Below, in pieces: positions 1 to 64,000 of a DNA stretch of 64,000 nucleotides. Each line of letters starts with the position of its first letter. Position 1 is the first letter of the stretch. Below the pieces are notes generated by a model. That model saw only the letters and a program-made list of their open reading frames with translations. It did not search any database and was not told the DNA's origin. Source of the stretch: an uncultured bacterium (GTDB lineage: Bacteria; Desulfobacterota_D; UBA1144; Nemesobacterales; UBA2774); NCBI GenBank assembly GCA_963825135.1, contig CAWGRW010000009.1, positions 992,001 to 1,056,000 on the forward strand. Reading direction: 5' to 3'. A program made the position numbers and the translations under genes.

Positions 1-995
1 ACGCTCTCGGGTATGGATACCTCGGCAATGAGCGAATCCACGGGCTTAGTATCCGAATCGGGGATATAATCCAGGTACGTCGCCTTTTCCCCGGACCAAA
101 CGGGAGAATCGAGCCTGACCGTATTGACCCCGTTACCGGATTCCAGTATCTGCTTAACGTTCTCCACGCTCATTTCTACAGAGTCCGCGATCTCGAAGGG
201 GTAGGGCTCCCTTCCCTTTTCATCCACGAATTTCCCGCGCTCCGTCCAGACCTTTCCCGCCTTTTCGAGAACGTAAGCAGGTATCTTTACGGTCCTCGTC
301 TGGTTGAAGATACCCCTTATCATCCCTTGATTGATCCACCAGCATGCATAGGTCGAAAACCTGTAGCCCCTCGTATGGTCGAATCTTTCGACCGCTTTTA
401 TAAGGCCCAGGTTCCCTTCCTGTATCAAATCGAGAAACGGTATGCCGCGGCCGACGTATTTCTTCGCCATGCTGGCTACGAGCCTGAGGTTAGCTTTAAT
501 GAACCTGTCCTTTAATCTGCCTTCGGCGCCGATATAAGCTTCGAGCAGCATTACGAGCTTCCTCAACCGGCCCCTCTCTTCCTTTGTTAATCCCGGCTTC
601 GATGCGTATTCATCGGCAAGTAACTTAATCTCGCCCGCGCACAGTTCTTTGTCGGCGCTGAGCTTTCTGCCGAGTATCCGGCTTATCGTTTTCTTTATAC
701 GGAGCGAATGTACCGTGCATTCCCTCATCTTGGCGGCGATCTGAACCTCCTCTCTGTGGGTTAATAGCGATTCCGTGCCCACATCCTTGAAGTACGCGTT
801 TACGAGTCTCAGTTCCTGATTAACGTCCTTAGGTCCGTCCGCGTCGCGCCCGGTCGCCGGAACGATGCCGGGTTCGTCCTCCCCCTCCGAATAATCGAAT
901 TCGAGGCCCTCGGACTGAACCGCTACTTCCGCCGTATCAGGGGAATCATAATCGAGCCCGTCATAGAGAGCCTCGTATGAAACCGCCTTGTGCAT
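1..995 (-). CDS. Sigma70-family (RpoD/RpoS-like) RNA polymerase sigma factor, 3' end runs off the window
   Basis: Not in the ORF track. Manual reverse translation gives DRFIKANLRLVASMAKKYVGRGIPFLDLIQEGNLGLIKAVERFDHTRGYRFSTYACWWINQG (region 2). ATG at 995 with GAGGAGG RBS upstream. Confidence 0.93.
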   Translation of the reverse strand, partial: MHKAVSYEALYDGLDYDSPDTAEVAVQSEGLEFDYSEGEDEPGIVPATGRDADGPKDVNQELRLVNAYFKDVGTESLLTHREEVQIAAKMRECTVHSLRIKKTISRILGRKLSADKELCAGEIKLLADEYASKPGLTKEERGRLRKLVMLLEAYIGAEGRLKDRFIKANLRLVASMAKKYVGRGIPFLDLIQEGNLGLIKAVERFDHTRGYRFSTYACWWINQGMIRGIFNQTRTVKIPAYVLEKAGKVWTERGKFVDEKGREPYPFEIADSVEMSVENVKQILESGNGVNTVRLDSPVWSGEKATYLDYIPDSDTKPVDSLIAEVSIPES

Positions 996-1310
996 TATAA
1001 CCCCTCCTCAAATATGGAATAGAAGCCTCCTGCGCGTGATAACCGTTCCCAAAGCAGGCAAAGTCCGGGCTTCTAATAAGAAACTACGTCAGTACCCCGG
1101 AGCGCGGATGAACACATGCAGAAAAGACCGGCTATTCCGGCGGTCAGGAGATGGGCAAGGGTTGCGGCAAGGGGGCCGGGGTCTCCCTTAATTCTTTAAT
1201 CAGAGGAAAGGGAGAATCCCCGATTTCAAGCGCCCCATCTAAATAAAGACGGCACTTTAACAAATTACAATATCGTATACAATATAACCCACGAAAAACG
1301 GAGGAAGGTA

Positions 1311-1853
1311 ATGGTGGCCAGATATATATATGCATTTGTAATCCTAAATTTCCTCTTATTATTCGGGTGTGCCAAAGGCCCGATCAACGTAAATGTATTC
1401 AAAGCGCCCAAGGCTGCGTCCTCGAGTTACGAAGTCATACTGATCCCGGACTTCAGGAAAACGGATCTGGAATGGGTGCCGTATGATTCCGGCACCGAAA
1501 TCGCCGACATGGTGGCAGAGGCGCTTAGGACGCAGAACAAATTTGAGGTTATAAGCCGTACGGATAAATTCGAGGGCCCTAAAAGCCAGAGAGTCCTTGT
1601 CGTCGAAGGTATAGTCAGCGGATATACACGCGGCTGCAAATACTGCGAATATGTTTTCAGGGGTTTTGATGACAAGGGAAAGATGTCCGTTCAGGTCAGG
1701 GTCACTTTGGTCGATGAAACTACGGGGGAAATCCTTGCCGATGTCGGTATTGACGGAAGGGCTAAACCCCCGGGCACCGGAAGAAGCAAGTATACAAGAG
1801 TTGTCAATGAGATTGTTAAGGTAATCGACACCGTTAATAACGGCAAGTCGTGA
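1311..1853 (+). CDS. Putative lipoprotein (CsgG/DUF4410-like fold)
   Basis: Hydrophobic signal ending LFGC; GGAGG RBS; alpha/beta body typical of CsgG-like lipoproteins. Confidence 0.6.
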   Translation: MVARYIYAFVILNFLLLFGCAKGPINVNVFKAPKAASSSYEVILIPDFRKTDLEWVPYDSGTEIADMVAEALRTQNKFEVISRTDKFEGPKSQRVLVVEGIVSGYTRGCKYCEYVFRGFDDKGKMSVQVRVTLVDETTGEILADVGIDGRAKPPGTGRSKYTRVVNEIVKVIDTVNNGKS

Positions 1854-2061
1854 TTGCCAACCAAATAAAATAACGATCTCTGCCGCGCTTGTGGATTCCG
1901 GTCTAAGTAATCGAAAGCTATGCCCGAGTTTAAGACGGATTATTATTTTTTCATGGCATGAACGGCGCGAATTTTCATAAACTTGTGAAAACTTAGCGAT
2001 TACTTATACTTAGTCGTATCCGAATCCACAAAAGAGGGGCAGGGATTGCGGTGAGGGAGAA

Positions 2062-3078
2062 ATGAAAACAAAGGTACTATTTTTTATACTCAGCGCGATA
2101 ACTGGGTTTTTTATCGCTTATACACATTACGATCTTATAATTGCCTCGGCAGCAGCCGTTCTATTGGGAGTTATCTCGACGGGTATCGTATCGGTACTCG
2201 AGCGCAATCTCAGAAACTACACGACCAAATCGTTTCTGGGCGCGGTCATTGGGATAGTCGCGGCCTCTTTTTCCTTTATGGCCGTCAAGGAAGTAGTGTC
2301 GGGCTTCGCGCTGCCGCCCGATGTCGTTTCGTATATCTCGGCTGCCTTCTTCCTTTTTCTTTTCTACACGGGCATAACGTTAGGTTACAGGAAAGGGAGG
2401 GAAACCGAACAGCAGACCGCGCGACGGGTTCATACGAGAACCGTGAGCGAGACGAAGATTCTGGATACCAGCGTTATCATAGACGGCAGAATAGCCGACG
2501 TCGCCGAAGCGGGGTTTATCAACGGGACGATGATAATCCCGAAATTCATAATAAAGGAACTTCAGCATATAGCGGATTCCTCAGAGCCCATTAAACGTGT
2601 ACGCGGACGGAGGGGGCTCGATGTGCTCAAGAGGATGCAGAAGGACATACCGAACGTCTCTGTAAAGATCACCAACCACGATTTCCCGAACATCAAAGAG
2701 GCCGACCTCAAGTTAGTAGAGCTGGCGAGGAGACTCAAGGGCATAATCATCACGAACGATTTCAACCTCAACAAAGTGGCGGGACTCCAGAACGTGAAGG
2801 TTATGAACCTGAACCAGCTCTCAAACGCCCTTAAGCCCGTGGTCCTTCCCGGTGAGACGATGAACATTCACGTCGTCAAAGAAGGCAAGGAAGAGAATCA
2901 GGGCATAGGCTATCTCGATGACGGCACAATGGTCGTTGTGGATGAAGCCAAGAGACACCTGGGTGACCATATCGAAGTATCCGTTACCAGCGTGCTCCAG
3001 ACCCCGACCGGAAGAATGATATTCTCGAGGGTCAAGGAAGAAGACAGCAAGCACATGGTTTCCGATTACCGTGGCTGA
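2062..3078 (+). CDS. Membrane PIN/TRAM-domain protein (YacL family)
   Basis: N-terminal TM helices, KILDTSVIIDGRI PIN motif, RGRRGLD, C-terminal TRAM (GYLDDGTMVVV); usual position upstream of ispD. Confidence 0.93.
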   Translation: MKTKVLFFILSAITGFFIAYTHYDLIIASAAAVLLGVISTGIVSVLERNLRNYTTKSFLGAVIGIVAASFSFMAVKEVVSGFALPPDVVSYISAAFFLFLFYTGITLGYRKGRETEQQTARRVHTRTVSETKILDTSVIIDGRIADVAEAGFINGTMIIPKFIIKELQHIADSSEPIKRVRGRRGLDVLKRMQKDIPNVSVKITNHDFPNIKEADLKLVELARRLKGIIITNDFNLNKVAGLQNVKVMNLNQLSNALKPVVLPGETMNIHVVKEGKEENQGIGYLDDGTMVVVDEAKRHLGDHIEVSVTSVLQTPTGRMIFSRVKEEDSKHMVSDYRG

Positions 3079-3781
3079 TATACGCGCCTCGGCCGTGATT
3101 ACGGCGGCCGGTCAGGGAAAAAGGTTCGGGGAAGAAATTCCGAAGCAGTTCATGCCTCTTCGGGGAAAGCCCCTGCTCCTTCACTCGGTCGAAACATTCG
3201 CCGTGTCGGACTTAATCGGCGAGATAGTGATCGTCGTGCCCGACGACTGGGTGGAATCAGTAAAAATCGATATGGTAGAGAAGTTCGGCGTCCCAAAGGT
3301 GAGAAGCGTAATACCGGGGGGACCCGAAAGACAGGACTCCGTCCGTAACGGATTTTCCTCCCTGTCCGAGAAACCCGATATCGTAGTTGTTCATGACGGC
3401 GTTCGCCCGTTTATCACTCTCGAGCTGCTCGAAGAAGTCATAAGAGAGGCATCCGTCTGCGGAGCCGCCCTGGCGGCGCTTCCCTCAAACGATACCATCA
3501 AGAAATCATCGCCCGACCTCTACGTCGAAAACACTGTCCCGAGAGAATCTCTCTGGTTCGCGCAGACCCCCCAGGCATTCAGATATGAAGTCCTGCAGAA
3601 CGCTTTCATCAGGGCGTCCGAAGACGGGTTTACCGGCACGGACGAAGCCTTGCTCGTGGAGAGGACCGGCGTGAAGGTTAAGATCGTGAAAGGCTCCCCG
3701 TATAACATCAAGATTACGACGCCCGAGGACTTCAGGCTCGGAGAGCTTATTTTGAAAGAAGGTATAGGCGGCGCAAGGTAA
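3071..3781 (+). CDS. ispD: 2-C-methyl-D-erythritol 4-phosphate cytidylyltransferase
   Basis: AAGQGKRFG..PKQF, GGPERQDSV, VHDGVRP, QTPQAF, NIKITTPED. Confidence 0.97.
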   Translation: MADIRASAVITAAGQGKRFGEEIPKQFMPLRGKPLLLHSVETFAVSDLIGEIVIVVPDDWVESVKIDMVEKFGVPKVRSVIPGGPERQDSVRNGFSSLSEKPDIVVVHDGVRPFITLELLEEVIREASVCGAALAALPSNDTIKKSSPDLYVENTVPRESLWFAQTPQAFRYEVLQNAFIRASEDGFTGTDEALLVERTGVKVKIVKGSPYNIKITTPEDFRLGELILKEGIGGAR

Positions 3782-3848
3782 AATCGTCCCCGGCCCTTCC
3801 AAAAAAGACATGATTATTTATGATTACTACGTATAAAGAGTCGCATCA

Positions 3849-4331
3849 ATGTATAGAATAGGATTCGGGTTCGACGCCCACAGGTTCACTGAAGGCAGGA
3901 AGCTCGTACTGGGCGGCGCGGAGATACCGTTCGAGCTCGGACTGTCGGGACATTCCGACGCCGACGTGCTCACTCATGCCGTATGCGACGCGCTCCTGGG
4001 GGCAATGGGGGAGGGAGACATAGGCACCCACTTCCCGGACAGCGATCCTCAATATAAGGGCATGTCGAGCCTCTCGTTCCTGAGTGAGATTTTGAAGCTT
4101 ATTAGCAAGAAAGGATACGAAATCGGGAACATCGACAGTGTGATTGTATGCGAAAAACCGAAGATCGCCCCGCACGTTCCCGCCATAAAGAGTAAGCTCT
4201 CTCAGGCCTCCGGCATCCCGGAGACGGCTCTCGGCATCAAGGCCACCACCACCGACCGCATGGGCTTTACGGGCCGGGGCGAAGGTATAGCGTCCTATGC
4301 GGTCGCATTGATTATAAAACACCCGGATTGA
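3849..4331 (+). CDS. ispF: 2-C-methyl-D-erythritol 2,4-cyclodiphosphate synthase
   Basis: RIGFGFDAH, GHSDADVLTHAVCDALLGA, KATTT..GFTGRGEG. Confidence 0.97.
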   Translation: MYRIGFGFDAHRFTEGRKLVLGGAEIPFELGLSGHSDADVLTHAVCDALLGAMGEGDIGTHFPDSDPQYKGMSSLSFLSEILKLISKKGYEIGNIDSVIVCEKPKIAPHVPAIKSKLSQASGIPETALGIKATTTDRMGFTGRGEGIASYAVALIIKHPD

Positions 4332-4559
4332 ACCGTTCTCCGGTCGGCCCCAGGCCGGGAGACGCCCATCAGACCGAGCCGCCGCATATACCGCAATTCC
4401 CGAAAACGGATTCCTCCATTGCGATAGAGCTCCCGGCGCAGTCCATACATTAAAAAGTAATTCAAACTTTTATTTGTGAACCGTCCCCGCTTCATCATAT
4501 AATTGATAGCTGTATCTCAGCTCGGACTATACGCTCCACGGGAACAGATGCTAACGCAA

Positions 4560-6947
4560 ATGACAGCCACCTTACGGGGATTCACGGCAAGATATAAGAT
4601 AATCCCCCCTCTACTTGGATTGATTACCGGCATCCTCCTGAGCGAGTACCTTGGAAGTCCCTGGCTCGCAATCACTATATTGGCCCCTGTCGCGGGTATT
4701 TCGGCCCTTCTATTTCCCTCTCTCAGGTTCCTGATATTTATCCCGATCGGCCTTCTTTTCAGCGCCGGCCCGTTTGATTCCCCGGGGGTAAGCGTTACAT
4801 CGTTTTCGGGGACGAAGATCGACCTCGAAGGGACCGTCTACAGGTCCCCCGAAAAAAAAGAAACGGGATCGAGACTCTTTTTAGACTCCGAGTATGCGAT
4901 AGCAGACGGGGTCTCAAGCCCCGTGTCGGGAAAGGTCATAATATCCACCGCGGGGGAAGCCCCCGGGGTTTCATACGGAGATCGGATTCGCGTAATCGGC
5001 CTCAAGCTCAAGCCCATAAATAATTACCGGAACCCGGGCGGATTTGACGTGAGAAAGTATTACGAAAGACAGGGCGTCTACGCGACCGGGTTCGTCGAGG
5101 GAGACGAGTACATCATCTCCTTCGGGCGCGATAAATCCTACAGCCCAGTCATATATTCCCTCGACAGGCTCAGGCTCGAGTACGGAAACTATGTGAGGGA
5201 GAATTTTAGCTCCCCGGAGAACGAGATTCTGAACGCGCTTACGATAGGCGAGGACGGGGGCATCCCGCCCGGCGTAAGGGCCGAGTTCTCCAAAGCGGGA
5301 GTCGCTCATGTGCTCTCCATATCGGGTCTCCATGTGGGGGCGATAGCCGTAGTCCTCTTTCTGCTCATCAAGTGGCTGCTCAAGCGTTCCCAATACCTGA
5401 TGCTCCGGTTCAAGGTCGTAAGAATCGCGGCGGCCCTCACGATACTCCCGCTGTTCTTCTATACCGCAGTCGCCGGTTTTAACACGCCCGCGGTCAGGGC
5501 CTTTTTAATGATTTCCGTCTTCTTCCTCGCGATAATCGCCGGGAGAAACGAGAACAAGATAAACACCCTGTGCGTCGCGGCGTTCATCATTCTGTTATGG
5601 CACCCGTGGTCGCTATTCGAGCTTTCGTTCCAGCTCTCGTTCGCGGCCGTCCTCGGTATCCTCCTTGCCCACAAGTACTTTCCATTCAGGTTCGGCACGC
5701 TGAGAGATAAAGCGGCAACGCTTATAAAAACCACTTGCGCCGCTACGTTCGCGACCTTCCCGTTAATAATAAATTCATTCGGGATTCTGCCGGTCGTATC
5801 GATACCGGCGAATATGATTATGGTACCGCTCGTCGAGCTCCTGATAGTCCCCCTGGGACTCCTCTCCTTTCTTGCGTTCATAATTTCCGGGCACATCGCC
5901 GAGCCGTTGATATCGGTCAACATACACTTCATCCGGATGATGGTGTTCGGTATAGGGAAACTGCTCGAAATTCCCTATTCGTCCCTGACTATTCCCCCCT
6001 TGAGCGTCCCGAGCCTTGTGCTGTTCGCCGCCCTGGGCGTCTCCGTCCTGCTTTCGGGCAAGCAGAGGATATTCAGATACTGCCTCCCCTTTCTGGCGAT
6101 TGCCTTCATATTGAGCGCGGCATATCCCGTTGTTAGAAAGAAGACAGAGCACAACCTGATCGTCAATTTCCTCGACGCCGGCGAAGATAAAAATATCGTT
6201 TTTATCGAGCTCCCCGGGGGTGAGAACATTCTGATCGACGGCGGTTATTCCAATCTGGACAGAAAGGGTTATATCGAAAGAAACGTAGCCGGCAGATTTT
6301 TGCTCCACTCGGGGGTAAACAAAATCGACTACCTGATCCTGACGTCGACCGATAGGGACCATTTGAGCGGAGCCTCGTATCTGCTTGAGAATTTCAACGT
6401 CGCCAGGGTTTTTACAAACGGAGATAAGCTCGACGGGGGTCTTTGGGAAGCCATTAAGGATAAGAACGTCGAATGGAAAGATCTGGCCGGTATCGATGAG
6501 GTCCCTCTCGGTCCCGGGCTCGGAATGGAGATATTAAAACCGGGACGGAATTTCGTAATCAAGGACTCGTCCCTGCCTCGTCCTCTTGCCGTCAGGGTTA
6601 GATACGGGGAAGAAGCGCTGCTCATGGGGGAAGCCCTGGACGATGCCGGGGCGATGACCGCGTTAATCGATGCGTACGGAGGGGGACTTGCGAGCAGGGT
6701 CCTTTACATGCCTGATATAGAGAAGGACGCCGCACTGCCCGTATTCCTCCGGACGGTGTCCCCGGGCCTATTGGTAACAGGCGAATTCGACCCCTCTCAG
6801 GCAAACGAGGACACCGTTTTACGGAAAGAAATATCCCGTATGACCCTCCTCGAAACCTCTAAAGACGGCGCTGTCACGATCAAGACCGGAGGCTCGAAGC
6901 TAAGCGCCGAAACGTATATCGGTGATAAGACGGTGAACTTACGGTAA
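4560..6947 (+). CDS. comEC: Competence protein ComEC/Rec2 (start uncertain, 4503-4560)
   Basis: NPGGFD OB-fold motif, AHVLSISGLHVG, SFQLSF competence-domain motifs, C-terminal MBL-like domain. Confidence 0.93.
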   Translation: MTATLRGFTARYKIIPPLLGLITGILLSEYLGSPWLAITILAPVAGISALLFPSLRFLIFIPIGLLFSAGPFDSPGVSVTSFSGTKIDLEGTVYRSPEKKETGSRLFLDSEYAIADGVSSPVSGKVIISTAGEAPGVSYGDRIRVIGLKLKPINNYRNPGGFDVRKYYERQGVYATGFVEGDEYIISFGRDKSYSPVIYSLDRLRLEYGNYVRENFSSPENEILNALTIGEDGGIPPGVRAEFSKAGVAHVLSISGLHVGAIAVVLFLLIKWLLKRSQYLMLRFKVVRIAAALTILPLFFYTAVAGFNTPAVRAFLMISVFFLAIIAGRNENKINTLCVAAFIILLWHPWSLFELSFQLSFAAVLGILLAHKYFPFRFGTLRDKAATLIKTTCAATFATFPLIINSFGILPVVSIPANMIMVPLVELLIVPLGLLSFLAFIISGHIAEPLISVNIHFIRMMVFGIGKLLEIPYSSLTIPPLSVPSLVLFAALGVSVLLSGKQRIFRYCLPFLAIAFILSAAYPVVRKKTEHNLIVNFLDAGEDKNIVFIELPGGENILIDGGYSNLDRKGYIERNVAGRFLLHSGVNKIDYLILTSTDRDHLSGASYLLENFNVARVFTNGDKLDGGLWEAIKDKNVEWKDLAGIDEVPLGPGLGMEILKPGRNFVIKDSSLPRPLAVRVRYGEEALLMGEALDDAGAMTALIDAYGGGLASRVLYMPDIEKDAALPVFLRTVSPGLLVTGEFDPSQANEDTVLRKEISRMTLLETSKDGAVTIKTGGSKLSAETYIGDKTVNLR

Positions 6948-6956
6948 CCTTTCGGT

Positions 6957-7433
6957 GTGTCGAGATATATATTCCTTCTTATAATCCTCGCCCTCGCTCT
7001 GATACTTTATTTCTTTCCGCGCGGGGACGATAGCGGAGAGATAAAGGCCCTATTCGACGAGATTATAGAAGCGGCCGGGAAGAGGGACTACGACGGCATT
7101 ACGGAGCATTTTTCGGTTCAGTATAAAGACGAATACGGAGCCGGTTACCCCGTCGTTAAGAACATCATCATTAAGGTTTTTGAAAAGTACGACAGCGTCG
7201 AGGCCTCATACTCCGGCCTCTCGGTAGTTATCAATAATAATGAGTACGGGGAAAAAGAGGCCGCCGCGAATATGGACGTCGAGGTGACGGGATACAAATC
7301 GGGTATCCCCGATAAATTAATAGGAAACAGCGAATCCCCCGACAACATCACTGTCACGCTCAGAAAGTCCGGTCTCGGCGGATGGAAGATCACCCGTGTC
7401 GAAGGGCTCGACGACCAGGACGATTATGAATAG
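6957..7433 (+). CDS. Membrane-anchored hypothetical protein, NTF2-like
   Basis: N-terminal TM; ends in ..LRKSGLGGWKITRVE pattern; 9 nt after comEC. Confidence 0.6.
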   Translation: MSRYIFLLIILALALILYFFPRGDDSGEIKALFDEIIEAAGKRDYDGITEHFSVQYKDEYGAGYPVVKNIIIKVFEKYDSVEASYSGLSVVINNNEYGEKEAAANMDVEVTGYKSGIPDKLIGNSESPDNITVTLRKSGLGGWKITRVEGLDDQDDYE

Positions 7434-7463
7434 CTCTTACCTCTTTACCGCCGTACCATATAA

Positions 7464-8222
7464 CTATTCGTCCGCCCCGCTCATCCTGCCGTTAATGAAG
7501 TCGCTCAGGATCTCTATATCGGATTTGTCCGCCTCGTCCACAGTCCCGGTAAAAATAATCTTCCCGTGATGGAGAAACGCTAACCTGTCCGATATCTCGA
7601 ACGCGCTCTTGACGTCGTGCGTGATGATCACCGCGGTAATTCCGAACTGCGCCTGCATATCCCTGATCAGCTGGTTAATTCTGCTTATGTTGGGCGGGTC
7701 GAGCCCCGTCGTAGGCTCGTCGTAGAGAAGAATTTGCGGGTTCATCGCCATTGCCCTCGCGAGCCCTACCCTCTTTTTCATACCGCCGCTCAGGTCGGAA
7801 GGCATTTTATCCTCTATACCCGGCAGCCCGACGAGCTCGAGGTTTTTGGCGACCATATCCTTGATTTCGTTCTCGGGCAGTTTCGTATTCTCCCTGAGCG
7901 GGTAAGCGACGTTCTCCTCGACCGTAAGCGAATCGAAAAGAGCGGAGCCCTGAAACAGCATCCCCATCTTTTTCCTCACGTGAACGAGCTCGCTCTCTTC
8001 TAACGATATTATGCTTTCGCCTTCCACAAGAACATCGCCCGAGTCGGGCTTCAGGAGCCCCGTGATTTCCTTGAGCAGGACGCTCTTCCCCGAGCCGCTC
8101 CCGCCGAGCACAGTGATGTTTTCCCCTTTTTTTATGGACAAGGTGAGCCCCATATGGACTTCCTTGGGGCCAAAGGACTTGTAAACATCCTTTACATCGA
8201 TAATTATTTCATCCTGCATCAA
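7464..8222 (-). CDS. ABC transporter ATP-binding protein, MlaF/Mkl family
   Basis: GGSGSGKS, LFQGSALFDSLTV, LSGGMKKRVGLARA, YDEPTTGLDP. Confidence 0.92.
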   Translation of the reverse strand: MMQDEIIIDVKDVYKSFGPKEVHMGLTLSIKKGENITVLGGSGSGKSVLLKEITGLLKPDSGDVLVEGESIISLEESELVHVRKKMGMLFQGSALFDSLTVEENVAYPLRENTKLPENEIKDMVAKNLELVGLPGIEDKMPSDLSGGMKKRVGLARAMAMNPQILLYDEPTTGLDPPNISRINQLIRDMQAQFGITAVIITHDVKSAFEISDRLAFLHHGKIIFTGTVDEADKSDIEILSDFINGRMSGADE

Positions 8223-8467
8223 TACCGCCGCTTTAGTGGATATTGAAATATCGAAAACGGTAACTATATTCTCAGAGAATCAGTTGGGATTGTAATTATA
8301 CAACGGTAATTTGTCAAAATAGTCAGGAGCTTCGTAACATAACACCAATTCACTTTCAAAATTGACTTTTTCTGTTTATCAATGTATAAAAAATGCTTAT
8401 AAATGACGGTTGCATAACGTTAATATACCCCTGATAACGGCCTTGCAGCGGTTTGGGATCGCACACA

Positions 8468-9088
8468 ATGAGAAGAGAGAACGCAAGCGCCGATACTGAG
8501 CTAGAATACAACCTTAAATTCTTTACCCAATTCATAATCAATCCCGCTAAGACGGGGGCGATCCTCCCCTCAAGCGATAAATTATGCGAATACATGACGG
8601 ACATAGCCGGGCTTAATGACGTTTCCACTGTTATAGAGCTTGGCTCGGGCACCGGAGTGATAACGGAAAAGATAATGCGGAAAAAGGCCGCCAATACGAC
8701 GTTTTTTGCATTGGAGATCAACTCGGCCTTCGTCGAGGCGACTAAAAGAAAGTGCCCTGATGCCATCGTTTACCAGTCTTCGGCTGAAAACGTGATGAAG
8801 CACCTTGAAATGCACGGAGAAAGCGGCTGCGACAGGATTATAAGCAGCCTCCCCTGGTCGATATTCAATGGAGAAACCCAGCAGCTCATTCTCGACTCAA
8901 TTTATGACGTGTTAAAGCCCGGGGGCGTATTTTTAACATACGCGTACGTGCTCGGGGTCGTAGCGCCTTCGGCGTGGAGGTTTAAAAAGAAACTCTATGC
9001 CAAATTCGACAAAGTGGAAACGAGCAGGATAGTGTGGAGTAACATCCCGCCCGCATTCATTTATATCTGCGAAAAAGCGGCCCGATAA
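8468..9088 (+). CDS. SAM-dependent lipid N-methyltransferase (PmtA-like)
   Basis: TGAILPSS, VIELGSGTGVIT, IISSLPW, NIPPAFIY. Confidence 0.85.
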   Translation: MRRENASADTELEYNLKFFTQFIINPAKTGAILPSSDKLCEYMTDIAGLNDVSTVIELGSGTGVITEKIMRKKAANTTFFALEINSAFVEATKRKCPDAIVYQSSAENVMKHLEMHGESGCDRIISSLPWSIFNGETQQLILDSIYDVLKPGGVFLTYAYVLGVVAPSAWRFKKKLYAKFDKVETSRIVWSNIPPAFIYICEKAAR

Positions 9089-9445
9089 TACAGGCTGCCG
9101 CCCTTGAAAACCCTCCGGATCTGACCGCATTACCCCGGCCTTTCGACCTGCCGCATAAAGTGTCTTGACATGTCCATGAAAATCAATAACAATAGGTGAT
9201 GTAGCGGATTGACCTTTCTTCGATTGAATAAAGGAGGATTGGAGGGTGTCAATCTCGTCATGATGTATCCTTCCCTTGGTCAAACGTTAGTTGCTTAATA
9301 TACCGGCGCAAATCGAGTTATTTGTGCGCCTTCCGCTCAGTATAAGACTCCCGAAAAACCCCTTGAAACAATCCGTCTTTTCATATTAATATTAAGAATA
9401 TATATACATTCAGCAGCCATCTTCATTCATCAAAGGAGATTAGAT

Positions 9446-10261
9446 ATGTATAGATTAGCAAAGTTCTGTTCAATTGCTTTGTTTCTTGTATCGCTGGCCC
9501 TCTCCCCTTTGGGCAGTAATTATAAAGTCCATGCGGCCGACGCGGGCAGCCTCCCCGCGCCCCAGCTCGTGACGGGCGCGTGGATGTTCATGGCGGCCTA
9601 CAAGGCCGATCCCGAAACGCTCAAAGCCCTCCTGCCTCCGGGACTAGAGCCCAACCCCGCGGGTCACGTCGTAATGAATATGTACACAGTGCCCGACGCG
9701 ACCCAGACCTCTGGATTCGGAGCCTACACGCTCACCTATCTCGCGGTCGAGCTCAAAGACCAGGACTCCTACGTTATGAATTCCGACGTGACGTATCCCG
9801 GGAGATATTTCGTTTACTATTTCAACAGCTCGCCGTCGATGCGTGAATACGTGAAAAGGATCGGCATTCCGGCGCAGGATGGCATGACGACCACCACGGT
9901 AAAAGACGGCAAGCTCACGGCGGTCCTGACCGTGGACGGACAGCCTCTCATCGAGGCGACTGCCGACGTCGGCAGCGAGCTCGGGAACTTCGGCGGGGGT
10001 CACCTGAATTACTTCGGATTGATACAGACCGAAAAAGACGGCAAGACAGTGAACCAGGTTGTTAAATATCCCATTCCATGGGTCGGGGGCACAGTCGAGA
10101 TGAAGAACCCGAAGATAACGTTCAAGGCGCCCGAGGGCCATCCGCTCAACAAAATAAAGCCGCTGGCGGAAGCCCCGGACTGGGCTGTATGGACCAAGGG
10201 CAGCTTCGTATACCCGCAGTATGTGGTCGTAAACGAATTTACATCGGACGATAAGAAATAA
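9446..10261 (+). CDS. Exported acetoacetate-decarboxylase-fold protein
   Basis: Signal peptide ending VHA-A; YKADPETLKALLPPGLEP and GAYTLTYL motifs of the ADC family; AAGGAG RBS. Confidence 0.7.
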   Translation: MYRLAKFCSIALFLVSLALSPLGSNYKVHAADAGSLPAPQLVTGAWMFMAAYKADPETLKALLPPGLEPNPAGHVVMNMYTVPDATQTSGFGAYTLTYLAVELKDQDSYVMNSDVTYPGRYFVYYFNSSPSMREYVKRIGIPAQDGMTTTTVKDGKLTAVLTVDGQPLIEATADVGSELGNFGGGHLNYFGLIQTEKDGKTVNQVVKYPIPWVGGTVEMKNPKITFKAPEGHPLNKIKPLAEAPDWAVWTKGSFVYPQYVVVNEFTSDDKK

Positions 10262-10275
10262 TTTAAACTTTCATA

Positions 10276-10301
10276 CCCGCGGCGGCCCCGTCCGCCGCGG
10301 G
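10276..10301. terminator. GC-rich hairpin between convergent genes, probable terminator
   Basis: CCCGCGGCGG-N6-CCGCCGCGGG, perfect 10-bp stem; U-tail weak. Confidence 0.65.
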
Positions 10302-10318
10302 GAGCCTTATTTGCAAAT

Positions 10319-11734
10319 TCAAGATATGTGACTACGCCGACTCCGCTTTCTTTTCCTCATAACCCCTGAAACGGCCGCGAACAGAACCAGTGACAAAATA
10401 GCCGCATTAACCCCCGCATCCCTCGGTGAAACCTCCCCGGCGAGCGCGCATCCGCCACCGTCATTGCCGTCGCTGACTACAACGCGGCAGTCGGCAAAAT
10501 ATACCTCTATGTTCCCATCGGCGTTTCCCCCTTCGATATCCGAAGCCGAAGTGAATAGTATTCTTGTACCGTCGCCGCTTATCACGGCGGCCGAGAAGCT
10601 GCCGCCGACGCTATCGGTTATCTGCGTGGTTATGTCCGTATCAGTGTCAAATAAGAACACCTCGCTATTCCCGTCGGGATTATCTCCGGTCAGATCGGCG
10701 CGCGAAGTAAATACGAGACGGCTGCCGTCAGAGCTTATGGAAGGCCCTGAGTTGGTATTCTCACCCGTACTATCCGTTACCTGTGTAAATTGCATCGTAT
10801 TAGAGTCGAACAGGAATATCTCCCGGTTATTGTCCGGGTTCCCTCCTGTAGGATCGGTATCGCTATTGAGCCCGATTCTCGCGCCGTCGGAACTTAACGC
10901 AGCGGTGGCGCTATTCAGATCATCGCCATCCGTGATTTGTGTAAACGTCATAGAGGCCACATCGAATAGAAACACCTCTAAACTTACGTCAGGGTTGGAG
11001 CCGGTTAAGTCCGAATTGGAATGAAAGCCGATAGTCGCCCCGTCGGGCGTTATGTCCGGAACGAGGCTACTCACGCCCACGGTATTGGTTAGCTGAGTGA
11101 ATGTCGTCGTACCGGCATCGTACAGAAATATCTCCCTGTTGGCGTCCGGGTTCCCTCCCGTTAAATCCGCAGAAGAGTCGAATGCGATCAGCGTGCCGTC
11201 GCTGTTCAGCACAGGAACGATATTATCTTCACCCGTAGTATCCGTTATCTGAGTGAATGTCGCCGTTCCCCTGTCGAAGAGGAATATCTCCCTGTTGCCG
11301 TCAGGGTTATCCCCGGTCAGATCGGCCTGTGAGGACAGTGCGACAAGAGTATCGCCGGCAGACATATCGAATGGAAAACTATCCAATCCCACACTGTCGG
11401 TCAGTTGTGTTATGACAAATGTACCCGTATCGATCAGATACGCTTCGAAACTGCCATCGGGATTACCTCCGTCTACATCGGAATCGGAATCGAAACCCCC
11501 CAATGTCCCGCCCGAGTTCAAAAACCATACTTCGGACTCCCCGCCAACTGTATCGGTAACCTGCGTAATGGTGCAGTCCTCTTGAGCTAAGGAATAATCT
11601 TTTGAGATGCACATGAAAAAAATAGAGATAAAGGACACTACTGCAATTCTGATTATGCTGCCGGCAGCATAATTGCTAATCTTAGGCGTGTTACATCTTG
11701 GAATACCCATAACACCCACCCCCTTTTGCCTCAT
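10319..11734 (-). CDS. Exported TolB/PD40-like 7-repeat beta-propeller with C-terminal GGGC-TM-basic sorting signal (true start probably downstream of 11734)
   Basis: Seven ~53-aa repeats TQ.TD..G....SxDG...F.S.ADLTG.NPDGN.EIFLFD; tail GGGCALAG..TM..RKRKR. Confidence 0.85.
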   Translation of the reverse strand: MRQKGVGVMGIPRCNTPKISNYAAGSIIRIAVVSFISIFFMCISKDYSLAQEDCTITQVTDTVGGESEVWFLNSGGTLGGFDSDSDVDGGNPDGSFEAYLIDTGTFVITQLTDSVGLDSFPFDMSAGDTLVALSSQADLTGDNPDGNREIFLFDRGTATFTQITDTTGEDNIVPVLNSDGTLIAFDSSADLTGGNPDANREIFLYDAGTTTFTQLTNTVGVSSLVPDITPDGATIGFHSNSDLTGSNPDVSLEVFLFDVASMTFTQITDGDDLNSATAALSSDGARIGLNSDTDPTGGNPDNNREIFLFDSNTMQFTQVTDSTGENTNSGPSISSDGSRLVFTSRADLTGDNPDGNSEVFLFDTDTDITTQITDSVGGSFSAAVISGDGTRILFTSASDIEGGNADGNIEVYFADCRVVVSDGNDGGGCALAGEVSPRDAGVNAAILSLVLFAAVSGVMRKRKRSRRSHIS

Positions 11735-12169
11735 GCTTCACATAATAACCACATGATGCATAGTTTATGTTGTCATGCGTGTAATACCCCCCGCTTATAA
11801 TAAAATAATCATAGTTCGATTACAATCAGTATTTTTAAATACGCTCAAAACATTCTCACGTCCCTCCACTCCCTTAACCCGGACTCGGACTCGATCTCGC
11901 TTTCGGCTCCATCGGCCCCCACGCTGCCGACGTTAATACCCGTTCCGAAAACCAGAGCCAGCACAAACCGGGATCCGCAAAATCGATTGATTTACATAAA
12001 CCCATCGTGTATTGTATAAATAGTTTCATAAAGTGAACGGGAGGTTAGAGAATCTCCCCGATATATAAAGTGATCTCTTACATAAAATAGTAAGTAGACC
12101 ATTCTGAATTTATTCCATTCCTGATTAAACCAGAACGGACCCTACTCGTGAGCTTTAATCAGGAGCCCG

Positions 12170-13729
12170 ATGCGAAAACTCAGAATCGGTATAATCGACT
12201 TCATCACAAAATCCCCCAACCACTCTATATGGGCGCGCGTAATGCACGCCAACTTCATGGGCATAATGCCCCAGGTCATCGCCAAATGGAGCGAGGACGC
12301 GGGACACGAGGTGCAATATTTCATTTTTACGGGGCTCGAAGATCTGGCCAAGGACGCGCCTAAAGACGTGGACATGGTCTTCATAAACGCGTTCACTCAG
12401 TCCGCGATTCAGGCTTACGCGCTAAGCGCCAAGTACAGGCGCGAAGGCGTCGTCACGGTTCTGGGCGGCCCGCATGCCCGGTGCTATCCGGAAGACGCCG
12501 TAAAGTATTTCGACTACGTGATGGGTATCACGGACGAGGAGCTCTGCCGCGATGTGCTCGGGGACTGCAGGCCCAACAGGCCTGTCGGCGTGTATTTATC
12601 GGCAAAGAGCTCGCCCAAGTACCTTCCCGGAGTCAGGGAGCGCTGGAAATTTATTTCGAAGGCGCTTGAGAAAACCACGTTCCTCTTCAAGGTAGTCCCG
12701 ATGATAGGAAGCCTCGGCTGCCCTTATACGTGCAGCTTCTGCATAGATGCAAGCGAGCCCTATCAGCCGCTCGACTTCGATCTGATCAAGGACGACCTCA
12801 GATTCGCACGGACCAAGATAAAACGCCCGCTCGTCAGCTGGTACGACCCAAACTTCGGGGTCCGCTTCGACGATTACATGAACTTAATAGAAGAAGCGGT
12901 GCCCATTAACAGCATCGACTTCATCGCCGAGAGCAGTCTTTCGCTGCTTTCGGAGCCCCACCTGAAACGCCTCCAAAAGAACGGTTTCAAAGCTCTGCTC
13001 CCCGGCATAGAATCCTGGTTCGACATGGGCAACAAATCCAAGACCGGGGCAAAGCAGGGGATGGAAAAGGTGAAGGTCGTCTCGGAACACGTCAACCAGA
13101 TACTGAGCTATATTCCGTACGTGCAGACAAACTTCGTGGTCGGGCTCGACAGCGATAACGGGGCCGAATCCTTCGAGCTTACGAAAAGGTTCGTCGATCT
13201 CGCGCCGGCGGCGTTCCCCGCATATCCGCTTATCACGGCGTTCGGCAGGGCCGCGCCCTTGAACCTCGAATACCAGAGCGAGGACAGGGTTCTCGCATTC
13301 CCGTTCCATTTCCTTAACAACAGCCACGCATCGAACGTGAAGCCGAAGAACTATTCCTGGCCCGAATTCTACGACAACATCATCGGACTCGCGGAGTACT
13401 CGTACTCGTGGCGCTCGATATATAACCGCTTCACGAATACCAGGACGCGGGTACCCCGGTGGATGAACCTGATGCGCGCCGTTTCCACGGAGGGTTTCGG
13501 GAGGCTCCGGTATTACCGCAAGATAAGGAAGTTCCTCGACGAGGACGTGAAGTTCAGGGCGTTTTTCGAGGGAGAGACAAGGGAGATTCCGCAGTTCTAT
13601 ATAGATATGATTAAAAAGGACCTCGGCCCCCTCTGGGAATACCTGCCCGAAGGCGCTATCTACCACGACCCGAACGCCTACATCAAGTCCGAGATGGCGA
13701 AGAGGGAAAAGAAAGTCCAGACAGCGTGA
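12170..13729 (+). CDS. Radical SAM protein with N-terminal B12-binding-like domain
   Basis: VLGGPHA motif; CPYTCSFC (CxxxCxxC). Confidence 0.9.
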   Translation: MRKLRIGIIDFITKSPNHSIWARVMHANFMGIMPQVIAKWSEDAGHEVQYFIFTGLEDLAKDAPKDVDMVFINAFTQSAIQAYALSAKYRREGVVTVLGGPHARCYPEDAVKYFDYVMGITDEELCRDVLGDCRPNRPVGVYLSAKSSPKYLPGVRERWKFISKALEKTTFLFKVVPMIGSLGCPYTCSFCIDASEPYQPLDFDLIKDDLRFARTKIKRPLVSWYDPNFGVRFDDYMNLIEEAVPINSIDFIAESSLSLLSEPHLKRLQKNGFKALLPGIESWFDMGNKSKTGAKQGMEKVKVVSEHVNQILSYIPYVQTNFVVGLDSDNGAESFELTKRFVDLAPAAFPAYPLITAFGRAAPLNLEYQSEDRVLAFPFHFLNNSHASNVKPKNYSWPEFYDNIIGLAEYSYSWRSIYNRFTNTRTRVPRWMNLMRAVSTEGFGRLRYYRKIRKFLDEDVKFRAFFEGETREIPQFYIDMIKKDLGPLWEYLPEGAIYHDPNAYIKSEMAKREKKVQTA

Positions 13730-13789
13730 GGCGAGTCTCGCCCCTACTCTTTATCGGAAGCAACTGCTATATCGATTTGTCGCGCCCCC

Positions 13790-14503
13790 TCATCCTCTAC
13801 CGCGGCCGCCTGTGGTGATACCGAGAAGCCAGGCCGGATAAGACATCGAATTTTCTACGCCGAGATCGACCCCCTCTAACCCGTCGAGGAAGGTTTCGAC
13901 AGCCCGCGTAAACGCGGCGTGCATCGCGGAATCGTCCGGGTACGCCTCAAATGCCACCGTGGAGTAGGATTTCCCGCCGACTTCGAGGTCCGTGAGCTCA
14001 AAATTAATACCGCGGTCGATGAAGGCCTTCGGATCGACCTCCTCTGTGCTTCCGTTGTATGTGTCGAGCCGAATCTTCCGAAGCGCGCGCGTCTTCCTGA
14101 CGCCCACCGTAATTAATCCTTTGTTATCCCCGTCAGTGAACAGCCGATGGTATGAGTCCGGCAATTTCGCGTAAGACCACCTGATCCAGCGCTCGACCGA
14201 TCCCTGATGACGCCCGCAAAATTCGTGCACGCCGAGCGAAGCCGAGCGTCCCTTGATCTGAAAGTTCCCTTCGCGCCACTTGATGCCCATGTCGTCCGCC
14301 CCCGGGAGGAGCAGATACACGTCAGGCTTGCCGTCGAGCCTCCCCATCCATACCGGAGGGCCGAAATCGCCCTTCCTCCGAACCGGTGCGCTCATTTTGA
14401 ACCAGTCTCGAAGTAGGGGATGAGAGTCAACCGCTCCGTCGAAAAACCACCTCACCTCGTGACTTGCGAACGGTACATTCTTCATATTCATTGCCGGGTT
14501 CAC
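13790..14503 (-). CDS. CYTH-like hypothetical protein
   Basis: HEVRWFF, DVYL...GIKWREGNFQIK, FELT, SYPAWL. Confidence 0.7.
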   Translation of the reverse strand: MNPAMNMKNVPFASHEVRWFFDGAVDSHPLLRDWFKMSAPVRRKGDFGPPVWMGRLDGKPDVYLLLPGADDMGIKWREGNFQIKGRSASLGVHEFCGRHQGSVERWIRWSYAKLPDSYHRLFTDGDNKGLITVGVRKTRALRKIRLDTYNGSTEEVDPKAFIDRGINFELTDLEVGGKSYSTVAFEAYPDDSAMHAAFTRAVETFLDGLEGVDLGVENSMSYPAWLLGITTGGRGRG

Positions 14504-14674
14504 CCTCGCATTATTCTTTACAAGTTTTTATTGACCGATAGGGGCGCTCCGCCCGCCGGGCTTATTTCTCAAGTCAAATAACCCGGTTAGATAATAACAC
14601 GCCGATTTGATATTTGTTTATGCTGAAGTCAGGAATACCTTTAGCGGGCATACGGCAGTATTATTGATCATATA

Positions 14675-14842
14675 ATGGCTCGCTCATTTATCTGGATGGG
14701 GTTATTCGTCGGCTCGACCATAGGAGGTCTTGTTCCCGAATTATGGGGGGCGGGGATATTCTCAATTTCCGCAATCGTTTTTTCTTTTATCGGCGGAGTC
14801 GCCGGCATCTGGTTAGGTTATAAAATCGGGCAGTCCATCTGA
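14675..14842 (+). CDS. Small two-TM membrane protein, 55 aa
   Basis: Manual translation MARSFIWMGLFVGSTIGGLVPELWGAGIFSISAIVFSFIGGVAGIWLGYKIGQSI; below the ORF-track cutoff. Confidence 0.7.
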   Translation: MARSFIWMGLFVGSTIGGLVPELWGAGIFSISAIVFSFIGGVAGIWLGYKIGQSI

Positions 14843-15155
14843 CTTAAGCCGTGCCTCGCTCGTTTTATCCACTGAAGCTGCTAAATATTTGAACTGACGT
14901 TTAGCTCTAGCATGTTGAATTTACTCGTGGAGATTCTGAGAATCTAACCCTGGGCATATTCGCCAATAAGTGCCTTGTACCGCTCAAGAATTTGATCCCA
15001 ATCATAGAACAGGCCTACGGCCATTGGCCGCATCAATACCGGATTTCTCTCGTTTAACCGGATACTATATCGGGGGAAAGAGAAAATAGCTGTTGAAATC
15101 GCAGAGTTACCGGAAAAAATATTAATAAAACCATAAAGTCGAACGAGGGAGAACC

Positions 15156-16157
15156 ATGGATAATGAAAACACGGCAAGGAATGAGGGTACGGCCGCAAGA
15201 CCTGACAAGCTGGCTGCACTTCAGGACGCTATGGCCGCACGCATAATAGGACAAAAAGATTTGATCCGCAGCATGCTTGTCTGCCTGCTCTGTGACGGGC
15301 ACATGCTTATCGAGGGTATGCCCGGGCTGGCAAAGACCACGGCGGCGAAGACGTTGTCCGAAGCCCTTGAGGGCGAGTTCCATCGCATTCAATTTACCCC
15401 CGACCTGCTGCCTTCCGATCTCATCGGCACTGACATATATATACAGGAGACGGGCGAGTTTTCTTTCCGCAAGGGGCCTCTCTTCAATAACGTGATTCTG
15501 GCTGACGAGATTAACCGCGCGCCTGCCAAGGTGCAGTCCGCCCTGCTGGAAGCCATGGAAGAAAAACAGGTCACGGTTGGCCTCAAGACTTACAAGCTCC
15601 CTGATTTCTATATGGTTCTGGCCACGCAAAACCCGATTGAGCATGAAGGCACTTACAGCCTTCCGGAGGCGCAGCTTGACCGCTTCCTCATGCACGTGGT
15701 TCTCGACTATCCGAATCACGAAGAAGAACTCGAAATTCTAAGGCTCGACGAGGCGCTGGAAAAACAGAAAGGCACAATGACTGCGCCTGCCCCCGCCATT
15801 AAACAGGACGATATTTTCAAGGCCCGGAAAGAAGTGGCGGCCCTGTACATGGACGACAAGCTCAAGGACTACACCGTTTCTTTGGTAAGCGCCAGCCGCC
15901 AGCCGGAAAAATACAGCGAAAAGCTCTCTCAATGGATTCAATACGGGGCTTCGCCGCGAGCCACGCTGGGCATTGTTCACTGCGCAAAGGCGATGGCATG
16001 GCTTCAGGGCGATAGCTACGTCTTCCCGCATCATATTCAGGAGGTCGCATCCAATATCATGCGGCACCGAATTATTCCGACATTTGAGGCCGAAGCAGAA
16101 GGCGTTTCACGGGATCAAATCATTGCACACCTTCTGGAAGTCGTGGCCATACCGTAA
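15156..16157 (+). CDS. moxR: MoxR-family AAA+ ATPase
   Basis: EGMPGLAKT, RIQFTPDLLPSD, ADEINRAPAKVQSALLEAM, LPEAQLDRF. Confidence 0.96.
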   Translation: MDNENTARNEGTAARPDKLAALQDAMAARIIGQKDLIRSMLVCLLCDGHMLIEGMPGLAKTTAAKTLSEALEGEFHRIQFTPDLLPSDLIGTDIYIQETGEFSFRKGPLFNNVILADEINRAPAKVQSALLEAMEEKQVTVGLKTYKLPDFYMVLATQNPIEHEGTYSLPEAQLDRFLMHVVLDYPNHEEELEILRLDEALEKQKGTMTAPAPAIKQDDIFKARKEVAALYMDDKLKDYTVSLVSASRQPEKYSEKLSQWIQYGASPRATLGIVHCAKAMAWLQGDSYVFPHHIQEVASNIMRHRIIPTFEAEAEGVSRDQIIAHLLEVVAIP

Positions 16158-16168
16158 CGGAGACAACA

Positions 16169-17104
16169 ATGCTTTATCCTGAGTTCGAAACACTGCTGAA
16201 GCTGGGATACAGGGCGTCGAATCTGAATCTGATGTCGCAGCGCAGGGTGCGCTCTATCGTATCCGGTGACCACCGCTCCCCTTTTCGCGGGAAGGGGCTG
16301 GATTTCGAAGAAGTGCGGGATTATGCGCAGGGAGATGATGTCCGGAATATCGATTGGCGGGTAACCGCGCGCACCGGCAGGCCGCACATAAAGCTCTTTA
16401 CCGAGGAGCGCGAGCGGAGCGTTCTGATCTGCACGGATGTAAACCACACGATGCGTTTTGGAACGCGCGGGACCTTCAAATCCATACGGGCGGCAGAGGC
16501 AGCGGCGCTCTTAGGTTGGGCGGCGAGCCGGGAAAACAACCGGGTCGGGGGCTCCTTTTTCGGTAACGTGCCGGATGGCATGATGTTCCTTGACCCCGTG
16601 CGTACGCGCCGCTCGCTCTGGCGCATCCTGAAACAGCTTTGCGACCGGGGGGATTATCACAGCGATCCCGTTCAGCTGGAAGATCATTTGCGATATCTGA
16701 ATAAAGCTGTTCCGTCGGGCGGACTATTCTTCATCATCAGCGATTTCATATCGATCACGGCTAATCTGAAAAAGAGGATTAGCGATCTGCACCGTAAGGC
16801 CGACGTGGTTCTTGTTGCGGTGAACGACCCCGCAGACAAATATCTGCCGCCGGTGGGTCCCTTGATCTTCAAAGACAGGAATAATGAAACCGTAACCATT
16901 GATACATCCGATAAAAAAGGCGGTAGAGCCTATGAACGGCTCTGGGCTGAGAACCGCAAGTTGCTTGAAAATACAGTCAACTCTCTCGGGCTGGGTTATC
17001 TGTCTCTGACAACGGAGGGCGACGCTTACTTCGATCTGGCAAACGGTCTGAAGAGGCTCGGCAGTAAAGGAGGCGGCAATGGACGACCTGCTTTCGCAGC
17101 TTAA
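16169..17104 (+). CDS. DUF58 protein
   Basis: GKGLDFEEVRDY..GDDVRNIDWRVTAR, EERER. Confidence 0.95.
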   Translation: MLYPEFETLLKLGYRASNLNLMSQRRVRSIVSGDHRSPFRGKGLDFEEVRDYAQGDDVRNIDWRVTARTGRPHIKLFTEERERSVLICTDVNHTMRFGTRGTFKSIRAAEAAALLGWAASRENNRVGGSFFGNVPDGMMFLDPVRTRRSLWRILKQLCDRGDYHSDPVQLEDHLRYLNKAVPSGGLFFIISDFISITANLKKRISDLHRKADVVLVAVNDPADKYLPPVGPLIFKDRNNETVTIDTSDKKGGRAYERLWAENRKLLENTVNSLGLGYLSLTTEGDAYFDLANGLKRLGSKGGGNGRPAFAA

Positions 17105-17546
17105 GGACATCAGGGGAATCGACCCCGTGAGCTGGTGGCCGCCTGCGCCGGGCTGGTGGCTTGCACCCGTCGTCGTGATCATACCGGCCGTGATCTTTTT
17201 GATCCTGCGCCGCCGCAAGCTGGCTTATGAAAGGAGCTGGCGGGCTGAAATACGCAATGTGTTTTTAGAGCTGCGCCGGAATGAAAACAAGAGCTTCAAA
17301 CAACGGGCAGCCGCATTGTCGGGCTTGCTGCGCGGCCTCGCGATCAAGCGTTATGGACGCAATGCGTGCGCCGGGCTGCAAGGCAAAAACTGGCTTATAT
17401 GGCTGACGAAAAACGATCCCGGCGGTTTCAGCTGGGATAAGGAGGGCGCCCTGTTGATAGAAGCTCCCTACTTGCCGGAAGACGGGGTCCCCGAGGTTCG
17501 AAACTGGGGCGCCCTGCTGGACGCCGCGGAAAGGTGGATGAAATAA
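17079..17546 (+). CDS. DUF4381 protein
   Basis: QLKDI...PVSWWPPAPGWW followed by a TM; standard slot in the operon. Confidence 0.9.
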   Translation: MDDLLSQLKDIRGIDPVSWWPPAPGWWLAPVVVIIPAVIFLILRRRKLAYERSWRAEIRNVFLELRRNENKSFKQRAAALSGLLRGLAIKRYGRNACAGLQGKNWLIWLTKNDPGGFSWDKEGALLIEAPYLPEDGVPEVRNWGALLDAAERWMK

Positions 17547-17547
17547 G

Positions 17548-18567
17548 ATGTTCAAATTCGCGTGGCCATGGATGGGATTGCTGCTTATTTTGCCGCTTGC
17601 CGTGAGGCTGTTGCTTCCCGCGGTGCAGCGTAAAGCATCTTTGCCGATTTTACGTTTCCCCCACATGGAGGTTCTGAAGAACTCCTTTGCCGCATTCTCT
17701 CCCGAGGGCGCGAAGTCGGGCCGTCTGTTTATAATTCTTCTCTCCTTACTCTGGCTTTGTCTCGTGCTGGCGTTAATGCGGCCCGAGACCGTGGACCAGC
17801 TGACCGAAGTCGAAAATCAGGGGTACGATATCATGCTCGCGGTTGATCTTTCCGGTTCCATGCGCGCGCTCGATTTCTCGGAAGGCAGCGAGCGCGTCGA
17901 CAGGCTGGACGTGGCAAAGAGGGTGGTCGGGAATTTCGTCGAGGACAGGAAAAACGACCGCATAGGACTCGTCCTGTTTGGTGATCACGCCTATCAATAC
18001 GCCCCGCTCACGCAGGATACGCATGCGGTGAGCAAAATGCTCGACGAAACGGTCATAAGCATGGCCGGGGACGGAACGGCTATTGGCGACGCTATTGGGC
18101 TCGCAGTTAAGGGCTTGCGCGACAGGCCCGAAAAATCCCGGATTATCATACTGCTGACAGACGGCGAAGACACGGCCAGTTCCATTCCGCCGCTTCAAGC
18201 CGCCAAGCTGGCCAAGGATTACGGCATCAGGATTTATACGATTGGCATAGGCCGCAAGGGTCTTGTTCCCTACCCCGATCGGTACGGGCGGGTAGTCATG
18301 GTGCAAACCAGTCTTGATGAAAAATTGCTTCGGCAAATAGCCGATACTACGGACGGGAGCTATTTCCGCGCCGCTGATTCGAACGCTCTGCAGGAAGTGT
18401 ACAAGCAGATAAACAAGCTGGAAAAAAGTAAAGGTGAAACACGGCAATATCTAATCCGTACCCCGCTATACCGTTATCCGCTCGCCCCGGGGCTCGGCTT
18501 ATTAGCGTTGATAGCCCTGCTGCCGCTCCTCTCGCGGCGGGCCGGAAGGAGACAATATGGATTTTGA
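17548..18567 (+). CDS. BatA-like VWA protein
   Basis: FAWPW N-terminus, DLSGSM MIDAS, TAIGDAIG, LLTDGED. Confidence 0.93.
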   Translation: MFKFAWPWMGLLLILPLAVRLLLPAVQRKASLPILRFPHMEVLKNSFAAFSPEGAKSGRLFIILLSLLWLCLVLALMRPETVDQLTEVENQGYDIMLAVDLSGSMRALDFSEGSERVDRLDVAKRVVGNFVEDRKNDRIGLVLFGDHAYQYAPLTQDTHAVSKMLDETVISMAGDGTAIGDAIGLAVKGLRDRPEKSRIIILLTDGEDTASSIPPLQAAKLAKDYGIRIYTIGIGRKGLVPYPDRYGRVVMVQTSLDEKLLRQIADTTDGSYFRAADSNALQEVYKQINKLEKSKGETRQYLIRTPLYRYPLAPGLGLLALIALLPLLSRRAGRRQYGF

Positions 18568-20593
18568 TTTTCTTCCCGCCCCTTTCCATTTTGCCGAACC
18601 CGTCTGGCTATGGGGCCTGGCCCTTGTGCCGCTTATCTGGTTATCGTATATCCTTTTTTATCGCCGGGGTGTCCGGACGGCGGGGAGATTAAAGGATTTT
18701 GCTGATGCTCACCTGCTGCCCCACCTGCTGGCAGAAGAAGAGAAGGCCGGAAAGAAACAAAGGCATACATGGCCGGCCCTGCTGGCATGGTCTCTCATCT
18801 GGGCATGCGGCCTGCTGGCGTTAGCCGGGCCCCGCTGGGACTATACCGAGGTCAAAGCATTCGCCCCCGCCCGTGATCTCCTCATCTTGCTCGACTTATC
18901 GAGATCCATGGACGCACAGGATATCAAGCCTTCCCGCCTTGCCCGCGCCCGGCAGGAAATAGAGGACATTCTGAAGGCCTCTCAAGGCACGAGAGTGGGT
19001 CTGATCGCCTTTGACACCGTGCCCCATTTGATTACTCCGCTCACAGACGACAAGGAGACCCTAAACCGCCTTCTGCCCTATATGAAGACCGACCTGGTTT
19101 ATGTACAGGGAAGCTATCTCGCCCCTGCTCTGGAAATGGCCGGACAGATGTTGAAGACGGAAACGGGCGATGAAAAAAATGTTCTGATATTAAGTGACGG
19201 CGGTTTTGATGACGGCGATGCCACCATACTGCAGGCGGAACAAGCTCTCAGATCACAGGGTGTGCGAATCTACGTTATGGGCACGGGGACCGCGCAGGGT
19301 GTGCCCATACCGGACGGTAAAGGCGGCTACATCAAACAAGACGGCACACTGGTTTTTTCCCGTCTCGAAGAGAGCCGATTAAAACGCGTTGCCGGCGACG
19401 GCGGAGGATTCTATGAGCAAGCCGGCTATCTGGGCGACGACACGCAAACGCTTCTTTCCGGAATACAAAGCGTTTCGGCATCAAAACCGGGGGCGGAGAA
19501 AACAACGCGATATTGGGAAGAACGGTTTTACGTATTCCTGCTCCCATTTGCTCTTCTGATCCTTCCCTGGTTCCGTCGTAACGCGGCGTTCCCGGTCGTG
19601 ATTGCGGCCCTTATTCTCACACAGTCCGCACAAGCGCATGCTTTTGACTGGGACAGCCTGTTCCTGAACAAGGAACAGCAGGGTGAAAAGTACGTGAAAG
19701 AAGGACAGTATGACAAGGCCGTCAAAGAGTTTGACGACCCCTACCGCAAGGGCGTGTCACAATACAAGTCAGGGAATTATAAAGCGGCGGCCGAATCCTT
19801 TCAGGCGGCGGACCGCCCTGAGATAAGGACAGACGCGCGCTATAACCTGGGCAATGCCCAGCTCATGAGCGGCCGGATAGAGGACGCTGTCAAGACTTAT
19901 GAAGATATCTTAAAATCGAACCCCGATCACACGGACGCGCAGCATAATCTGGAAATTGCTAAACAGCTTCTTGAAAAGCGGCAGCAGAACAATCAGCATC
20001 AAAAGGACCAAAACAACCAGCAACAACAGGGCTCTCAGGATAGCAAAGAAAATCAGAATAGCCCGCAGAATAATCAGGCGCAAAACCGGCAGCAGGATCA
20101 AAAAGGCCAAAACGACCAGCAGCAACAAGGCTCTCAAGATAACAAAGAAAATCAGGACAGCTCGCAGAATAATCAGGCGCGAAACCAACCGAATGAGCAA
20201 AACAGCCAAGGAGAGGCCGACAGTAAGAACAACGATAAAAACAGTGAAGAACAAAAGCGCCGGGGAGAGGAGTCTTCCGGTAAGCAGGGGGAGCAGAATA
20301 AAGCTCAACAGGCGGAGGAAAATAAAGAGGGTCAGGACACCGAACACGGCGAGCAGCGAGCCGAGGAGCCGGGTAATGAACGTACCGGACAGCCTGATTC
20401 GAAATTCGACGCCGAGAAAGACCAGATGCAATACAGTCCCGAAGCGCAAGAACAAACGGCCAGAACACAGAAGGACATCAATGCGGATCAGTGGCTCAAC
20501 CGAATTGAAAATGATGCGGAGTTGTTCCTGAAAAATAAATTTTATATCGAATCGCAGCGCTACAAGGCTAAAGAAGGTGAGAATCCATGGTGA
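18557..20593 (+). CDS. BatB/BatC-like VWA-TPR fusion with Q/N-rich tail
   Basis: DLSRSM, PSRLARA, TPRs (YNLGNA), low-complexity Q/N region, QWLNRI..D. Confidence 0.92.
   Translation: MDFDFLPAPFHFAEPVWLWGLALVPLIWLSYILFYRRGVRTAGRLKDFADAHLLPHLLAEEEKAGKKQRHTWPALLAWSLIWACGLLALAGPRWDYTEVKAFAPARDLLILLDLSRSMDAQDIKPSRLARARQEIEDILKASQGTRVGLIAFDTVPHLITPLTDDKETLNRLLPYMKTDLVYVQGSYLAPALEMAGQMLKTETGDEKNVLILSDGGFDDGDATILQAEQALRSQGVRIYVMGTGTAQGVPIPDGKGGYIKQDGTLVFSRLEESRLKRVAGDGGGFYEQAGYLGDDTQTLLSGIQSVSASKPGAEKTTRYWEERFYVFLLPFALLILPWFRRNAAFPVVIAALILTQSAQAHAFDWDSLFLNKEQQGEKYVKEGQYDKAVKEFDDPYRKGVSQYKSGNYKAAAESFQAADRPEIRTDARYNLGNAQLMSGRIEDAVKTYEDILKSNPDHTDAQHNLEIAKQLLEKRQQNNQHQKDQNNQQQQGSQDSKENQNSPQNNQAQNRQQDQKGQNDQQQQGSQDNKENQDSSQNNQARNQPNEQNSQGEADSKNNDKNSEEQKRRGEESSGKQGEQNKAQQAEENKEGQDTEHGEQRAEEPGNERTGQPDSKFDAEKDQMQYSPEAQEQTARTQKDINADQWLNRIENDAELFLKNKFYIESQRYKAKEGENPW
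20000..20197 (+). repeat. Two diverged tandem 99-bp (33-aa) units inside the Q/N-rich linker
   Basis: QKDQNNQQQQGSQDSKENQNSPQNNQAQNRQQD / QKGQNDQQQQGSQDNKENQDSSQNNQARNQPNE. Confidence 0.85.
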
Positions 20594-22437
20594 AATATGT
20601 AAGACTGTTTGCACTAATTTTAGTTTTCCTGCCGTTCAGCATGGAGGCGGCTCTTGCAGGTTCTTTTACGGCCAGCGTCGACCGCACGCAGCTCGCTCCG
20701 GGAGAAAGTCTGACGCTCGAGCTTTCCCTGTCCGGCGCGTCGCCGAACGGGAGCCCGGACCTCGGTCCTCTGGAGGAAGCCTTTACTACCTACTCCCAAG
20801 GGCAGTCTCGACAGACCACTATCATCAATACCAGTATTACCTCCAGTATTAACTGGCAGCTTGTACTGATACCCAAGAAATCCGGCGACATAAAAATTCC
20901 GGCCCTCTCCATACAAACGGACGACGGCCCGCTGCAATCTCAGCCCATCGATATAAGCGTTACTAAATCAGCCGGGTTGTCGCAGGAAGGGGCGACCGGC
21001 GGCGACGCCCTTATTGTTACCACGAATGTCAATAACGCTCATCCTTACCAGAACGAGCCGGTTTTATTTACGGTCAAGCTGATTGCCCGCAGGAGCGTAA
21101 GCGACGTCAGCGTCCCTGAATTTAATGTCGAAGGGGCGATTGTGAAAAAACAGGGCGATGCGAAGATATACGACGAGGTATTGCAGGGGGAGCGGGTTAA
21201 GGCTATTGAAGTGCGTTATCTGATCACTCCCATGCAATCGGGCACGGTCAATATTCCCGCTTATGTTTTTCAGGGCCAGGTCGAGTCGGACAGGCAGCCG
21301 AGTGATTTTTTTGGCAGACGCATGCGTGATTCAGGCATATTCGACGATCTCGGAAAGTTTCCGGGTTTTTCTTCCTTCGTACCTTTTGTCGTATCAGGTC
21401 AGGAGATCACTCTTGACGTCAAACCGCCGGCAGCGCAGATGGATCCGTGGCTGCCGTTGAAATCATTGGAAATATCCGATGTCCTCCAAAACCCTGAGGG
21501 CGCTAAAGTGGGAGAGCCGTTAACGCGCAAAATCAAGCTCGTCGCCCAGGGGACCCTCGGCGCAAATCTGCCCGATCTGGAGAGCCGGATTGCTCCGGAC
21601 GGCTCGTTCAGAATTTATGCTGACAAACCGGTGACGGGAGAAAGCTTTAACAAGGATAGTAATACGATAACCGGCTGGCGCGAGGAAAGTTATTCGTTGA
21701 TCCCGCAGAAAAGCGGCAAATTCACTCTGCCGGAAATCAAAGTGGCCTGGTGGGATGTGACAAATAATAAAATCTCCTATGCCACGTCGCCTGCTATAAC
21801 AGTTAACGTTATGCCCGGGCTATCCGGGGACGGAGATAAGAAGGAGAGTGTGAGCTCCTCACAGGCGCAAAAGTCAGAGGGTGCAAAAATCGATGAGCGT
21901 GACCCCTCATCCCTTCCAACGGAAAAAGTAGTCGGCGAAGGGACCGCTCGAACGGTGCTATATGCTATTCTGGCTGCGCTGAGTCTGACCGTCATTATAT
22001 TGGCGTGCGCGGTTTATTATTTGTTCCGCAAGCTCTCCTCGCAGAAGACCGAGAGACCGGACAACTACGATAAGACCACAGTAGGCCCATACGCGGGCGC
22101 CAATCGGTACAAATTATCGGCAGGCGAGATAAGTAGGTGCAAATCACCAGGGGAGTTGCGGAGCTTTCTCCAGACCTATGCCTCCCAGCATTGGGAAACA
22201 CCACGAAACGCGACGTTTCAGAACATGCTTTCAATCCTGAGAAAGCGCGGCGTACAAACCGACGCGCTCGAAATAGAACGGGTTTTTTCCGACCTGGACG
22301 CTTCGCTGTATGCCGGGGGAAACATCGATATCGAAGTGGTCAAGAAGCGTCTCCGGGATATTTTAAAAGCTGTCGACGGGACAATCGCCAAACCGGAGAA
22401 ACAAAAGGAAAAGCTGGGAAGCCTGAATCCGACCTGA
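20587..22437 (+). CDS. BatD-family protein
   Basis: Signal peptide, ASVDR..GESLTL, VGEPLTR, LPEIKVAWWD, C-terminal TM and LNP end. Confidence 0.92.
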   Translation: MVKYVRLFALILVFLPFSMEAALAGSFTASVDRTQLAPGESLTLELSLSGASPNGSPDLGPLEEAFTTYSQGQSRQTTIINTSITSSINWQLVLIPKKSGDIKIPALSIQTDDGPLQSQPIDISVTKSAGLSQEGATGGDALIVTTNVNNAHPYQNEPVLFTVKLIARRSVSDVSVPEFNVEGAIVKKQGDAKIYDEVLQGERVKAIEVRYLITPMQSGTVNIPAYVFQGQVESDRQPSDFFGRRMRDSGIFDDLGKFPGFSSFVPFVVSGQEITLDVKPPAAQMDPWLPLKSLEISDVLQNPEGAKVGEPLTRKIKLVAQGTLGANLPDLESRIAPDGSFRIYADKPVTGESFNKDSNTITGWREESYSLIPQKSGKFTLPEIKVAWWDVTNNKISYATSPAITVNVMPGLSGDGDKKESVSSSQAQKSEGAKIDERDPSSLPTEKVVGEGTARTVLYAILAALSLTVIILACAVYYLFRKLSSQKTERPDNYDKTTVGPYAGANRYKLSAGEISRCKSPGELRSFLQTYASQHWETPRNATFQNMLSILRKRGVQTDALEIERVFSDLDASLYAGGNIDIEVVKKRLRDILKAVDGTIAKPEKQKEKLGSLNPT

Positions 22438-22554
22438 TGAAATCGAGTGGATGAGTCCGGGCGTCGAGACGAAATTTTCTTCGTATATTTCCGCGGTCTT
22501 TTCGTCCGCAACATTCCGGACAGCCCGTTTCCCCGCCGAGCTGTTTGTAAACAC

Positions 22555-22631
22555 TGGTGGAGATGACGGGAATCGAACCCGCGACCTCCGCGTTGCGAAC
22601 GCGGCGCTCTCCCAAGCTGAGCTACATCCCC
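22555..22631 (-). tRNA. tRNA-Ala(CGC)
   Basis: GGGGATG/CATCTCC acceptor stem with G3:U70, anticodon arm CCGCG-TT-CGC-AA-CGCGG, GGTTCGATTCC, encoded CCA. Confidence 0.97.
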
Positions 22632-22694
22632 ACGTCTGTGATTGGTATGGATTTTATATGAATTTTTTGCAACTGGAAAGAAACATCTGAAAAA

Positions 22695-24161
22695 TCACCG
22701 GGACGCCTTCACCGCCCTGTTCGAAGCCCAGCGCTCGAGCTTCGATATCTCCTCCCTCATCGTCGTCGAGAGGGGCACGATCGAGGAAGAGGCGATTATA
22801 AGCTCCCTGTCGTCGAGCTCCTTCCCCTTCGAATAGGACTCGAAGAGCGCGGATATTACTGCCTGCTCTATCTCGGCCCCGCTGAGGCCCTCCGTGTTCT
22901 TGGCGAGCGAATCGAGGTCAAAGCCGTCGGGGTTCTTCCCGCGGTTCTGGAGGTGGATTCTGAATATCTCGCGTCTCTCTTTCGGATTCGGCAGCGTGAT
23001 AAAGAATATTTCGTCGAACCTCCCCTTCCGGAGAATTTCAGGCGGAAGCAAATCTATCTGGTTCGCGGTCGCCGTAACGAAAACCGGATACGCCTTTTCC
23101 TGCATCCATGTGAGGAAGTACCCGAAGATCCTCGACGTAGGGCTGTCCCCCGACTTCTCCCCGCTCCTGGTGATGCCCGCCTCTATCTCGTCGATCCAGA
23201 GCACGCAGGGGGCGGTCGCTTCAACAGTCTTTATCGACTTCCTGAACGCCTCCTCCGGGCTCCCGAACGACTCGCTGTAGACCTGGTTAAGGTCGAGCCT
23301 GAGCAGCGGCAGGTTCCAGGCGGTGGCTATGGCTTTCGCGCAGAGGCTCTTCCCGCACCCGCTTATACCCATGAGCAGAATCCCCTTGGGCGTGTCGAGT
23401 CCGAATTCCTTCGCCTCGCTCGAAAAGGCGAGCTGCCTCACTTTGAGCCATTCCTTGATATTTTCGAGTCCGCCGACCTTGTCTATATCCACCCTGCTCC
23501 TTACGAAATCGAGCGTGCCCGATTTCCTCACGAGCTGCGCCTTCTCCTCTAGGAGCGCGTCGACAGCGTCCTCGCCGAGCTCCTCCCTCCCAACGAAGGT
23601 CCTCCTGAGCGCGAGCTCCATCTCGAGCGCGCCCAGTCCCTGCAGCGCATTGATAGCCGCTTCCCTGAAAAACGGCTTCATGGAACTCTGCGCGCTCTCG
23701 GGCGTGTACGTCTTTATAATGAAGTCGAAGATCTTGCCGGTCTCCGATCTGTCGGGGAGGTCGATATCAATTACTGCCATTTCCTTCTCAAGCTCGAGCG
23801 GAATCGAAACGGAATGAGATAGAATAAAAATTGTCTTCGGTGATTTTCTTAATCTTTGATAGGCGTCTTTCAGTTTTCTCAGAATCCTCGGATCGTCGAG
23901 AAAATAATGTACATCCTTAAACAAATAAAAGCCCTTTGATTGCTCCTCCACTGCCTTATCAAGGGCTTTAACCAGGTTTTCCGAGCCGTCTCTGAAACCC
24001 TCGGTGCAAGACCACACCGAGAATTTACCGGCATCCCCGTAGATGTTCTTCCCTATCGATTTGATAGAATTCTCGACCCTCTCCTCCTCCGACGAGACGA
24101 GATAGATGATCGGGTAGCCCGCTTTTACGAAATTCTCGATTGTTTTCGTGGGAAATGCCAT
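22695..24161 (-). CDS. AAA ATPase, Ycf46-like
   Basis: VGGLENIKEWL, GISGCGKS, WIDEIE, PPEILRKGRFDEIFF. Confidence 0.9.
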   Translation of the reverse strand: MAFPTKTIENFVKAGYPIIYLVSSEEERVENSIKSIGKNIYGDAGKFSVWSCTEGFRDGSENLVKALDKAVEEQSKGFYLFKDVHYFLDDPRILRKLKDAYQRLRKSPKTIFILSHSVSIPLELEKEMAVIDIDLPDRSETGKIFDFIIKTYTPESAQSSMKPFFREAAINALQGLGALEMELALRRTFVGREELGEDAVDALLEEKAQLVRKSGTLDFVRSRVDIDKVGGLENIKEWLKVRQLAFSSEAKEFGLDTPKGILLMGISGCGKSLCAKAIATAWNLPLLRLDLNQVYSESFGSPEEAFRKSIKTVEATAPCVLWIDEIEAGITRSGEKSGDSPTSRIFGYFLTWMQEKAYPVFVTATANQIDLLPPEILRKGRFDEIFFITLPNPKERREIFRIHLQNRGKNPDGFDLDSLAKNTEGLSGAEIEQAVISALFESYSKGKELDDRELIIASSSIVPLSTTMREEISKLERWASNRAVKASR

Positions 24162-24233
24162 AACTCCACGTAAGTATATAGCATGTCCGTCGAATTAGTT
24201 TCGGGAAATCAGATTGTGAGGGATTTTAGGGCT

Positions 24234-25781
24234 TTACATCCCCTGAGTTGTAACCCTCTTCGGATGCTCTTTCCGCCAGCGGAGCTTGTTAAGCGCGTTT
24301 ACGTATGCCTTCACGCTCGCAACCACTATATCCGTGTTAGATCCCTGGCCCTGGGTAATGACCCCTTCGTCTTCAACCCTTACCGTAACCTCCCCCTGTG
24401 CGTCTATCCCCTCGGTTATAGAGGCGACGACGTAGTTCTCCAGGGTAGGATTGAGTCCGGTGGCTTTGGATACGGCCTGATAGGCAGCGTCCACGGGGCC
24501 GTCCCCGCTCTCGGAGATTGTAACTTCCTTACCGTCTATCAGCAGCTTCACGGTCACGACGGGCTGCATGTCGGACCCGCCCGAATAGTTTGCGGAAATG
24601 AGTTTGTAAAAATCAGACGAGCGGACGAACTCCTCGCTGATCAGGGCTTCGATGTCCTCGTCGAATACGTATTTCTTTTTGTCCGCCAGATCCTTGAACT
24701 TTCTAAACGCGCTCTCGAAGGCCTTATCGTCGAGGAAATACCCGTAGTCCTCGAGACGGTCCTTAAAAGCATGCCGTCCCGAGTGCTTTCCGAGGATAAG
24801 CTTATTCGAGGGAATTCCTACCTCTTCCGGGTCCATGATTTCGTAAGTGATCCTATCCTTGAGCACGCCGTCCTGATGTATGCCCGCTTCGTGAGCGAAG
24901 GCGTTTGCCCCGACTATCGCCTTATTCGGCTGGACGTTCACACCCGTCACCTGGGATACCAGCCTGCTCGTCGGGTACAGCTGCTCCGTGTTGATTCTCG
25001 TCTTGAAGGGGTTACGGTCGTTCCTGACCTTGAGCCCCATTACTATCTCTTCGAGCGAGGCGTTCCCGGCCCTCTCTCCGAGACCGTTGATCGTGCATTC
25101 GACTTGCCTCGCCCCTTCCCTGATCGCGGCGATAGAGTTCGCGACCGCAAGACCGAGGTCGTTATGGCAGTGTACGCTGAGAATAATATCATCGAGGCCC
25201 GGAACTTTTTCCTTAAGCGTCCGTATGATGTACGAAAACTCCTCGGGGACCGTATATCCGACAGTGTCCGGGATGTTTATGATCCTGGCGCCAGACCTTA
25301 CTGCTACATCCACCGCACGGCAGAGGTAATCCAGATCAGTCCTGGTCGCGTCCTCGCACGAGAATTCCACGTTCTCCGTATAGTGCCTGGCGTGTTTGAC
25401 CGCGGTGCTGATGATCTCGAGCACCTCGTCCCTCGATTTCCTGAGCTTATGTTTCAGATGTATATCCGAGGTGGCGATAAAGGTATGTATCCTCGGGTAC
25501 TCGGCGTTCCTGACCGCTTCCCAGCCCCTGTCTATGTCATTGAAGTTTGCCCTGCAGAGACCCGCTATCTCGCACCCGCGTATCTTCTCCGCTATGACTT
25601 TGACGGACTCGAAATCGCCCTCGGAAGAAATGGGAAACCCGGCTTCGATGACATCGACGCCGAGCTTCTCGAGCTGGTGAGCTACCCTGAGCTTCTCTTC
25701 AGCGGTCATACCGCAGCCCGGGGCCTGCTCTCCGTCCCTTAAGGTCGTATCGAATATCTTCACCATGTTGTCGCTGCCCAT
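24234..25781 (-). CDS. leuA: 2-isopropylmalate synthase
   Basis: FDTTLRDGEQ, HCHNDLGLA, GERAGN, HEAGIHQDG, GKHSGR. Confidence 0.97.
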   Translation of the reverse strand: MGSDNMVKIFDTTLRDGEQAPGCGMTAEEKLRVAHQLEKLGVDVIEAGFPISSEGDFESVKVIAEKIRGCEIAGLCRANFNDIDRGWEAVRNAEYPRIHTFIATSDIHLKHKLRKSRDEVLEIISTAVKHARHYTENVEFSCEDATRTDLDYLCRAVDVAVRSGARIINIPDTVGYTVPEEFSYIIRTLKEKVPGLDDIILSVHCHNDLGLAVANSIAAIREGARQVECTINGLGERAGNASLEEIVMGLKVRNDRNPFKTRINTEQLYPTSRLVSQVTGVNVQPNKAIVGANAFAHEAGIHQDGVLKDRITYEIMDPEEVGIPSNKLILGKHSGRHAFKDRLEDYGYFLDDKAFESAFRKFKDLADKKKYVFDEDIEALISEEFVRSSDFYKLISANYSGGSDMQPVVTVKLLIDGKEVTISESGDGPVDAAYQAVSKATGLNPTLENYVVASITEGIDAQGEVTVRVEDEGVITQGQGSNTDIVVASVKAYVNALNKLRWRKEHPKRVTTQGM

Positions 25782-25884
25782 CTCGTACGCCTCCTCAAAC
25801 TCAAATTAGTCTAAGACTTGGAGCATGTTTTGTCAATCGAAACAAGGGCATGCGGAAGGGGGAGGAGTACGGGCGCGTAATATC

Positions 25885-26643
25885 CTATAAACCTGTCGGC
25901 AGGTCGATGAAAACCGTCTCAATTTCAAACTTCTTTTGTATAATCCGGGAAAGGGCCCTTAAACCCATCGTTTCTGTCGCATGGTGTCCCGCGAATATTA
26001 CGTTCATTCCGGCATCCTTAGCCGTGTGGTATATCTCGACCGCGTCCCCCGTGATATATAGATCGACCCCCGCGTCAAGCGCGTTATAAAACCCGCTATA
26101 GCTCCCCCCTCCGCTGCAGACGGCTATCGTCCTTATCTTTTTCCCGCCGAACGGGAGGACCCTGCACACCGTGTTTAACTCCCGGTTGAGCTTCTCCTCG
26201 ATCTCCTTAAGCGCGATCCCCTCTCCGCAATCCCCTATCCAGCCTATATTCTTCCCGTGATAAAGGAAAAATTCGTCCGTTATCCTTGCGCCCAGAAGTT
26301 TCAGAAGCTCGGCATTATGGCCGACCTCTCTATGGCGGTCGAGCGGATTATGACTTACGTAAAGTGAAATATCGTTCTCGAATAAAATTTTGATCCTTTC
26401 CTTCGCCCAGCCTGTAATGGAGGGGTTACGGAATTCCCAGAAATGGCCGTGATGGACTATGAGCAGGTCCGCATTTTCTTCGGCTGCCATCTTGAAGGAT
26501 TCGACCCCTGCATCTACGGCGAAGGCCGCCTTCTTCACCGCGGCCTTCCCTTCAAACTGTAGGCCGTTCCATGAGGAGTCCTTAACATCTTCTGTTTTGA
26601 GATAATCGCCCAGGAACCGGACGACTTTTTCTAATCTCGGCAT
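25885..26643 (-). CDS. Nif3/YbgI dinuclear metal-centre protein
   Basis: NGLQFEG, IVHHG, HNPLD.H..GHNA, AGHHATE. Confidence 0.93.
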   Translation of the reverse strand: MPRLEKVVRFLGDYLKTEDVKDSSWNGLQFEGKAAVKKAAFAVDAGVESFKMAAEENADLLIVHHGHFWEFRNPSITGWAKERIKILFENDISLYVSHNPLDRHREVGHNAELLKLLGARITDEFFLYHGKNIGWIGDCGEGIALKEIEEKLNRELNTVCRVLPFGGKKIRTIAVCSGGGSYSGFYNALDAGVDLYITGDAVEIYHTAKDAGMNVIFAGHHATETMGLRALSRIIQKKFEIETVFIDLPTGL

Positions 26644-26670
26644 GATCTTTTCATCCACCCTTCCTCTTCT

Positions 26671-26759
26671 TGTCATTGCGAGCGTCGCGAAGCAGAGTGC
26701 GGCAATCTCGTCTTATCTTTCAATTCCCTCCTTTTGTAAAGGAGGGTTTGGGAGGATTT
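26671..26759. repeat. Two adjacent REP-like palindromic intergenic elements
   Basis: TGTCATTGCGAG...GGCAATCTC (26671-26709) and CCCTCCTTT-TGT-AAAGGAGGG-TTTGGGAGGATTT (26726-26759); one copy of each in this window. Confidence 0.55.
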
Positions 26760-26786
26760 CGCTTTCCTAAAACCCGTCCGTCCCGA

Positions 26787-27053
26787 TCAACCCTTGCCCT
26801 TCACGAAGCGGTATACGAGGAGCAATATTATCGAGCCGCCTACCGCAAACAAGAAACTCTTTATATTGAAGCCGGGCGCGACCTGAACCTGCCCGAACAT
26901 AGGCATTTTAGCGATAAGCCCCCCGACGAACGCCCCGACCACGCCGATCACGATAGTGCCGATAAAACCGCCCGGGTCTTTACCGGGCATAAGCATCTTC
27001 GCTACCGCGCCTGCAACGAGACCGAATATGATCCACGAAATTATCTCCATCAT
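26787..27053 (-). CDS. GlsB/YeaQ/YmgE (transglycosylase-associated) membrane protein
   Basis: WIIFGLVAGAVAKMLMPGKDPGG..GVVGAFVGG. Confidence 0.93.
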   Translation of the reverse strand: MMEIISWIIFGLVAGAVAKMLMPGKDPGGFIGTIVIGVVGAFVGGLIAKMPMFGQVQVAPGFNIKSFLFAVGGSIILLLVYRFVKGKG

Positions 27054-27223
27054 TTCATTCTCCTTTGTCCAGCGCTAAACGGAAACCGGCGCACGCACAC
27101 ATGGACATATTACAATTTTTTCCCAAAAACCTCAAAGCAGTGATTGCGGGATAAATCAGTAAGTCCGGAGGCTGTTTTATTTCGGGCTGATTGTCGTGTT
27201 CATGGGCTAAGAGGTTTGTTAAA

Positions 27224-28600
27224 TCAATTAAGCAGGTCCATCTTGATCATCCTGTTTCTAAGCACCTGCCTCGTTACGCCGAGCATTTCGGCGGCCTTCG
27301 TTTGATTCCAGTTGTTGAGCTCAAGCGCCTTTTTAATGACCATTTCCTCCACGGCTTCGAGAGTGAGTTTGTCCATGTCGAGCTCGAAAATCATCTTATG
27401 CTCGTCGCCCTGGATCTTGACTCCCTTGCTCTGCCCGTCTATCTGCACGTACTTGGGATTGAGTGTATCGCCCTCGCTAAGCAGAACCGCCCTCTCTATA
27501 GTACTGCGAAGCTCGCGTACGTTGCCCGGCCACTGGTAGCTCATAAACGCATTTTCAACCTCTTCCGGTACGTGCTTTATGTTTTTGTTAAAATCCATAT
27601 TGAAGTAACCGATAAAATGCTCCGTGAGGAGCGGGATGTCCTCTCTCCGCTCCCTCAGGGTCGGCATTTCAAAATTAATTACATTGAGCCTGTGGTACAG
27701 GTCCTCCCTGAAGAGATTCTTTTCGACGAGTTCTTTGAGGTCCTTGTTCGTCGCGGCGACGACTCTCACGTCTACCTTAATGTCCCTCTTCCCTCCGATT
27801 CTCCTGAACGTCCTCTCCTCCACCGCCTTCACCAGCTTCGCTTGAAGAGACGGACTCATGTCCCCGATCTCGTCGAGGAAAATAGTCCCGCCGTCCGCGT
27901 CCTCCAGTATGCCGGTCTTCATCTTCTTCGCGTCCGTGAAAGCGCCCGCCTCGTGTCCGAATAATTCACTCTCGAGAAGCGTCTCCGGTATCGCCGCGCA
28001 GTTGAGCTCTATGATGGGTTTCTCCGCCCTCACGCCGTTGTGATGGAGCACCTTCGCGGCGAGTCCCTTGCCCGTCCCGCTTTCACCGCTTATAAGAATC
28101 GTTTTTGGGTCTGTCGTGACGAGTTTTTCAAATAACTCTATGATATTCCGCACCGCCGCGCTCTTTCCGATAAGCGCATGGAATCCGTACTGCTTCTGCT
28201 CGCTCTTGAGTCTCGTGTCGAGATTTCTTTTAAGCCCGACGTTAACGAGAGCGTTCTTCACTATTATCCTGAGTTTGTCTATTGAGAATGGTTTCTCAAT
28301 GAAATCATACGCGCCCTTTTTAATCGCGGAGACCGCCATATCCACGTTACCGTGCCCGCTCATGAGTATCGTTACGGGCCTCGGTTCCATATTGTTTATC
28401 TGCCCCAAGGCCTCGATCCCGTCCATGTCCGGGAGCCTCAGGTCGAGCAGGATCAGGTCGGGGTTGTCCCTCCTGGCCAGAAGAAGCCCCGTCTCCCCGT
28501 CATTGGCGGTGCTTACGAGAAAACCCTCCTCCGAGAGACTCTCGCTCAATTTTTTACAAAGGAAGTCTTCGTCATCGATTATTAAAATAGTCTGACTCAC
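27224..28600 (-). CDS. Sigma54-dependent response regulator (NtrC/AtoC family)
   Basis: Receiver domain, GESGTGK, ESELFGHEAGAFTDA, WPGNVREL, Fis-type HTH. Confidence 0.96.
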   Translation of the reverse strand: MSQTILIIDDEDFLCKKLSESLSEEGFLVSTANDGETGLLLARRDNPDLILLDLRLPDMDGIEALGQINNMEPRPVTILMSGHGNVDMAVSAIKKGAYDFIEKPFSIDKLRIIVKNALVNVGLKRNLDTRLKSEQKQYGFHALIGKSAAVRNIIELFEKLVTTDPKTILISGESGTGKGLAAKVLHHNGVRAEKPIIELNCAAIPETLLESELFGHEAGAFTDAKKMKTGILEDADGGTIFLDEIGDMSPSLQAKLVKAVEERTFRRIGGKRDIKVDVRVVAATNKDLKELVEKNLFREDLYHRLNVINFEMPTLRERREDIPLLTEHFIGYFNMDFNKNIKHVPEEVENAFMSYQWPGNVRELRSTIERAVLLSEGDTLNPKYVQIDGQSKGVKIQGDEHKMIFELDMDKLTLEAVEEMVIKKALELNNWNQTKAAEMLGVTRQVLRNRMIKMDLLN

Positions 28601-28663
28601 TACTTACTCCTCAATTCGAGATACCAAAACAGCTTTTAATTTCCGATTGCGCTTCCCGGCGCA

Positions 28664-29932
28664 TCAGGCGGACATCTTAACCTTTTCTCCGGCGTTCTTT
28701 GGTATCATTACCGTAAAAGTCGAGCCCTTACCCTCTTCGCTGTATACGGCGATTCCCCCGTTGTGCGCATCGATAATTCTTTTGGATATCGCAAGCCCGA
28801 GCCCCGTGCCCTGCTTCTTGTTCGTATAGAAGGGCTCGAATACCTTTTCCATATCACGGGGAGAGATACCGTGACCGTTATCGGCGACTTTGATGTGAAG
28901 CTCGCCGTCGATGCTGTCTGTTTCGACTGTCACCTTTCCGTTCCCGGGCTTGACCGCATCGATTCCGTTTATCAAAAGGTTAATGATAACCTGCTGGCAC
29001 TTCTCGTAGTCGAGATTGAATTCCTCGGCGCAATTGAGATTCGTTTCTATCGATACCCCTTTTTCTTCCGCGATCGGAGACACCGACAAAATAGACCTCT
29101 CCACAATGTCGTTGGGGTCGGCGCTCCTGAAGTCCATCTCCTTGGGGATCGAAAGCTGAAGCAGGTCTTTCAGGATACGGTCGAGCCTCCTTACCTCTTT
29201 CAAGACCTCGGATATGGACTGCTGCTGGTCGTCGCCTTCCGATTTATTTCTCATGATTTCGAGGGCGACCGTGATCCCCGAAAGCGGGTTCTTAATCTCG
29301 TGCGCTATGCGTGCCGCGAATTCTCCGATCGTGGCGAGCCGCTCCGACTTGATAAGCTCGTTCTGCTGATCCCTGATCGCGCTCGTCGCTTCATCCACCT
29401 TCTCTTTCAAAGTCTCGTTGAACCGCTTTGTCTGCTCAAGCAGTTCGAGATTGCTCCTGTGGGTGTCTTCTATGTTCTGAAGCATTTCGTTGAACGAGCC
29501 CGCGAGTATGGATATCTCGTCGGCTTCCCCGACGCTCTTGATCCTGTATGAGTAATCCCCCTTCTTCACGGTCTTTGTCGCATTTATCAGCCGCTCTATG
29601 GGTCTTGTGATCTTGGCCGGGAAGAGTATCGCAATAATTCCCGCGAACAAGAGAGATGCGCCGACAACGATCAATACATATGTGTAGTTATACTTGAGCT
29701 GCTCATCGACCAGCGTCACGGCGCGTTCGACTATTTCTTTACCGAACCCCGGGTCAGGCTCAATTTTATTATCCGGGTTCGAGAATAATTTATAGAGAGT
29801 TGAATATCGCCCTTCAATATTCGAAGCCGCGTCGTTCAATCTATAGACGTTGTATATAAAGAGGCCCCCAATAATAATCATAAGAATCAGCATGAGGCCG
29901 AACCCGAGTCTGATCTGTTTACTGAGCTTCAA
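28664..29932 (-). CDS. HAMP-domain sensor histidine kinase
   Basis: Two TMs, HAMP, AHEIKNPL H-box, DNGHG, GTGLGL. Confidence 0.95.
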   Translation of the reverse strand: MKLSKQIRLGFGLMLILMIIIGGLFIYNVYRLNDAASNIEGRYSTLYKLFSNPDNKIEPDPGFGKEIVERAVTLVDEQLKYNYTYVLIVVGASLLFAGIIAILFPAKITRPIERLINATKTVKKGDYSYRIKSVGEADEISILAGSFNEMLQNIEDTHRSNLELLEQTKRFNETLKEKVDEATSAIRDQQNELIKSERLATIGEFAARIAHEIKNPLSGITVALEIMRNKSEGDDQQQSISEVLKEVRRLDRILKDLLQLSIPKEMDFRSADPNDIVERSILSVSPIAEEKGVSIETNLNCAEEFNLDYEKCQQVIINLLINGIDAVKPGNGKVTVETDSIDGELHIKVADNGHGISPRDMEKVFEPFYTNKKQGTGLGLAISKRIIDAHNGGIAVYSEEGKGSTFTVMIPKNAGEKVKMSA

Positions 29933-30215
29933 TTTTTATTCTCTCCCAACCCTTACGAGGTAGAACTAAGTTATAATTCTACCTGTTTTTCCCAACAGGC
30001 GGCTTCCTTTGGCGTATATTCAAAGTGGACGAGAATCGAAGGAACCGGGGTATTAGAATCTATCGGGAAGGTGCGGAGAACGAGGATGAAGCCAAGGAAG
30101 AAGGGGTTCCCGTGAGTCGGTATTTGCACAGGCAGGCCGGATCCGTCAAAATCAATCACACCTCAAATCTTGATAAACGGACAAAGCAACAAAGTGCGCC
30201 AGAAATAAATCCCCT

Positions 30216-30253
30216 GAATTCTTTGACAATAACGATAAATTGTCAAATAATTC
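30216..30253. promoter_or_regulatory. Inverted repeat containing two opposed TTGACA hexamers between divergent genes
   Basis: GAATTcTTTGACAAT-N8-ATTGTCAAAtAATTC; on + strand TTGACA-N17-AATAAT. Confidence 0.6.
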
Positions 30254-30320
30254 TTTGCTCGGGGTGATAAACGTTTTATTGCTTAACTCTCTCCGGCAAT
30301 TGAATTCCCTGGGGTCGCAG

Positions 30321-30896
30321 ATGCGGATATCAATTTGTTCCATATTAACTGTCTCATGCCTGCTTGCCGGGTGCATCGCGGGTCCGGGGTCCATGCAGGA
30401 CCTCAACAATAGACAGGATGTGCTGGAGAATAAAGTCGCAGCGATGTCGAGAGATTTAAACGACGTTCAGCGGAGACTCGAGATTCAGCAAGCGAGAATA
30501 AGGAACCTTGAGCAGAATTATTCGGACATGTACATGAAAATGGGCGACCTCCAAAAGAAACAGGCCGTATCCCCGCCCGCGAAACTTGAAACCGGGGAAG
30601 CAGGAAAAGACGCCCCCCCTGTCCCTCCCCCAACCGGCGATCTCTACCAGCGGGCCGACGCCCTATATAATGAGGGACAGTATCTGAATGCAATCCTGGC
30701 TTATCAAGTATTTATCGACTCGTACCCCAATGACGGCAAGGTTGCAGACGCTTACCTCAAGCAGGGACTTTCTCTCGTCAAAATCGGGAGGACCGACGGG
30801 GCGAAATTCTTTTTCAAAACCCTCATAGACAGGTTCCCCGAATCGAGCGAAGCCGCTATCGCGAAGCAGGAACTCGAAAAAATTAATCCCGAGTAA
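30321..30896 (+). CDS. CpoB/YbgF-like lipoprotein (coiled coil + TPR)
   Basis: LAGC lipobox, coiled coil, TPR with FIDSYP..KVADAYLKQG, LIDRFPES. Confidence 0.85.
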   Translation: MRISICSILTVSCLLAGCIAGPGSMQDLNNRQDVLENKVAAMSRDLNDVQRRLEIQQARIRNLEQNYSDMYMKMGDLQKKQAVSPPAKLETGEAGKDAPPVPPPTGDLYQRADALYNEGQYLNAILAYQVFIDSYPNDGKVADAYLKQGLSLVKIGRTDGAKFFFKTLIDRFPESSEAAIAKQELEKINPE

Positions 30897-31017
30897 CGAC
30901 GCCGGGCTAAACCTTCCACCCCGGTTTTTCAATCCCGTTGACAAATCATACGCGCATCCATACTATGTAATTCATCGATTTTTAAGAAAATCCCATTCTC
31001 AGACCAGGCAAATTTTT

Positions 31018-32424
31018 ATGGATGCAGTGATCAAAGCAGACATCTTATATTTAAATTATGAATTCCCGGTTATCAGTTCCGACAGAGAGCCGGGCGGGAG
31101 TTTTTTGTTTGAACTCGTTCGCGCGGTTTCGGAAGAAGCCGGTATCCGCATACAGGTCTTGGCATTTCGGTTTGCCAACCAACCCTCTTTCGAGGAAAAA
31201 AACGGCATATCCGTGGAAAGAATCGAGTTTCCCCGCACATCGTTTCAAGGGAGCGATAACCCAGCTGTAGATCCCGAGACATACAGCTCCCCCCTGAATT
31301 ACAACCTGGCCCTCTCGACATTTAGGGAGCACGCGCTTAGGATCGCCGCCTCGATCGGGCATATCGTGCCCGTCTGGTGTCATGGATTTATGGCTGCGTC
31401 CGCCGCCGTGGAATTCAGGAAACGGGGGTATCCCGTTGTGGGCGTATCACTTGGGCTGGTTGCCGAGGAATTAATGCTCCGGCTGGAGCTGGCCGACGAC
31501 CCTCTGCGGAGAAAGAATTTCCCGCGCACGATGTCCTCCGTAGCCGGCGCCCTTTGCGGGAAGAGGCTCAGGCCTTCTTTCGTGAGGTTCCTCAGCCGGA
31601 GCGCCCCGATTATCTCCAGGCTTCCGCTCCCTCCCGCGCTTGAGCTCCTGCACAAGCTCGCGATAGAGGCGTTGTTCATGAACGCCGTCCACGTCATGGT
31701 CGCTATAAGTCCCGGACACGCCGATTCCATTGCCCGATACCACCCTTGCGCGAAGGGCAAATTGAAGTGCTGTGTCGCCGGATCTCCCGCGCCCTCGCAA
31801 GGCTCCTACTGGCCGTTCCCAATAAGAGACGATCGTCTGAGACTGGTCATGGTGGGAAGGCCGTGCCCTCAAAAAGGATGGGACTATGTTTCGGCCGCGC
31901 TGGGAAATATCGATAAGGAACACGCCCGTGAAGCTGAAAGACTTGAGTTCGTGACAATCGGGGGTCTTGCTGCAGATGGCAGCGCTTACAGCGACCACGC
32001 CTTTCGGGGCTTCAATCAGCTCGATAAAGTTACGTACGCCGATCTCGGCCATATTCCCCATGAAGACGTGATGCGTGTGATGTCCGCGGCTGACGCGCTC
32101 ATCATGCCTTCCGTATACGAGCCCTTCGGACTCGTGCTGCTCGAAGCCATGGTAAACGGGTGCATGGTTATTTCATCGGACGCGGACGGACCACGCGGCG
32201 TGGTGAAGGCCCCGTGGGGCATCATTATGCCGTTTCAGAACCCCGAAGTGAGGGTGAGCGAGATCGAGCGGGGTATCCTCAAATTGCTTTCATTATCGAG
32301 AGAGGAACTGAGGAAACACTCAGGCGAGGCGCGCACGGCCGCAGGCAAATATAGCTGGAAGGAAAGCGCCAGGGTAAACATCGAGGCCATCGATGAGGCG
32401 TGCATGAAAGTTTTACGCAGGTAA
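31018..32424 (+). CDS. Glycosyltransferase family 4
   Basis: YEFP, VGR..QKG, PSVYEPFGLVLLEAM, YSW. Confidence 0.88.
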   Translation: MDAVIKADILYLNYEFPVISSDREPGGSFLFELVRAVSEEAGIRIQVLAFRFANQPSFEEKNGISVERIEFPRTSFQGSDNPAVDPETYSSPLNYNLALSTFREHALRIAASIGHIVPVWCHGFMAASAAVEFRKRGYPVVGVSLGLVAEELMLRLELADDPLRRKNFPRTMSSVAGALCGKRLRPSFVRFLSRSAPIISRLPLPPALELLHKLAIEALFMNAVHVMVAISPGHADSIARYHPCAKGKLKCCVAGSPAPSQGSYWPFPIRDDRLRLVMVGRPCPQKGWDYVSAALGNIDKEHAREAERLEFVTIGGLAADGSAYSDHAFRGFNQLDKVTYADLGHIPHEDVMRVMSAADALIMPSVYEPFGLVLLEAMVNGCMVISSDADGPRGVVKAPWGIIMPFQNPEVRVSEIERGILKLLSLSREELRKHSGEARTAAGKYSWKESARVNIEAIDEACMKVLRR

Positions 32425-32614
32425 CTTGCAAATCCGCAACGCCCGACAAAGCGGAATCCGGCAGACATCAATCGCCGATCAAACGCGGCTTCAGTATATT
32501 CCCGGACAATCAAGTATGTACCGATCAGTACAAATACTTAATTGATATTGATATGTTTTATCATGTAGCTGCGTAACACCCATATATCCCACAACCTTTT
32601 TTAAATCCCGGTAA

Positions 32615-32629
32615 CGGCATAAGGATTGC
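32615..32629 (+). promoter_or_regulatory. Putative sigma54 -24/-12 promoter
   Basis: CGGCATAAGGATTGC = GG-N8-TTGC, about 50 nt before the ATG; palindrome TGTAC-N6-GTACA at 32517-32532. Confidence 0.7.
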
Positions 32630-32678
32630 CCTTACTATCTCTCAGTTATCCAGCTCAATTTACAGGAGGTATATCGAC

Positions 32679-33227
32679 ATGAATAGAAAATTTGAGTTTG
32701 GGAATAGATTGTTCAAGTATTTAATGCCATTCGCTATGATTATATTCATGGTAGATGGGGCTTCATCCGCTTACCTGCAAACCATTTCCAGCGGGCAGGA
32801 GCTTGACCCCGGAGTACCCGGTGCAGTCTCGAAGTCCGGTCCCGCTGTCCCTAACCCATACAGCCCCGAGCTAAAGGACGTGTTCTTCGATCGGGACAGC
32901 TATAAAATAAGAGCCGACGCAAAGCCCGTGCTCGATGAAAATGCTGAGGTCATGAAAGACCAACCCGACATGTTTATTGTAATCGAGTCCTATTGCGACT
33001 CGCGCGAGCACTCACCTTCCAGCCTCGGCGTGAAGAGAACGGCTTCCGTTAGGGAATATGTCGTAAGCAGGGGCGTAGACGCGGAACAGGTTCTGACAGT
33101 GAATAAATGTACGATTTACGATATGCAGCTCGTCAACTCCGAAGACGCCGTAAGACTCGACAGCAGGGTTCATTTCGTAGTGCTCGACCAATCTGTAGGC
33201 AGTGACAGCCTGGTCCTTGCCAGGTGA
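32679..33227 (+). CDS. OmpA/Pal-like domain protein, divergent
   Basis: AGGAGG RBS, signal-like N-terminus, DVFFDRDSYKIR, YCD, LGVKRT.SVREYVVSRGV. Confidence 0.85.
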   Translation: MNRKFEFGNRLFKYLMPFAMIIFMVDGASSAYLQTISSGQELDPGVPGAVSKSGPAVPNPYSPELKDVFFDRDSYKIRADAKPVLDENAEVMKDQPDMFIVIESYCDSREHSPSSLGVKRTASVREYVVSRGVDAEQVLTVNKCTIYDMQLVNSEDAVRLDSRVHFVVLDQSVGSDSLVLAR

Positions 33228-33304
33228 CGTAAATATTACTGCGTACATACATCTTCGGATAATCAAGAACGCGCGTTGACTTCTCCATATCTCCGAATAT
33301 AACA

Positions 33305-33338
33305 AAGCCTGTGGGCGGCTAACGCCGCCCTCAGGCTT
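33305..33338 (-). terminator. Probable terminator hairpin between the ompA-like gene and tRNA-Gln
   Basis: AAGCCTGtGGGCGGC-TAAC-GCCGCCCtCAGGCTT; T-rich tail on the minus strand. Confidence 0.55.
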
Positions 33339-33510
33339 ATCATATACCGCTAACTCAAACCGCCGATCTTTTTGAGGATTAGCCTGCAACGCTATTTTAG
33401 CAGCTGCCTGCGGCGCGTCCCAATCCGCATATGCCCGACGGAAAACTGATCCGGATACAATACCGGCTTTTCCTGAACACAGATATATAGGGGGTACGTA
33501 AGAAGATTTT

Positions 33511-33584
33511 TGGCTGGGGCACTAGGATTCGAACCTAGACTGATGGATCCAGAGTCCATAGTACTACCGTTATACTATGCCCCA
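33511..33584 (-). tRNA. tRNA-Gln(CTG)
   Basis: TGGGGCA/TGCCCCA acceptor stem, ATGGA-CT-CTG-GA-TCCAT anticodon arm, GGTTCGAATCC, encoded CCA. Confidence 0.97.
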
Positions 33585-33695
33585 GCAGGGTCTTAAAGTA
33601 TTTATAATTATACCTTTTCCGTCAAGTATCTTGATAGCGGGCGTCCATTGGATAAAATACAGCTGTAGAAATACCGGGGAAAGGAGAATTTCCGT

Positions 33696-33875
33696 ATGCC
33701 TGCTAAAACTCTGACTGTGAGGGCGCAAAACAAGCACGAGCTCGCGAAAAAAGTGGAAAGAGCTATAAAAGACGCATCCAAAAAAGGCATGATCTTTGTG
33801 AAACAGGGGTATAAGGATAGCAGGATTAAAAAATCCAGAGGCGAATACGAAATAGAAATCGAGGTACACTCTTAA
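33696..33875 (+). CDS. Small basic hypothetical protein, 59 aa
   Basis: AAGGAG RBS; MPAKTLTVRAQNKHELAKKVERAIKDASKKGMIFVKQGYKDSRIKKSRGEYEIEIEVHS; ends 10 nt before queF; absent from the ORF track. Confidence 0.75.
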   Translation: MPAKTLTVRAQNKHELAKKVERAIKDASKKGMIFVKQGYKDSRIKKSRGEYEIEIEVHS

Positions 33876-33885
33876 ATAACTCAAG

Positions 33886-34266
33886 ATGGAAAAGAGCCCT
33901 TCTCAAAAGCTTGAGACGTTCGAGAATCAGTACCCCGGAAGGGAGTACGAAATCGACATCACCTGTCCGGAATTTACGTGCGTATGCCCCAAAACCGGCC
34001 AGCCGGACTTCGCGTCAATCAATATTAAATACGTGCCCGACCGTCTGTGCATTGAGCTCAAATCCCTCAAACTCTACATCTATTCTTTCCGGGACGTCGG
34101 CACCTTCCACGAACACGTCACGAATAAAATTCTCGACGACGTGGTCGAGGCGTGCAAACCTCTGAGAGCCGAAGTCACCGGGGACTTCAACGTGCGGGGC
34201 GGAATCAAAACAGTGGTCAGGGCATCCTATCATAAAAATGAGAGCGGGAAAGCGGGATTCAAATAA
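33886..34266 (+). CDS. queF: NADPH-dependent preQ0 reductase
   Basis: [34 protein letters not shown]. Confidence 0.97.
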
Positions 34267-34380
34267 TAGACGACAAACACAATGCGCATCAATAAAGAGC
34301 GCATCGTTTACGATAATCCATTTGATCCTCCGATAGTTATCGGGAATCTGCGTGTCCCGGCGCAGTGAGACGGACGGCTA

Positions 34381-35193
34381 ATGCTTGCGAAAATCCAGAT
34401 AATTGTAACTGCCATGATCATTGCAGTGATAATAGGCGTCGCCCTCGCCGCGCCCTACATCGCTCCCTATAAATATGACGAAACCGACTTCAGGAACACC
34501 CTCGCAAAACCCGGAAGCCGACACCTGATGGGCACGGATCAAGAGGGCAGAGACCTCCTGAGCAGGATAATATACGGATCGAGGGTGTCGATAACCGTCG
34601 CCCTCGGCACAGCGCTGATAGCCCTGATAATAGGGACGATTTACGGCGCGGTCTCAGGATACAGGGGCGGGACTACCGACGAGATGATGATGAGGCTCGT
34701 CGACATCTTCTATTCACTTCCCGACCTTCTGCTCATCGTGCTTATTACACTCGTTATAGGACGGGGCGTCCTGGGAATTGTTCTCGCGCTCGGCCTCACC
34801 GCCTGGATGCGGGTAGCGAGGATAGTGAGGGGGAGCGTGCTTCAGCTCAAAGGGGTCGAATTCGTCCAGTCCGCGAAGAGCCTTGGGGCATCGCCTTCAA
34901 GAATACTGGGCCGCCACATTATTCCCAATATCTTGAGCCCCCTGATAATAACTCTCACGTTCGCGGTCCCATACGCCATACTCGCCGAATCCACTCTGAG
35001 CTTTTTAGGTCTCGGCATCGCTCCCCCTGAGTCAAGCTGGGGGACGCTCGCGAGCACGGGATGGCAGGGGATGAGGACCTTCCCCCATCTCATATTGTTC
35101 CCCAGCCTGGCTATTTTCATTACGGCATTTTCATTTAACCTATTCGGAGAGGGGATGAGGGATTTCCTCGATCCGCAAAAAAGAGGGAGGTAG
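34381..35193 (+). CDS. Peptide/nickel ABC permease (OppC/DppC type)
   Basis: HLMGTDQEGRDLLSRIIYG, EFVQSAKSLGAS, ESTLSFLGLG. Confidence 0.93.
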   Translation: MLAKIQIIVTAMIIAVIIGVALAAPYIAPYKYDETDFRNTLAKPGSRHLMGTDQEGRDLLSRIIYGSRVSITVALGTALIALIIGTIYGAVSGYRGGTTDEMMMRLVDIFYSLPDLLLIVLITLVIGRGVLGIVLALGLTAWMRVARIVRGSVLQLKGVEFVQSAKSLGASPSRILGRHIIPNILSPLIITLTFAVPYAILAESTLSFLGLGIAPPESSWGTLASTGWQGMRTFPHLILFPSLAIFITAFSFNLFGEGMRDFLDPQKRGR

Positions 35194-35234
35194 AGGTGCT
35201 GAAGACGCCTACGGGTCATAGAAACGGCAACGAC

Positions 35235-37304
35235 ATGAAGCCTCCCATACTATTGTACGCGGCGGGCATATGCATGGTCGCGATGTTTATAGTCCTCGCT
35301 TTGAATTCGTCGTCCCTGGCGCAGATAAACTGCCAGTCTGAAATTTACCTTCAAGCGAAAACGGACCCTGAAGACAGGTTCAAAAAGGGATACTGTTTTA
35401 TTCAGCTCGGGCAGTTCCAGGAAGGCGTCACGAGGCTCGCCGGTCTGGAGAACGAGCTCCCGCTCATAGCGGACTATGTCATATATTACCAGGGGGCCGG
35501 GTATGAGAACTTGGGCGACCTCGCTAACGCATCGTTGCAATTCAACAGGGTTATCACAGGCTACCCCGACAGCGGGGTGAGGAAAAAGACGCTCGCAAGG
35601 CTCGGGAACATCTACATGCAGACCGGGGATTATGCCAACGCCGAGCGCATATTCAGGTCCCTTTATGCCGAGGAAAGCGACAGGGAGCTTAAGGCGTCCT
35701 GCCTGGAAAGCCTCGGTCAGGCTCTCGAGAAACAGGGGAAGTACCCGGACGCCGCGAGCACCTACAAACAGGTCTGGGTCGAATTCCCCGAAACAAAGTC
35801 ATCTTTCAGCGCGGAAAAAGCGGCGCTCCAGATAAGCGCCGCACAGGGGGTTCCTTTCGCGCAGTCTGAATCCGACTACCTCCAGAGGGCCGACAAGCTG
35901 TATGAGCTCTCGAAGTGGTCATCAGCCGTACAGAACTACGAAATGGTTTCGTCTCAAAGCCCGGAGGTGAGAACAAGGATGGGCATAGCCATGGTCAACG
36001 CGGGGAGTCTAAACGAAGCCGAAAGCAAACTGAGAGGAATTAATTCCCCGGAGTCCCTCTTCTGGAGGGGAAAGCTGAAATCAAAACAGGGCCTCGATGC
36101 GGAAGCCTCCGCCCTCTACTCCGAGATTCACACCTTGTTCCCGACAAGCGAGCTCGCACCCGAGGGGCTTTATAACGCAGCGCGTCTCTACCAGATCAAC
36201 AACGACAACGAAAGTGCCATAAAGACATACGACCTCCTGATGAGATCGTACCCTAAAAACGAGTTCACCGAAGACGGCGCTTGGAACCTCGGGTGGATCT
36301 ACTACAAAAAGGGGAAGTATGCCGAAGCGCTCGCGAGCTTCTCAGCTTTTACAAACTCCTCCTCGTCATTCAACGCGGCCAACTCAAGGTACTGGAAGGC
36401 AAAGACGCTCGAAAAACAGGGAAGGAAGGACGAGGCCATGGCCGAGTACCTGGAGCTCGCCGATATGACAACCCCGACTTACCACTCGTACCTGGCACAG
36501 CTGAAGACAGGCCACACCCCTTCTTTTCCGACTGTAAGTCCCGAAGCGACGGCGCTCAATCCCTCAGCCGCCGCGAAGAAGGAAAAGGCCGAATACCTGA
36601 TCAGGCTCGGCTTGCCCGAGGATGCCAGACTCGAGATCGAAAAGATGGAGGCCCTCGCGAACACCCGGGAGGAATTCGTCGTCGTCAGTCTGCTGTACTC
36701 GAAAGTGGACGATTACTACAACTCGATAAAGGTCGCTCAGGACATCGGTCTACCCCAGGCTAACAGCCTCTCTTTTCCACGGGGCTATAAGGACATCGTA
36801 GCCTCGTACGCGAGGAAATACGGCGTCGACGAGCTGCTCGTGTACTCCGTCATAAGGGAAGAAAGCAGGTTTCAGAAAGATGTCGTTTCGCCCGCGGACG
36901 CGGTCGGTCTCATGCAGCTCATTCCACCTACGGCTAGAACAGTGGCCAATCAAATAGGCATAAGCGGATTTACCACAGAGATGCTGACTATACCCAGAAT
37001 AAACATCGAAATGGGGATTTATTATCTGAAGCAGGTGCTGGACCAGTTTGACGGGGACGTCGAGCTTGCGCTCGCGAGTTACAACGCAGGACCGCAGAGG
37101 GCTGCCGACTGGAAAGTGGATTTCTACGGGCTCGAAAAGGACGAGTTCATAGAAGAGATTCCATTTAAGGAAACAAGGAACTATATAAGGAGAATTTTGA
37201 GGAGCTACGGAGCGTATAAGGCCATTTACGGGAATACCGCTTCGGCGGCGCCCCGGAACAGCGTCCCCGCTCAAAATACCGGGACGCAAAACCCGGCACA
37301 TTAA
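35235..37304 (+). CDS. TPR-containing soluble lytic transglycosylase (Slt70-like)
   Basis: Signal peptide, TPRs, IREESRF, AVGLMQL, ASYNAGP, ETRNYIR. Confidence 0.93.
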   Translation: MKPPILLYAAGICMVAMFIVLALNSSSLAQINCQSEIYLQAKTDPEDRFKKGYCFIQLGQFQEGVTRLAGLENELPLIADYVIYYQGAGYENLGDLANASLQFNRVITGYPDSGVRKKTLARLGNIYMQTGDYANAERIFRSLYAEESDRELKASCLESLGQALEKQGKYPDAASTYKQVWVEFPETKSSFSAEKAALQISAAQGVPFAQSESDYLQRADKLYELSKWSSAVQNYEMVSSQSPEVRTRMGIAMVNAGSLNEAESKLRGINSPESLFWRGKLKSKQGLDAEASALYSEIHTLFPTSELAPEGLYNAARLYQINNDNESAIKTYDLLMRSYPKNEFTEDGAWNLGWIYYKKGKYAEALASFSAFTNSSSSFNAANSRYWKAKTLEKQGRKDEAMAEYLELADMTTPTYHSYLAQLKTGHTPSFPTVSPEATALNPSAAAKKEKAEYLIRLGLPEDARLEIEKMEALANTREEFVVVSLLYSKVDDYYNSIKVAQDIGLPQANSLSFPRGYKDIVASYARKYGVDELLVYSVIREESRFQKDVVSPADAVGLMQLIPPTARTVANQIGISGFTTEMLTIPRINIEMGIYYLKQVLDQFDGDVELALASYNAGPQRAADWKVDFYGLEKDEFIEEIPFKETRNYIRRILRSYGAYKAIYGNTASAAPRNSVPAQNTGTQNPAH

Positions 37305-37942
37305 GCCGTCGCGGTTTTTATCTTCTCTCCGCAGAGCGCCCCGAAATTCCTGAGGAGCCTCAATCCGTGCGCGCTGCTCTTCTCGGGGTGGAATTGGCAC
37401 GCGAATATATTCCCGGTCTCCACCGCGGCCGTGAATTCTATCCCGTACTGAGTCGTTATCGCGATTATGCCCTCGTCCTCGGGCACCGGGTAATAGGAAT
37501 GGACAAAGTAGAACCAGCTCCCGTCGGGTATTCCTTCCAGCAGAGCCGCTCTTTTTCTAATCTCGATCCTGTTCCAGCCCATGTGCGGGACCTTCAGACG
37601 CTCTTTCTGAAACGCGGGGAATCTCACGACCTTGCCCCCGAGCAGCCCCAGGCCCGCGACTCCGGGAGATTCTTCGCTCCCCTCAAACAGCACCTGCAGG
37701 CCGAGGCAGATACCCAGATAGGGCCTCCCCGATTCGATGAACTCTTTTATAATATGAAATATCCCGTTTTCTTCGAGGTTCCTTACGCAGTCCCCGAATG
37801 CCCCCTGCCCCGGAAGCACCAGGCCGTCCGCATTTTGAATATCATGAGGGTCCCTCGTCACGTTTACCGGAAGACCCTGGCTCTGGAACGCCTTGCTCAC
37901 GCTCCTCAAATTCCCCATTCCGTAATCGACAATCGCGATCAT
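37301..37942 (-). CDS. hisH: Imidazole glycerol phosphate synthase, glutaminase subunit
   Basis: DYGMGNLRSV, GICLG, PHMGWN, YFVHSY, QFHPEKS. Confidence 0.97.
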   Translation of the reverse strand: MIAIVDYGMGNLRSVSKAFQSQGLPVNVTRDPHDIQNADGLVLPGQGAFGDCVRNLEENGIFHIIKEFIESGRPYLGICLGLQVLFEGSEESPGVAGLGLLGGKVVRFPAFQKERLKVPHMGWNRIEIRKRAALLEGIPDGSWFYFVHSYYPVPEDEGIIAITTQYGIEFTAAVETGNIFACQFHPEKSSAHGLRLLRNFGALCGEKIKTATA

Positions 37943-37945
37943 GGA

Positions 37946-38536
37946 TCAGAGTTTCCCTTTAGTGGACGGAATATCGCCCGATCTGGGGTCGATTCTCGAA
38001 GCGTTGTCGAGCGCGCGGCCGACCGCCTTGAAAATCGCCTCTATCATATGGTGGAGGTTGTCACCGTATTTAAGCTCTATGTGCAGGTTGCACATGAGGG
38101 TGTTGGAGAACGACTTGAAGAATTCCTCCCCCAGCTCGAGGTCGAATTCCCCCACCTTGCTTTTGGGCACCTTCACCTTATACACCAGGTATGGTCTCCC
38201 GCTCAAGTCGACCGACGCGAAGGCGAGCGTTTCGTCGAAAGGCACGAAAGCCTCGCCGAACCTCCTGATTGATTTCTTGTCGCCGAGCGCCTTCTGAAAC
38301 GCGTCCCCGAGCGCGAGCCCGACGTCCTCTACCGTGTGGTGAAAATCCACGTCGAGGTCCCCGAGCGCGCTTATTTTAAGGTCGAAATAGCCGTGTTTCG
38401 CGAACTGGGAAAGCATGTGGTTAAAGAACGGTATGCCGGTATCGATCTCAAACAGACCCTCACCGTCAAGGTTTATATCCACCTTGACCTTCACTTCGGA
38501 CGTTACCCTTTCAACTTTCGCTTTTCTTTGTTTCAT
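37946..38536 (-). CDS. hisB: Imidazoleglycerol-phosphate dehydratase
   Basis: DFHHTVED, NLHHMIEAIFKA, PSTKG. Confidence 0.97.
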   Translation of the reverse strand: MKQRKAKVERVTSEVKVKVDINLDGEGLFEIDTGIPFFNHMLSQFAKHGYFDLKISALGDLDVDFHHTVEDVGLALGDAFQKALGDKKSIRRFGEAFVPFDETLAFASVDLSGRPYLVYKVKVPKSKVGEFDLELGEEFFKSFSNTLMCNLHIELKYGDNLHHMIEAIFKAVGRALDNASRIDPRSGDIPSTKGKL

Positions 38537-38649
38537 AGATAGTTAAGAATCATATCAGAAATTCAAGGTCTGTCCAAGTGGGGAACCCAGGGCCCAATAA
38601 CGGCGTCTTCGGCTTTCGGAAGCTCGCTCGAAAGAGTACAATATCGTCC

Positions 38650-39081
38650 ATGAAGATCGTGATTTCGGACGAAACGGGCGAACTCGACCGGAGATACAAA
38701 TCGAGCCTCAGAAAAATCGGCGGAACGGTGCTTAAAAACCTTGGGCTGCCCTACGCGAGCGAGCTCTCGGTCTCTTTCGTCGACGACCGGAGGATGAGGG
38801 AGCTTAACCGCGAATGGCGGAAAATAGACCGTACCACCGACGTCCTTTCCTTCCCCCAGGGCGGAGGGCCCGATTATACGCTGCTCGGCGACATAGTGAT
38901 ATCCATCGGCACGGCGAAACGCCATAGCGTCAAATACGGAAATACACTCCGCGAAGAGATAAAGAAACTCATTGTCCACGGCATACTCCATCTTCTCGGA
39001 TACGACCACAAGAAAAAAAGAGAAAAAGCGGTAATGCGGGATATGGAATCCGACCTGATGTCGTCTATACAAAAATTATAG
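38650..39081 (+). CDS. ybeY: rRNA maturation RNase YbeY
   Basis: TDVLSF, LGDIVIS, HGILHLLGYDH. Confidence 0.95.
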   Translation: MKIVISDETGELDRRYKSSLRKIGGTVLKNLGLPYASELSVSFVDDRRMRELNREWRKIDRTTDVLSFPQGGGPDYTLLGDIVISIGTAKRHSVKYGNTLREEIKKLIVHGILHLLGYDHKKKREKAVMRDMESDLMSSIQKL

Positions 39082-39098
39082 TACCGGCGTCGCCGAAC

Positions 39099-40331
39099 CT
39101 ACTTTTTCTTCTTTATTGCGAGCTTGACTTCATCGATAGACCGCGTCGTTGCCCTGGTGATTGTAAACACGCAGTTCTTCAGCTTAATCTTATCGCCCGT
39201 TTTCGGTATCGAGCCAGATTCGGAAAGGAGGAACCCGCTCAGGGTTTCGTAATCGGCGCTCTCCGGTATGCCCAGCCCGAGGTCGTCGTTTATCAGGTCT
39301 ATCTCTATTTTCGGATTTACGAGATACTCTCCCTCGGCTGTCTTTCTCCAGAGCTTGATGCCCTTGTCGTACTCGTCCTCGATCTCCCCGACGACTTCCT
39401 CGATTATATCCTCGAGCGCTATCACTCCCACAGCGCCGCCGTATTCGTCCACTACGACAGCCATACCGGCTCTGCCTTCTTTCATTTCATCCAGCAGCTC
39501 GTCCACGAGCTTGGATTCGGGCACGTAGAAAGGCACGCGCGAAAAGTTCTTCACTCTTTCGTTCGGATCGGCGCCGAGCAGATAAAAAGAATGCAGCATG
39601 CCGGTGATATTATCCACGCGGTGGCTGAAGATCGGTATCCTCGAGTATCCGGTTTCTTTTATCATCTGCACCGCATCGCCCACTTTCGACTCATCGCTGA
39701 GAGCGCTCACATGGACGAGGGGGATCATTATCTCATCGACCGTAGTCTCGGAGAACCTGAATATCCTTTTTATCATCCTTTCCTTATAATCCACTGTGGG
39801 CTTGGAAGCGTCGCCCTCTATAACGTCTATGAGCTCTTCTCTCGTAATGAAGGTATTTTCCGTGCTGCCTATCAGGGTCAGTATTTTCCTGGTGAATATA
39901 CTCACGACGGTCAGAATCGGATAAAAGACCTTCGACGCAAACCATAACGGGTATATAGTCCAAAGAATTATCGTGTTCCTTTTTTTCTGGAATACCGCCT
40001 TCGGCACCACCTGTCCGAATATGACGATCAGGGGGGAAAGAATGAGAACGGTGTAGTACTCCCTCCCGGCCCCGAACTTATGGTGGATATAAAAGGTCAT
40101 GATTATAGTGCTCGTTATAAGGGACAGGTTAATCCCGACCAGCGTAGTGCTTATAAAGAGCTCTATCTCGGAATAGGCGCTCATTACGAGCTTTGCTCCC
40201 TTAGAGCCGCCGTCCGCGAGCACCTTCATCTTCACCTTATCGCAGGAGATAAGGGCTATCTCGGTGCCCGCAAAAAATCCCTGTATGAGAAGCGAAATGG
40301 CGATTATTACGATCAGGAGCTCAAGCGACAA
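39099..40331 (-). CDS. CNNM/CBS/CorC hemolysin-family protein
   Basis: FFAGTEIAL, GYSRIP, VDEYGG, LEDIIEEVVGEIEDEYD. Confidence 0.93.
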   Translation of the reverse strand: MSLELLIVIIAISLLIQGFFAGTEIALISCDKVKMKVLADGGSKGAKLVMSAYSEIELFISTTLVGINLSLITSTIIMTFYIHHKFGAGREYYTVLILSPLIVIFGQVVPKAVFQKKRNTIILWTIYPLWFASKVFYPILTVVSIFTRKILTLIGSTENTFITREELIDVIEGDASKPTVDYKERMIKRIFRFSETTVDEIMIPLVHVSALSDESKVGDAVQMIKETGYSRIPIFSHRVDNITGMLHSFYLLGADPNERVKNFSRVPFYVPESKLVDELLDEMKEGRAGMAVVVDEYGGAVGVIALEDIIEEVVGEIEDEYDKGIKLWRKTAEGEYLVNPKIEIDLINDDLGLGIPESADYETLSGFLLSESGSIPKTGDKIKLKNCVFTITRATTRSIDEVKLAIKKKK

Positions 40332-41664
40332 CGGCCACCTCCTCCCTCATTCTTTGAACCTTTATTTCCGTTATTCTTTTACCCGATATCTTATTGACGA
40401 GGAAAACCAGGCTCCCGTACGATACGCTGTCCCCTTCGTCAGGGAATTTCCCGAATATATCGAAAATAAATCCCGCGACCGTCTCGTGGTCCTCCTGCGC
40501 CGGAAGTATCGACAGTTCGAGGTCCTCTCCAAGGTTATCCAGGCCCCCGAACCTGAGGACGGTAAAAAGGAACGTATCGTTGAATTCCTCGATCTTCATG
40601 CTGCCCGGGATTATGAGAGATTCGCCTTCCCACCCGACCTGGGACTTTTTCACCACCCTTCTTTCGTCCTCTATCTCGCCGAACAGTTCCTCGAGTATGT
40701 CCTCCATCGTCACTAAACCGTCGAACCGGCCGTATTCGTCCACGACTATTGCTATATGCTTCCGCTCATGCTGAAGCTCCTTCAGAAGATCGAAGGCCAT
40801 TTTCGTCCGAGGGATAAAATAAGGCGGCTTGAGGATGCTCTTCAATGTCACGTCGTCGGAAAGCTCGTAGGAAAGGAGGTCTTTCGCGTATAGCACCCCC
40901 ACTATATTGTCCTTATCGCCTTCATAAACGGGCGTCCTCGAAAACCCCCTCTTCTTTACCTCGTAAACGGCGTCTTTACGCGAGAGGTTTGCGGGCAGGA
41001 GGAAGCAGTCTATAGAGGGAGTCATGATTTTATACGCCGGCACCTCCTCCAGTCTGAAGAGGCTGCTAACGAGCTTCTCTTCTATCTCCGTTATGACCCC
41101 TTCCTCGCTCCCGAGCCCCACGAGCACCCTGACTTCCTCGGGAGTAAATTCCTTACTGTGCTCATATTCGATTTTCCCGCCCAGAATCCTCGTAAAGCCG
41201 ATAGACAGAATAACGAGAACCCACCTGACGGGAGTAATCAGCAGGTGAAAAAAATGAATGGGATATGAAACGATTCCGGCTATTACCCTCGGATACTTGA
41301 CGCTCAGGGTCTTGGGTCCGATCTCGCCCAGGAGGAGCAGACTCGGTGAGGCCACCGCTATCGAAATGAGCGTCACCGAATGCTCCGAATAACCTCGCAG
41401 GAGCTCATTTATGGTAAGACCTATGACGCTCGTGTACGCAACGTTTACGACCTCGTCGGCAAAAAGGATCGTTACTATCAGCTTATAGGGCTCATGAAGA
41501 AGCTTCTCTATCAGCTTCGAGCTCTTCCTTCCCTCTTTCTTGAGCCTTTCACGCTGGTGCCTGCTCAAAGAAAAAAGCGATCCCTCGGACGCGCTGAAAA
41601 AGCCCGAGAGCAGCAGAAGCAGCAGGATTAATAAAAAGTTATAACTTAACGGTACGTCGTCCAT
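40321..41664 (-). CDS. CNNM/CBS/CorC hemolysin-family protein (tandem paralogue)
   Basis: FFSASE, GEIGPK, FSRTPVY, VDEYG, MEDILEELFGEIEDE. Confidence 0.93.
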   Translation of the reverse strand: MDDVPLSYNFLLILLLLLLSGFFSASEGSLFSLSRHQRERLKKEGRKSSKLIEKLLHEPYKLIVTILFADEVVNVAYTSVIGLTINELLRGYSEHSVTLISIAVASPSLLLLGEIGPKTLSVKYPRVIAGIVSYPIHFFHLLITPVRWVLVILSIGFTRILGGKIEYEHSKEFTPEEVRVLVGLGSEEGVITEIEEKLVSSLFRLEEVPAYKIMTPSIDCFLLPANLSRKDAVYEVKKRGFSRTPVYEGDKDNIVGVLYAKDLLSYELSDDVTLKSILKPPYFIPRTKMAFDLLKELQHERKHIAIVVDEYGRFDGLVTMEDILEELFGEIEDERRVVKKSQVGWEGESLIIPGSMKIEEFNDTFLFTVLRFGGLDNLGEDLELSILPAQEDHETVAGFIFDIFGKFPDEGDSVSYGSLVFLVNKISGKRITEIKVQRMREEVAVVA

Positions 41665-42648
41665 TTAATTCCCGAAGTGGATGAACCCCCTCCTGTTTAT
41701 ACTGATTTCGTTTCCGGCCGAATCGAGTACGGCGAAGGCGGTGTCGGGTACCACCTCGCCTATTTCTGTAATCAGAATATCGAGACTCGCCGAGAGCGCC
41801 CCGATCTCCTCTCTACGCGCGACGGGCGAGGTAAAGAGGATCTCGTAATCCTCTCCTCCGCTCAAAGCAGGTTCATAAAAATCATCCGTGTAATCCGCAA
41901 CATGTTCAGAATATTCCCGAGAGACGGGTATTCGATTTAACTGCAGCACCGCTCCTACACCCTGCTGCAATGTTATACGCTCCAGGTCGAGAAGCAGGCC
42001 GTCGCTCACGTCTATCATGGATGTAGCTACTCCGCTAAGGGCGAGTTTTCTTCCAAGGGAAAGCCTGGGCCTGGGGTATGTGTGCCTCTTTATCAGCGTA
42101 GCATATTCGTCGGACCTTTTCCCGTCCCTGAGCAGCCTCAACCCGAGGGCAGAGTCTCCGAGCGTCCCGCTCACGTATATCGCATCACCCGGCATTGCCC
42201 CGCTTCTTCTGACCATCTTTCCCGGCTCGACCTCGCCGAGCGACGTAACATCGAGAAAGACTTTTTCCGACGAGCTAAGGTTCCCGCCCACGAGTTTCAC
42301 CCCGAACTCCTTCTCGGAGGACTTGAATCCGTTTATCAATTCCAGGAGAAAGCCTTCGTCCTCGTTCCCCGAAAACCCGAGCGACGCCAGAATGAACTTC
42401 GGGACTCCGCCCATTGCTCCTATGTCGCTAACGGATACCGCGACTGACTTTCTCGCCAGATCGCCAGGGGATATAAGAGATTTTAGAAAATGAACATCCT
42501 CGACCTGACAATCCGTCGTTGCAAGGAGGAGTTTTCCCGGGCTTACCTTAAGGGCCGCGGCATCGTCCCCAATCCCAGCCTCAACGCATTCTTTTGCGCC
42601 GTGAAACTGCTCTTCGATGAGACGAAGAGCGCTCAGTTCGTTTATCAT
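41665..42648 (-). CDS. thiL: Thiamine-monophosphate kinase
   Basis: GIGDDAA, SDIGAMGG, IDVSDGL, GGEDYEILF. Confidence 0.96.
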   Translation of the reverse strand: MINELSALRLIEEQFHGAKECVEAGIGDDAAALKVSPGKLLLATTDCQVEDVHFLKSLISPGDLARKSVAVSVSDIGAMGGVPKFILASLGFSGNEDEGFLLELINGFKSSEKEFGVKLVGGNLSSSEKVFLDVTSLGEVEPGKMVRRSGAMPGDAIYVSGTLGDSALGLRLLRDGKRSDEYATLIKRHTYPRPRLSLGRKLALSGVATSMIDVSDGLLLDLERITLQQGVGAVLQLNRIPVSREYSEHVADYTDDFYEPALSGGEDYEILFTSPVARREEIGALSASLDILITEIGEVVPDTAFAVLDSAGNEISINRRGFIHFGN

Positions 42649-42963
42649 GCGGATTAAATCCCGGAATCTGCCTTATGTAGCTGTATGTTCCTGATTAAAA
42701 AATCTGTTTGTAAGGCGGGAGCGATAACTACGATTGAATTATGGTAACACAAATGAGGGTCGGCTTCTGTCATATTGAGTTATTACTTCAAACCTCGGTT
42801 TTTAAGTTTTAGTTTAAGTTTAGGATATTCCCCCATATATGTCAACAAAAGTCATGGACTTGCATATGCCCGATGGAACTTGGAACTACTCGCCGGTCCC
42901 GGATCAACTCAAGCGCCATCAATTAATACAATGAATAGCGAGACCGGGCCCGAATGAGTGCGA

Positions 42964-45900
42964 TTACCGCTGGGCGTAGTTTTCTCCCCGCCGCCTCCCT
43001 CTCAGACGGGAGAGGGAAAGTTTGGGGACGTAGCTCTGAATCTTGTCCATATATATATAAAAGACGGGCGTAAGGTACAGGGTGATGAGCTGAGAGAAAA
43101 GGAGGCCGCCTACCACAGTCAGGCCCAGCGGTCGTCGCGACTCGGCTCCCGCACCGCTGCTGAGAGCCAGCGGCAGCGCACCCAGGAGCGCAGCCATAGT
43201 AGTCATCATGATAGGACGGAAGCGGATGAGACAGCCCTGGTAAATCGCTTCGACGGGGCCCTTTCCCTCGTTCCTCTGCGCATCGAGCGCGAAATCGATC
43301 TGCATTATCGCGTTCTTCTTGACTATTCCGATAAGCATTATCAGCCCTACAAAACCGTAGACGTTTAGCTCCATGCCGAAAATAAAAAGAATGAGCAGAG
43401 CCCCGAACCCAGCCGAGGGGAGTCCCGAGAGAATCGTTACGGGATGAATGAAGCTCTCGTACAGAATCCCGAGGATCATATATATGACCAGGATCGAGAA
43501 AATAAGCAGGAGACCGAGTCCTCCGAGCGACTTCTGAAACTCCTGAGCGACGCCCTGGAACGTCGTGCTCATATTCGGGCGGCAGCGTATCGTGTACGGC
43601 CTTGTTAATGCTGCTTACCGCTTCCCCGAGCGAAACCCCGGGTTTCAGATTGAACGAAATTGAGACAGCCGGGAACTGCCCCAGATGGTTTATGGTTTTA
43701 GGGCCGAGGTTCTCTTTAAAAGTCGCGACCGTATCGAGCGGGATCAAGTGCTTGTCGGACGAATTGATATAGAGCTTCGACAGCGCCTCCGGGTCCATCT
43801 GATATTCAGGTTCGAGCTCCATGATAACCTTAAACTGATTCGTCGGCGCATATATGGTAGATACCCAGCTGTCGCCGTAAGCGTTGTTTAACGCATTCTC
43901 TATCTGGCCCGGCGACACGCCGAGGACGGCGGCTTTATCCCTGTCGATCTCTACATTCACTTGAGGATTTTTGATCTCGAGATCGCTCGTCACGTCCTGG
44001 AGCTCCGGCATGCCGCGCATTTTTTCTTCGAGTATAGGGGCGTATTTGTAGAGCTCCTCCAGATCGGGGCTCTGCACCGTGAACTGATAAAGGCTTTTTG
44101 ACAGCTGTCCTCCGAGGCGTATCTCCGGCGGGTCCTGCAGGTATGCCGTTACGCCGGGCACCTCCGCGAGCTTGGGCCTCAGCTCCTCAATAATCTCCGA
44201 AGAAGAAGGACGCTTGGAGCGTGGAACGAGGTGGAAAAACATTCTCCCCTGGTTAAGCCCGCTCGTACCCGACCCTCCCGAGCCTATCGCCGAAAAAAAC
44301 GCGTCGACGTAAGGGCTCTTCCTGGCTTCATCGGCTACCGCCATCTGGTATTCCTTCATCTTGTCAAACGATGTCCCCTGCGCCGCCTCCGTAATCGCAA
44401 ATATAGTGCCCTGATCCTCATTAGGCAGAAACCCCTTGGGTATTTTTACAAACAGGAATGCGGTGAAGATAAGAATCACTCCGTTCAACAATAAAAATGC
44501 CCTGCGGTGCTCGAGCACCCGCGTGAGGCTCCATTCGTAGGCCCTGAACATGGAGTCGAAATATCTCTCTGTCACGTTATAGAGGCGCCCGTGTGTTTTC
44601 TCCTTTTCGCTCCTGAGAAAGCGGCTGCAGAGCATCGGGGTAAGGGTAAGCGACACGAAACCCGATATAAGTATCGCGGCCGTGATCGATACGGCGAACT
44701 CGTTGAAGAGCCTTCCTATAACGCCGCCCATCAGGAGCACTGGAATGAATACGGCGGCGAGCGAGAGCGTCATCGAGACGAGCGTAAAGCTTATCTCCTT
44801 CGATCCGTCGAGAGCCGCCTCGATCGGGCTCTTACCCATCTCCAGGTGCCTGACTATGTTCTCGAGCATGACAATCGCGTCATCGACCACAAAACCCGTC
44901 GCAAGTATGAGGGCCATCATGGAAAGGTTATTCATGCTGAACCCGAGCATGTACATGACGATGAACGTCCCCACTATCGAGAGAGGGAGCGCGAGGCTCG
45001 GGATAACCGTTGCGGAGAGGTTCCTCAGGAAAAGAAATATGACCATGACGACAAGGCCCAGGGTCAGAAGCATGGTGAACTTCACCTCGGACATCGATTC
45101 CCTGATCGAAGCGGAACGGTCATAGAGAAGGTGGAGCTGTACCGACGGGGGGAGGTATGCCTTGAGTTTCGGCACGACCTCCTTGACCGCGTCCGCGACG
45201 GCTACGGAATTCGTTCCGGGCTGACGCTGTACGGCTAACACGACCGCCCTTATCGACCCCTGGGGCGTCACAAACCATGCCGCGTTCTTATCCTCTTCAA
45301 CGCTGTCGATTACCCTTCCCAGCTGTCCGAGGCGTACGGGAGAGCCGTCCCGGTAGGCTACTATGATGTCGCGGTAAGGCTCTGCGCTGTAAAGCTGACC
45401 GGTGGCGAGGACGGTAAACGCCTTATCATGACCGTAGAGCGTCCCGGTCGGCAGGTTCACGTTCGCGTTCCTGACCGCATTCTCCACCTCGTTTATTCCG
45501 ATGCCCTTACTCGAAAGCGCATCCGGGTCGAGCTGTATCCTGACAGCGTATTTCTGAGAACCGAAGATCTGGACCTGCGCCACGCCGCTGACCATGGAAA
45601 CACGCTGTCCTATGATGGTATCGGCGTATTCATTGAGCTCCCAGAGCGGGAGGGTGTCCGAGACAACGGCAAAATACAGAATCGGCTGATCTGCGGGGTT
45701 CACCTTCCTGTAGGTGGGCGGCTGGGGCATGTCCTGGGGGAGAAGCGGTGTTGCGCGGGAAATAGCGGTCTGGACGTCCTGGGCGGCTGAGTCGAGCTGC
45801 CTGCTGAGGTCAAACTGGAGCGTGATTTGGGTCGCGCCGAGCGCGTTCACGGAGGTCATGGAGCTCACGCCATCGATCGTTGAGAACTGACGCTCGAGCG

Positions 45901-46096
45901 GCGTGGCCACAGAGGACGCCATCGTTTCGGGGCTTGCTCCCGGAAGACTCGCGGTCACGAGGAGAGTCGGAAAATCCACATTCGGCAGGTCGCTCACAGG
46001 GAGAGCCCTGTAACCCACAATCCCGAAAAGCAGGATGCCGACCATTATGAGCGTCGTCATAATGGGTCTGCGAATGAAAATCCCGGATATGTTCAA
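42964..46096 (-). pseudogene. RND efflux permease (MdtB/MdtC-like) with one +1 frameshift near 43577; pseudogene or sequencing error
   Basis: FIRRP.., GFVVDDAIVMLENI in ORF 1; [17 protein letters not shown] in ORF 42964-43572; removing one base from CCGCCCGAAT joins them into about 1043 aa. Confidence 0.9.
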
Positions 46097-46135
46097 CTGC
46101 CTTTTCCCTCCGTCCGAACGTCAAAAAGGCCCGTT

Positions 46136-47326
46136 TCAGGCCTCATTTTCCTTGCCTTCCTTAATAGTCACCTTGACCCCGGGGGCCAGACGGAGCTGTC
46201 CCTCGGTGACTACCCGCTCCCCGGGCTTGAGCCCCTCGAGAATCACGACGTCCTGCCCTGATTTCACCCCTTCGACTACAGGCCGGGACTCCACCGTAGA
46301 GTCGGACGCGACTACGAATACGTACGTTCCGTCCCTGCCCGTCTGAACTGCCTTTGCGGGTACTAGAATTGCGTTTTTCTGCGTTGTAAGGGTAAGCGAC
46401 ACGTTTACGAACTTCCCCGGCCAGAGTGCTTCGTCTTCATTCCGGAAAACCCCCTTTAGCATAATCGTACCCGTCGCCTCGTTTACCTCGTTATTAATAA
46501 AATTGAGATCCCCCTCAACCGCCCGGGACTCGGCATGGGAACCCGTGTCCGATGCGGGCTCTTGCTTCAAAGCGCTCACCGGGGAGGAGGATTTGCCCTC
46601 GGGAATTTCCGCGTAGACCTTGAGACCCCCTTCGGACGCCAAATAATTCTTGATGTCGGACAGGTACTGCTCGGGCAGGGAAAAATTCACATTGACGGGT
46701 TTCGTCTGGTTGACGACTGCAAGAATAGTCTTCCTCTTCTCGACTGTGTTCCCTGTATGTACGAGTATCTCGCCTATGCGCCCGTCTATGGGCGAGCGTA
46801 TGGAGCAATACTCAATATCGAGCTTCGCTTTTTCCGCCGCTGCCGCGTCCGCCCTTACGGCCGCTTCGAGGGCCTGATAATCGGCGCTGTACTGCTCGAA
46901 CTGCTGCTCGGAGACGACGCCCCTCTTGACGAGGTCTTCATACCGCCTCGCGTCCTCTTTCGCCTTTTTCATCTGGGCCGTATCCCTTGCCGTGTTGGCT
47001 TCGGATCCCCTGTACACGTATTCGAAAGGGCGCGTGTCTAAAAGAAAAAGCATATCTCCCTTTTTAACGCTATCCCCTTCTTTAAAATAAATTTGCTCAA
47101 GCTCTCCGTCCACCTGCGGCTTGATTTCCACTGTCGAATACGCCTCGACGTTCCCCACGGCGTGAAGCTGAAGCGGCACGTCCCTTTGCTCGACCGTTGC
47201 TACCCTGACGGGAACGCTTGCCGCCTGTACTTGCTGACCCGGCTCGTCGCTGCCCCCGGAACAAGCTGCTATACAAATTAAAATTGCGGTATGTAAGAAT
47301 ACGTAAACCGACCGGCGACGAGTCAT
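46136..47326 (-). CDS. RND membrane fusion protein (MdtA-like lipoprotein)
   Basis: IAAC lipobox, FKEGDSVKKG, IRSPIDG, LWPGKFV, GERVVTEG. Confidence 0.94.
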   Translation of the reverse strand: MTRRRSVYVFLHTAILICIAACSGGSDEPGQQVQAASVPVRVATVEQRDVPLQLHAVGNVEAYSTVEIKPQVDGELEQIYFKEGDSVKKGDMLFLLDTRPFEYVYRGSEANTARDTAQMKKAKEDARRYEDLVKRGVVSEQQFEQYSADYQALEAAVRADAAAAEKAKLDIEYCSIRSPIDGRIGEILVHTGNTVEKRKTILAVVNQTKPVNVNFSLPEQYLSDIKNYLASEGGLKVYAEIPEGKSSSPVSALKQEPASDTGSHAESRAVEGDLNFINNEVNEATGTIMLKGVFRNEDEALWPGKFVNVSLTLTTQKNAILVPAKAVQTGRDGTYVFVVASDSTVESRPVVEGVKSGQDVVILEGLKPGERVVTEGQLRLAPGVKVTIKEGKENEA

Positions 47327-47516
47327 GAAGTTTTTCCTCCCGTCCGTATTATTCGAAAATGACCTGAGATAAGTTTATCCACTTCCTATATACCTCATAC
47401 CATCCACCCGGAAAGCCATGCAAGACCGATCGGCCGGCAGTGAAAGTTACCAATACTCAGCGGATATCAGGTTCCCCTGATGATTGCACGCCAGGCGAAA
47501 CCCTCTACAGAAAGTG

Positions 47517-47534
47517 TAAGTAAGTGCTTACTTA
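47517..47534. promoter_or_regulatory. Palindromic operator-like site upstream of the RND operon
   Basis: TAAGTAAG-TG-CTTACTTA; minus-strand TTGACA about 35 nt upstream. Confidence 0.65.
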
Positions 47535-47652
47535 GACCTAATAAATATCCGTAACATTGTCCGGGTTGTCAATTTATAATCGATGTAAATGCTCTTTTTC
47601 TCTTTCATTCCGGGTTCCCGGCTAATCGGAACTACGGCCCTCAGGTCGCACT

Positions 47653-48228
47653 CTACTTGTTCGGAGAAATCTTTTCCCAAACCTGATTTGTCACAGGCGG
47701 GGCGGACGGCGTCGTAACATGGATGAACCGATAGCCCGAAGAGCTATGACAATCGTTGCAGGCATATAGAGCTTTATTATACGAATCCGTGAACGCCGCG
47801 AGACTTTGTTCGTCAATTGCTCTTTGCATATCCGCAACTTGAGGCCCGAGTACGGATTTAATTTCAACTGAAATATCTACATTATTTCGGGATACGTTTA
47901 AGCCGGCAACGGCATCCATAGTTTCCGAGGTCTCGTGAAGCTCGTAATCTGCAAGGTCCCAGTTCGAGGCTCCGGCGGCAAACCACATCTTTGCCATATG
48001 CAATTGCAAGCCGGACATGTACTCGCCCAGGCCCGGGACTTGATCTTTCAGAAAACTCACCTGTTTATCGAGTGTAATTACCGACGACTCAAAAGCCGCC
48101 ATCCGGGCGGAGAGTTCGCCGTTACTATCGGCTATTAACCTTTGCAATAAAGCGATTCTGAAAGAAAGAACCACTATTATGCCAAGCACGATTATAAATC
48201 CCGCGCTGACCAGGAACTTATATTTCAA
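47653..48228 (-). CDS. Membrane-anchored putative monoheme c-type cytochrome (cytochrome c'-like)
   Basis: N-terminal TM, coiled coil, helical domain with a single CNDCH near the C-terminus; GGAGG RBS. Confidence 0.7.
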   Translation of the reverse strand: MKYKFLVSAGFIIVLGIIVVLSFRIALLQRLIADSNGELSARMAAFESSVITLDKQVSFLKDQVPGLGEYMSGLQLHMAKMWFAAGASNWDLADYELHETSETMDAVAGLNVSRNNVDISVEIKSVLGPQVADMQRAIDEQSLAAFTDSYNKALYACNDCHSSSGYRFIHVTTPSAPPVTNQVWEKISPNK

Positions 48229-48563
48229 TGGAGGCCTCCCGTAAAATTAATGATTTCCGACCGGATATTGTTAGCTATAGATTACCCAAGGCAGGGACTA
48301 ATACAGGCAGGATCGTCAGCCGGGCCGCCGTTTGGATCTCTCCCTTTCTCCTTCCCTCATGCTCTATACGTTCGGGATTTTCGTAAGACTCCGAAGACAT
48401 GGAATTACCGACTGTACAATTTGTCGGCGAAGACGGGAAGTTACTCTGCGTGCGCGGGCATCCTGCACCCGCACCGGTTTCGTATATATTTTAGTTCTTA
48501 GATTGATTTTTATTTCATATCCCGATATAAAAAAGACAGGGAGGTTATAATAATCCCCTTACT

Positions 48564-50093
48564 ATGATCGCTAAGGTCCTGTCGAGCGCAGTCCTGGGAG
48601 TAGACGCATACCTGGTCGAAGTCGAGGTAGACCTCGCGTTCGGCCTCCCGCAGTTCAACACCGTCGGGCTCCCCGAAGGGGCGGTCAGGGAAAGCAAAGA
48701 GCGGGTCAGGGCGGCAATAAAGAACTGCGGCTACGATTTCCCTCAGAGAAGGATTACGGTCAACCTCGCCCCCGCCGACATAAGAAAAGAGGGTTCGGCA
48801 TTCGACCTCCCCATATCCCTCGGCATCCTGTCCGCGATAGGCTTGATAGACCACGAGCTCCTGAGCTCATACGTAATCCTGGGCGAGCTCTCGCTCGACG
48901 GCAGGGTAAAGCCGATAAAGGGCGCCCTGCCCTCGTCCATTTGCGCGAGGGACTCGGGGTTAAAGGGCATAATCCTCCCCCGGGAGAACGCGGATGAGGC
49001 CGCCGTCGTCGAGGGTGTGGACGTATACGCGGTCGAGTCCCTTCAGGACATTGTCGAGTTCATAGCTGGGAAGAGGGGGATCGAGCCTACAAGGATTGAC
49101 GTAGGCTCGTTATTCACGAGGTCGAAGACTTACGACGTCGATTTTCACGAGGTGAAGGGGCAGGAGCATGTGAAACGCGCGCTTGAAGTCGCGGCGAGCG
49201 GCGGGCACAACGTGCTCATGATAGGCTCCCCGGGCACGGGAAAAACGATGCTCGCCCGGAGGCTCCCGACCATACTCCCCGACATGAGCTTCGAAGAGGC
49301 GCTCGAGACGACCAAGATATATTCCGTGTCGGGCCTCCTCCCCGACCATTCGTCGCTATACGCTACGAGGCCCTTCCGCTCCCCCCACCATACTATCAGC
49401 GACGCGGGTCTCATTGGCGGGGGTGCGATTCCCAAGCCGGGCGAGGTGAGCCTCGCTCATAACGGCGTATTATTTCTCGACGAGCTTCCCGAGTTCCGCA
49501 AAAATGTGTTAGAAGTCATGCGCCAGCCTTTGGAGGACGGCATGGTGACTATATCGAGGGCGTCCACATCGATCACGTACCCGGCCAACTTCATGCTCGT
49601 CGCCGCCATGAACCCCTGCCCCTGCGGCTATCACGGGGATCTGCAAAAAGAATGCACGTGCTCGCCCATACAGATACAGAAGTACAGGGCCAAGGTCTCG
49701 GGCCCTCTCTTAGACAGGATAGACATTCACATAGAGGTCCCGCCCGTGAGATATAAGGAGCTCGCCGACGAAGCGGGAGGGGAAGGCTCGGCCCCTATAA
49801 AGACCCGCGTGAATATGGCGCGTGAGATACAGAAGTTGAGGTTCAAGAGGAGCAAAATCCACTCGAATTCCCAGATGTCCCCGTCCATGGTGAGGAAGGC
49901 GTCCAGGCCCGACGATAAAGGGATAAAGCTGCTTGAGACCGCGATTGATAAACTGGGCCTGAGCGCGAGGGCTTATGACCGGATACTGAAAGTCTCCCGC
50001 ACTATCGCCGACCTCGAAGGTGCTGAGTCCGTCCTCGCCCACCACATATCGGAAGCAATTCAATACAGGTCCCTCGACAGGAGTCAGGTCTAG
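48564..50093 (+). CDS. comM: ComM/YifB Mg-chelatase-like AAA ATPase
   Basis: [54 protein letters not shown]. Confidence 0.96.
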
Positions 50094-50152
50094 TTCCGGA
50101 TCGAGGGTACTTGTAAAGGAACGGACCGCGACCACGGGCTATGCAGTGTTTA

Positions 50153-50533
50153 TCACACGTTCCTCGGCGTCAGGTGGCTCAAAATCAAGCCCGCGACGAC
50201 CCCGAGAAGGACGATCACCAATAAACTATCGACCATGGCCAGGACACGCCCGGCTACCGTGAACGGAACTATATCTCCATAGCCCACAGTCCCGGCGGTA
50301 ATAATGCTCCAGTAAAGGGCGTCAAAAAAAGTGAGCTTTTGATAACCGTTTGCGAGGCGGTACTCATTCTCGAACAGCATGAACAGGGAAGGCGATATGA
50401 ATGCCACGAGTATTAAAACCCCGAGTATGAAATTAATCATCATTCTTCTCAGGCGCACCACGCGCTTTTGCTCATAAAGAAGGACGGTGTTTTTTAACCT
50501 GAAAAAATCAGAGTCCATCGTATTTTCAGCCAC
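50153..50533 (-). CDS. Minimal two-TM potassium channel
   Basis: DALYWSIITAGTVGYGDIVP selectivity filter flanked by two TMs. Confidence 0.88.
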   Translation of the reverse strand: MAENTMDSDFFRLKNTVLLYEQKRVVRLRRMMINFILGVLILVAFISPSLFMLFENEYRLANGYQKLTFFDALYWSIITAGTVGYGDIVPFTVAGRVLAMVDSLLVIVLLGVVAGLILSHLTPRNV

Positions 50534-50544
50534 GTGAAGATCGA

Positions 50545-50707
50545 TTCGACAACCCGCGTTTTGAAAGGACGGTATTCACGGGGGGGGCTTTCCTACACCT
50601 TTGCAAATGCGGTCTTCGTCAAGCTCAATTACGCCCTTCGCATGCTTGGGTCGCCCGATTTCAACAACGAAAACACGATCGATCTGGCGTTCGGGTGGGT
50701 TTATTGA
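50545..50707 (+). pseudogene. 3'-terminal fragment of a probable outer-membrane beta-barrel gene
   Basis: FDNPRFERTVFTGG/LSYTFANAVFVKLNYALRMLGSPDFNNENTIDLAFGWVY* with a +1 slip in a G run; amphipathic strands and terminal aromatic; no 5' part present. Confidence 0.55.
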
Positions 50708-50755
50708 TTATCCGAGATCAAAGATCGGCAGTCATATTGCAGGCTAATTCTCTTT

Positions 50756-50811
50756 CCGCATATCAGTGTGAGGTCCGGTACAGGCTACTCGACAGGTATG
50801 GTATCCGCTGA
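50756..50811 (+). repeat. Degenerate copy 2 of a comM 3' end
   Basis: CCgCATATC...TACAGGctaCTCGACAGG vs comM CCaCATATC...TACAGGtccCTCGACAGG; reads HIS..V.YRLLDRYGIR* with a 1-nt gap. Confidence 0.6.
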
Positions 50812-51128
50812 TGATGAAAACTTCTCCGATTTAAATTCCTCATTAAGTTACGGGCATTCAAGCCGGATTTTCTCATCTGTGCCTATTGACTTTGGAAGAC
50901 GTTTTTGATTACACTCCTAAACAAAAGAGTGATTAGTAAGCTTATTCGCACGACACTCCGTATCGGGATGTTTCTACGAATTTTAATCCGCTCAATTAAT
51001 AATTCGGCGGCGGAATTGGCCGAAATCCGTTCCGTCACGGTCCCGCTGATGCGAAGTCGGCGGCCGGGAATGCACCATCAGCGTTGCGGTGCTTTCGGCC
51101 AATACTACTAGATCAGTGAGGAGTGCTA

Positions 51129-52558
51129 ATGTCGACACCAAAACCCGTTTTCGTCATTCCGACATACCGTCTGCGCGATGTCGCTGAAACGGTCGAGGCG
51201 TACGACCAGCACTTCCGGCGCAACGGCCATTCCCTCGACTTGATAGTTTTCGACGATTCCAGCGGTGCGAACCAGCAGAAGTACTATCCTCTCCTCGAAC
51301 AAACACGGACGCACAACCCGCTCTATTATGTCGGACCGAAGCAGAAAGAAGAGTTCTTGCATTACTTCTTCGGACGGCTGCGGGACCGCAAGCTGGAACC
51401 GCTGATCCGCAATCTGTTTCGCCCGAGCTACGGCGGGAACCGCAACTATACGCTGATGTACACGCTCGGCGATTTCATGGTCAGCGCCGATGACGATATG
51501 AGACCGATGGCCCTCATGGAGGATAGTCCCGAGACGTTGGAGGATAACGAGGTCTGCCGAGGTAAATTGATGCGTGCCGACTCCGGCGGGTTCACCGAGA
51601 AATCGTTCGACATTCTGGCCGCGTTTTTGGACGTTCTCGGCAAGCCGGTGCGGGATATCCCCGCCAACCACGAACGCGGCGAACTGCTAATGGACACTGC
51701 GATGGACTTAGAGACCAACACAAGCAGAGGGTTTGCGCGAGAAAACTCTCTCCTCCTGCAGACCGGAACGATCCCCGACACAGCCATTGTCAAGATGGCC
51801 CAGACGTTCCGGTCAGGGACCAACGACATCGACGCGCTCGATTTTGTCGAGATGTTCCTGGAGGACCCCACGCAGGTCCACCTCGACGACCTGAACGAGC
51901 TTTATGTACTGGTCAACTTCCGGCCGGCAGTCACGAAGCAGAACTGGCGTATGGACTGTGGAGTGGCAGCATACGACAACGAGTTCGGCTGCCGCCGTTC
52001 TTCCCGACTCGGCTCCGGTTCGAGGATTACATTTATCGGTTGTGGATTCAGCAAGACGGACTGGCGTCGGCGCACGTCGATGCAGCCCAACGCCACATCA
52101 AAAACAACTACATGCGAAATCCGCTGGCGGCGGAAGTTTTCAACGAAGAAGTCGCCAACCTCCTCAAGCGCAAGATCAAAGACAGCGTGTCGAATCGGGA
52201 CGAATTGAGCATCTCGTTCGACTACGACGGCGACGTAACTACCGAGGACAGTGAGGGCATCCTGGAGCTGATTACCGGGCTCCACGGTCGTATCTTGGCC
52301 GCCCAGACGGAAGCCGGGCCGGAACGCAGCCAGGCTCTCCAGTCGTTCGCAATCAGCCTGGAGCGCAGCTTCTATGGCTTTGAGCCTGACTTTTTTCAGC
52401 AAAACCTGATCCGCATTACCGACGACGTGATCAGCCAGTTCAAAGGATCGTTAGAACTCTGGCCCGCGCTTGTGGAAATCTGCTATCTGCGGAAGCACCG
52501 GGTGGGTTTGCCGCACCAAAGGGTTAAGAACCAGACCCGAGTAAAAGATGTTATTTAG
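51129..52558 (+). pseudogene. Uncharacterised GT-A-like protein of about 476 aa with one frameshift near 51989; pseudogene or sequencing error
   Basis: GAGGAG RBS; FVIPTYR, VFDDS, GGNRN, SADDD; adding one base gives continuous FGLPPFFPTRLRFEDYIYRLWIQQ. Confidence 0.75.
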
Positions 52559-52615
52559 CCGCAACATAATGTATAGCAGAGTGAATTAGTTTTACTAAGT
52601 CGGCTATCATCCATC

Positions 52616-52711
52616 ATGTTCGACGATAAATTTCAGCACACCAAAATCGAAACCTCGGGCGCTCTGATCAACCTCGTCCACGGGGGAAGGGGCAAGCCTC
52701 TTCTTCTCCTC
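52616..52711 (+). repeat. Truncated diverged duplicate of the 5' end of the hydrolase gene at 53288
   Basis: [32 protein letters not shown]; 28 nt identical (52641-52668 = 53313-53340). Confidence 0.93.
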
Positions 52712-52773
52712 ACCATCACCTCATATCTAAAGCCTTACTGTACAAGTCCCTCGACAGTGATGTAATCTGGTAA
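52707..52773 (+). repeat. Degenerate copy 3 of a comM 3' end
   Basis: 52717-52757 matches 50040-50080 at 32/41 nt ungapped (hand count), including 12 identical nt GTCCCTCGACAG; reads HLISKALLYKSLDSDVIW*. Confidence 0.85.
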
Positions 52774-52803
52774 TAAAGTTGATTGGGGCTTCAGATATTG
52801 AAC

Positions 52804-53253
52804 ATGACCGAATCAGAATTAAAAAAACTGTTAGTAAACAAGCTGCCCGGCGTAGATAACCACGGCGAGGTGGTGGAAGAAATTGGAGAAGGCAGCGTCC
52901 GCATCCGCCTGCCGTTTAAAGAGGAGTATATGGGCGAGGACATCTGGGGAAAATCGGGCTCCAGGGTCTTCTCCGGCCCTGTAACAATGGGTCTCGCCGA
53001 CACCTCCATGTATGCGTGCGTCCTGTCCGCGTTCGGGCAGGGAGTAATCCCGGTCATCGTTACCCTAACAATAAATTTCCTGAGCCCCGTAAAAGCGGCC
53101 GATCTTGTTGCGGAATCGAGAATTATAAGACGTGGAAAAAACCTGGTATATCTGGAGACATATCTCTTTAGCAACAGTATTCAGAAACCCGTCGCGCATA
53201 TAACCTCGACTTATGCAATACGTGACAGGGAAAGAGCCGATGTTGGTGATTGA
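52804..53253 (+). CDS. PaaI-family (hotdog fold) thioesterase
   Basis: FSGPVTMGLADT, TLTINFLSP, IIRRGKNL, VAHITSTY. Confidence 0.88.
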   Translation: MTESELKKLLVNKLPGVDNHGEVVEEIGEGSVRIRLPFKEEYMGEDIWGKSGSRVFSGPVTMGLADTSMYACVLSAFGQGVIPVIVTLTINFLSPVKAADLVAESRIIRRGKNLVYLETYLFSNSIQKPVAHITSTYAIRDRERADVGD

Positions 53254-53287
53254 AAAAGAGATACTTTGAAATTTCTATTGGAACAAC

Positions 53288-54190
53288 ATGCTCTATAAAA
53301 ATTTTACGCATGCCAAAATCGAAACCTCGGGCGCTCTGATAAACCTCGTACACGGGGGGAAAGGAAAGCCCCTACTTCTGCTGCACGGATACCCGGAGAC
53401 GCACGCGATGTGGCACGCTTACCGCGCCAAGGCTCGCGGAAAGACCTTCCACGTCGTATGCATTGACCTCCGAGGCTACGGCGACAGCTCGAAGCCCGAG
53501 TCCACACCTGACTACTACACTTATTCAAAGCGCGCGATGGCGAAGGATTGCATCGAGGTGATGGAGGCCCTCGGATATAAGAGATTCTTCGTAGCGGGGC
53601 ACGACAGGGGCGCGAAGGGTCACGCACCGGATGGCGCTCGATTATCCGGAGCGCATAGAAGGCCGCCTGCGTCATGGACATCGCCCCCACGCATACGATG
53701 TTCAAGCGCGCCGACAAGGCGTTCGCAACAGGCTACTACCACTGGTTCTTTTTAATCCAGCCCGACGGTCTCCCGGAAAAAATGATCGGGTGCGACCCGG
53801 AATACTATCTGAGAGAGAAGCTAAGGCGGTGGAGTGCGCCGGGAGCGCGGTTCGATGAGAATGCGGTAAGGGAGTACGTGTGGTGCTTCAGCGACCCCGC
53901 CGCCATACACGCGAGCTGCGAGGATTACAGGGCCGCAGCTACAATCGACCTCGTTCACGACGAGGAAGATTTCAGGTAAGAAGATCGCGTGTCCGCTGCT
54001 GGTGCTCTGGGGTGCAAAGGGGTTCATCAACCGGACGTACGATGTAATCGACACGTGGAGGGAAAAAGCCGTAGACGTAAGTGGGAATACGCTCGACTGC
54101 GGCCACTTCCTCCCCGAGGAAAAACCGGACGAAGTATGCGACGAGCTCATTAAATTCTTCTACGTCGATATAACCCTTGGTCAATTCTGA
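53288..54190 (+). pseudogene. Fluoroacetate/haloacetate dehalogenase-like alpha/beta hydrolase with about six +1 insertions
   Basis: [41 protein letters not shown] spread over four ORF-track fragments. Confidence 0.88.
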
Positions 54191-54655
54191 TCGGTAAAGA
54201 AATTCAAGGCCGGAAATAGCCCCCGCGTCCTCCGTCCTGTACCTCAAATATTCCTTTCTCAGAAACTCCTCGAAGCAAGTCTGCGTCTCTATGGCTTCTC
54301 TTTCCGAGTACGCGAACAATACTACGAGGTGGCGGCTCTTCAAAGCGCCGGTCTTCTCGCGAATATATTGATATTCTTTCTCGGATAGCCCGTAGGAAAT
54401 CCCGAACTCGGGAGTTTCATCCGTAGTAAAGAATCCGTGGTTGCTCATTTTCTCGGCGACGGCGTCGCACATGGCTCTCCCGAATCTCTTCGTCTCTTCC
54501 ACATCCTTTCTGAATAGACCGCCTATGAGCGCATATACGCCGCAATAGACCCTGGAATGATTATTCCTGATTATCCTGCATTTTGTATCCGGCAATTCCA
54601 CAAGATAAAGCGGCGATGGAGATATCGCGTTTAAGATAATGTCCTTTACGGTCAC
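53972..54655 (-). CDS. Hypothetical protein resembling the GatE insertion (GAD) domain; 3' end uncertain
   Basis: GAGGAGG RBS before [48 protein letters not shown]. Confidence 0.65.
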
Positions 54656-54852
54656 CGGAATTACCTCCTCAGCTTATTCATGCATATGCATATAAATATT
54701 ACACGGGGGAACTTCCGCATGCAAAGCCATTTGACGAGAATGCCGAATAATCCCGCCATGGGGAGCCTCGCAAGGCTTCATTCGGATGGTCTCTAGTATA
54801 ATCGGTCTTATATCCAGTTGTAGAAGGAAAGCTCCAAAAGCCCGCATTCCGA

Positions 54853-55473
54853 TCACCCCTCCCGCTCCCGGTGACTCCCGTACCATTCGAGGGCGTCTTC
54901 GAGCCTGTCGTTGCCCCAGAAGATCTCGCCGCCCGCAACAAAGCTCGGAGCGCCGAAAATGCCTCTTTCAATTGCGTCTTCGGTTGCGCGCCTTAGCTTC
55001 CCCTTATTTTCTTCCGAAAGTGCGGATTGAATAATTCGCTCGGGGTCCTCCTCGAGCGACTCGAGCACGGAGGCAATCACGGCCTCGTCCGATATATCCC
55101 TGTTCTCCGCAAAATTGGCGATGAAAACGAGTTTTGAAAAACGTCGCCGCCACTCGCGGGATTCTGAAGCAAGCGCGACCCTCGAAGCGAGGACCCCGTT
55201 TCTCGGAAATGCTGACGGCTTACGAAATGTAATACCGTATTTGCCGGAGAGACGCTCGACGTCCCGCCACATGTACCTCCCCTTCGCTTCGTAAATGTTA
55301 AATGGCGATGTGTCCCACCCCTGGCTCTTGAAGATAGGGCCCAGGAGAAACGGGCGCCATTCTGTCTCGACGCCTGCCGCCGAAGCCAGACCCTCGATTC
55401 TCATTGCGGAGAGAAAGGAATACGGACTTGCGAAATCATACCAGAACTCGAATTTAACCGGCGTTATCGTCAT
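54853..55473 (-). CDS. 2-hydroxychromene-2-carboxylate isomerase (DsbA/GST-kappa family)
   Basis: FWYDFASPYSFL, PFLLGPIF, GIFGAPSF, FWGNDRL. Confidence 0.92.
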   Translation of the reverse strand: MTITPVKFEFWYDFASPYSFLSAMRIEGLASAAGVETEWRPFLLGPIFKSQGWDTSPFNIYEAKGRYMWRDVERLSGKYGITFRKPSAFPRNGVLASRVALASESREWRRRFSKLVFIANFAENRDISDEAVIASVLESLEEDPERIIQSALSEENKGKLRRATEDAIERGIFGAPSFVAGGEIFWGNDRLEDALEWYGSHREREG

Positions 55474-55579
55474 CCTGGCGTCGCCGAGGAAAGCTGCTGA
55501 TACGAGCTTATCGGCCTCCTCTTTTACGGTGCGGGACCTTCGTTGAGCGGACTATATAATTAATATTTATGTCTCAGGA

Positions 55580-56068
55580 CTAAGCCCTCTGTCCGAGCTG
55601 GCCGTCGAGAAGCAGTATGGCGGAGCTGTTGTCTCCGGCGAATTTGAGCTTGTCCAGTATCTCGGTCGCGTTCTTTTCCTCCTCCACCTGTTCTCTGATA
55701 AACCAGTGGAGCTCGACAGACGTGGCGTGGTCGTTCTCGTTAATCGCTTTTTCGTAGAGCTTGTTAATCATCCCCGTAACCTCTCTTTCATGGTCGAGGA
55801 CCTGCTGGAACATATCGGCGAGCGATTTGTATTTCGTTTGCGGCTTTTCTATCGCCTGAAGGACTATCTGGCCGTCACGGTCGATGACATAATCGAAGAG
55901 CTTCATCGCGTGCCCGAGCTCTTCTGTGCTCTGTTTACGGAGCCACTTAGCAAAACCCCTTAAATTTATAGACTCGCAGTGAGCAGCCATCGAAAGATAC
56001 GTGTATGAAGCGAAATACTCGTTTTTTATCTGATTGTTAAGCGCGTCCTGAATTTCCTTGCTGAGCAT
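55580..56068 (-). CDS. Non-heme ferritin
   Basis: LNNQIKNE, EELGHAMKLFDY, HE..VT..I, WFIREQVEEE. Confidence 0.95.
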   Translation of the reverse strand: MLSKEIQDALNNQIKNEYFASYTYLSMAAHCESINLRGFAKWLRKQSTEELGHAMKLFDYVIDRDGQIVLQAIEKPQTKYKSLADMFQQVLDHEREVTGMINKLYEKAINENDHATSVELHWFIREQVEEEKNATEILDKLKFAGDNSSAILLLDGQLGQRA

Positions 56069-56270
56069 TACAGCCTCCTTGACCGATTATATTGAGCTTG
56101 AGACCCCTTCAGAAACCTGGAATATCTTGTCATTAAAATTATCCCACAATGGATATCTAATTTCAAGTAATTATCATTTGGGAATAATTACCATCTGTTC
56201 CTGGTTAGGTTTGGGGATTGTCCGATCTCTCCGCTTTTGTAATATCCGTGGCTCATTTGGAGGTCTTGAA

Positions 56271-56441
56271 TTACCTCCATTTTCTGGCGACCAGGTAATA
56301 AAAACCGACAAGCCCTCCTATCAGCCAGATGATGACCCCGAGGTTGAGCCTGCTTTTCGCATCGAACCCCAACGGGAGTTCCGACACCATCAAGAGGCAT
56401 AGCGGCGTCCACAGGAGAAAAAATATAAGAAGCCCTTTCAT
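56271..56441 (-). CDS. Small two-TM membrane protein, 56 aa
   Basis: Manual translation MKGLLIFFLLWTPLCLLMVSELPLGFDAKSRLNLGVIIWLIGGLVGFYYLVARKWR; absent from the ORF track. Confidence 0.65.
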   Translation of the reverse strand: MKGLLIFFLLWTPLCLLMVSELPLGFDAKSRLNLGVIIWLIGGLVGFYYLVARKWR

Positions 56442-56538
56442 GCAGGTCGTTTCTTCACTTTTAAGCTGTTTCCAATGATAATACTCGACGTAAGCCGAGT
56501 CTAATTATAAAGCCTCCCTAAATAGATCGGCAAAAAAT

Positions 56539-57822
56539 GTGAACGACAACACAGGCGCGAAGACAAAGAAGAAAGAGATACTGAGCTGGTGTCTCTACGA
56601 CTGGGCGTACTCCTCGTTTGCCACAACCGTCATTTCCGCTGTTTTACCTGTTTATTACAGCCGGGTGGCGGCCGTAGACCTGCCCGGGAACACCGCTACC
56701 GTGTATTGGGGCTACACGACCGTCCTTGCGCTGCTCGTGTCCGTACTGCTGGCCCCGGTGATGGGGGCCGTCGCCGATCATTCGGGAATCAAGAAGCGGC
56801 TGCTCCTCGTATTCGCGGCTATCGGAATATTTTCAACGGCGCTCCTCTACTATGTGACCAGCGGGGACTGGCTCCTGGCATCGCTCTTATTCATCTTCGG
56901 AAACATAGGCTTTTCGATGTCCGAGGTCTTCTACAACTCGATCCTTCCGAGCGTCGCCGGTCCCGAAGAGATCGACGGCGTCTCAGTCAAGGGGTACGCG
57001 CTCGGATACCTTGGGGGAGGGATACTCCTGGCCCTCGACATCGGACTGATAGAAATCATGACGGATAAGACGCTCGCTACACGCATATCTTTTATAACGG
57101 TCTCAGTATGGTGGGCAATATTCACGATCCCCTTCATTCTGAACGTTAGAGAGCCCGCTGCGGCGAAGCGGAAAAAAATTGACGGCAATATACTCACCGC
57201 CGGCTTTAAGAGACTGGCTCTCACGTTCTCGGAGCTCAGAAGATACAAAGACCTCCTTCTCTTTCTCGCCGCATTCTGGATATACAACGACGGTATAGGA
57301 ACGATAAGTAAAATGGCGACAATCTACGGAGCGGAGATCGGGATCAGTCAGGGGGTCCTCATCGGCGCGCTTCTGATGACACAGTTTGTCGGTATCCCGT
57401 TTTCGTTCGCATTCGGAAGACTGGCGGGCAAAATAGGCACGAAGAATTCGATAATGCTGGGGCTCTTCGTTTACACGATCATTTCGGTAGCCGGGTATTT
57501 CATGGAGACGGCGCTCCATTTTTTCATCCTCGCGTTCCTGGTGGGGACGGTCCAGGGAGGAACGCAGGCGTTGAGCAGGTCTCTATACGGGTCGATGCTC
57601 CCGGGCGAGAGAACCGCGGAGTTCTTCGGGTTCTACGGCATGAGCTCGAAGTTTGCGGGTATCATAGGCCCGCTCGTATTCGCTTTGGTCTCTCAGCTGA
57701 CCGGTACGAGCCGTCTCAGCATTTTCTCGCTGATTATCTTCTTTATCACAGGCGCAATCCTGCTTAACCGAGTCGATGTCGACAGGGGCGTTCGCACCGC
57801 CCTCGATAAAAGCCTTGTTTAA
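56539..57822 (+). CDS. MFS transporter (UMF1/Atg22-like)
   Basis: SWCLYDWA.S.F, FYNSILP, GYLGGG, YNDG, QALSRS, EFFGFY. Confidence 0.92.
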   Translation: MNDNTGAKTKKKEILSWCLYDWAYSSFATTVISAVLPVYYSRVAAVDLPGNTATVYWGYTTVLALLVSVLLAPVMGAVADHSGIKKRLLLVFAAIGIFSTALLYYVTSGDWLLASLLFIFGNIGFSMSEVFYNSILPSVAGPEEIDGVSVKGYALGYLGGGILLALDIGLIEIMTDKTLATRISFITVSVWWAIFTIPFILNVREPAAAKRKKIDGNILTAGFKRLALTFSELRRYKDLLLFLAAFWIYNDGIGTISKMATIYGAEIGISQGVLIGALLMTQFVGIPFSFAFGRLAGKIGTKNSIMLGLFVYTIISVAGYFMETALHFFILAFLVGTVQGGTQALSRSLYGSMLPGERTAEFFGFYGMSSKFAGIIGPLVFALVSQLTGTSRLSIFSLIIFFITGAILLNRVDVDRGVRTALDKSLV

Positions 57823-57994
57823 TGGGCTAAGCGCGATTCGGGCTAAAATATCCGCGTTTCAAACCAACGAAAATCTCAATACCCGCAGGTTACTTGCGCA
57901 TGGTTCCGGCCCGTCCGGCGACGAGCGAAAAAGGGCGACGTATCTTGAACAATAAAATGTAACAAACTGTCACTTAAGTATAAAAAAATAATAC

Positions 57995-58024
57995 TTGACA
58001 ATATATTTTTGCATCTGTTAGGAT
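57995..58024 (+). promoter_or_regulatory. Putative sigma70 promoter of dnaA
   Basis: TTGACA-N18-TAGGAT with TG extended -10 and an AT-rich upstream element. Confidence 0.65.
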
Positions 58025-58078
58025 GTAACCTACGGATTTGGGTGGGGCTTAATTCACATACTAAACCTAATTAAATAG

Positions 58079-58110
58079 CTATCCACAAGTTGTTGATGGA
58101 TTGTGGACAA
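58079..58110. promoter_or_regulatory. DnaA boxes upstream of and overlapping the dnaA start
   Basis: CTATCCACA (58079-58087) and TGTGGACAA (58102-58110), opposed. Confidence 0.8.
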
Positions 58111-59641
58111 GTTGTCTTTCGATTTGGAGGAGCAGAGGAAATTGGCCGCTAAAAGAACGCCCCTGAAGCATAATCTCAGAACGCTTTTTACAGAAAAAAA
58201 GGATGACGGAAAGGGGCTCGAGTTTTTTATAGGACAGTCTTTCCGTCCCACAAAATCACACCAGAGAAACGAGGACGCCGCCGAAAAGAACATAGACTGG
58301 GACGGTGTTCTCGAAAGAATTAAAAAGAAATCCAACCCCCAGGTATTCTTCTGGTTCGCGCCGCTCAGACCTGTATCCGAAACAGAAGATTCGATCACAC
58401 TCCGGGCGAACAGCGAATTCGACAAAGACTGGATCAACAACCACTATCTCGAATTCATAGGGGACACGATAAGAGAGGTCCATGGAAAAACCTTATCGGT
58501 AATAATAGTTACGGAACAGGACAAATATTCCTCTCAGGAAGATAAAAAAGCGGGAGAAGAGCCCAAAGAATCGAGAGAGTCAGGACCCGGCAAGCTATAT
58601 ACGGGGTTTTTAAACCCGAGCTATTCTTTTGACAGGTTTATCGTCGGGCCGAGCAATCAGTTCGCGCACGCGGCTTCGACCGCGGTTGCAAGGAAACCGG
58701 GCGAAGCCTACAACCCTCTCTTTATTTACGGCGGGGTCGGCCTCGGAAAAACCCACTTGATAAATGCAATCGGCAACTACATCGTAAAAGCGACGTCCAA
58801 CATGGCCAGGGTTTGCTGCATCTCGGCGGAACATTTTACCAACCAGGTCATAAACAGCATCAAGTCAAACAAGATGGAAGAGTTCAGAAACAGGTACAGG
58901 TTCGGGTGCGATATACTCCTGATAGACGATATACAGTTCATCGCCGGGAAAGAGAGCACGCAGGAAGAGTTCTTCCATACGTTCAACACGCTCTACGAAT
59001 CCAAAAAACAAATCGTGCTCACAAGCGATAAGTCTCCGAAGGACATGTCCTACCTCGAGGAAAGGCTGAGGTCGAGGTTCGAGTGGGGTCTCATTACGGA
59101 TATTCAGCCCCCGGAAACGGAGACGAGGATTGCAATAATCAAGAACAAGGTCGAGGCGGGCGGGACTCCGCTGCCGAACGATGTAGCGCTGTACCTCGCT
59201 CAAAACACTACTTCCAACATCAGAGAGCTGGAAGGCACTCTAACGAATATAATCGCCCACGCCAAGCTGCTCAAAACGGAAATTACACTCGACCTAGCGA
59301 AGGAAGTGCTCAGAACCATTCTGAAGCATCAGGACAAAAAGTTCCTGAGCATTGAGAGCATCCAAAGAGAAGTCGCGAATTTTTACAGCTTGAAGGTTCA
59401 GGATATGAAATCCAATAAGAAACAGAAGAACATCTCTCTGCCGAGACAGATTGCGATGTATCTCTCGAGAAGATATACAGGGGCCTCCTATCCGGAGATA
59501 GGGGAGAAGTTTGGCGGAAAGGATCACTCGACCGTCATCCACGCCGTAAAGAAAATAGAACAGAACCTGGGCCAGGACCCGTCGCTTGAAAATACGGTGA
59601 AATCGCTCTCGAGAAAAATCGAGGGTCTCATAAGTGGATAG
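58103..59641 (+). CDS. dnaA: Chromosomal replication initiator DnaA
   Basis: YNPLFIYGGVGLGKTHL, IDDIQF, QEEFFHTFN, RLRSRFEWGL, GGKDHSTVIHA. Confidence 0.98.
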   Translation: MDKLSFDLEEQRKLAAKRTPLKHNLRTLFTEKKDDGKGLEFFIGQSFRPTKSHQRNEDAAEKNIDWDGVLERIKKKSNPQVFFWFAPLRPVSETEDSITLRANSEFDKDWINNHYLEFIGDTIREVHGKTLSVIIVTEQDKYSSQEDKKAGEEPKESRESGPGKLYTGFLNPSYSFDRFIVGPSNQFAHAASTAVARKPGEAYNPLFIYGGVGLGKTHLINAIGNYIVKATSNMARVCCISAEHFTNQVINSIKSNKMEEFRNRYRFGCDILLIDDIQFIAGKESTQEEFFHTFNTLYESKKQIVLTSDKSPKDMSYLEERLRSRFEWGLITDIQPPETETRIAIIKNKVEAGGTPLPNDVALYLAQNTTSNIRELEGTLTNIIAHAKLLKTEITLDLAKEVLRTILKHQDKKFLSIESIQREVANFYSLKVQDMKSNKKQKNISLPRQIAMYLSRRYTGASYPEIGEKFGGKDHSTVIHAVKKIEQNLGQDPSLENTVKSLSRKIEGLISG

Positions 59642-59850
59642 GAAGTGAATAACTATGTCGATAGATTTGTGGACAAGTCGGGAATTCGCGCTTTGAGAAA
59701 AATCCTGTGGGTCGATGTGGATAACTCGCCCTTATCATCAACAGGCTTGTGAACATTAAAATCCTTGTAGTTTAGATGAGTTCGAGTACTTTTCAACAAT
59801 TTCACAGGCCCTACTATTATTACTACTATATATATATAATATGATTCAAT
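59642..59850. other. oriC unwinding region between dnaA and dnaN
   Basis: TGTGGACAA 59668, perfect TGTGGATAA 59716, several degenerate boxes, tandem boxes 59790-59806, GGCCC, CTACTATTATTACTACTA DnaA-trios 59811-59828, then a TA run. Confidence 0.92.
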
Positions 59851-59871
59851 GTATAAGCAGGAGTAGATACT

Positions 59872-60972
59872 ATGAAGTTTAAGACGCAAGCAGAAAACTT
59901 TTCGCAAAAACTGGGCCTCGTACAGGGAATTTCCGAAAGGAGAGCAACGATGCCTGTGCTCTCCCATGTTCTTCTGAACGTCGACAAAAACAAAATAGGC
60001 ATTTCAGCCACGGACCTCGAAACGACAATGAGCACGTGGTCCCCCGCTGAGGTATCGAAGGCGGGAAGCATCGCGGTTCCGGCCAGGAAGCTCTACGAGA
60101 TAATAAAAGAGCTTGAGACGGGTGAAATAGAAGTCGAGGAGATCGGGAACCATTGGGTGGAGATCAGGTCAAGCTCCGCGGTATTCAAGATCGCGGGACT
60201 TCCGAGCGAAGACTTTCCGATCATCCCGGAGCTCCATTCGGATAACCTTTTTTCGGTAGAGAGCTCTCTGCTCGAAGAAATGATTTCAAAGACCATTTTT
60301 GCGGTATCTCCGGATGAGCTGAGGCGGAACCTCGCAGGTATTTTTTTTGAAGAAGCAGGCAGCAAGAGTCTAAGGCTCGTGGCGACAGACGGCCACCGCC
60401 TCTCGTTAGTCGAAAAAAACATAGACAGCAGAGTGAAGTTCGGCAAGGGATTCGTTGTGCCGAAAAAAGGTGTTGCAGAATTGAGAAAGGTGCTTAAGCT
60501 CTCGGACAAGGTAAGGATTGGGGCCGGCGACAACTTCTTCATGGCCGAGGGGGAGGATATCATATTAATCGCGAGACTCATCGACGCCGATTTTCCTGAC
60601 TACCGTCAGGTTACTCCGGAAGTCACAAAAGCGACCCTCACGCTGGACAAGAACGAGTTTCTGAGGGCGCTCAAGCGGGTATCCATCCTCTCTTCGGAGA
60701 AGACCAGGAGCGTAAAGTTCATCATTAACAGCGGAGGCATGACGATGATCTCCGTCTCTCCCGAGGTGGGCGAGGCGAAGGAGACTGTACCGCTCGACTA
60801 TTCGGGTGAGCCGATCGAGCTCGGGTTCAATGCACGATACCTGATGGATGTCCTTGAGGTAATTAACAAAGACAGAGTTCAGATAGGGCTCATCGACGAG
60901 CTTAGCCCCGCCGTTCTTAGACCCGAGGGCGATGAGGTTTATCTGTCCGTGATAATGCCTATGAGGGTTTAG
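59872..60972 (+). CDS. dnaN: DNA polymerase III beta clamp
   Basis: ATDLE, VATDGHRL, FPDYRQV, GFNARYL, IMPMR. Confidence 0.98.
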   Translation: MKFKTQAENFSQKLGLVQGISERRATMPVLSHVLLNVDKNKIGISATDLETTMSTWSPAEVSKAGSIAVPARKLYEIIKELETGEIEVEEIGNHWVEIRSSSAVFKIAGLPSEDFPIIPELHSDNLFSVESSLLEEMISKTIFAVSPDELRRNLAGIFFEEAGSKSLRLVATDGHRLSLVEKNIDSRVKFGKGFVVPKKGVAELRKVLKLSDKVRIGAGDNFFMAEGEDIILIARLIDADFPDYRQVTPEVTKATLTLDKNEFLRALKRVSILSSEKTRSVKFIINSGGMTMISVSPEVGEAKETVPLDYSGEPIELGFNARYLMDVLEVINKDRVQIGLIDELSPAVLRPEGDEVYLSVIMPMRV

Positions 60973-61039
60973 CGCTCCCCTTAACAGACTTACAATCGAA
61001 CAAGCTTCCGTTTTTAGAATTATTGATAACTCTCGACAT

Positions 61040-61783
61040 ATGCTCGATCTGATATTCCCGGGTGCCTGCTCCGGATGCGACTCGCCGGTGGAATACAAAA
61101 GACTCGTATGCGGGAGCTGCGCCGCCGAAATAAAGTTCGTCAGTGAGTTTGCCTCGTGTGAGAAGTGCGGCACTCCTTTCGGTTATTTCCGCGATACGGA
61201 TGATGAAATCGGGCGAAAAAGTGCTTCCGGGGGTGCGGCAGGTCATCTCTGCGGCAGGTGTTTGAGTGGGAAGTTCAGCTTTGCGGCTGCGCGCTCCGTC
61301 GCGCTTTACGAGGGGAAAATAAGGGACATCATTCACCAGTTCAAATACGAGGGCAGGCTCGGCCTCGAAAGTTACCTGTCGGATATGATGATCAGGAATT
61401 TCCATTATGTCCCGGGGAGTTTCGATCTTTTGGTCCCGGTCCCCATGCATATAAGCAAGCTCAGACAAAGGGAATACAACCAGTCGGCCGTCCTTGCATT
61501 GAGTCTCGCCCGCAGTGTGGGGGTTAGGTGCGACCTGCTCGGGTTTAAAAAAATCAGGGACACGCGGCCCCAGATCGAGTTCCGAAACGAGGACGAGAGG
61601 AGGAGAAACGTAAGGGGAGCATTTTCGGTCACCTCTCCCGAATTGTTCAAGGAGAAGTCCATACTTCTGATAGACGACGTTTATACCACGGGGTCTACAT
61701 CGGATGAATGCGCAGCCGAGATCCTTAAATCCGGGGCGTCGAGAGTTGCGGTGTTCACCCTGTCCAGGGCGAAAGGGATGTAA
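61040..61783 (+). CDS. comF: ComF-family protein (zinc ribbon + PRTase)
   Basis: CxxC pairs, PVPMH..L.QREYNQS, NVRGAF, IDDVYTTGST. Confidence 0.93.
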   Translation: MLDLIFPGACSGCDSPVEYKRLVCGSCAAEIKFVSEFASCEKCGTPFGYFRDTDDEIGRKSASGGAAGHLCGRCLSGKFSFAAARSVALYEGKIRDIIHQFKYEGRLGLESYLSDMMIRNFHYVPGSFDLLVPVPMHISKLRQREYNQSAVLALSLARSVGVRCDLLGFKKIRDTRPQIEFRNEDERRRNVRGAFSVTSPELFKEKSILLIDDVYTTGSTSDECAAEILKSGASRVAVFTLSRAKGM

Positions 61784-61850
61784 AATCTATTTGACTTTAA
61801 AAGGGATTTACTTTAGATTTAAAGGGCTAGATTAAGTAATTTACTTAAAC

Positions 61851-63353
61851 ATGTACGGAAGATTCGTTGGGCTTGATTTAGGCAGGAAGGACGTAAGGAT
61901 ATCCTTAATTAAAAGAGGGTTCAGAGATGTACAGCTTCTACAGACGATAAGAACCAAGCCCCCGGAATTCATCCGGAACTCCCCTGATTCTTTAAATAAC
62001 GTATTCAGGGAATACTCTCTGCCGAAAGGCGATATCGCGGTTTCCATATCAGACGACCCTATTTCACTGAGGGTAATTAAATTCCCGTTCTCCGATCCGA
62101 AAAAGATCGACCAGGTTTATGGATATGAGCTCGAAAGCATATCCACGTTCGATCCCCAGGATAAGAGCCACGCCTACCATCTGGTGAAAAGCGAGGTCGG
62201 GAGCGAGGCGCTCGTATGTGTTTTTGAAAAAGAGGAAATAGGTTCCGCCCTCGGCTATTTCAACCGGGCCGGTATTGATCCCAAGGTCTTGACGTATACC
62301 CCTCTGGCGTTCGGGGCGCTGAATGAGGTTATCGAAGGCGCCAGGCCCCTTATGCTCGTGGATTTAGGGGAAGAGGACTTGAGCTTCGCGCTGTTCGATG
62401 AAGACGGAATAAAGCGCATCAGGTCATCTACAAAACCCATTCAGTCTTTTGTTGAAAATTTGTGCGGGTACAAAGGGGTCTCTGTCGACGATTTCGGGTT
62501 TTCCAGGGACGAGCTTGCGGCTGAGGGGAGCGAGCATTTGAAGAGCTGTCTTGCGCCGGTGATAAGCGAAATCAAGAAGACGCTCCATTTTTTCGAAGCG
62601 GAGCTCAAAGAAAAGATAAATATGATACTGATATCCGGTGTGGTTTCCCAGGCGCCCGGCATAACCGAACTTTTCAAAAAGGAATTCAGCAGGGACGTAA
62701 AAAAACTGTTTATCCCCGACCTCGGCGTGGATAATTCTCCTCTATACGCGAGGTCATATGCCCTGGCCCTTTACGGAAGCGCATTTAAGAGCGGGTACCT
62801 GAATTACAGGAAGGAGGAGTTTAAGTACGCGGGTTCCGACAGTGAACTGAGAAAGGTTTTCATGACCCCCGCAATTCTCTTTGCGCTCCTGCTAATACTT
62901 CTCATTTATAACATTGCGTCGAGGTATTTTGAGCTGAAAGAGGAAGTCAAAAGCCTTAACGGACAGATCGCCCAGGTTGCGAGGGACACTTTCCCCGATG
63001 TAAAGGTAATTCCCAAACCGGTCGAGCTCCTTGAATCCGAAGTCGCGAAGCTAAAGGGAGAGATCAATACGATTCAGGGTGTAGAGGGCGTGAGCACGCC
63101 GCTTGAAGTGCTGAAGGAGATATCCGGGGCATTACCCGCAAGCATGAAATTGATCGTTAACGATATTAAATTCGAAAGCGGTAATAAACTGAAAATTCAG
63201 GGAGTGTGTGATTCATACCAGGAAGTTACGGAAATCGAGGACGCCCTGTCCAAGTCCGCAATTTTTGAGTCGGTAACGAGGGACCAGACAGGAAACACGT
63301 TTGACGGCAAAACTAAATTTGAGATATCCCTGGTATTGAAATCGGAAGCGTGA
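61851..63353 (+). CDS. Type II secretion GspL-like protein (PilM actin-like domain + TM + PilN-like domain)
   Basis: VGLDLG, FPFSDPKKIDQV, LNYRKEEF, TM and periplasmic ferredoxin-like domain. Confidence 0.8.
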   Translation: MYGRFVGLDLGRKDVRISLIKRGFRDVQLLQTIRTKPPEFIRNSPDSLNNVFREYSLPKGDIAVSISDDPISLRVIKFPFSDPKKIDQVYGYELESISTFDPQDKSHAYHLVKSEVGSEALVCVFEKEEIGSALGYFNRAGIDPKVLTYTPLAFGALNEVIEGARPLMLVDLGEEDLSFALFDEDGIKRIRSSTKPIQSFVENLCGYKGVSVDDFGFSRDELAAEGSEHLKSCLAPVISEIKKTLHFFEAELKEKINMILISGVVSQAPGITELFKKEFSRDVKKLFIPDLGVDNSPLYARSYALALYGSAFKSGYLNYRKEEFKYAGSDSELRKVFMTPAILFALLLILLIYNIASRYFELKEEVKSLNGQIAQVARDTFPDVKVIPKPVELLESEVAKLKGEINTIQGVEGVSTPLEVLKEISGALPASMKLIVNDIKFESGNKLKIQGVCDSYQEVTEIEDALSKSAIFESVTRDQTGNTFDGKTKFEISLVLKSEA

Positions 63354-63354
63354 G

Positions 63355-63954
63355 ATGGATGTGAATTCTTCTATAGGACGCATAAAGAAAATACTAAACG
63401 ACCTGCGTGATAGGTTCTCGCGGCTGTCTTCGTCGGAAAGGGATAAAAGGGCGATAAGAATAGGCGGAGCGGGCTTATGCCTCTTGATTGTTTATATAAT
63501 TTTCCATACATTCTCATCCGGGACCCAGCGTCTCGATAAGCAGGTTAAACAGTTGGAGAAGGAGCTCGACAGGGTCGTGAGTCTGAGGAGGGAATACGAA
63601 GATTCCAAAAAAAGGCTAACCGAGCTCTCGAACAAGATTAAAAAAGAAAAAGAGCCCCTGATTTCGGTCGTTGAGCAGATACTGCTTGACGAAAATATAG
63701 ACAGGAAGAATTTTTCAATAAAAGATGTAAATTTAAGAGAGTCCGAGTCCAAGGATTTTTATGAGGAGAAAGGCATCGATGTAGAGCTTAAGGACCTGTC
63801 GCTCAAAGACCTTGTCGACATATTATATAAGATTCAGAATGCGCCCGCATTTTTAAAGGTATCGAATTTGAATATCAGCACAAAATCCAGCAAATCCGAT
63901 TCAATGACCGTTAAGCTACGCGTGTCGACCTTCGAATTCAAGGAGTTAGGCTGA
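63355..63954 (+). CDS. Type II secretion GspM-like protein
   Basis: LSSSERDK then TM, coiled coil, LKDLVDILYKI; coupled to gspL. Confidence 0.78.
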   Translation: MDVNSSIGRIKKILNDLRDRFSRLSSSERDKRAIRIGGAGLCLLIVYIIFHTFSSGTQRLDKQVKQLEKELDRVVSLRREYEDSKKRLTELSNKIKKEKEPLISVVEQILLDENIDRKNFSIKDVNLRESESKDFYEEKGIDVELKDLSLKDLVDILYKIQNAPAFLKVSNLNISTKSSKSDSMTVKLRVSTFEFKELG

Positions 63955-63955
63955 C

Positions 63956-64000
63956 ATGAAAGAAAGGTTATTGGGGTATAAACATATAAAGCCTGTAGCG
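63956..64000 (+). CDS. Start of the next operon gene (possibly GspN-like), truncated by the window
   Basis: ATG 1 nt after the gspM stop, AAGGAG RBS, open to the window end; identity inferred from gene order only. Confidence 0.4.
   Translation, partial: MKERLLGYKHIKPVA

Follow-up and report, generated by a model that had tools for sequence, protein, structure and literature searches.

Repeated comM ends and stacked cargo genes between comM and a hydrolase gene in an uncultured bacterium: a probable flank-anchored exchange hotspot

The window, by which we mean the whole 64,000-nt stretch of DNA analysed here, carries a succession of intact and truncated genes between two conserved flanks, all on the forward strand unless stated otherwise. 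The left flank is an intact comM gene (48564–50093, 509 aa), whose product matches Mg_chelatase (E = 1.1 × 10−98), ChlI and Mg_chelatase_C in Pfam and is 94–98% identical in amino acid sequence to same-genus orthologues. Its working 3′ end (50004–50093), of the '...YRSLDRSQV*' type, is the reference copy for the repeats described below (profile E = 2.1 × 10−23). The first cargo gene encodes a small K+ channel (Kch; 50153–50533, reverse strand; Ion_trans_2, E = 2.7 × 10−15). It is followed by a 3′ scrap of a porin-like β-barrel gene (50534–50707, about the last 57 codons), which corresponds to the last 57 aa of relatives' porin-like genes of ~520–540 aa; 41 aa are 95% identical to relative G009. 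In relatives, this porin-like gene is the last of the imelysin–DHOR–porin cassette. A G run within it (~50580) has an extra base; three public runs have one base fewer there.

Directly after the porin stop comes comM-end 2 (50759–50808), a decayed scar of an ancestral comM end, and then a non-coding leader (50809–51122) and the second cargo gene, which is GT-like (51123–52558) and whose reading frame is interrupted near 51989, a point at which three public runs carry an additional T. Pfam and NCBIfam searches with the GT-like protein returned no family; the atlas pointed only weakly to RGP/GT75 (score 0.90, 151 shared features). The stop region of this ORF is today formed by a fourth comM-end remnant, the final 12 nt of an ancestral comM end, which runs on into the ancestral comM–hydrolase spacer (52547–52615), as seen in an alignment with the working comM end of G007 and with G009, G004, G002 and contig C8. 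Next are a hydrolase 5′ scrap (52616–52710, about the first 95 nt; profile E = 2 × 10−23), an illegitimate join with imperfect overlap between hydrolase position ~+100 and comM-end position −53 (52700–52725), comM-end 3 (52717–52770), which is orthologous to the scar preceding PaaI on metagenome contig L055, and the third cargo gene, a PaaI/4HBT hotdog thioesterase (52783–53253). The right conserved flank is a full, mosaic copy of the α/β hydrolase gene (53288–54190). Gene calls, Pfam matches and relatives bear out the gene order from comM to the full hydrolase given in a preliminary description of this DNA, and its placement of the array near oriC agrees with the position of dnaA (58103–59641), ~8 kb downstream of comM.

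The comM-end repeats in the window are real. Positions 50040–50080 and 52717–52757 match at 32 of 41 nt, and a profile built from the terminal 90 nt of comM at 20 loci recovers copy 3 with E = 1.2 × 10−4 within the window and 0.006 across the whole genome; under model R1 the value is 2.2 × 10−6. None of 2,000 shuffles reached its local-alignment score. Its profile score (17.2) is equalled by an unrelated coding site in another part of the genome, so that by sequence alone copy 3 is borderline genome-wide and the case is carried by position and orthology. Copy 2 (50759–50798) does not reach significance in the profile search (E = 1.2), and its score was reached by 10 of 2,000 shuffles with the comM end as reference and by 1 of 2,000 with the G009 scar, to which it is identical at 23 of 30 positions. 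Clear comM-end scars lie at the same place in G009 (end3) and L055. The recurrence of the comM terminus claimed in the preliminary description thus stands for copy 3, whereas copy 2, weak by itself, is recognized by this positional match.

The content between the two flanks varies among relatives. The comM–hydrolase interval measures 56 nt (G007), 1.4 kb (G002, G012), ~4.4 kb (G017, G020), 5.4 kb (G009), 6 kb (G003) or 13 kb (G004), and at least eight arrangements occur in one genus and its metagenome relatives. The same assembly contains a second haplotype, contig C8, with the order comM–Kch–decayed scar–hydrolase; window positions 49211–50538 are 98% identical to it, and the homology ends at 50538. 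Extra comM ends downstream of comM on the same contig (E ≤ 0.01) were found in 5 of the 101 genomes of the order (G000, G004 and G010, and two each in G009 and G095) and on metagenome contigs L054 and L055, and decayed ends in G002, G003 and C8. At least seven junction types are distributed across at least two genera, with at least seven left neighbours of the scars: PHO4, porin, Kch scrap, a gp19-like gene, MBL-CobW, a 91-aa ORF and hydrolase scrap. Counted from the comM stop, the scars have left limits at −125, −102, −89, −83, −80, −75, −71, −71, −53 and −41 nt (alignment uncertainty of about ±10 nt), and one join lies ~25–50 nt past the stop. The array units differ in orientation, the genes for Kch and PHO4 being antisense. 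Scars beside the hydrolase have the end type and spacer of the working comM end of G007, whereas in genomes with cargo the working comM ends belong to other types. The preliminary description had predicted variable cargo and scar number downstream of comM, and these were found in at least two genera; it had also predicted comM–hydrolase adjacency, which is present in G007, and comM–PaaI adjacency, which takes the form of a comM-end–PaaI–hydrolase module in L054 and L055.

Within comM itself, sliding identity changes in blocks; in columns 180–600, for example, it is 72–83% to G002, G004 and G009 and 80–97% to G005 and L054. Nothing ties these blocks, which are defined by sliding identity only, to the scars. 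The PaaI gene is rare, occurring in 2 of the 101 genomes of the order, its own included. Scans for its donor returned only 47–51% relatives, in Alphaproteobacteria MAGs, among genome contigs, one 62% match with neither comM nor hydrolase adjoining across the order, and, among metagenomes, the ~80% relatives in L054 and L055, which are not the donor.

The hydrolase flank is scarred as well. Its 5′ end is repeated at 52612–52710 and 53284–53382 (80% identity over 99 nt), and the window scrap is 88.5% identical to the C8 hydrolase and 80–84% identical to the downstream full copy. Such 5′ scraps were found in the window (extending to +95) and in G004 and L055 (+213), the latter two sharing the junction of the +213 scrap to the PHO4 allele. 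At the hydrolase(+100)::comM(−53) join, the overlap is imperfect, ~5–8 nt (CTCCTC(A/G)C), an approximate figure because the parent sequences are represented only through relatives. In the full hydrolase, a patch at approximately 53638–53988 (alignment columns 350–700) is 95–99% identical to G009, versus 80–91% elsewhere in the gene, and is best read as a tract of homologous exchange; the homologous crossover associated with copy 3 may equally be placed in the hydrolase, with this G009-like patch. Compared with all its relatives, the gene also has one or two extra bases at six sites. Two other candidate features were rejected. An apparent target duplication of 8 nt on either side of the GT segment (TATGGTAT / GATGTTAT) is alike at 6 of 8 positions and is accompanied by no transposase and, by eye, no terminal inverted repeats; we treat the likeness as two overlapping scar pieces. 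A faint resemblance of the ancestral spacer to half a dif site, noted by eye, was dropped because the spacer is not palindromic and is situated near dnaA.

The preliminary description had also assigned a promoter and a structured leader to the GT-like gene, neither of which found support: promoter-like sites are not enriched (3 found versus 2.7 expected), and the leader has a fold z-score of −0.79 and no Rfam match. Across 25 comM ends and scars, RNAalifold predicted 0 pairs, and thus no attC-like hairpin, and the comM ends have no conserved structure or motif beyond comM coding conservation.

By contrast, its statement that no recombinase lies near the array holds: the nearest PF00589 match on the contig is more than 340 kb away, and PF00239 is absent genome-wide. 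Neither family was found in or near the arrays of the five scar-bearing genomes (G000, G004, G009, G010 and G095), apart from a single nearby match, in G010, which borders a 25-kb insert in mid-comM. In G004, G010 and G095 the whole comM contig is free of PF00589 matches, and the nearest in G009 is ~345 kb off. Among 162 ORFs (139 + 23) from 21 downstream loci, no recombinase or transposase was found except an IS3 on C8.

We estimate a probability of roughly 60% that this locus is a flank-anchored exchange hotspot, at which alternative alleles of cargo pile up through illegitimate joins near the border of homology; how recombination proceeds, which way each event went and how the DNA entered are all things that we infer. 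Relatives would exchange the comM–hydrolase interval by homologous recombination in both conserved flanks, and occasionally one side of the exchange would resolve by a microhomology-type illegitimate join near the end of flank homology, that is, by homology-facilitated illegitimate recombination (HFIR). Equally, a single crossover could bring in a circle that carries part of a flank gene. The incoming allele would be added beside the resident allele rather than replacing it, and a flank scrap would be trapped at the join: the last 40–125 nt of comM, the first 95–216 nt of the hydrolase, or both. On this reading the window is a stack of comM, the K+ channel gene, the porin scrap with an old comM end, the GT-like gene with the 12-nt remnant, spacer and hydrolase scrap, joined there to a comM end with PaaI, and finally the hydrolase.

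Parts of the earlier model are retained here. Its idea of comM as a reusable anchor fits the recurrence of scars and the variation of cargo, but comM is not the sole anchor, as the hydrolase leaves 5′ scraps, and the idea is therefore only partly supported. Outward displacement of the old end is consistent with the end type and spacer that hydrolase-side scars share with G007; the order in the window nevertheless does not simply follow age, since copy 3, the outer one, is better preserved than copy 2, the inner one. Two features sit uneasily with the hotspot reading. comM-side scars (at least seven types) far outnumber hydrolase-side scraps (two types), which counts against it, and all comM-side break points but one lie within ~125 nt of the stop, so that random illegitimate joins need an added assumption, for which candidates are a preference for joining at the edge of homology and the loss of long repeats. 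As to delivery, ComEC and DprA are present, as they are in 10 and 11 of 14 control genomes, respectively, non-transformable controls included; we infer transformation from genes that most bacteria carry.

Very improbably, the pattern could reflect chance similarity or a chimeric assembly of co-occurring strains. The second haplotype in the assembly, the many single-base indels, the unrelated site that equals the score of copy 3 and the non-significant profile match of copy 2 could be cited in its favour, but it is largely refuted by contigs of public run X1, which bridge all three critical junctions at ~90–97% identity: from the porin scrap into the GT leader, from the 3′ end of the GT-like gene into the hydrolase scrap, and from that scrap through comM-end 3 into PaaI. 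The bridging contigs are relatives' sequences in public runs, the best run sharing 0.15 of sampled words, and are independent of the assembly, which largely answers the concern over misassembly raised earlier. One of them, 284 nt long, crosses the hydrolase::comM join (52642–52925) with nine differences and no gaps. Clear orthologous scars in L054, L055, G009 and G004 and the shuffle result for copy 3 likewise stand against chance. Other forms of the locus were also seen: an X1 contig passes straight from 52540 to 52741, omitting 200 nt between two comM-end remnants, and runs X3 and X4 contain an alternative porin-to-PaaI join.

The remaining alternatives give the comM end itself a role as recombination site. 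In one, which we consider unlikely, the scars are att sites of integrative elements that target the comM 3′ end, with tandem accretion and with integrases lost or acting in trans. Integrative elements usually leave cargo enclosed by direct repeats of the 3′ end of a gene that itself stays intact, and just such repeats bracket the cargo here; most scars begin in a fairly narrow zone, 71–89 nt before the stop; the lineage has comM-targeting elements, albeit mid-gene; and several tyrosine recombinases are encoded elsewhere in every genome examined. A recombinase might act in trans. Three results nonetheless argue against a fixed att site, namely the spread of left limits from −41 to −125, the join past the comM stop, and the scraps of the opposite flank gene at joins. 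Integrase or resolvase genes are associated with the arrays in 0 of 5 scar-bearing genomes and 0 of 162 ORFs, a limited sample; the cargo genes are of housekeeping type, occur singly and adjoin truncated genes (Kch and porin scraps); and the sole viral contig with a comM end of this type has phage genes upstream of an intact comM. A second alternative, also improbable, is an integrase-free cassette cycle, in which recombination between comM ends would loop out a circle of cargo plus one comM end that re-enters by a single homologous crossover, the comM end acting as both attI and attC. Single-gene units do lie between comM ends (the 720-nt gp19-like gene of G009 and PaaI in the window), the 200-nt omission in the X1 contig falls between comM-end remnants, and passages of PMC3240628 report experimental single crossovers with circles in E. 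coli that duplicated homologous segments of 109–950 bp. However, no circular form was seen, the ends lack structure or motif beyond coding conservation, and the hydrolase scraps and truncated cargo would still require illegitimate joins. The repeats, moreover, are 40–125 nt long at 70–95% identity, and short diverged repeats of this kind are poor RecA substrates. It is more doubtful still that the last ~40–125 nt of comM are a true reusable recombination site, through which comM-tailed cassettes are captured, excised and re-captured without a linked integrase; the driver would be general recombination or an unlinked enzyme of unrecognised kind. Were this so, an uncultured phylum would have an enzyme-free analogue of the integron beside its replication origin.

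The hotspot reading has several precedents. HFIR has reportedly been studied in Acinetobacter, pneumococcus and Pseudomonas stutzeri. PMC3240628 states that there are experimental descriptions of it from three naturally competent species. Shared with HFIR are one homologous crossover in a conserved flank, one short-microhomology join and no mobile-element enzyme. Here, however, the process is read from natural footprints. The joins gather at the border of homology and leave flank ends in duplicate, whereas HFIR typically removes recipient DNA, and repeated events at this single locus stack alleles in more than one genus. The minimal mobile elements of Neisseria are flank-anchored hotspots (Saunders and Snyder 2002 and Snyder 2007, as cited in a passage of PMC3787668). 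They resemble this locus in having varied whole-gene cassettes between the same flanks, no mobility genes and homologous flank exchange, and differ from it in that the present alleles are stacked in tandem, with scraps of both flank genes, in an uncultured lineage. Tandem accretion of integrative elements, and of remnants that lack an integrase, at a gene 3′ end is exemplified by the ICE/CIME arrays of Streptococcus thermophilus and reportedly by tandem SGI1 arrays. There, too, cargo is separated by direct repeats of the target 3′ end and the target gene stays intact, but our arrays have no integrase, no fixed crossover and scraps of the other flank at joins. Transposons of the AbaR/Tn6022 type in Acinetobacter target comM, which they share with our locus as a landmark; both these transposons and the comM-targeting elements of this lineage interrupt the gene in its middle (in this lineage at ~aa 215–245) and bring a transposase or large serine recombinase, whereas the arrays here follow an intact comM. 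As in integrons, mostly single-gene units form an ordered array at a fixed site. Unlike integrons, this array has no IntI, mixed orientation and truncated genes inside, and because there is no attC-like structure, the earlier term 'integron-like' is only an analogy.

Single-flank-anchored illegitimate joins have so far come mostly from laboratory transformation, and clear natural footprints are few. The locus is a layered natural record from an uncultured lineage: two genera together display at least seven types of junction, both flank genes have left scars, and alternative forms co-occur in environmental samples. It shows how genes can build up beside a conserved gene without mobile-element machinery, cautions annotators that repeated gene ends need not signal an integrase-borne island, and is suited to testing whether joins favour the homology/heterology border.

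Outside these arrays, a genome-wide self-BLAST search for gene-end scars returned 208 rows of short local direct repeats, mostly in repeat-rich regions. Partial comM 3′ pieces of ~130–520 nt occur on other contigs in family f7; extra comM 3′ pieces lie on separate contigs in G042, G044, G046 and G051.

The window (C9:992001-1056000, in a source assembly of 3.13 Mb in 17 contigs) carries genes and gene fragments between comM and an alpha/beta hydrolase gene. Intact comM (509 aa; 48564-50093, + strand; Mg_chelatase, 1.1e-98) is followed by a small K+ channel gene (50153-50533, − strand; Ion_trans_2, 2.7e-15), by a 174-nt porin scrap (50534-50707) corresponding to the last 57 codons of the porin-like genes of about 520-540 aa in relatives, and by a non-coding stretch (50708-51122) containing comM-end 2, the first of two extra comM 3′ ends, or scars. 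Next comes the GT-like gene (51123-52558), which has no Pfam or NCBIfam family and a weak atlas lead towards RGP/GT75; its ORF terminates in a 12-nt remnant of an older comM end, followed by the ancestral spacer (remnant and spacer together 52547-52615), which is the same as that between comM and the hydrolase in the relative G007. A 95-nt copy of the hydrolase start (52616-52710) is fused straight onto comM-end 3 (52717-52770), after which lie a PaaI/4HBT thioesterase gene (52783-53253; Pfam 4HBT, 7.1e-10), the hydrolase gene itself (53288-54190; Abhydrolase_1, 4.6e-16) and, beyond it, dnaA (58103-59641). The structured leader and promoter proposed for the GT-like gene in the preliminary description found no support, with a fold z of −0.79, no Rfam match and three promoter sites found against 2.7 expected.

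A repeat search of the window found 32 of 41 nucleotides identical between 50040-80 and 52717-57, and 80% identity across 99 nt between the two hydrolase starts. Scored against a profile built from the last 90 nt of comM at 20 loci, comM-end 3 is significant (E 1.2e-4 in the window, 0.006 in the genome), and its alignment score was reached by 0 of 2,000 shuffles. An unrelated coding site in the genome scores as high on this profile, so position and orthology are needed besides sequence. comM-end 2 (50759-50808) is not significant by the profile (E 1.2); its score was reached by 10 of 2,000 shuffles when compared with the comM end and by 1 of 2,000 when compared with a scar in the relative G009. 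It lies directly 3′ of the porin stop codon, where clear comM-end scars occur in G009 and in the metagenome contig L055. The repeats, the gene order and the array are confirmed as originally described.

The source sample was not found among public sequencing runs, the best of which shared 0.15 of sampled words; as a check on misassembly, contigs of four public runs were aligned to the window. Single contigs of run X1 span three of its junctions: from the porin scrap to the GT leader, but with 100 nt around comM-end 2 replaced by other sequence; from the 3′ end of the GT-like gene to the hydrolase scrap (52441-52668); and from the hydrolase scrap through comM-end 3 to PaaI (52642-52925, with 9 differences and no gaps). 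One X1 contig connects 52540 to 52741, and runs X3 and X4 contain an alternative join with PaaI directly after the porin. Other populations therefore carry the junctions too, and several forms are found side by side. Extra or missing bases in the window at 50580, 51989, 53417, 53613 and 53659 are absent from the public-run contigs, and its hydrolase gene has six insertions relative to all relatives. These indels break the frames of the hydrolase gene, the GT-like gene and the porin scrap; given the contigs that lack them, the broken frames may be long-read assembly errors or real, widespread decay. Upstream, a long RND pump ORF (42923-46096) also ends in out-of-frame-looking sequence.

comM is present in 37 of the 41 genomes searched, and mapping of the regions downstream of it in 17 relatives and contig C8 bore out the expected variability of interval, cargo and scar number. 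The comM-hydrolase interval measures 56 nt in G007, 1.4 kb in G002 and G012, about 4.4 kb in G017 and G020, 5.4 kb in G009, 6 kb in G003 and 13 kb in G004, and the cargo comprises a PHO4 transporter, an imelysin-DHOR-porin cluster, an OprB porin with a multicopper oxidase, MBL-CobW, a lone gp19/CIS tube gene, the K+ channel, PaaI and the GT-like gene. Contig C8, from the same assembly as the window, is a second haplotype with the order IS3, comM from aa 215, K+ channel, decayed scar and hydrolase. PaaI is rare: of 101 genomes in the order two carry it, one of them the window's own; its nearest copies are on two metagenome contigs, L054 (comM, Kch scrap, comM end, PaaI, hydrolase) and L055 (porin, comM end, PaaI, hydrolase scrap). 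The lone T4 gp19/contractile-injection-system tube gene of G009 (L036, 577-1032; Pfam 3.5e-37, NCBIfam CIS5 3.9e-21) sits in a 720-nt unit that has a comM end on either side, and no further phage or CIS genes adjoin it.

A search with a sequence-only model of 25 comM ends gave matches in 54 of the order's 101 genomes. In five (the window's own, G004, G009 with two, G010, and G095 with two) additional ends lie downstream of comM on the same contig, and six further genomes have extra matches on other contigs; the decayed scars of G002, G003 and C8 score below the threshold used. In four genomes of a sister family (G042, G044, G046 and G051; loci L089-L099), a full comM is accompanied by incomplete comM 3′ fragments, ~130-520 nt long, that lie on different contigs. 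The left neighbours of the scars (PHO4, porin, Kch scrap, gp19-like gene, MBL-CobW, a 91-aa ORF and hydrolase scrap) differ, so that seven or more kinds of junction are distinguished across two genera; the second of these has a different gene, a GNAT, as its right flank. Hydrolase-adjacent scars have the same end type (RDDI*/RNNI*) and spacer as the working comM end of G007, whereas genomes that carry cargo have working ends of other kinds, for example SQV*, GQI* and NQF*. In addition, the inner scar of G009, together with the DNA that follows it, is orthologous to the working end of G004 and the sequence downstream of that. Both observations support the earlier proposal that a new end enters and displaces the old one.

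We read the arrays, with a probability of about 0.6, as a record of integrase-free accretion at a two-flank hotspot of exchange rather than at a capture site specific to comM. The preliminary description had likewise proposed accretion without an integrase, and that part stands; its view of comM as the reusable anchor is supported in part, comM not being the sole anchor: the hydrolase flank also leaves scars, with 5′ scraps of 95 nt in the window and about 213 nt in G004 and L055. A reading of the comM end as a genuine recombination site that can be used again and again seems to us improbable. Against the two-flank reading, break points on the comM side are concentrated no more than about 125 nt from the stop codon, and they far outnumber those on the hydrolase side. 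The left limits of the scars vary (−125, −102, −89, −83, −80, −75, −71, −71, −53 and −41 nt from the comM stop), the comM ends have no common fold, and the window's join of hydrolase(+100) to comM(−53) shows short imperfect microhomology. No tyrosine or serine recombinase was found in or near the arrays of the five genomes, where the sole nearby recombinase (G010) borders a 25-kb insert in mid-comM, and 0 of 162 ORFs scanned encode a recombinase or transposase, the IS3 on C8 excepted. One viral contig carries this comM end, with phage genes upstream of intact comM. One junction, hydrolase(+213) joined ~25-50 nt past a comM stop before PHO4, is common to G004 (L087, 11832-12044) and L055 (1085-1193), indicating that the stacked form was passed on as a unit, by inheritance or transfer.

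Under two-flank exchange, a junction of right-flank start to left-flank end would be the product of two alleles of one locus set in tandem. It could arise by one homologous crossover in a flank and one illegitimate join, the combination that PMC3240628 describes as homology-facilitated illegitimate recombination (HFIR), or by a single crossover with a circle bearing a flank fragment, which would give the same product and which, in that paper, yielded duplications of 109-950 bp. Clustering on the comM side might then reflect joins arising near the homology border together with loss of long repeats. A 95-99% G009-like tract in the hydrolase gene, within surroundings of 80-91%, shows recent homologous exchange in that flank. 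Genes for ComEC, DprA and ComM are present; because they also occur in most control genomes, DNA entry by transformation is something we infer. HFIR footprints and minimal mobile elements are known kinds, and the hotspot fits the definition of the latter as quoted in PMC3787668; its added feature is stacking with flank scars. The likeness to integrons drawn previously holds as an analogy only.

A second hotspot, separate from the 3′-end arrays, lies within comM at about aa 215-245. The gene is split at about this position by inserts of 6-32 kb in several relatives (G007:C6 465133-472781; G010:C9 26595-53683; G014:C1 861961-895667; G024:C4 909175-926149; G003:C5 229053-260806), with a 552-aa serine recombinase ORF at the edge of the G010 insert, and on contig C8 (L049), which belongs to the same assembly as the window, comM from aa 215 has an IS3-type transposase directly next to it.

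Just 5′ of PaaI (52751-52779), TCGACA in comM-end 3 and TAAAGT together form a sigma-70-like match, at the level of pattern only; a trapped gene end might give the next cargo gene a −35 box. Antisense over the hydrolase 3′ end, a 227-aa ORF (53972-54655, − strand) is probably over-extended as listed, because the separate gene in relatives matches only its first ~154 codons.

Follow-up and report, generated by a model that had tools for sequence, protein, structure and literature searches.

We found that a 64-kb stretch of DNA from an uncultured bacterium (64,000 nucleotides, hereafter the window) carries a minus-strand open reading frame (ORF) whose first 155 codons encode, at a probability of about 95%, a genuine, selected, single-domain protein of the GAD fold. 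By sequence and by predicted fold, this stand-alone protein is homologous to the insertion (GAD) domain of GatE, with a match far beyond chance, and its sequence sets it with GatE and not with AspRS. For the annotation of the window, the GAD gene is to be corrected to 155 codons (158 in the window copy without its inserted base), not 227. The domain itself was already known, and some members had been automatically tagged as GatE-like.

Table 1. Features of the GAD gene and its surroundings in the window.
Feature	Position	Strand	Remarks
Stand-alone GAD gene, ORF as listed	53972..54655	-	227 aa, GTG start
Conserved coding part, codons 1-155, one GAD domain	54191..54655	-	Homologues, dN/dS, AlphaFold2 model, GatE matches
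Non-conserved read-through tail, codons 156-227 and stop	53972..54190	-	Antisense to hydrolase 3' end
Window-specific 1-bp insertion (C on minus strand), codon 155/156	54194		Absent in L001, L002 and L009
Convergent alpha/beta hydrolase, broken into three frames	53288..54190	+	Seven window-specific 1-bp insertions
Shine-Dalgarno GAGGAGG(T)	54664..54670	-	7-8 nt 5' of GTG at 54655
Perfect 12-bp palindrome ATGCATATGCAT	54680..54691		Within 18-nt block invariant in the four closest loci

Extent and translation start of the gene

All motifs quoted in the initial annotation were present in the translation of the listed ORF, including HLVVLFA. The strong ribosome-binding site it had claimed was recovered as well, being invariant between the window and its three closest relatives (loci L001, L002 and L009), which have ATG where the window gene has GTG. 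Over codons 1-155, the window protein was 78-81% identical to those of the three closest loci. Among these four genes dN/dS was 0.06-0.12 in six of six pairs, and there were 53-70 third-position differences against 10-17 at the second position; judged by these substitutions, the gene is under purifying selection. The elements predicted for the conserved part were strands at residues 16-20, 35-41, 75-77 and 110-114, and helices at 53-70, 92-102 and 118-143.

The remaining codons behaved differently from codons 1-155. Most homologues stop at or a few residues from window residue 155 (...LEFLYE-stop), and no counterpart of residues ~165-227 was found among the 22 aligned homologues. In a model of all 227 residues, the GAD domain was confident and the tail had a pLDDT of 28-53. 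At the 3' end the DNA alignment reads TAC-GAA/AAA-TAG in L001, L002 and L009, with the TAG right after codon 155, versus TAC-CGA-TCA-GAA in the window; the family stop was thus lost in the window copy through the extra base at 54194 together with a TAG-to-CAG change. Without this extra base, the window frame stops after 158 codons, as read by eye from the alignment.

A column-by-column comparison revealed eight window-specific 1-bp insertions (53417, 53444, 53445, 53616, 53662, 53974, 54162 and 54194) and no window-specific deletion. Seven of the eight are inside the convergent hydrolase, whose frames in the window are 53288-53755, 53674-53979 and 54002-54190 on the plus strand and which is an intact ORF of 292 aa in L001 and L002; the eighth, at 54194, opens the GAD frame, and none falls in GAD codons 1-154. 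The last 219 nt of the 227-codon ORF run opposite the hydrolase 3' end, and this overlap is confined to the tail. The genes for the DsbA-like protein, ferritin, an MFS transporter, DnaA and DnaN were unbroken ORFs with lengths equal to those in L002. From the conservation, stop and insertion data, the tail is collateral to a local cluster of insertions; its 72 codons are a by-product of the insertion at 54194 and lie outside the functional protein. The earlier suspicion that the last ~70 codons might be spurious is thereby upheld by the missing homologous counterpart, the inserted base and the low pLDDT. The eight insertions are either real and recent, in which case the hydrolase is decaying, or an error of local assembly.

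Homology to the GatE insertion domain

The window protein matched two NCBIfam models of GatE, PRK04028 (NF003107) with E 4.8e-8 and TIGR00134 with E 1.6e-7. Residues 22-120 aligned to positions 289-384 of the 630 in PRK04028, and no other part of the model was covered; the scores, 31.8 bits where the curated cut-off is 456 and 30 bits where it is 319.55, were far too low for the protein to qualify as a full-length GatE. With the single window sequence, the GatE structure of M. thermautotrophicus (PDB 2d6f_C) was matched over residues 285-387 with E 2.5e-4, and the GatE pattern given in the initial annotation agreed with this alignment. The profile of 84 family members matched the GatE structures 2d6f_C and 1zq1_C with E 2.6e-18 and 2.7e-18, and AspRS was absent from the 12 PDB matches of this profile at E≤10.

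The Pfam GAD family (PF02938) was not matched by the window protein itself even at E≤1. It was matched at E≤0.01 by 34 of the 84 aligned family members, and precomputed PF02938 assignments were present on four of 50 close homologues. The window protein therefore belongs to Pfam GAD by transitivity. Of the checks proposed in the initial annotation, the profile search was successful with NCBIfam GatE, with the family profile and with these 34 relatives, but not with the window protein against Pfam GAD. Another, structure prediction followed by Foldseek, gave a clear result. An AlphaFold2 model of residues 1-155, made with the 84-row family alignment as input, had a mean pLDDT of 92.4 and a pTM of 0.86; in the PDB, its ranks 1-3 were GatE (TMq 0.64-0.66, probability 1.00) and its ranks 4-10 were bacterial AspRS chains (TMq 0.49-0.53, probability 0.84-0.99). 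The proposed homology to the GatE/AspRS insertion thus found both profile and structural matches, among them E 4.8e-8 to GatE for the window protein and a Foldseek TM of 0.66. No match at E≤0.001 was found in a viral structure library.

The GatE insertion domain (2D6F chain C and 1ZQ1 chain C) was the best match in sequence as well as in structure. Its elements come in the order seen in the stand-alone protein, and both contain the block G..(R)xG...D / G-(I/F)-F-x-T-D-E-L-P-x-Y-G-I. In GatE, however, the domain interrupts the catalytic cradle of an enzyme of ~620 aa that has GatD as its partner, whereas the stand-alone protein is a free 155 aa, is bacterial and has no gatD or gatE pieces in the window. 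The GAD domain of bacterial AspRS (PF02938; 1C0A, 4O2D and 4WJ4) has the same fold as the stand-alone protein, but it is embedded in the class II core rather than being a single free domain, no AspRS structure gave a profile match at E≤10, and the DELPxYG motif lies outside the match to AspRS.

Conserved residues

In the closer alignment, composed of the window protein and 22 homologues, 29 columns were invariant in all 23 sequences. Across the 84 aligned family sequences G46 was invariant, and F48, K50, G59, C63, G74, F75, T77, D79, E80, P82, Y88 and G89 were conserved in at least 90%; in the AlphaFold2 model these positions lie in the loop after strand 2, in helix 1, and in strand 3 and the loop following it. 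The family signature G-L-F-R-K-D ... G-R-x-x-C-D ... N-x-G-F-F-T-(T/S)-D-E-x-P ... Y-G is complete in the window protein. G46, G59, G74, D79-E80-(L)-P82 and Y88-G89 are common to the stand-alone family and both GatE structures. Cys63, Lys50 and Phe48 are family-specific; their counterparts in the two GatE structures are Ala, Val/Arg and Ile, and because of these differences the stand-alone proteins are not simple copies of the GatE surface. Cys38 is also invariant, together with Cys63, in the 23 closer members.

Size and distribution of the family

A near-length search, in which 223 word-sharing candidates were scored, gave 50 homologues, all of 129-165 aa and spanning 52-71% of the 227-aa query. 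An exhaustive search of representatives (1.84 billion proteins, E≤1e-3) gave 84 clusters, 41 of them at E≤1e-10; 79 of the 84 were of at most 212 aa, i.e. stand-alone proteins or fragments, and the stand-alone members were mostly about 100-210 aa. The 155 conserved residues, the lengths of the homologues and the lack of flanking GatB_N or tRNA-synt_2 domains agree with the stand-alone nature that the initial annotation had assigned to the protein.

Loci were collected with two stringent motifs from the closer alignment, using one genome per species (185,579 species). This gave 20 loci (L001-L020), among which distant members are undercounted because the two seed motifs are stringent. By title, six are Thermodesulfobacteriota/Thermodesulfobacteriales, two Candidatus Dadabacteria (a class within Thermodesulfobacteriota in the NCBI taxonomy), five "Deltaproteobacteria bacterium" and two uncultured bacteria, with one each from Polyangiaceae, Thiomargarita and Verrucomicrobia; the other two are DPANN archaeal MAGs, L016 (Nanoarchaeota) and L017 (Iainarchaeum). 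In a tree of 18 GAD proteins, from which L014, L015 and L019 were left out for their truncated GAD copies, the window clustered with L001, L002 and L009 (support 97/98), and the archaeal and other distant rows were on long, poorly placed branches. The window and L002 had about 80-87% nucleotide identity and a common gene order over about 7.7 kb, by which the window belongs to a chromosome of Thermodesulfobacteriota/Dadabacteria-like type, near dnaA-dnaN.

GatDE is described as exclusive to archaea in the excerpted text of one paper (PMC2811023). The protein had been called a bacterial homologue, which fits the bacterial gene content of the window (dnaA/dnaN, a sigma-54 activator, AcrB and the Bat operon), but the family is not purely bacterial, having stand-alone relatives in L016 and L017. 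The L016 protein bears the signature of the stand-alone family; as a caveat for archaeal "stand-alone" pieces, the Glu-tRNAGln amidotransferase is listed among the split genes of Nanoarchaeota in an excerpt of PMC3655853.

JGI names five of the 50 homologues "Glu-tRNA(Gln) amidotransferase subunit E-like ...", and the NCBI label for four of the 50 is hypothetical protein. In plasmid and phage collections, tblastn gave no match, and no publication describing a free-standing GAD protein turned up, in a literature thin in subscription journals. As far as these searches reach, the stand-alone GAD proteins are a sparse family.

Fused forms

Five of the 84 representative matches were long. One of these, P0094 (739 aa, matched over 12 short stretches), looked repetitive and spurious and was set aside. 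P0122 (440 aa) is composed of Radical_SAM, SPASM and a C-terminal GAD domain, and the GAD part matched the GatE model with E 1.9e-16. P0107 (439 aa) and P0102 (487 aa) are homologous end to end at 30% identity, and P0132 (304 aa) is apparently a fragment of the same kind; in these three, GAD is C-terminal to a region of roughly 320 aa which had no confident Pfam or NCBIfam match. The first ~75 residues of this N-terminal region possibly resemble a winged helix, as read by eye and from one weak Pfam match (ANAPC2, E 0.024). The family-specific cysteine is kept in all four fusions.

Word-based searches gave no longer or fused relative among 260 candidates (single protein) and 7999 candidates (84-row alignment), a weak null since the representative search did yield four long forms. 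PADLOC assigned no defence family to the window protein or to four of the five relatives scanned; P0122 matched viperin-type models through its radical-SAM part alone.

Genomic neighbourhood and upstream region

Pfam was run on three window ORFs and, at 19 of the 20 loci, on 59 selected flanking ORFs; a second scan at E≤0.05 took in 10 of the 12 locus ORFs left unassigned, two window ORFs and three fusion proteins. In the window and in L002 the order is ferritin, DsbA-like (thioredoxin-fold), GAD and then the convergent hydrolase. L001 has an OsmC-like gene directly 5' of the GAD gene, and in L009 a TraB/PrgY/GumN gene sits between the DsbA-like gene and GAD. The marine Dadabacteria-like loci have a class I methyltransferase 5' of the GAD gene (four loci) and a small FUSC_2 membrane protein 3' (six loci), followed by a zinc alcohol dehydrogenase and an esterase. 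No gene was shared among the more distant loci: the neighbours are a MerR-like gene directly upstream, with dnaB nearby, in L018, CHAT/TPR giants in L013, and a radical-SAM/SPASM gene 1.5 kb downstream in L017. The L017 radical-SAM protein is 26% identical to the radical-SAM part of P0122, so no specific partnership is indicated. Among the scanned neighbours at 19 of the 20 loci, no partner was conserved beyond single clades, and no translation-related gene (aaRS, gatCAB or other factor) was adjacent to GAD. In L016, secY and an EMC3-like gene are located upstream of the GAD gene, an arguable exception as to translation context.

A scan of 52 window ORFs turned up no GatD/asparaginase-like gene, and the domain scans of window ORFs revealed no GatB_N, tRNA-synt_2 or GatE tail-domain remnants beside the GAD gene.

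The palindrome ATGCATATGCAT and its block are just downstream of a TATAAT-like hexamer. The palindrome occurs as a single exact copy in the window and in three of the 20 loci, always in the same place. Among the four closest loci, the sequence and the gene 5' of the 18-nt block differ while the block itself is fixed, which suggests an independent GAD transcription unit. The GAD gene thus probably forms its own unit with a dedicated, predicted promoter/operator, and ATGCATATGCAT is a candidate operator or 5'-UTR element of the gene. A consensus promoter scan gave one site (54824-54795), no more than expected by chance. Rfam at the gathering threshold identified two tRNAs in the window, none near the GAD gene.

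Possible function

The following is known of the domain from excerpts of the literature. In GatE it was modelled as a docking pocket for ND-GluRS (PMC2943598) and predicted to bar ND-AspRS from GatDE sterically (PMC2943598, PMC2330236); GatDE and ND-GluRS bind without tRNA with a KD of 40-100 nM, and ND-AspRS is not bound (PMC2943598). In AspRS the GAD domain adjoins the active site, at the position taken by the editing domain in ThrRS, and may contribute to holding Asp-tRNAAsn back or to destabilising the transamidosome (PMC3367201); an editing role there is speculation (PMC3532385).

Our leading suggestion, a tentative one, is that the stand-alone GAD protein may serve as a trans-acting docking module for Glx/Asx-tRNA enzymes or their aminoacyl-tRNA. 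We infer this from a fold known solely from the Glx/Asx-tRNA machinery and from retention of the motif shared with GatE. The targets would be GatCAB, non-discriminating GluRS or AspRS, or their aminoacyl-tRNA, as in both known contexts the domain sits beside the site receiving the tRNA acceptor end. The block shared with GatE (TK-S-x-I, G46, G59 and G-F-F-T-x-D-E-x-P-x(5)-Y-G) is assumed to be the binding surface, and Cys63, Lys50 and Phe48 might confer a specificity or activity of its own. Against this docking role, no translation gene was present among the scanned neighbours, which vary by clade, the window protein itself does not reach Pfam GAD, Cys63, Lys50 and Phe48 set the family apart from the GatE surface, and what GAD does in AspRS and GatE is, in the excerpts cited above, itself modelled and not proven. 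The interaction with tRNA or a synthetase put forward in the initial annotation is likewise conjectural. More specifically, the free GAD could be an unrecognised trans component of indirect aminoacylation, for instance one lending GatCAB a GatE-type surface by which ND-GluRS is recruited or ND-AspRS excluded, which we consider rather unlikely.

The fusions to radical-SAM/SPASM and to an unassigned N-terminal region are as compatible with a binding module of general use as with a translation factor. It is possible, and nearly as likely as the trans docking module, that GAD is a substrate- or ligand-recognition module outside translation, which would deliver or sense a peptide, cofactor or small molecule, the free protein serving a separate enzyme or regulator and the fusions doing so in cis. 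The domain order of P0122 and of P0107, P0102 and P0132 is in line with this, as are the radical-SAM/SPASM gene of L017, the variable neighbours, and the gathering of conserved residues in one loop-helix-loop stretch (46-50, 59-63 and 74-89), as expected of a pocket; but fusions were present in only four of the 84 representative clusters and were missed by the word-based searches, the L017 and P0122 radical-SAM parts are distant, and the characterised relatives of the domain are found in aa-tRNA enzymes only. The conserved Cys63, with Cys38 in the Dadabacteria clade, might instead be reactive in a thiol-based stress or redox protein of an oxidative/metal-stress regulon. The genes upstream in the closest loci (DsbA-like and ferritin in the window, L002 and L009, and OsmC in L001), the MerR-like regulator of L018 and the overlap of the conserved palindrome ATGCATATGCAT with the putative promoter are in keeping with such a role, which is nevertheless improbable: the stress-type neighbours do not recur beyond the closest clade, the upstream gene varies among the four closest loci beside a fixed promoter block, and a known redox motif such as CxxC is absent.

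That the ORF is non-functional, whether as the decaying remains of a gatE acquired by transfer or as a chance reading frame opposite the hydrolase, is most improbable. Such a reading could draw on the density of frameshifting insertions (eight within 53417-54194), on the 219-nt overlap and on the lost family stop. However, the eighth insertion is at the codon 155/156 junction with none before it, the hydrolase overlap is limited to the tail, no GatB_N or tail-domain remnants flank the gene, dN/dS is low, the start and Shine-Dalgarno are conserved and 50 full-length homologues exist; from these sequence comparisons a dead gene is essentially excluded.

The GAD domain adjoins the active sites of two ancient Asx/Glx-tRNA enzymes, where its role is modelled only, and an autonomous 155-aa GAD, well folded by prediction, is a clean handle for studying, outside the host enzymes, what the domain binds. 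Should the free protein act on aa-tRNA or in the assembly of the transamidosome, it would be a new trans-factor in translation quality control; if not, GAD would be a general binding module, which changes the reading of its insertion in GatE and AspRS. That the free GAD represents the ancestor captured independently by GatE and by bacterial AspRS is another, rather unlikely, possibility.

AlaX, YbaK/ProX and the free ThrRS-editing domains are aaRS-internal domains that also exist as autonomous small proteins. They show the same evolutionary pattern as the free GAD with a different fold, and their trans-editing deacylase activity is proven and their catalytic residues are known, whereas we know of no activity for any GAD domain. 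In the Foldseek search, rank 12 was PH0730 of Pyrococcus horikoshii (PDB 2P8T; E 0.51, TMq 0.39). This match is below a safe threshold, and PH0730 showed no sequence similarity to the stand-alone GAD protein. The C-terminal domain of PH0730, preceded by a winged helix, is classed as GAD-like, and this order of winged helix and GAD-like domain resembles the possible winged-helix start of P0107 and P0102.

Sequence upstream of the GAD gene

The GAD gene, which encodes the stand-alone GatE-type GAD-domain protein, was preceded by the perfect palindrome ATGCATATGCAT (Table); no other exact occurrence of it was found within the window. An 18-nt block enclosing the palindrome (54678-54695) was identical across the window and the three closest related loci (L001, L002 and L009), and the upstream genes varied among these four despite the fixed block. 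The palindrome is a candidate operator of the GAD gene.

Coordinates of features in the window
Feature	Position	Strand	Remark
Complete Bat aerotolerance-type operon (MoxR-DUF58-DUF4381-VWA-VWA/TPR-BatD)	15156-22434	+	
tRNA-Ala(CGC)	22555-22631		
Two ~515-aa ORFs	24183-25742; 24234-25781	+; -	exactly antisense
tRNA-Gln(CUG)	33511-33584	-	
Gene in two overlapping frames	51123-52208; 52040-52558	+	span 51123-52558
4HBT thioesterase gene	52783-53253		52616-52710 stretch upstream of it
Alpha/beta hydrolase (Abhydrolase_1)	53288-54190	+	disrupted reading frame
Perfect palindrome	54680-54691		25-36 nt 5′ of GAD start

GAD fusions and distant similarities

Among the long matches of the representative-protein search, P0122 was a fusion of Radical_SAM, SPASM and GAD domains, and P0107, P0102 and P0132 made up one fusion family of ~440-490 aa, in which GAD follows an N-terminal region of ~320 aa that had no confident Pfam match and, judged from sequence, possibly begins with a winged helix. 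For the 739-aa protein P0094, the match consisted of 12 short stretches against query residues 90-141 (E 7.6e-10), and its only Pfam matches were weak and unrelated; sequence repeats or low complexity probably make this hit an artefact.

The profile of the 84 aligned GAD-family members (A2) matched archaeal Nop5 (PDB 3id6_A and 3id5_A) weakly, with E values of 0.0029-0.02. Residues 185-265 of Nop5 were aligned to family positions 71-144, including the GFFTxDElPxYG loop, and this similarity may be due to chance or to a common helix-hairpin-like motif.

Disrupted genes

The hydrolase carried seven single-base insertions specific to the window and no deletions. In L001 and L002 the same hydrolase was intact at 292 aa, whereas its L009 copy had a single split; the damage in the window reflects either recent pseudogene formation or assembly errors clustered at this site. 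The ~95-nt stretch upstream of the 4HBT gene showed 79-82% identity with the hydrolase gene of the relatives at its 5′ end; from this resemblance and its placement, the stretch is an additional, orphan copy of the beginning of that gene.

The gene in two overlapping frames had no Pfam match at E<=0.05 and may be a further frameshifted gene. L009 lacked the block of 50.1-53.3 kb, and there a ComM/Mg-chelatase-like gene comes straight after the hydrolase.

Other features of the window

The dnaA-dnaN genes lie at 58103-60969, and the window is therefore near the replication origin. Within the antisense pair, Pfam domains were found only in the minus-strand ORF, a LeuA-like protein (HMGL / LeuA_dimer); its plus-strand counterpart is spurious, a long open frame antisense to the real gene. 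The tRNA-Gln(CUG), as read from its sequence, appears to have U1-A72 as its first pair and an encoded CCA. The GAD gene had no link to this tRNA or to tRNA-Ala(CGC).
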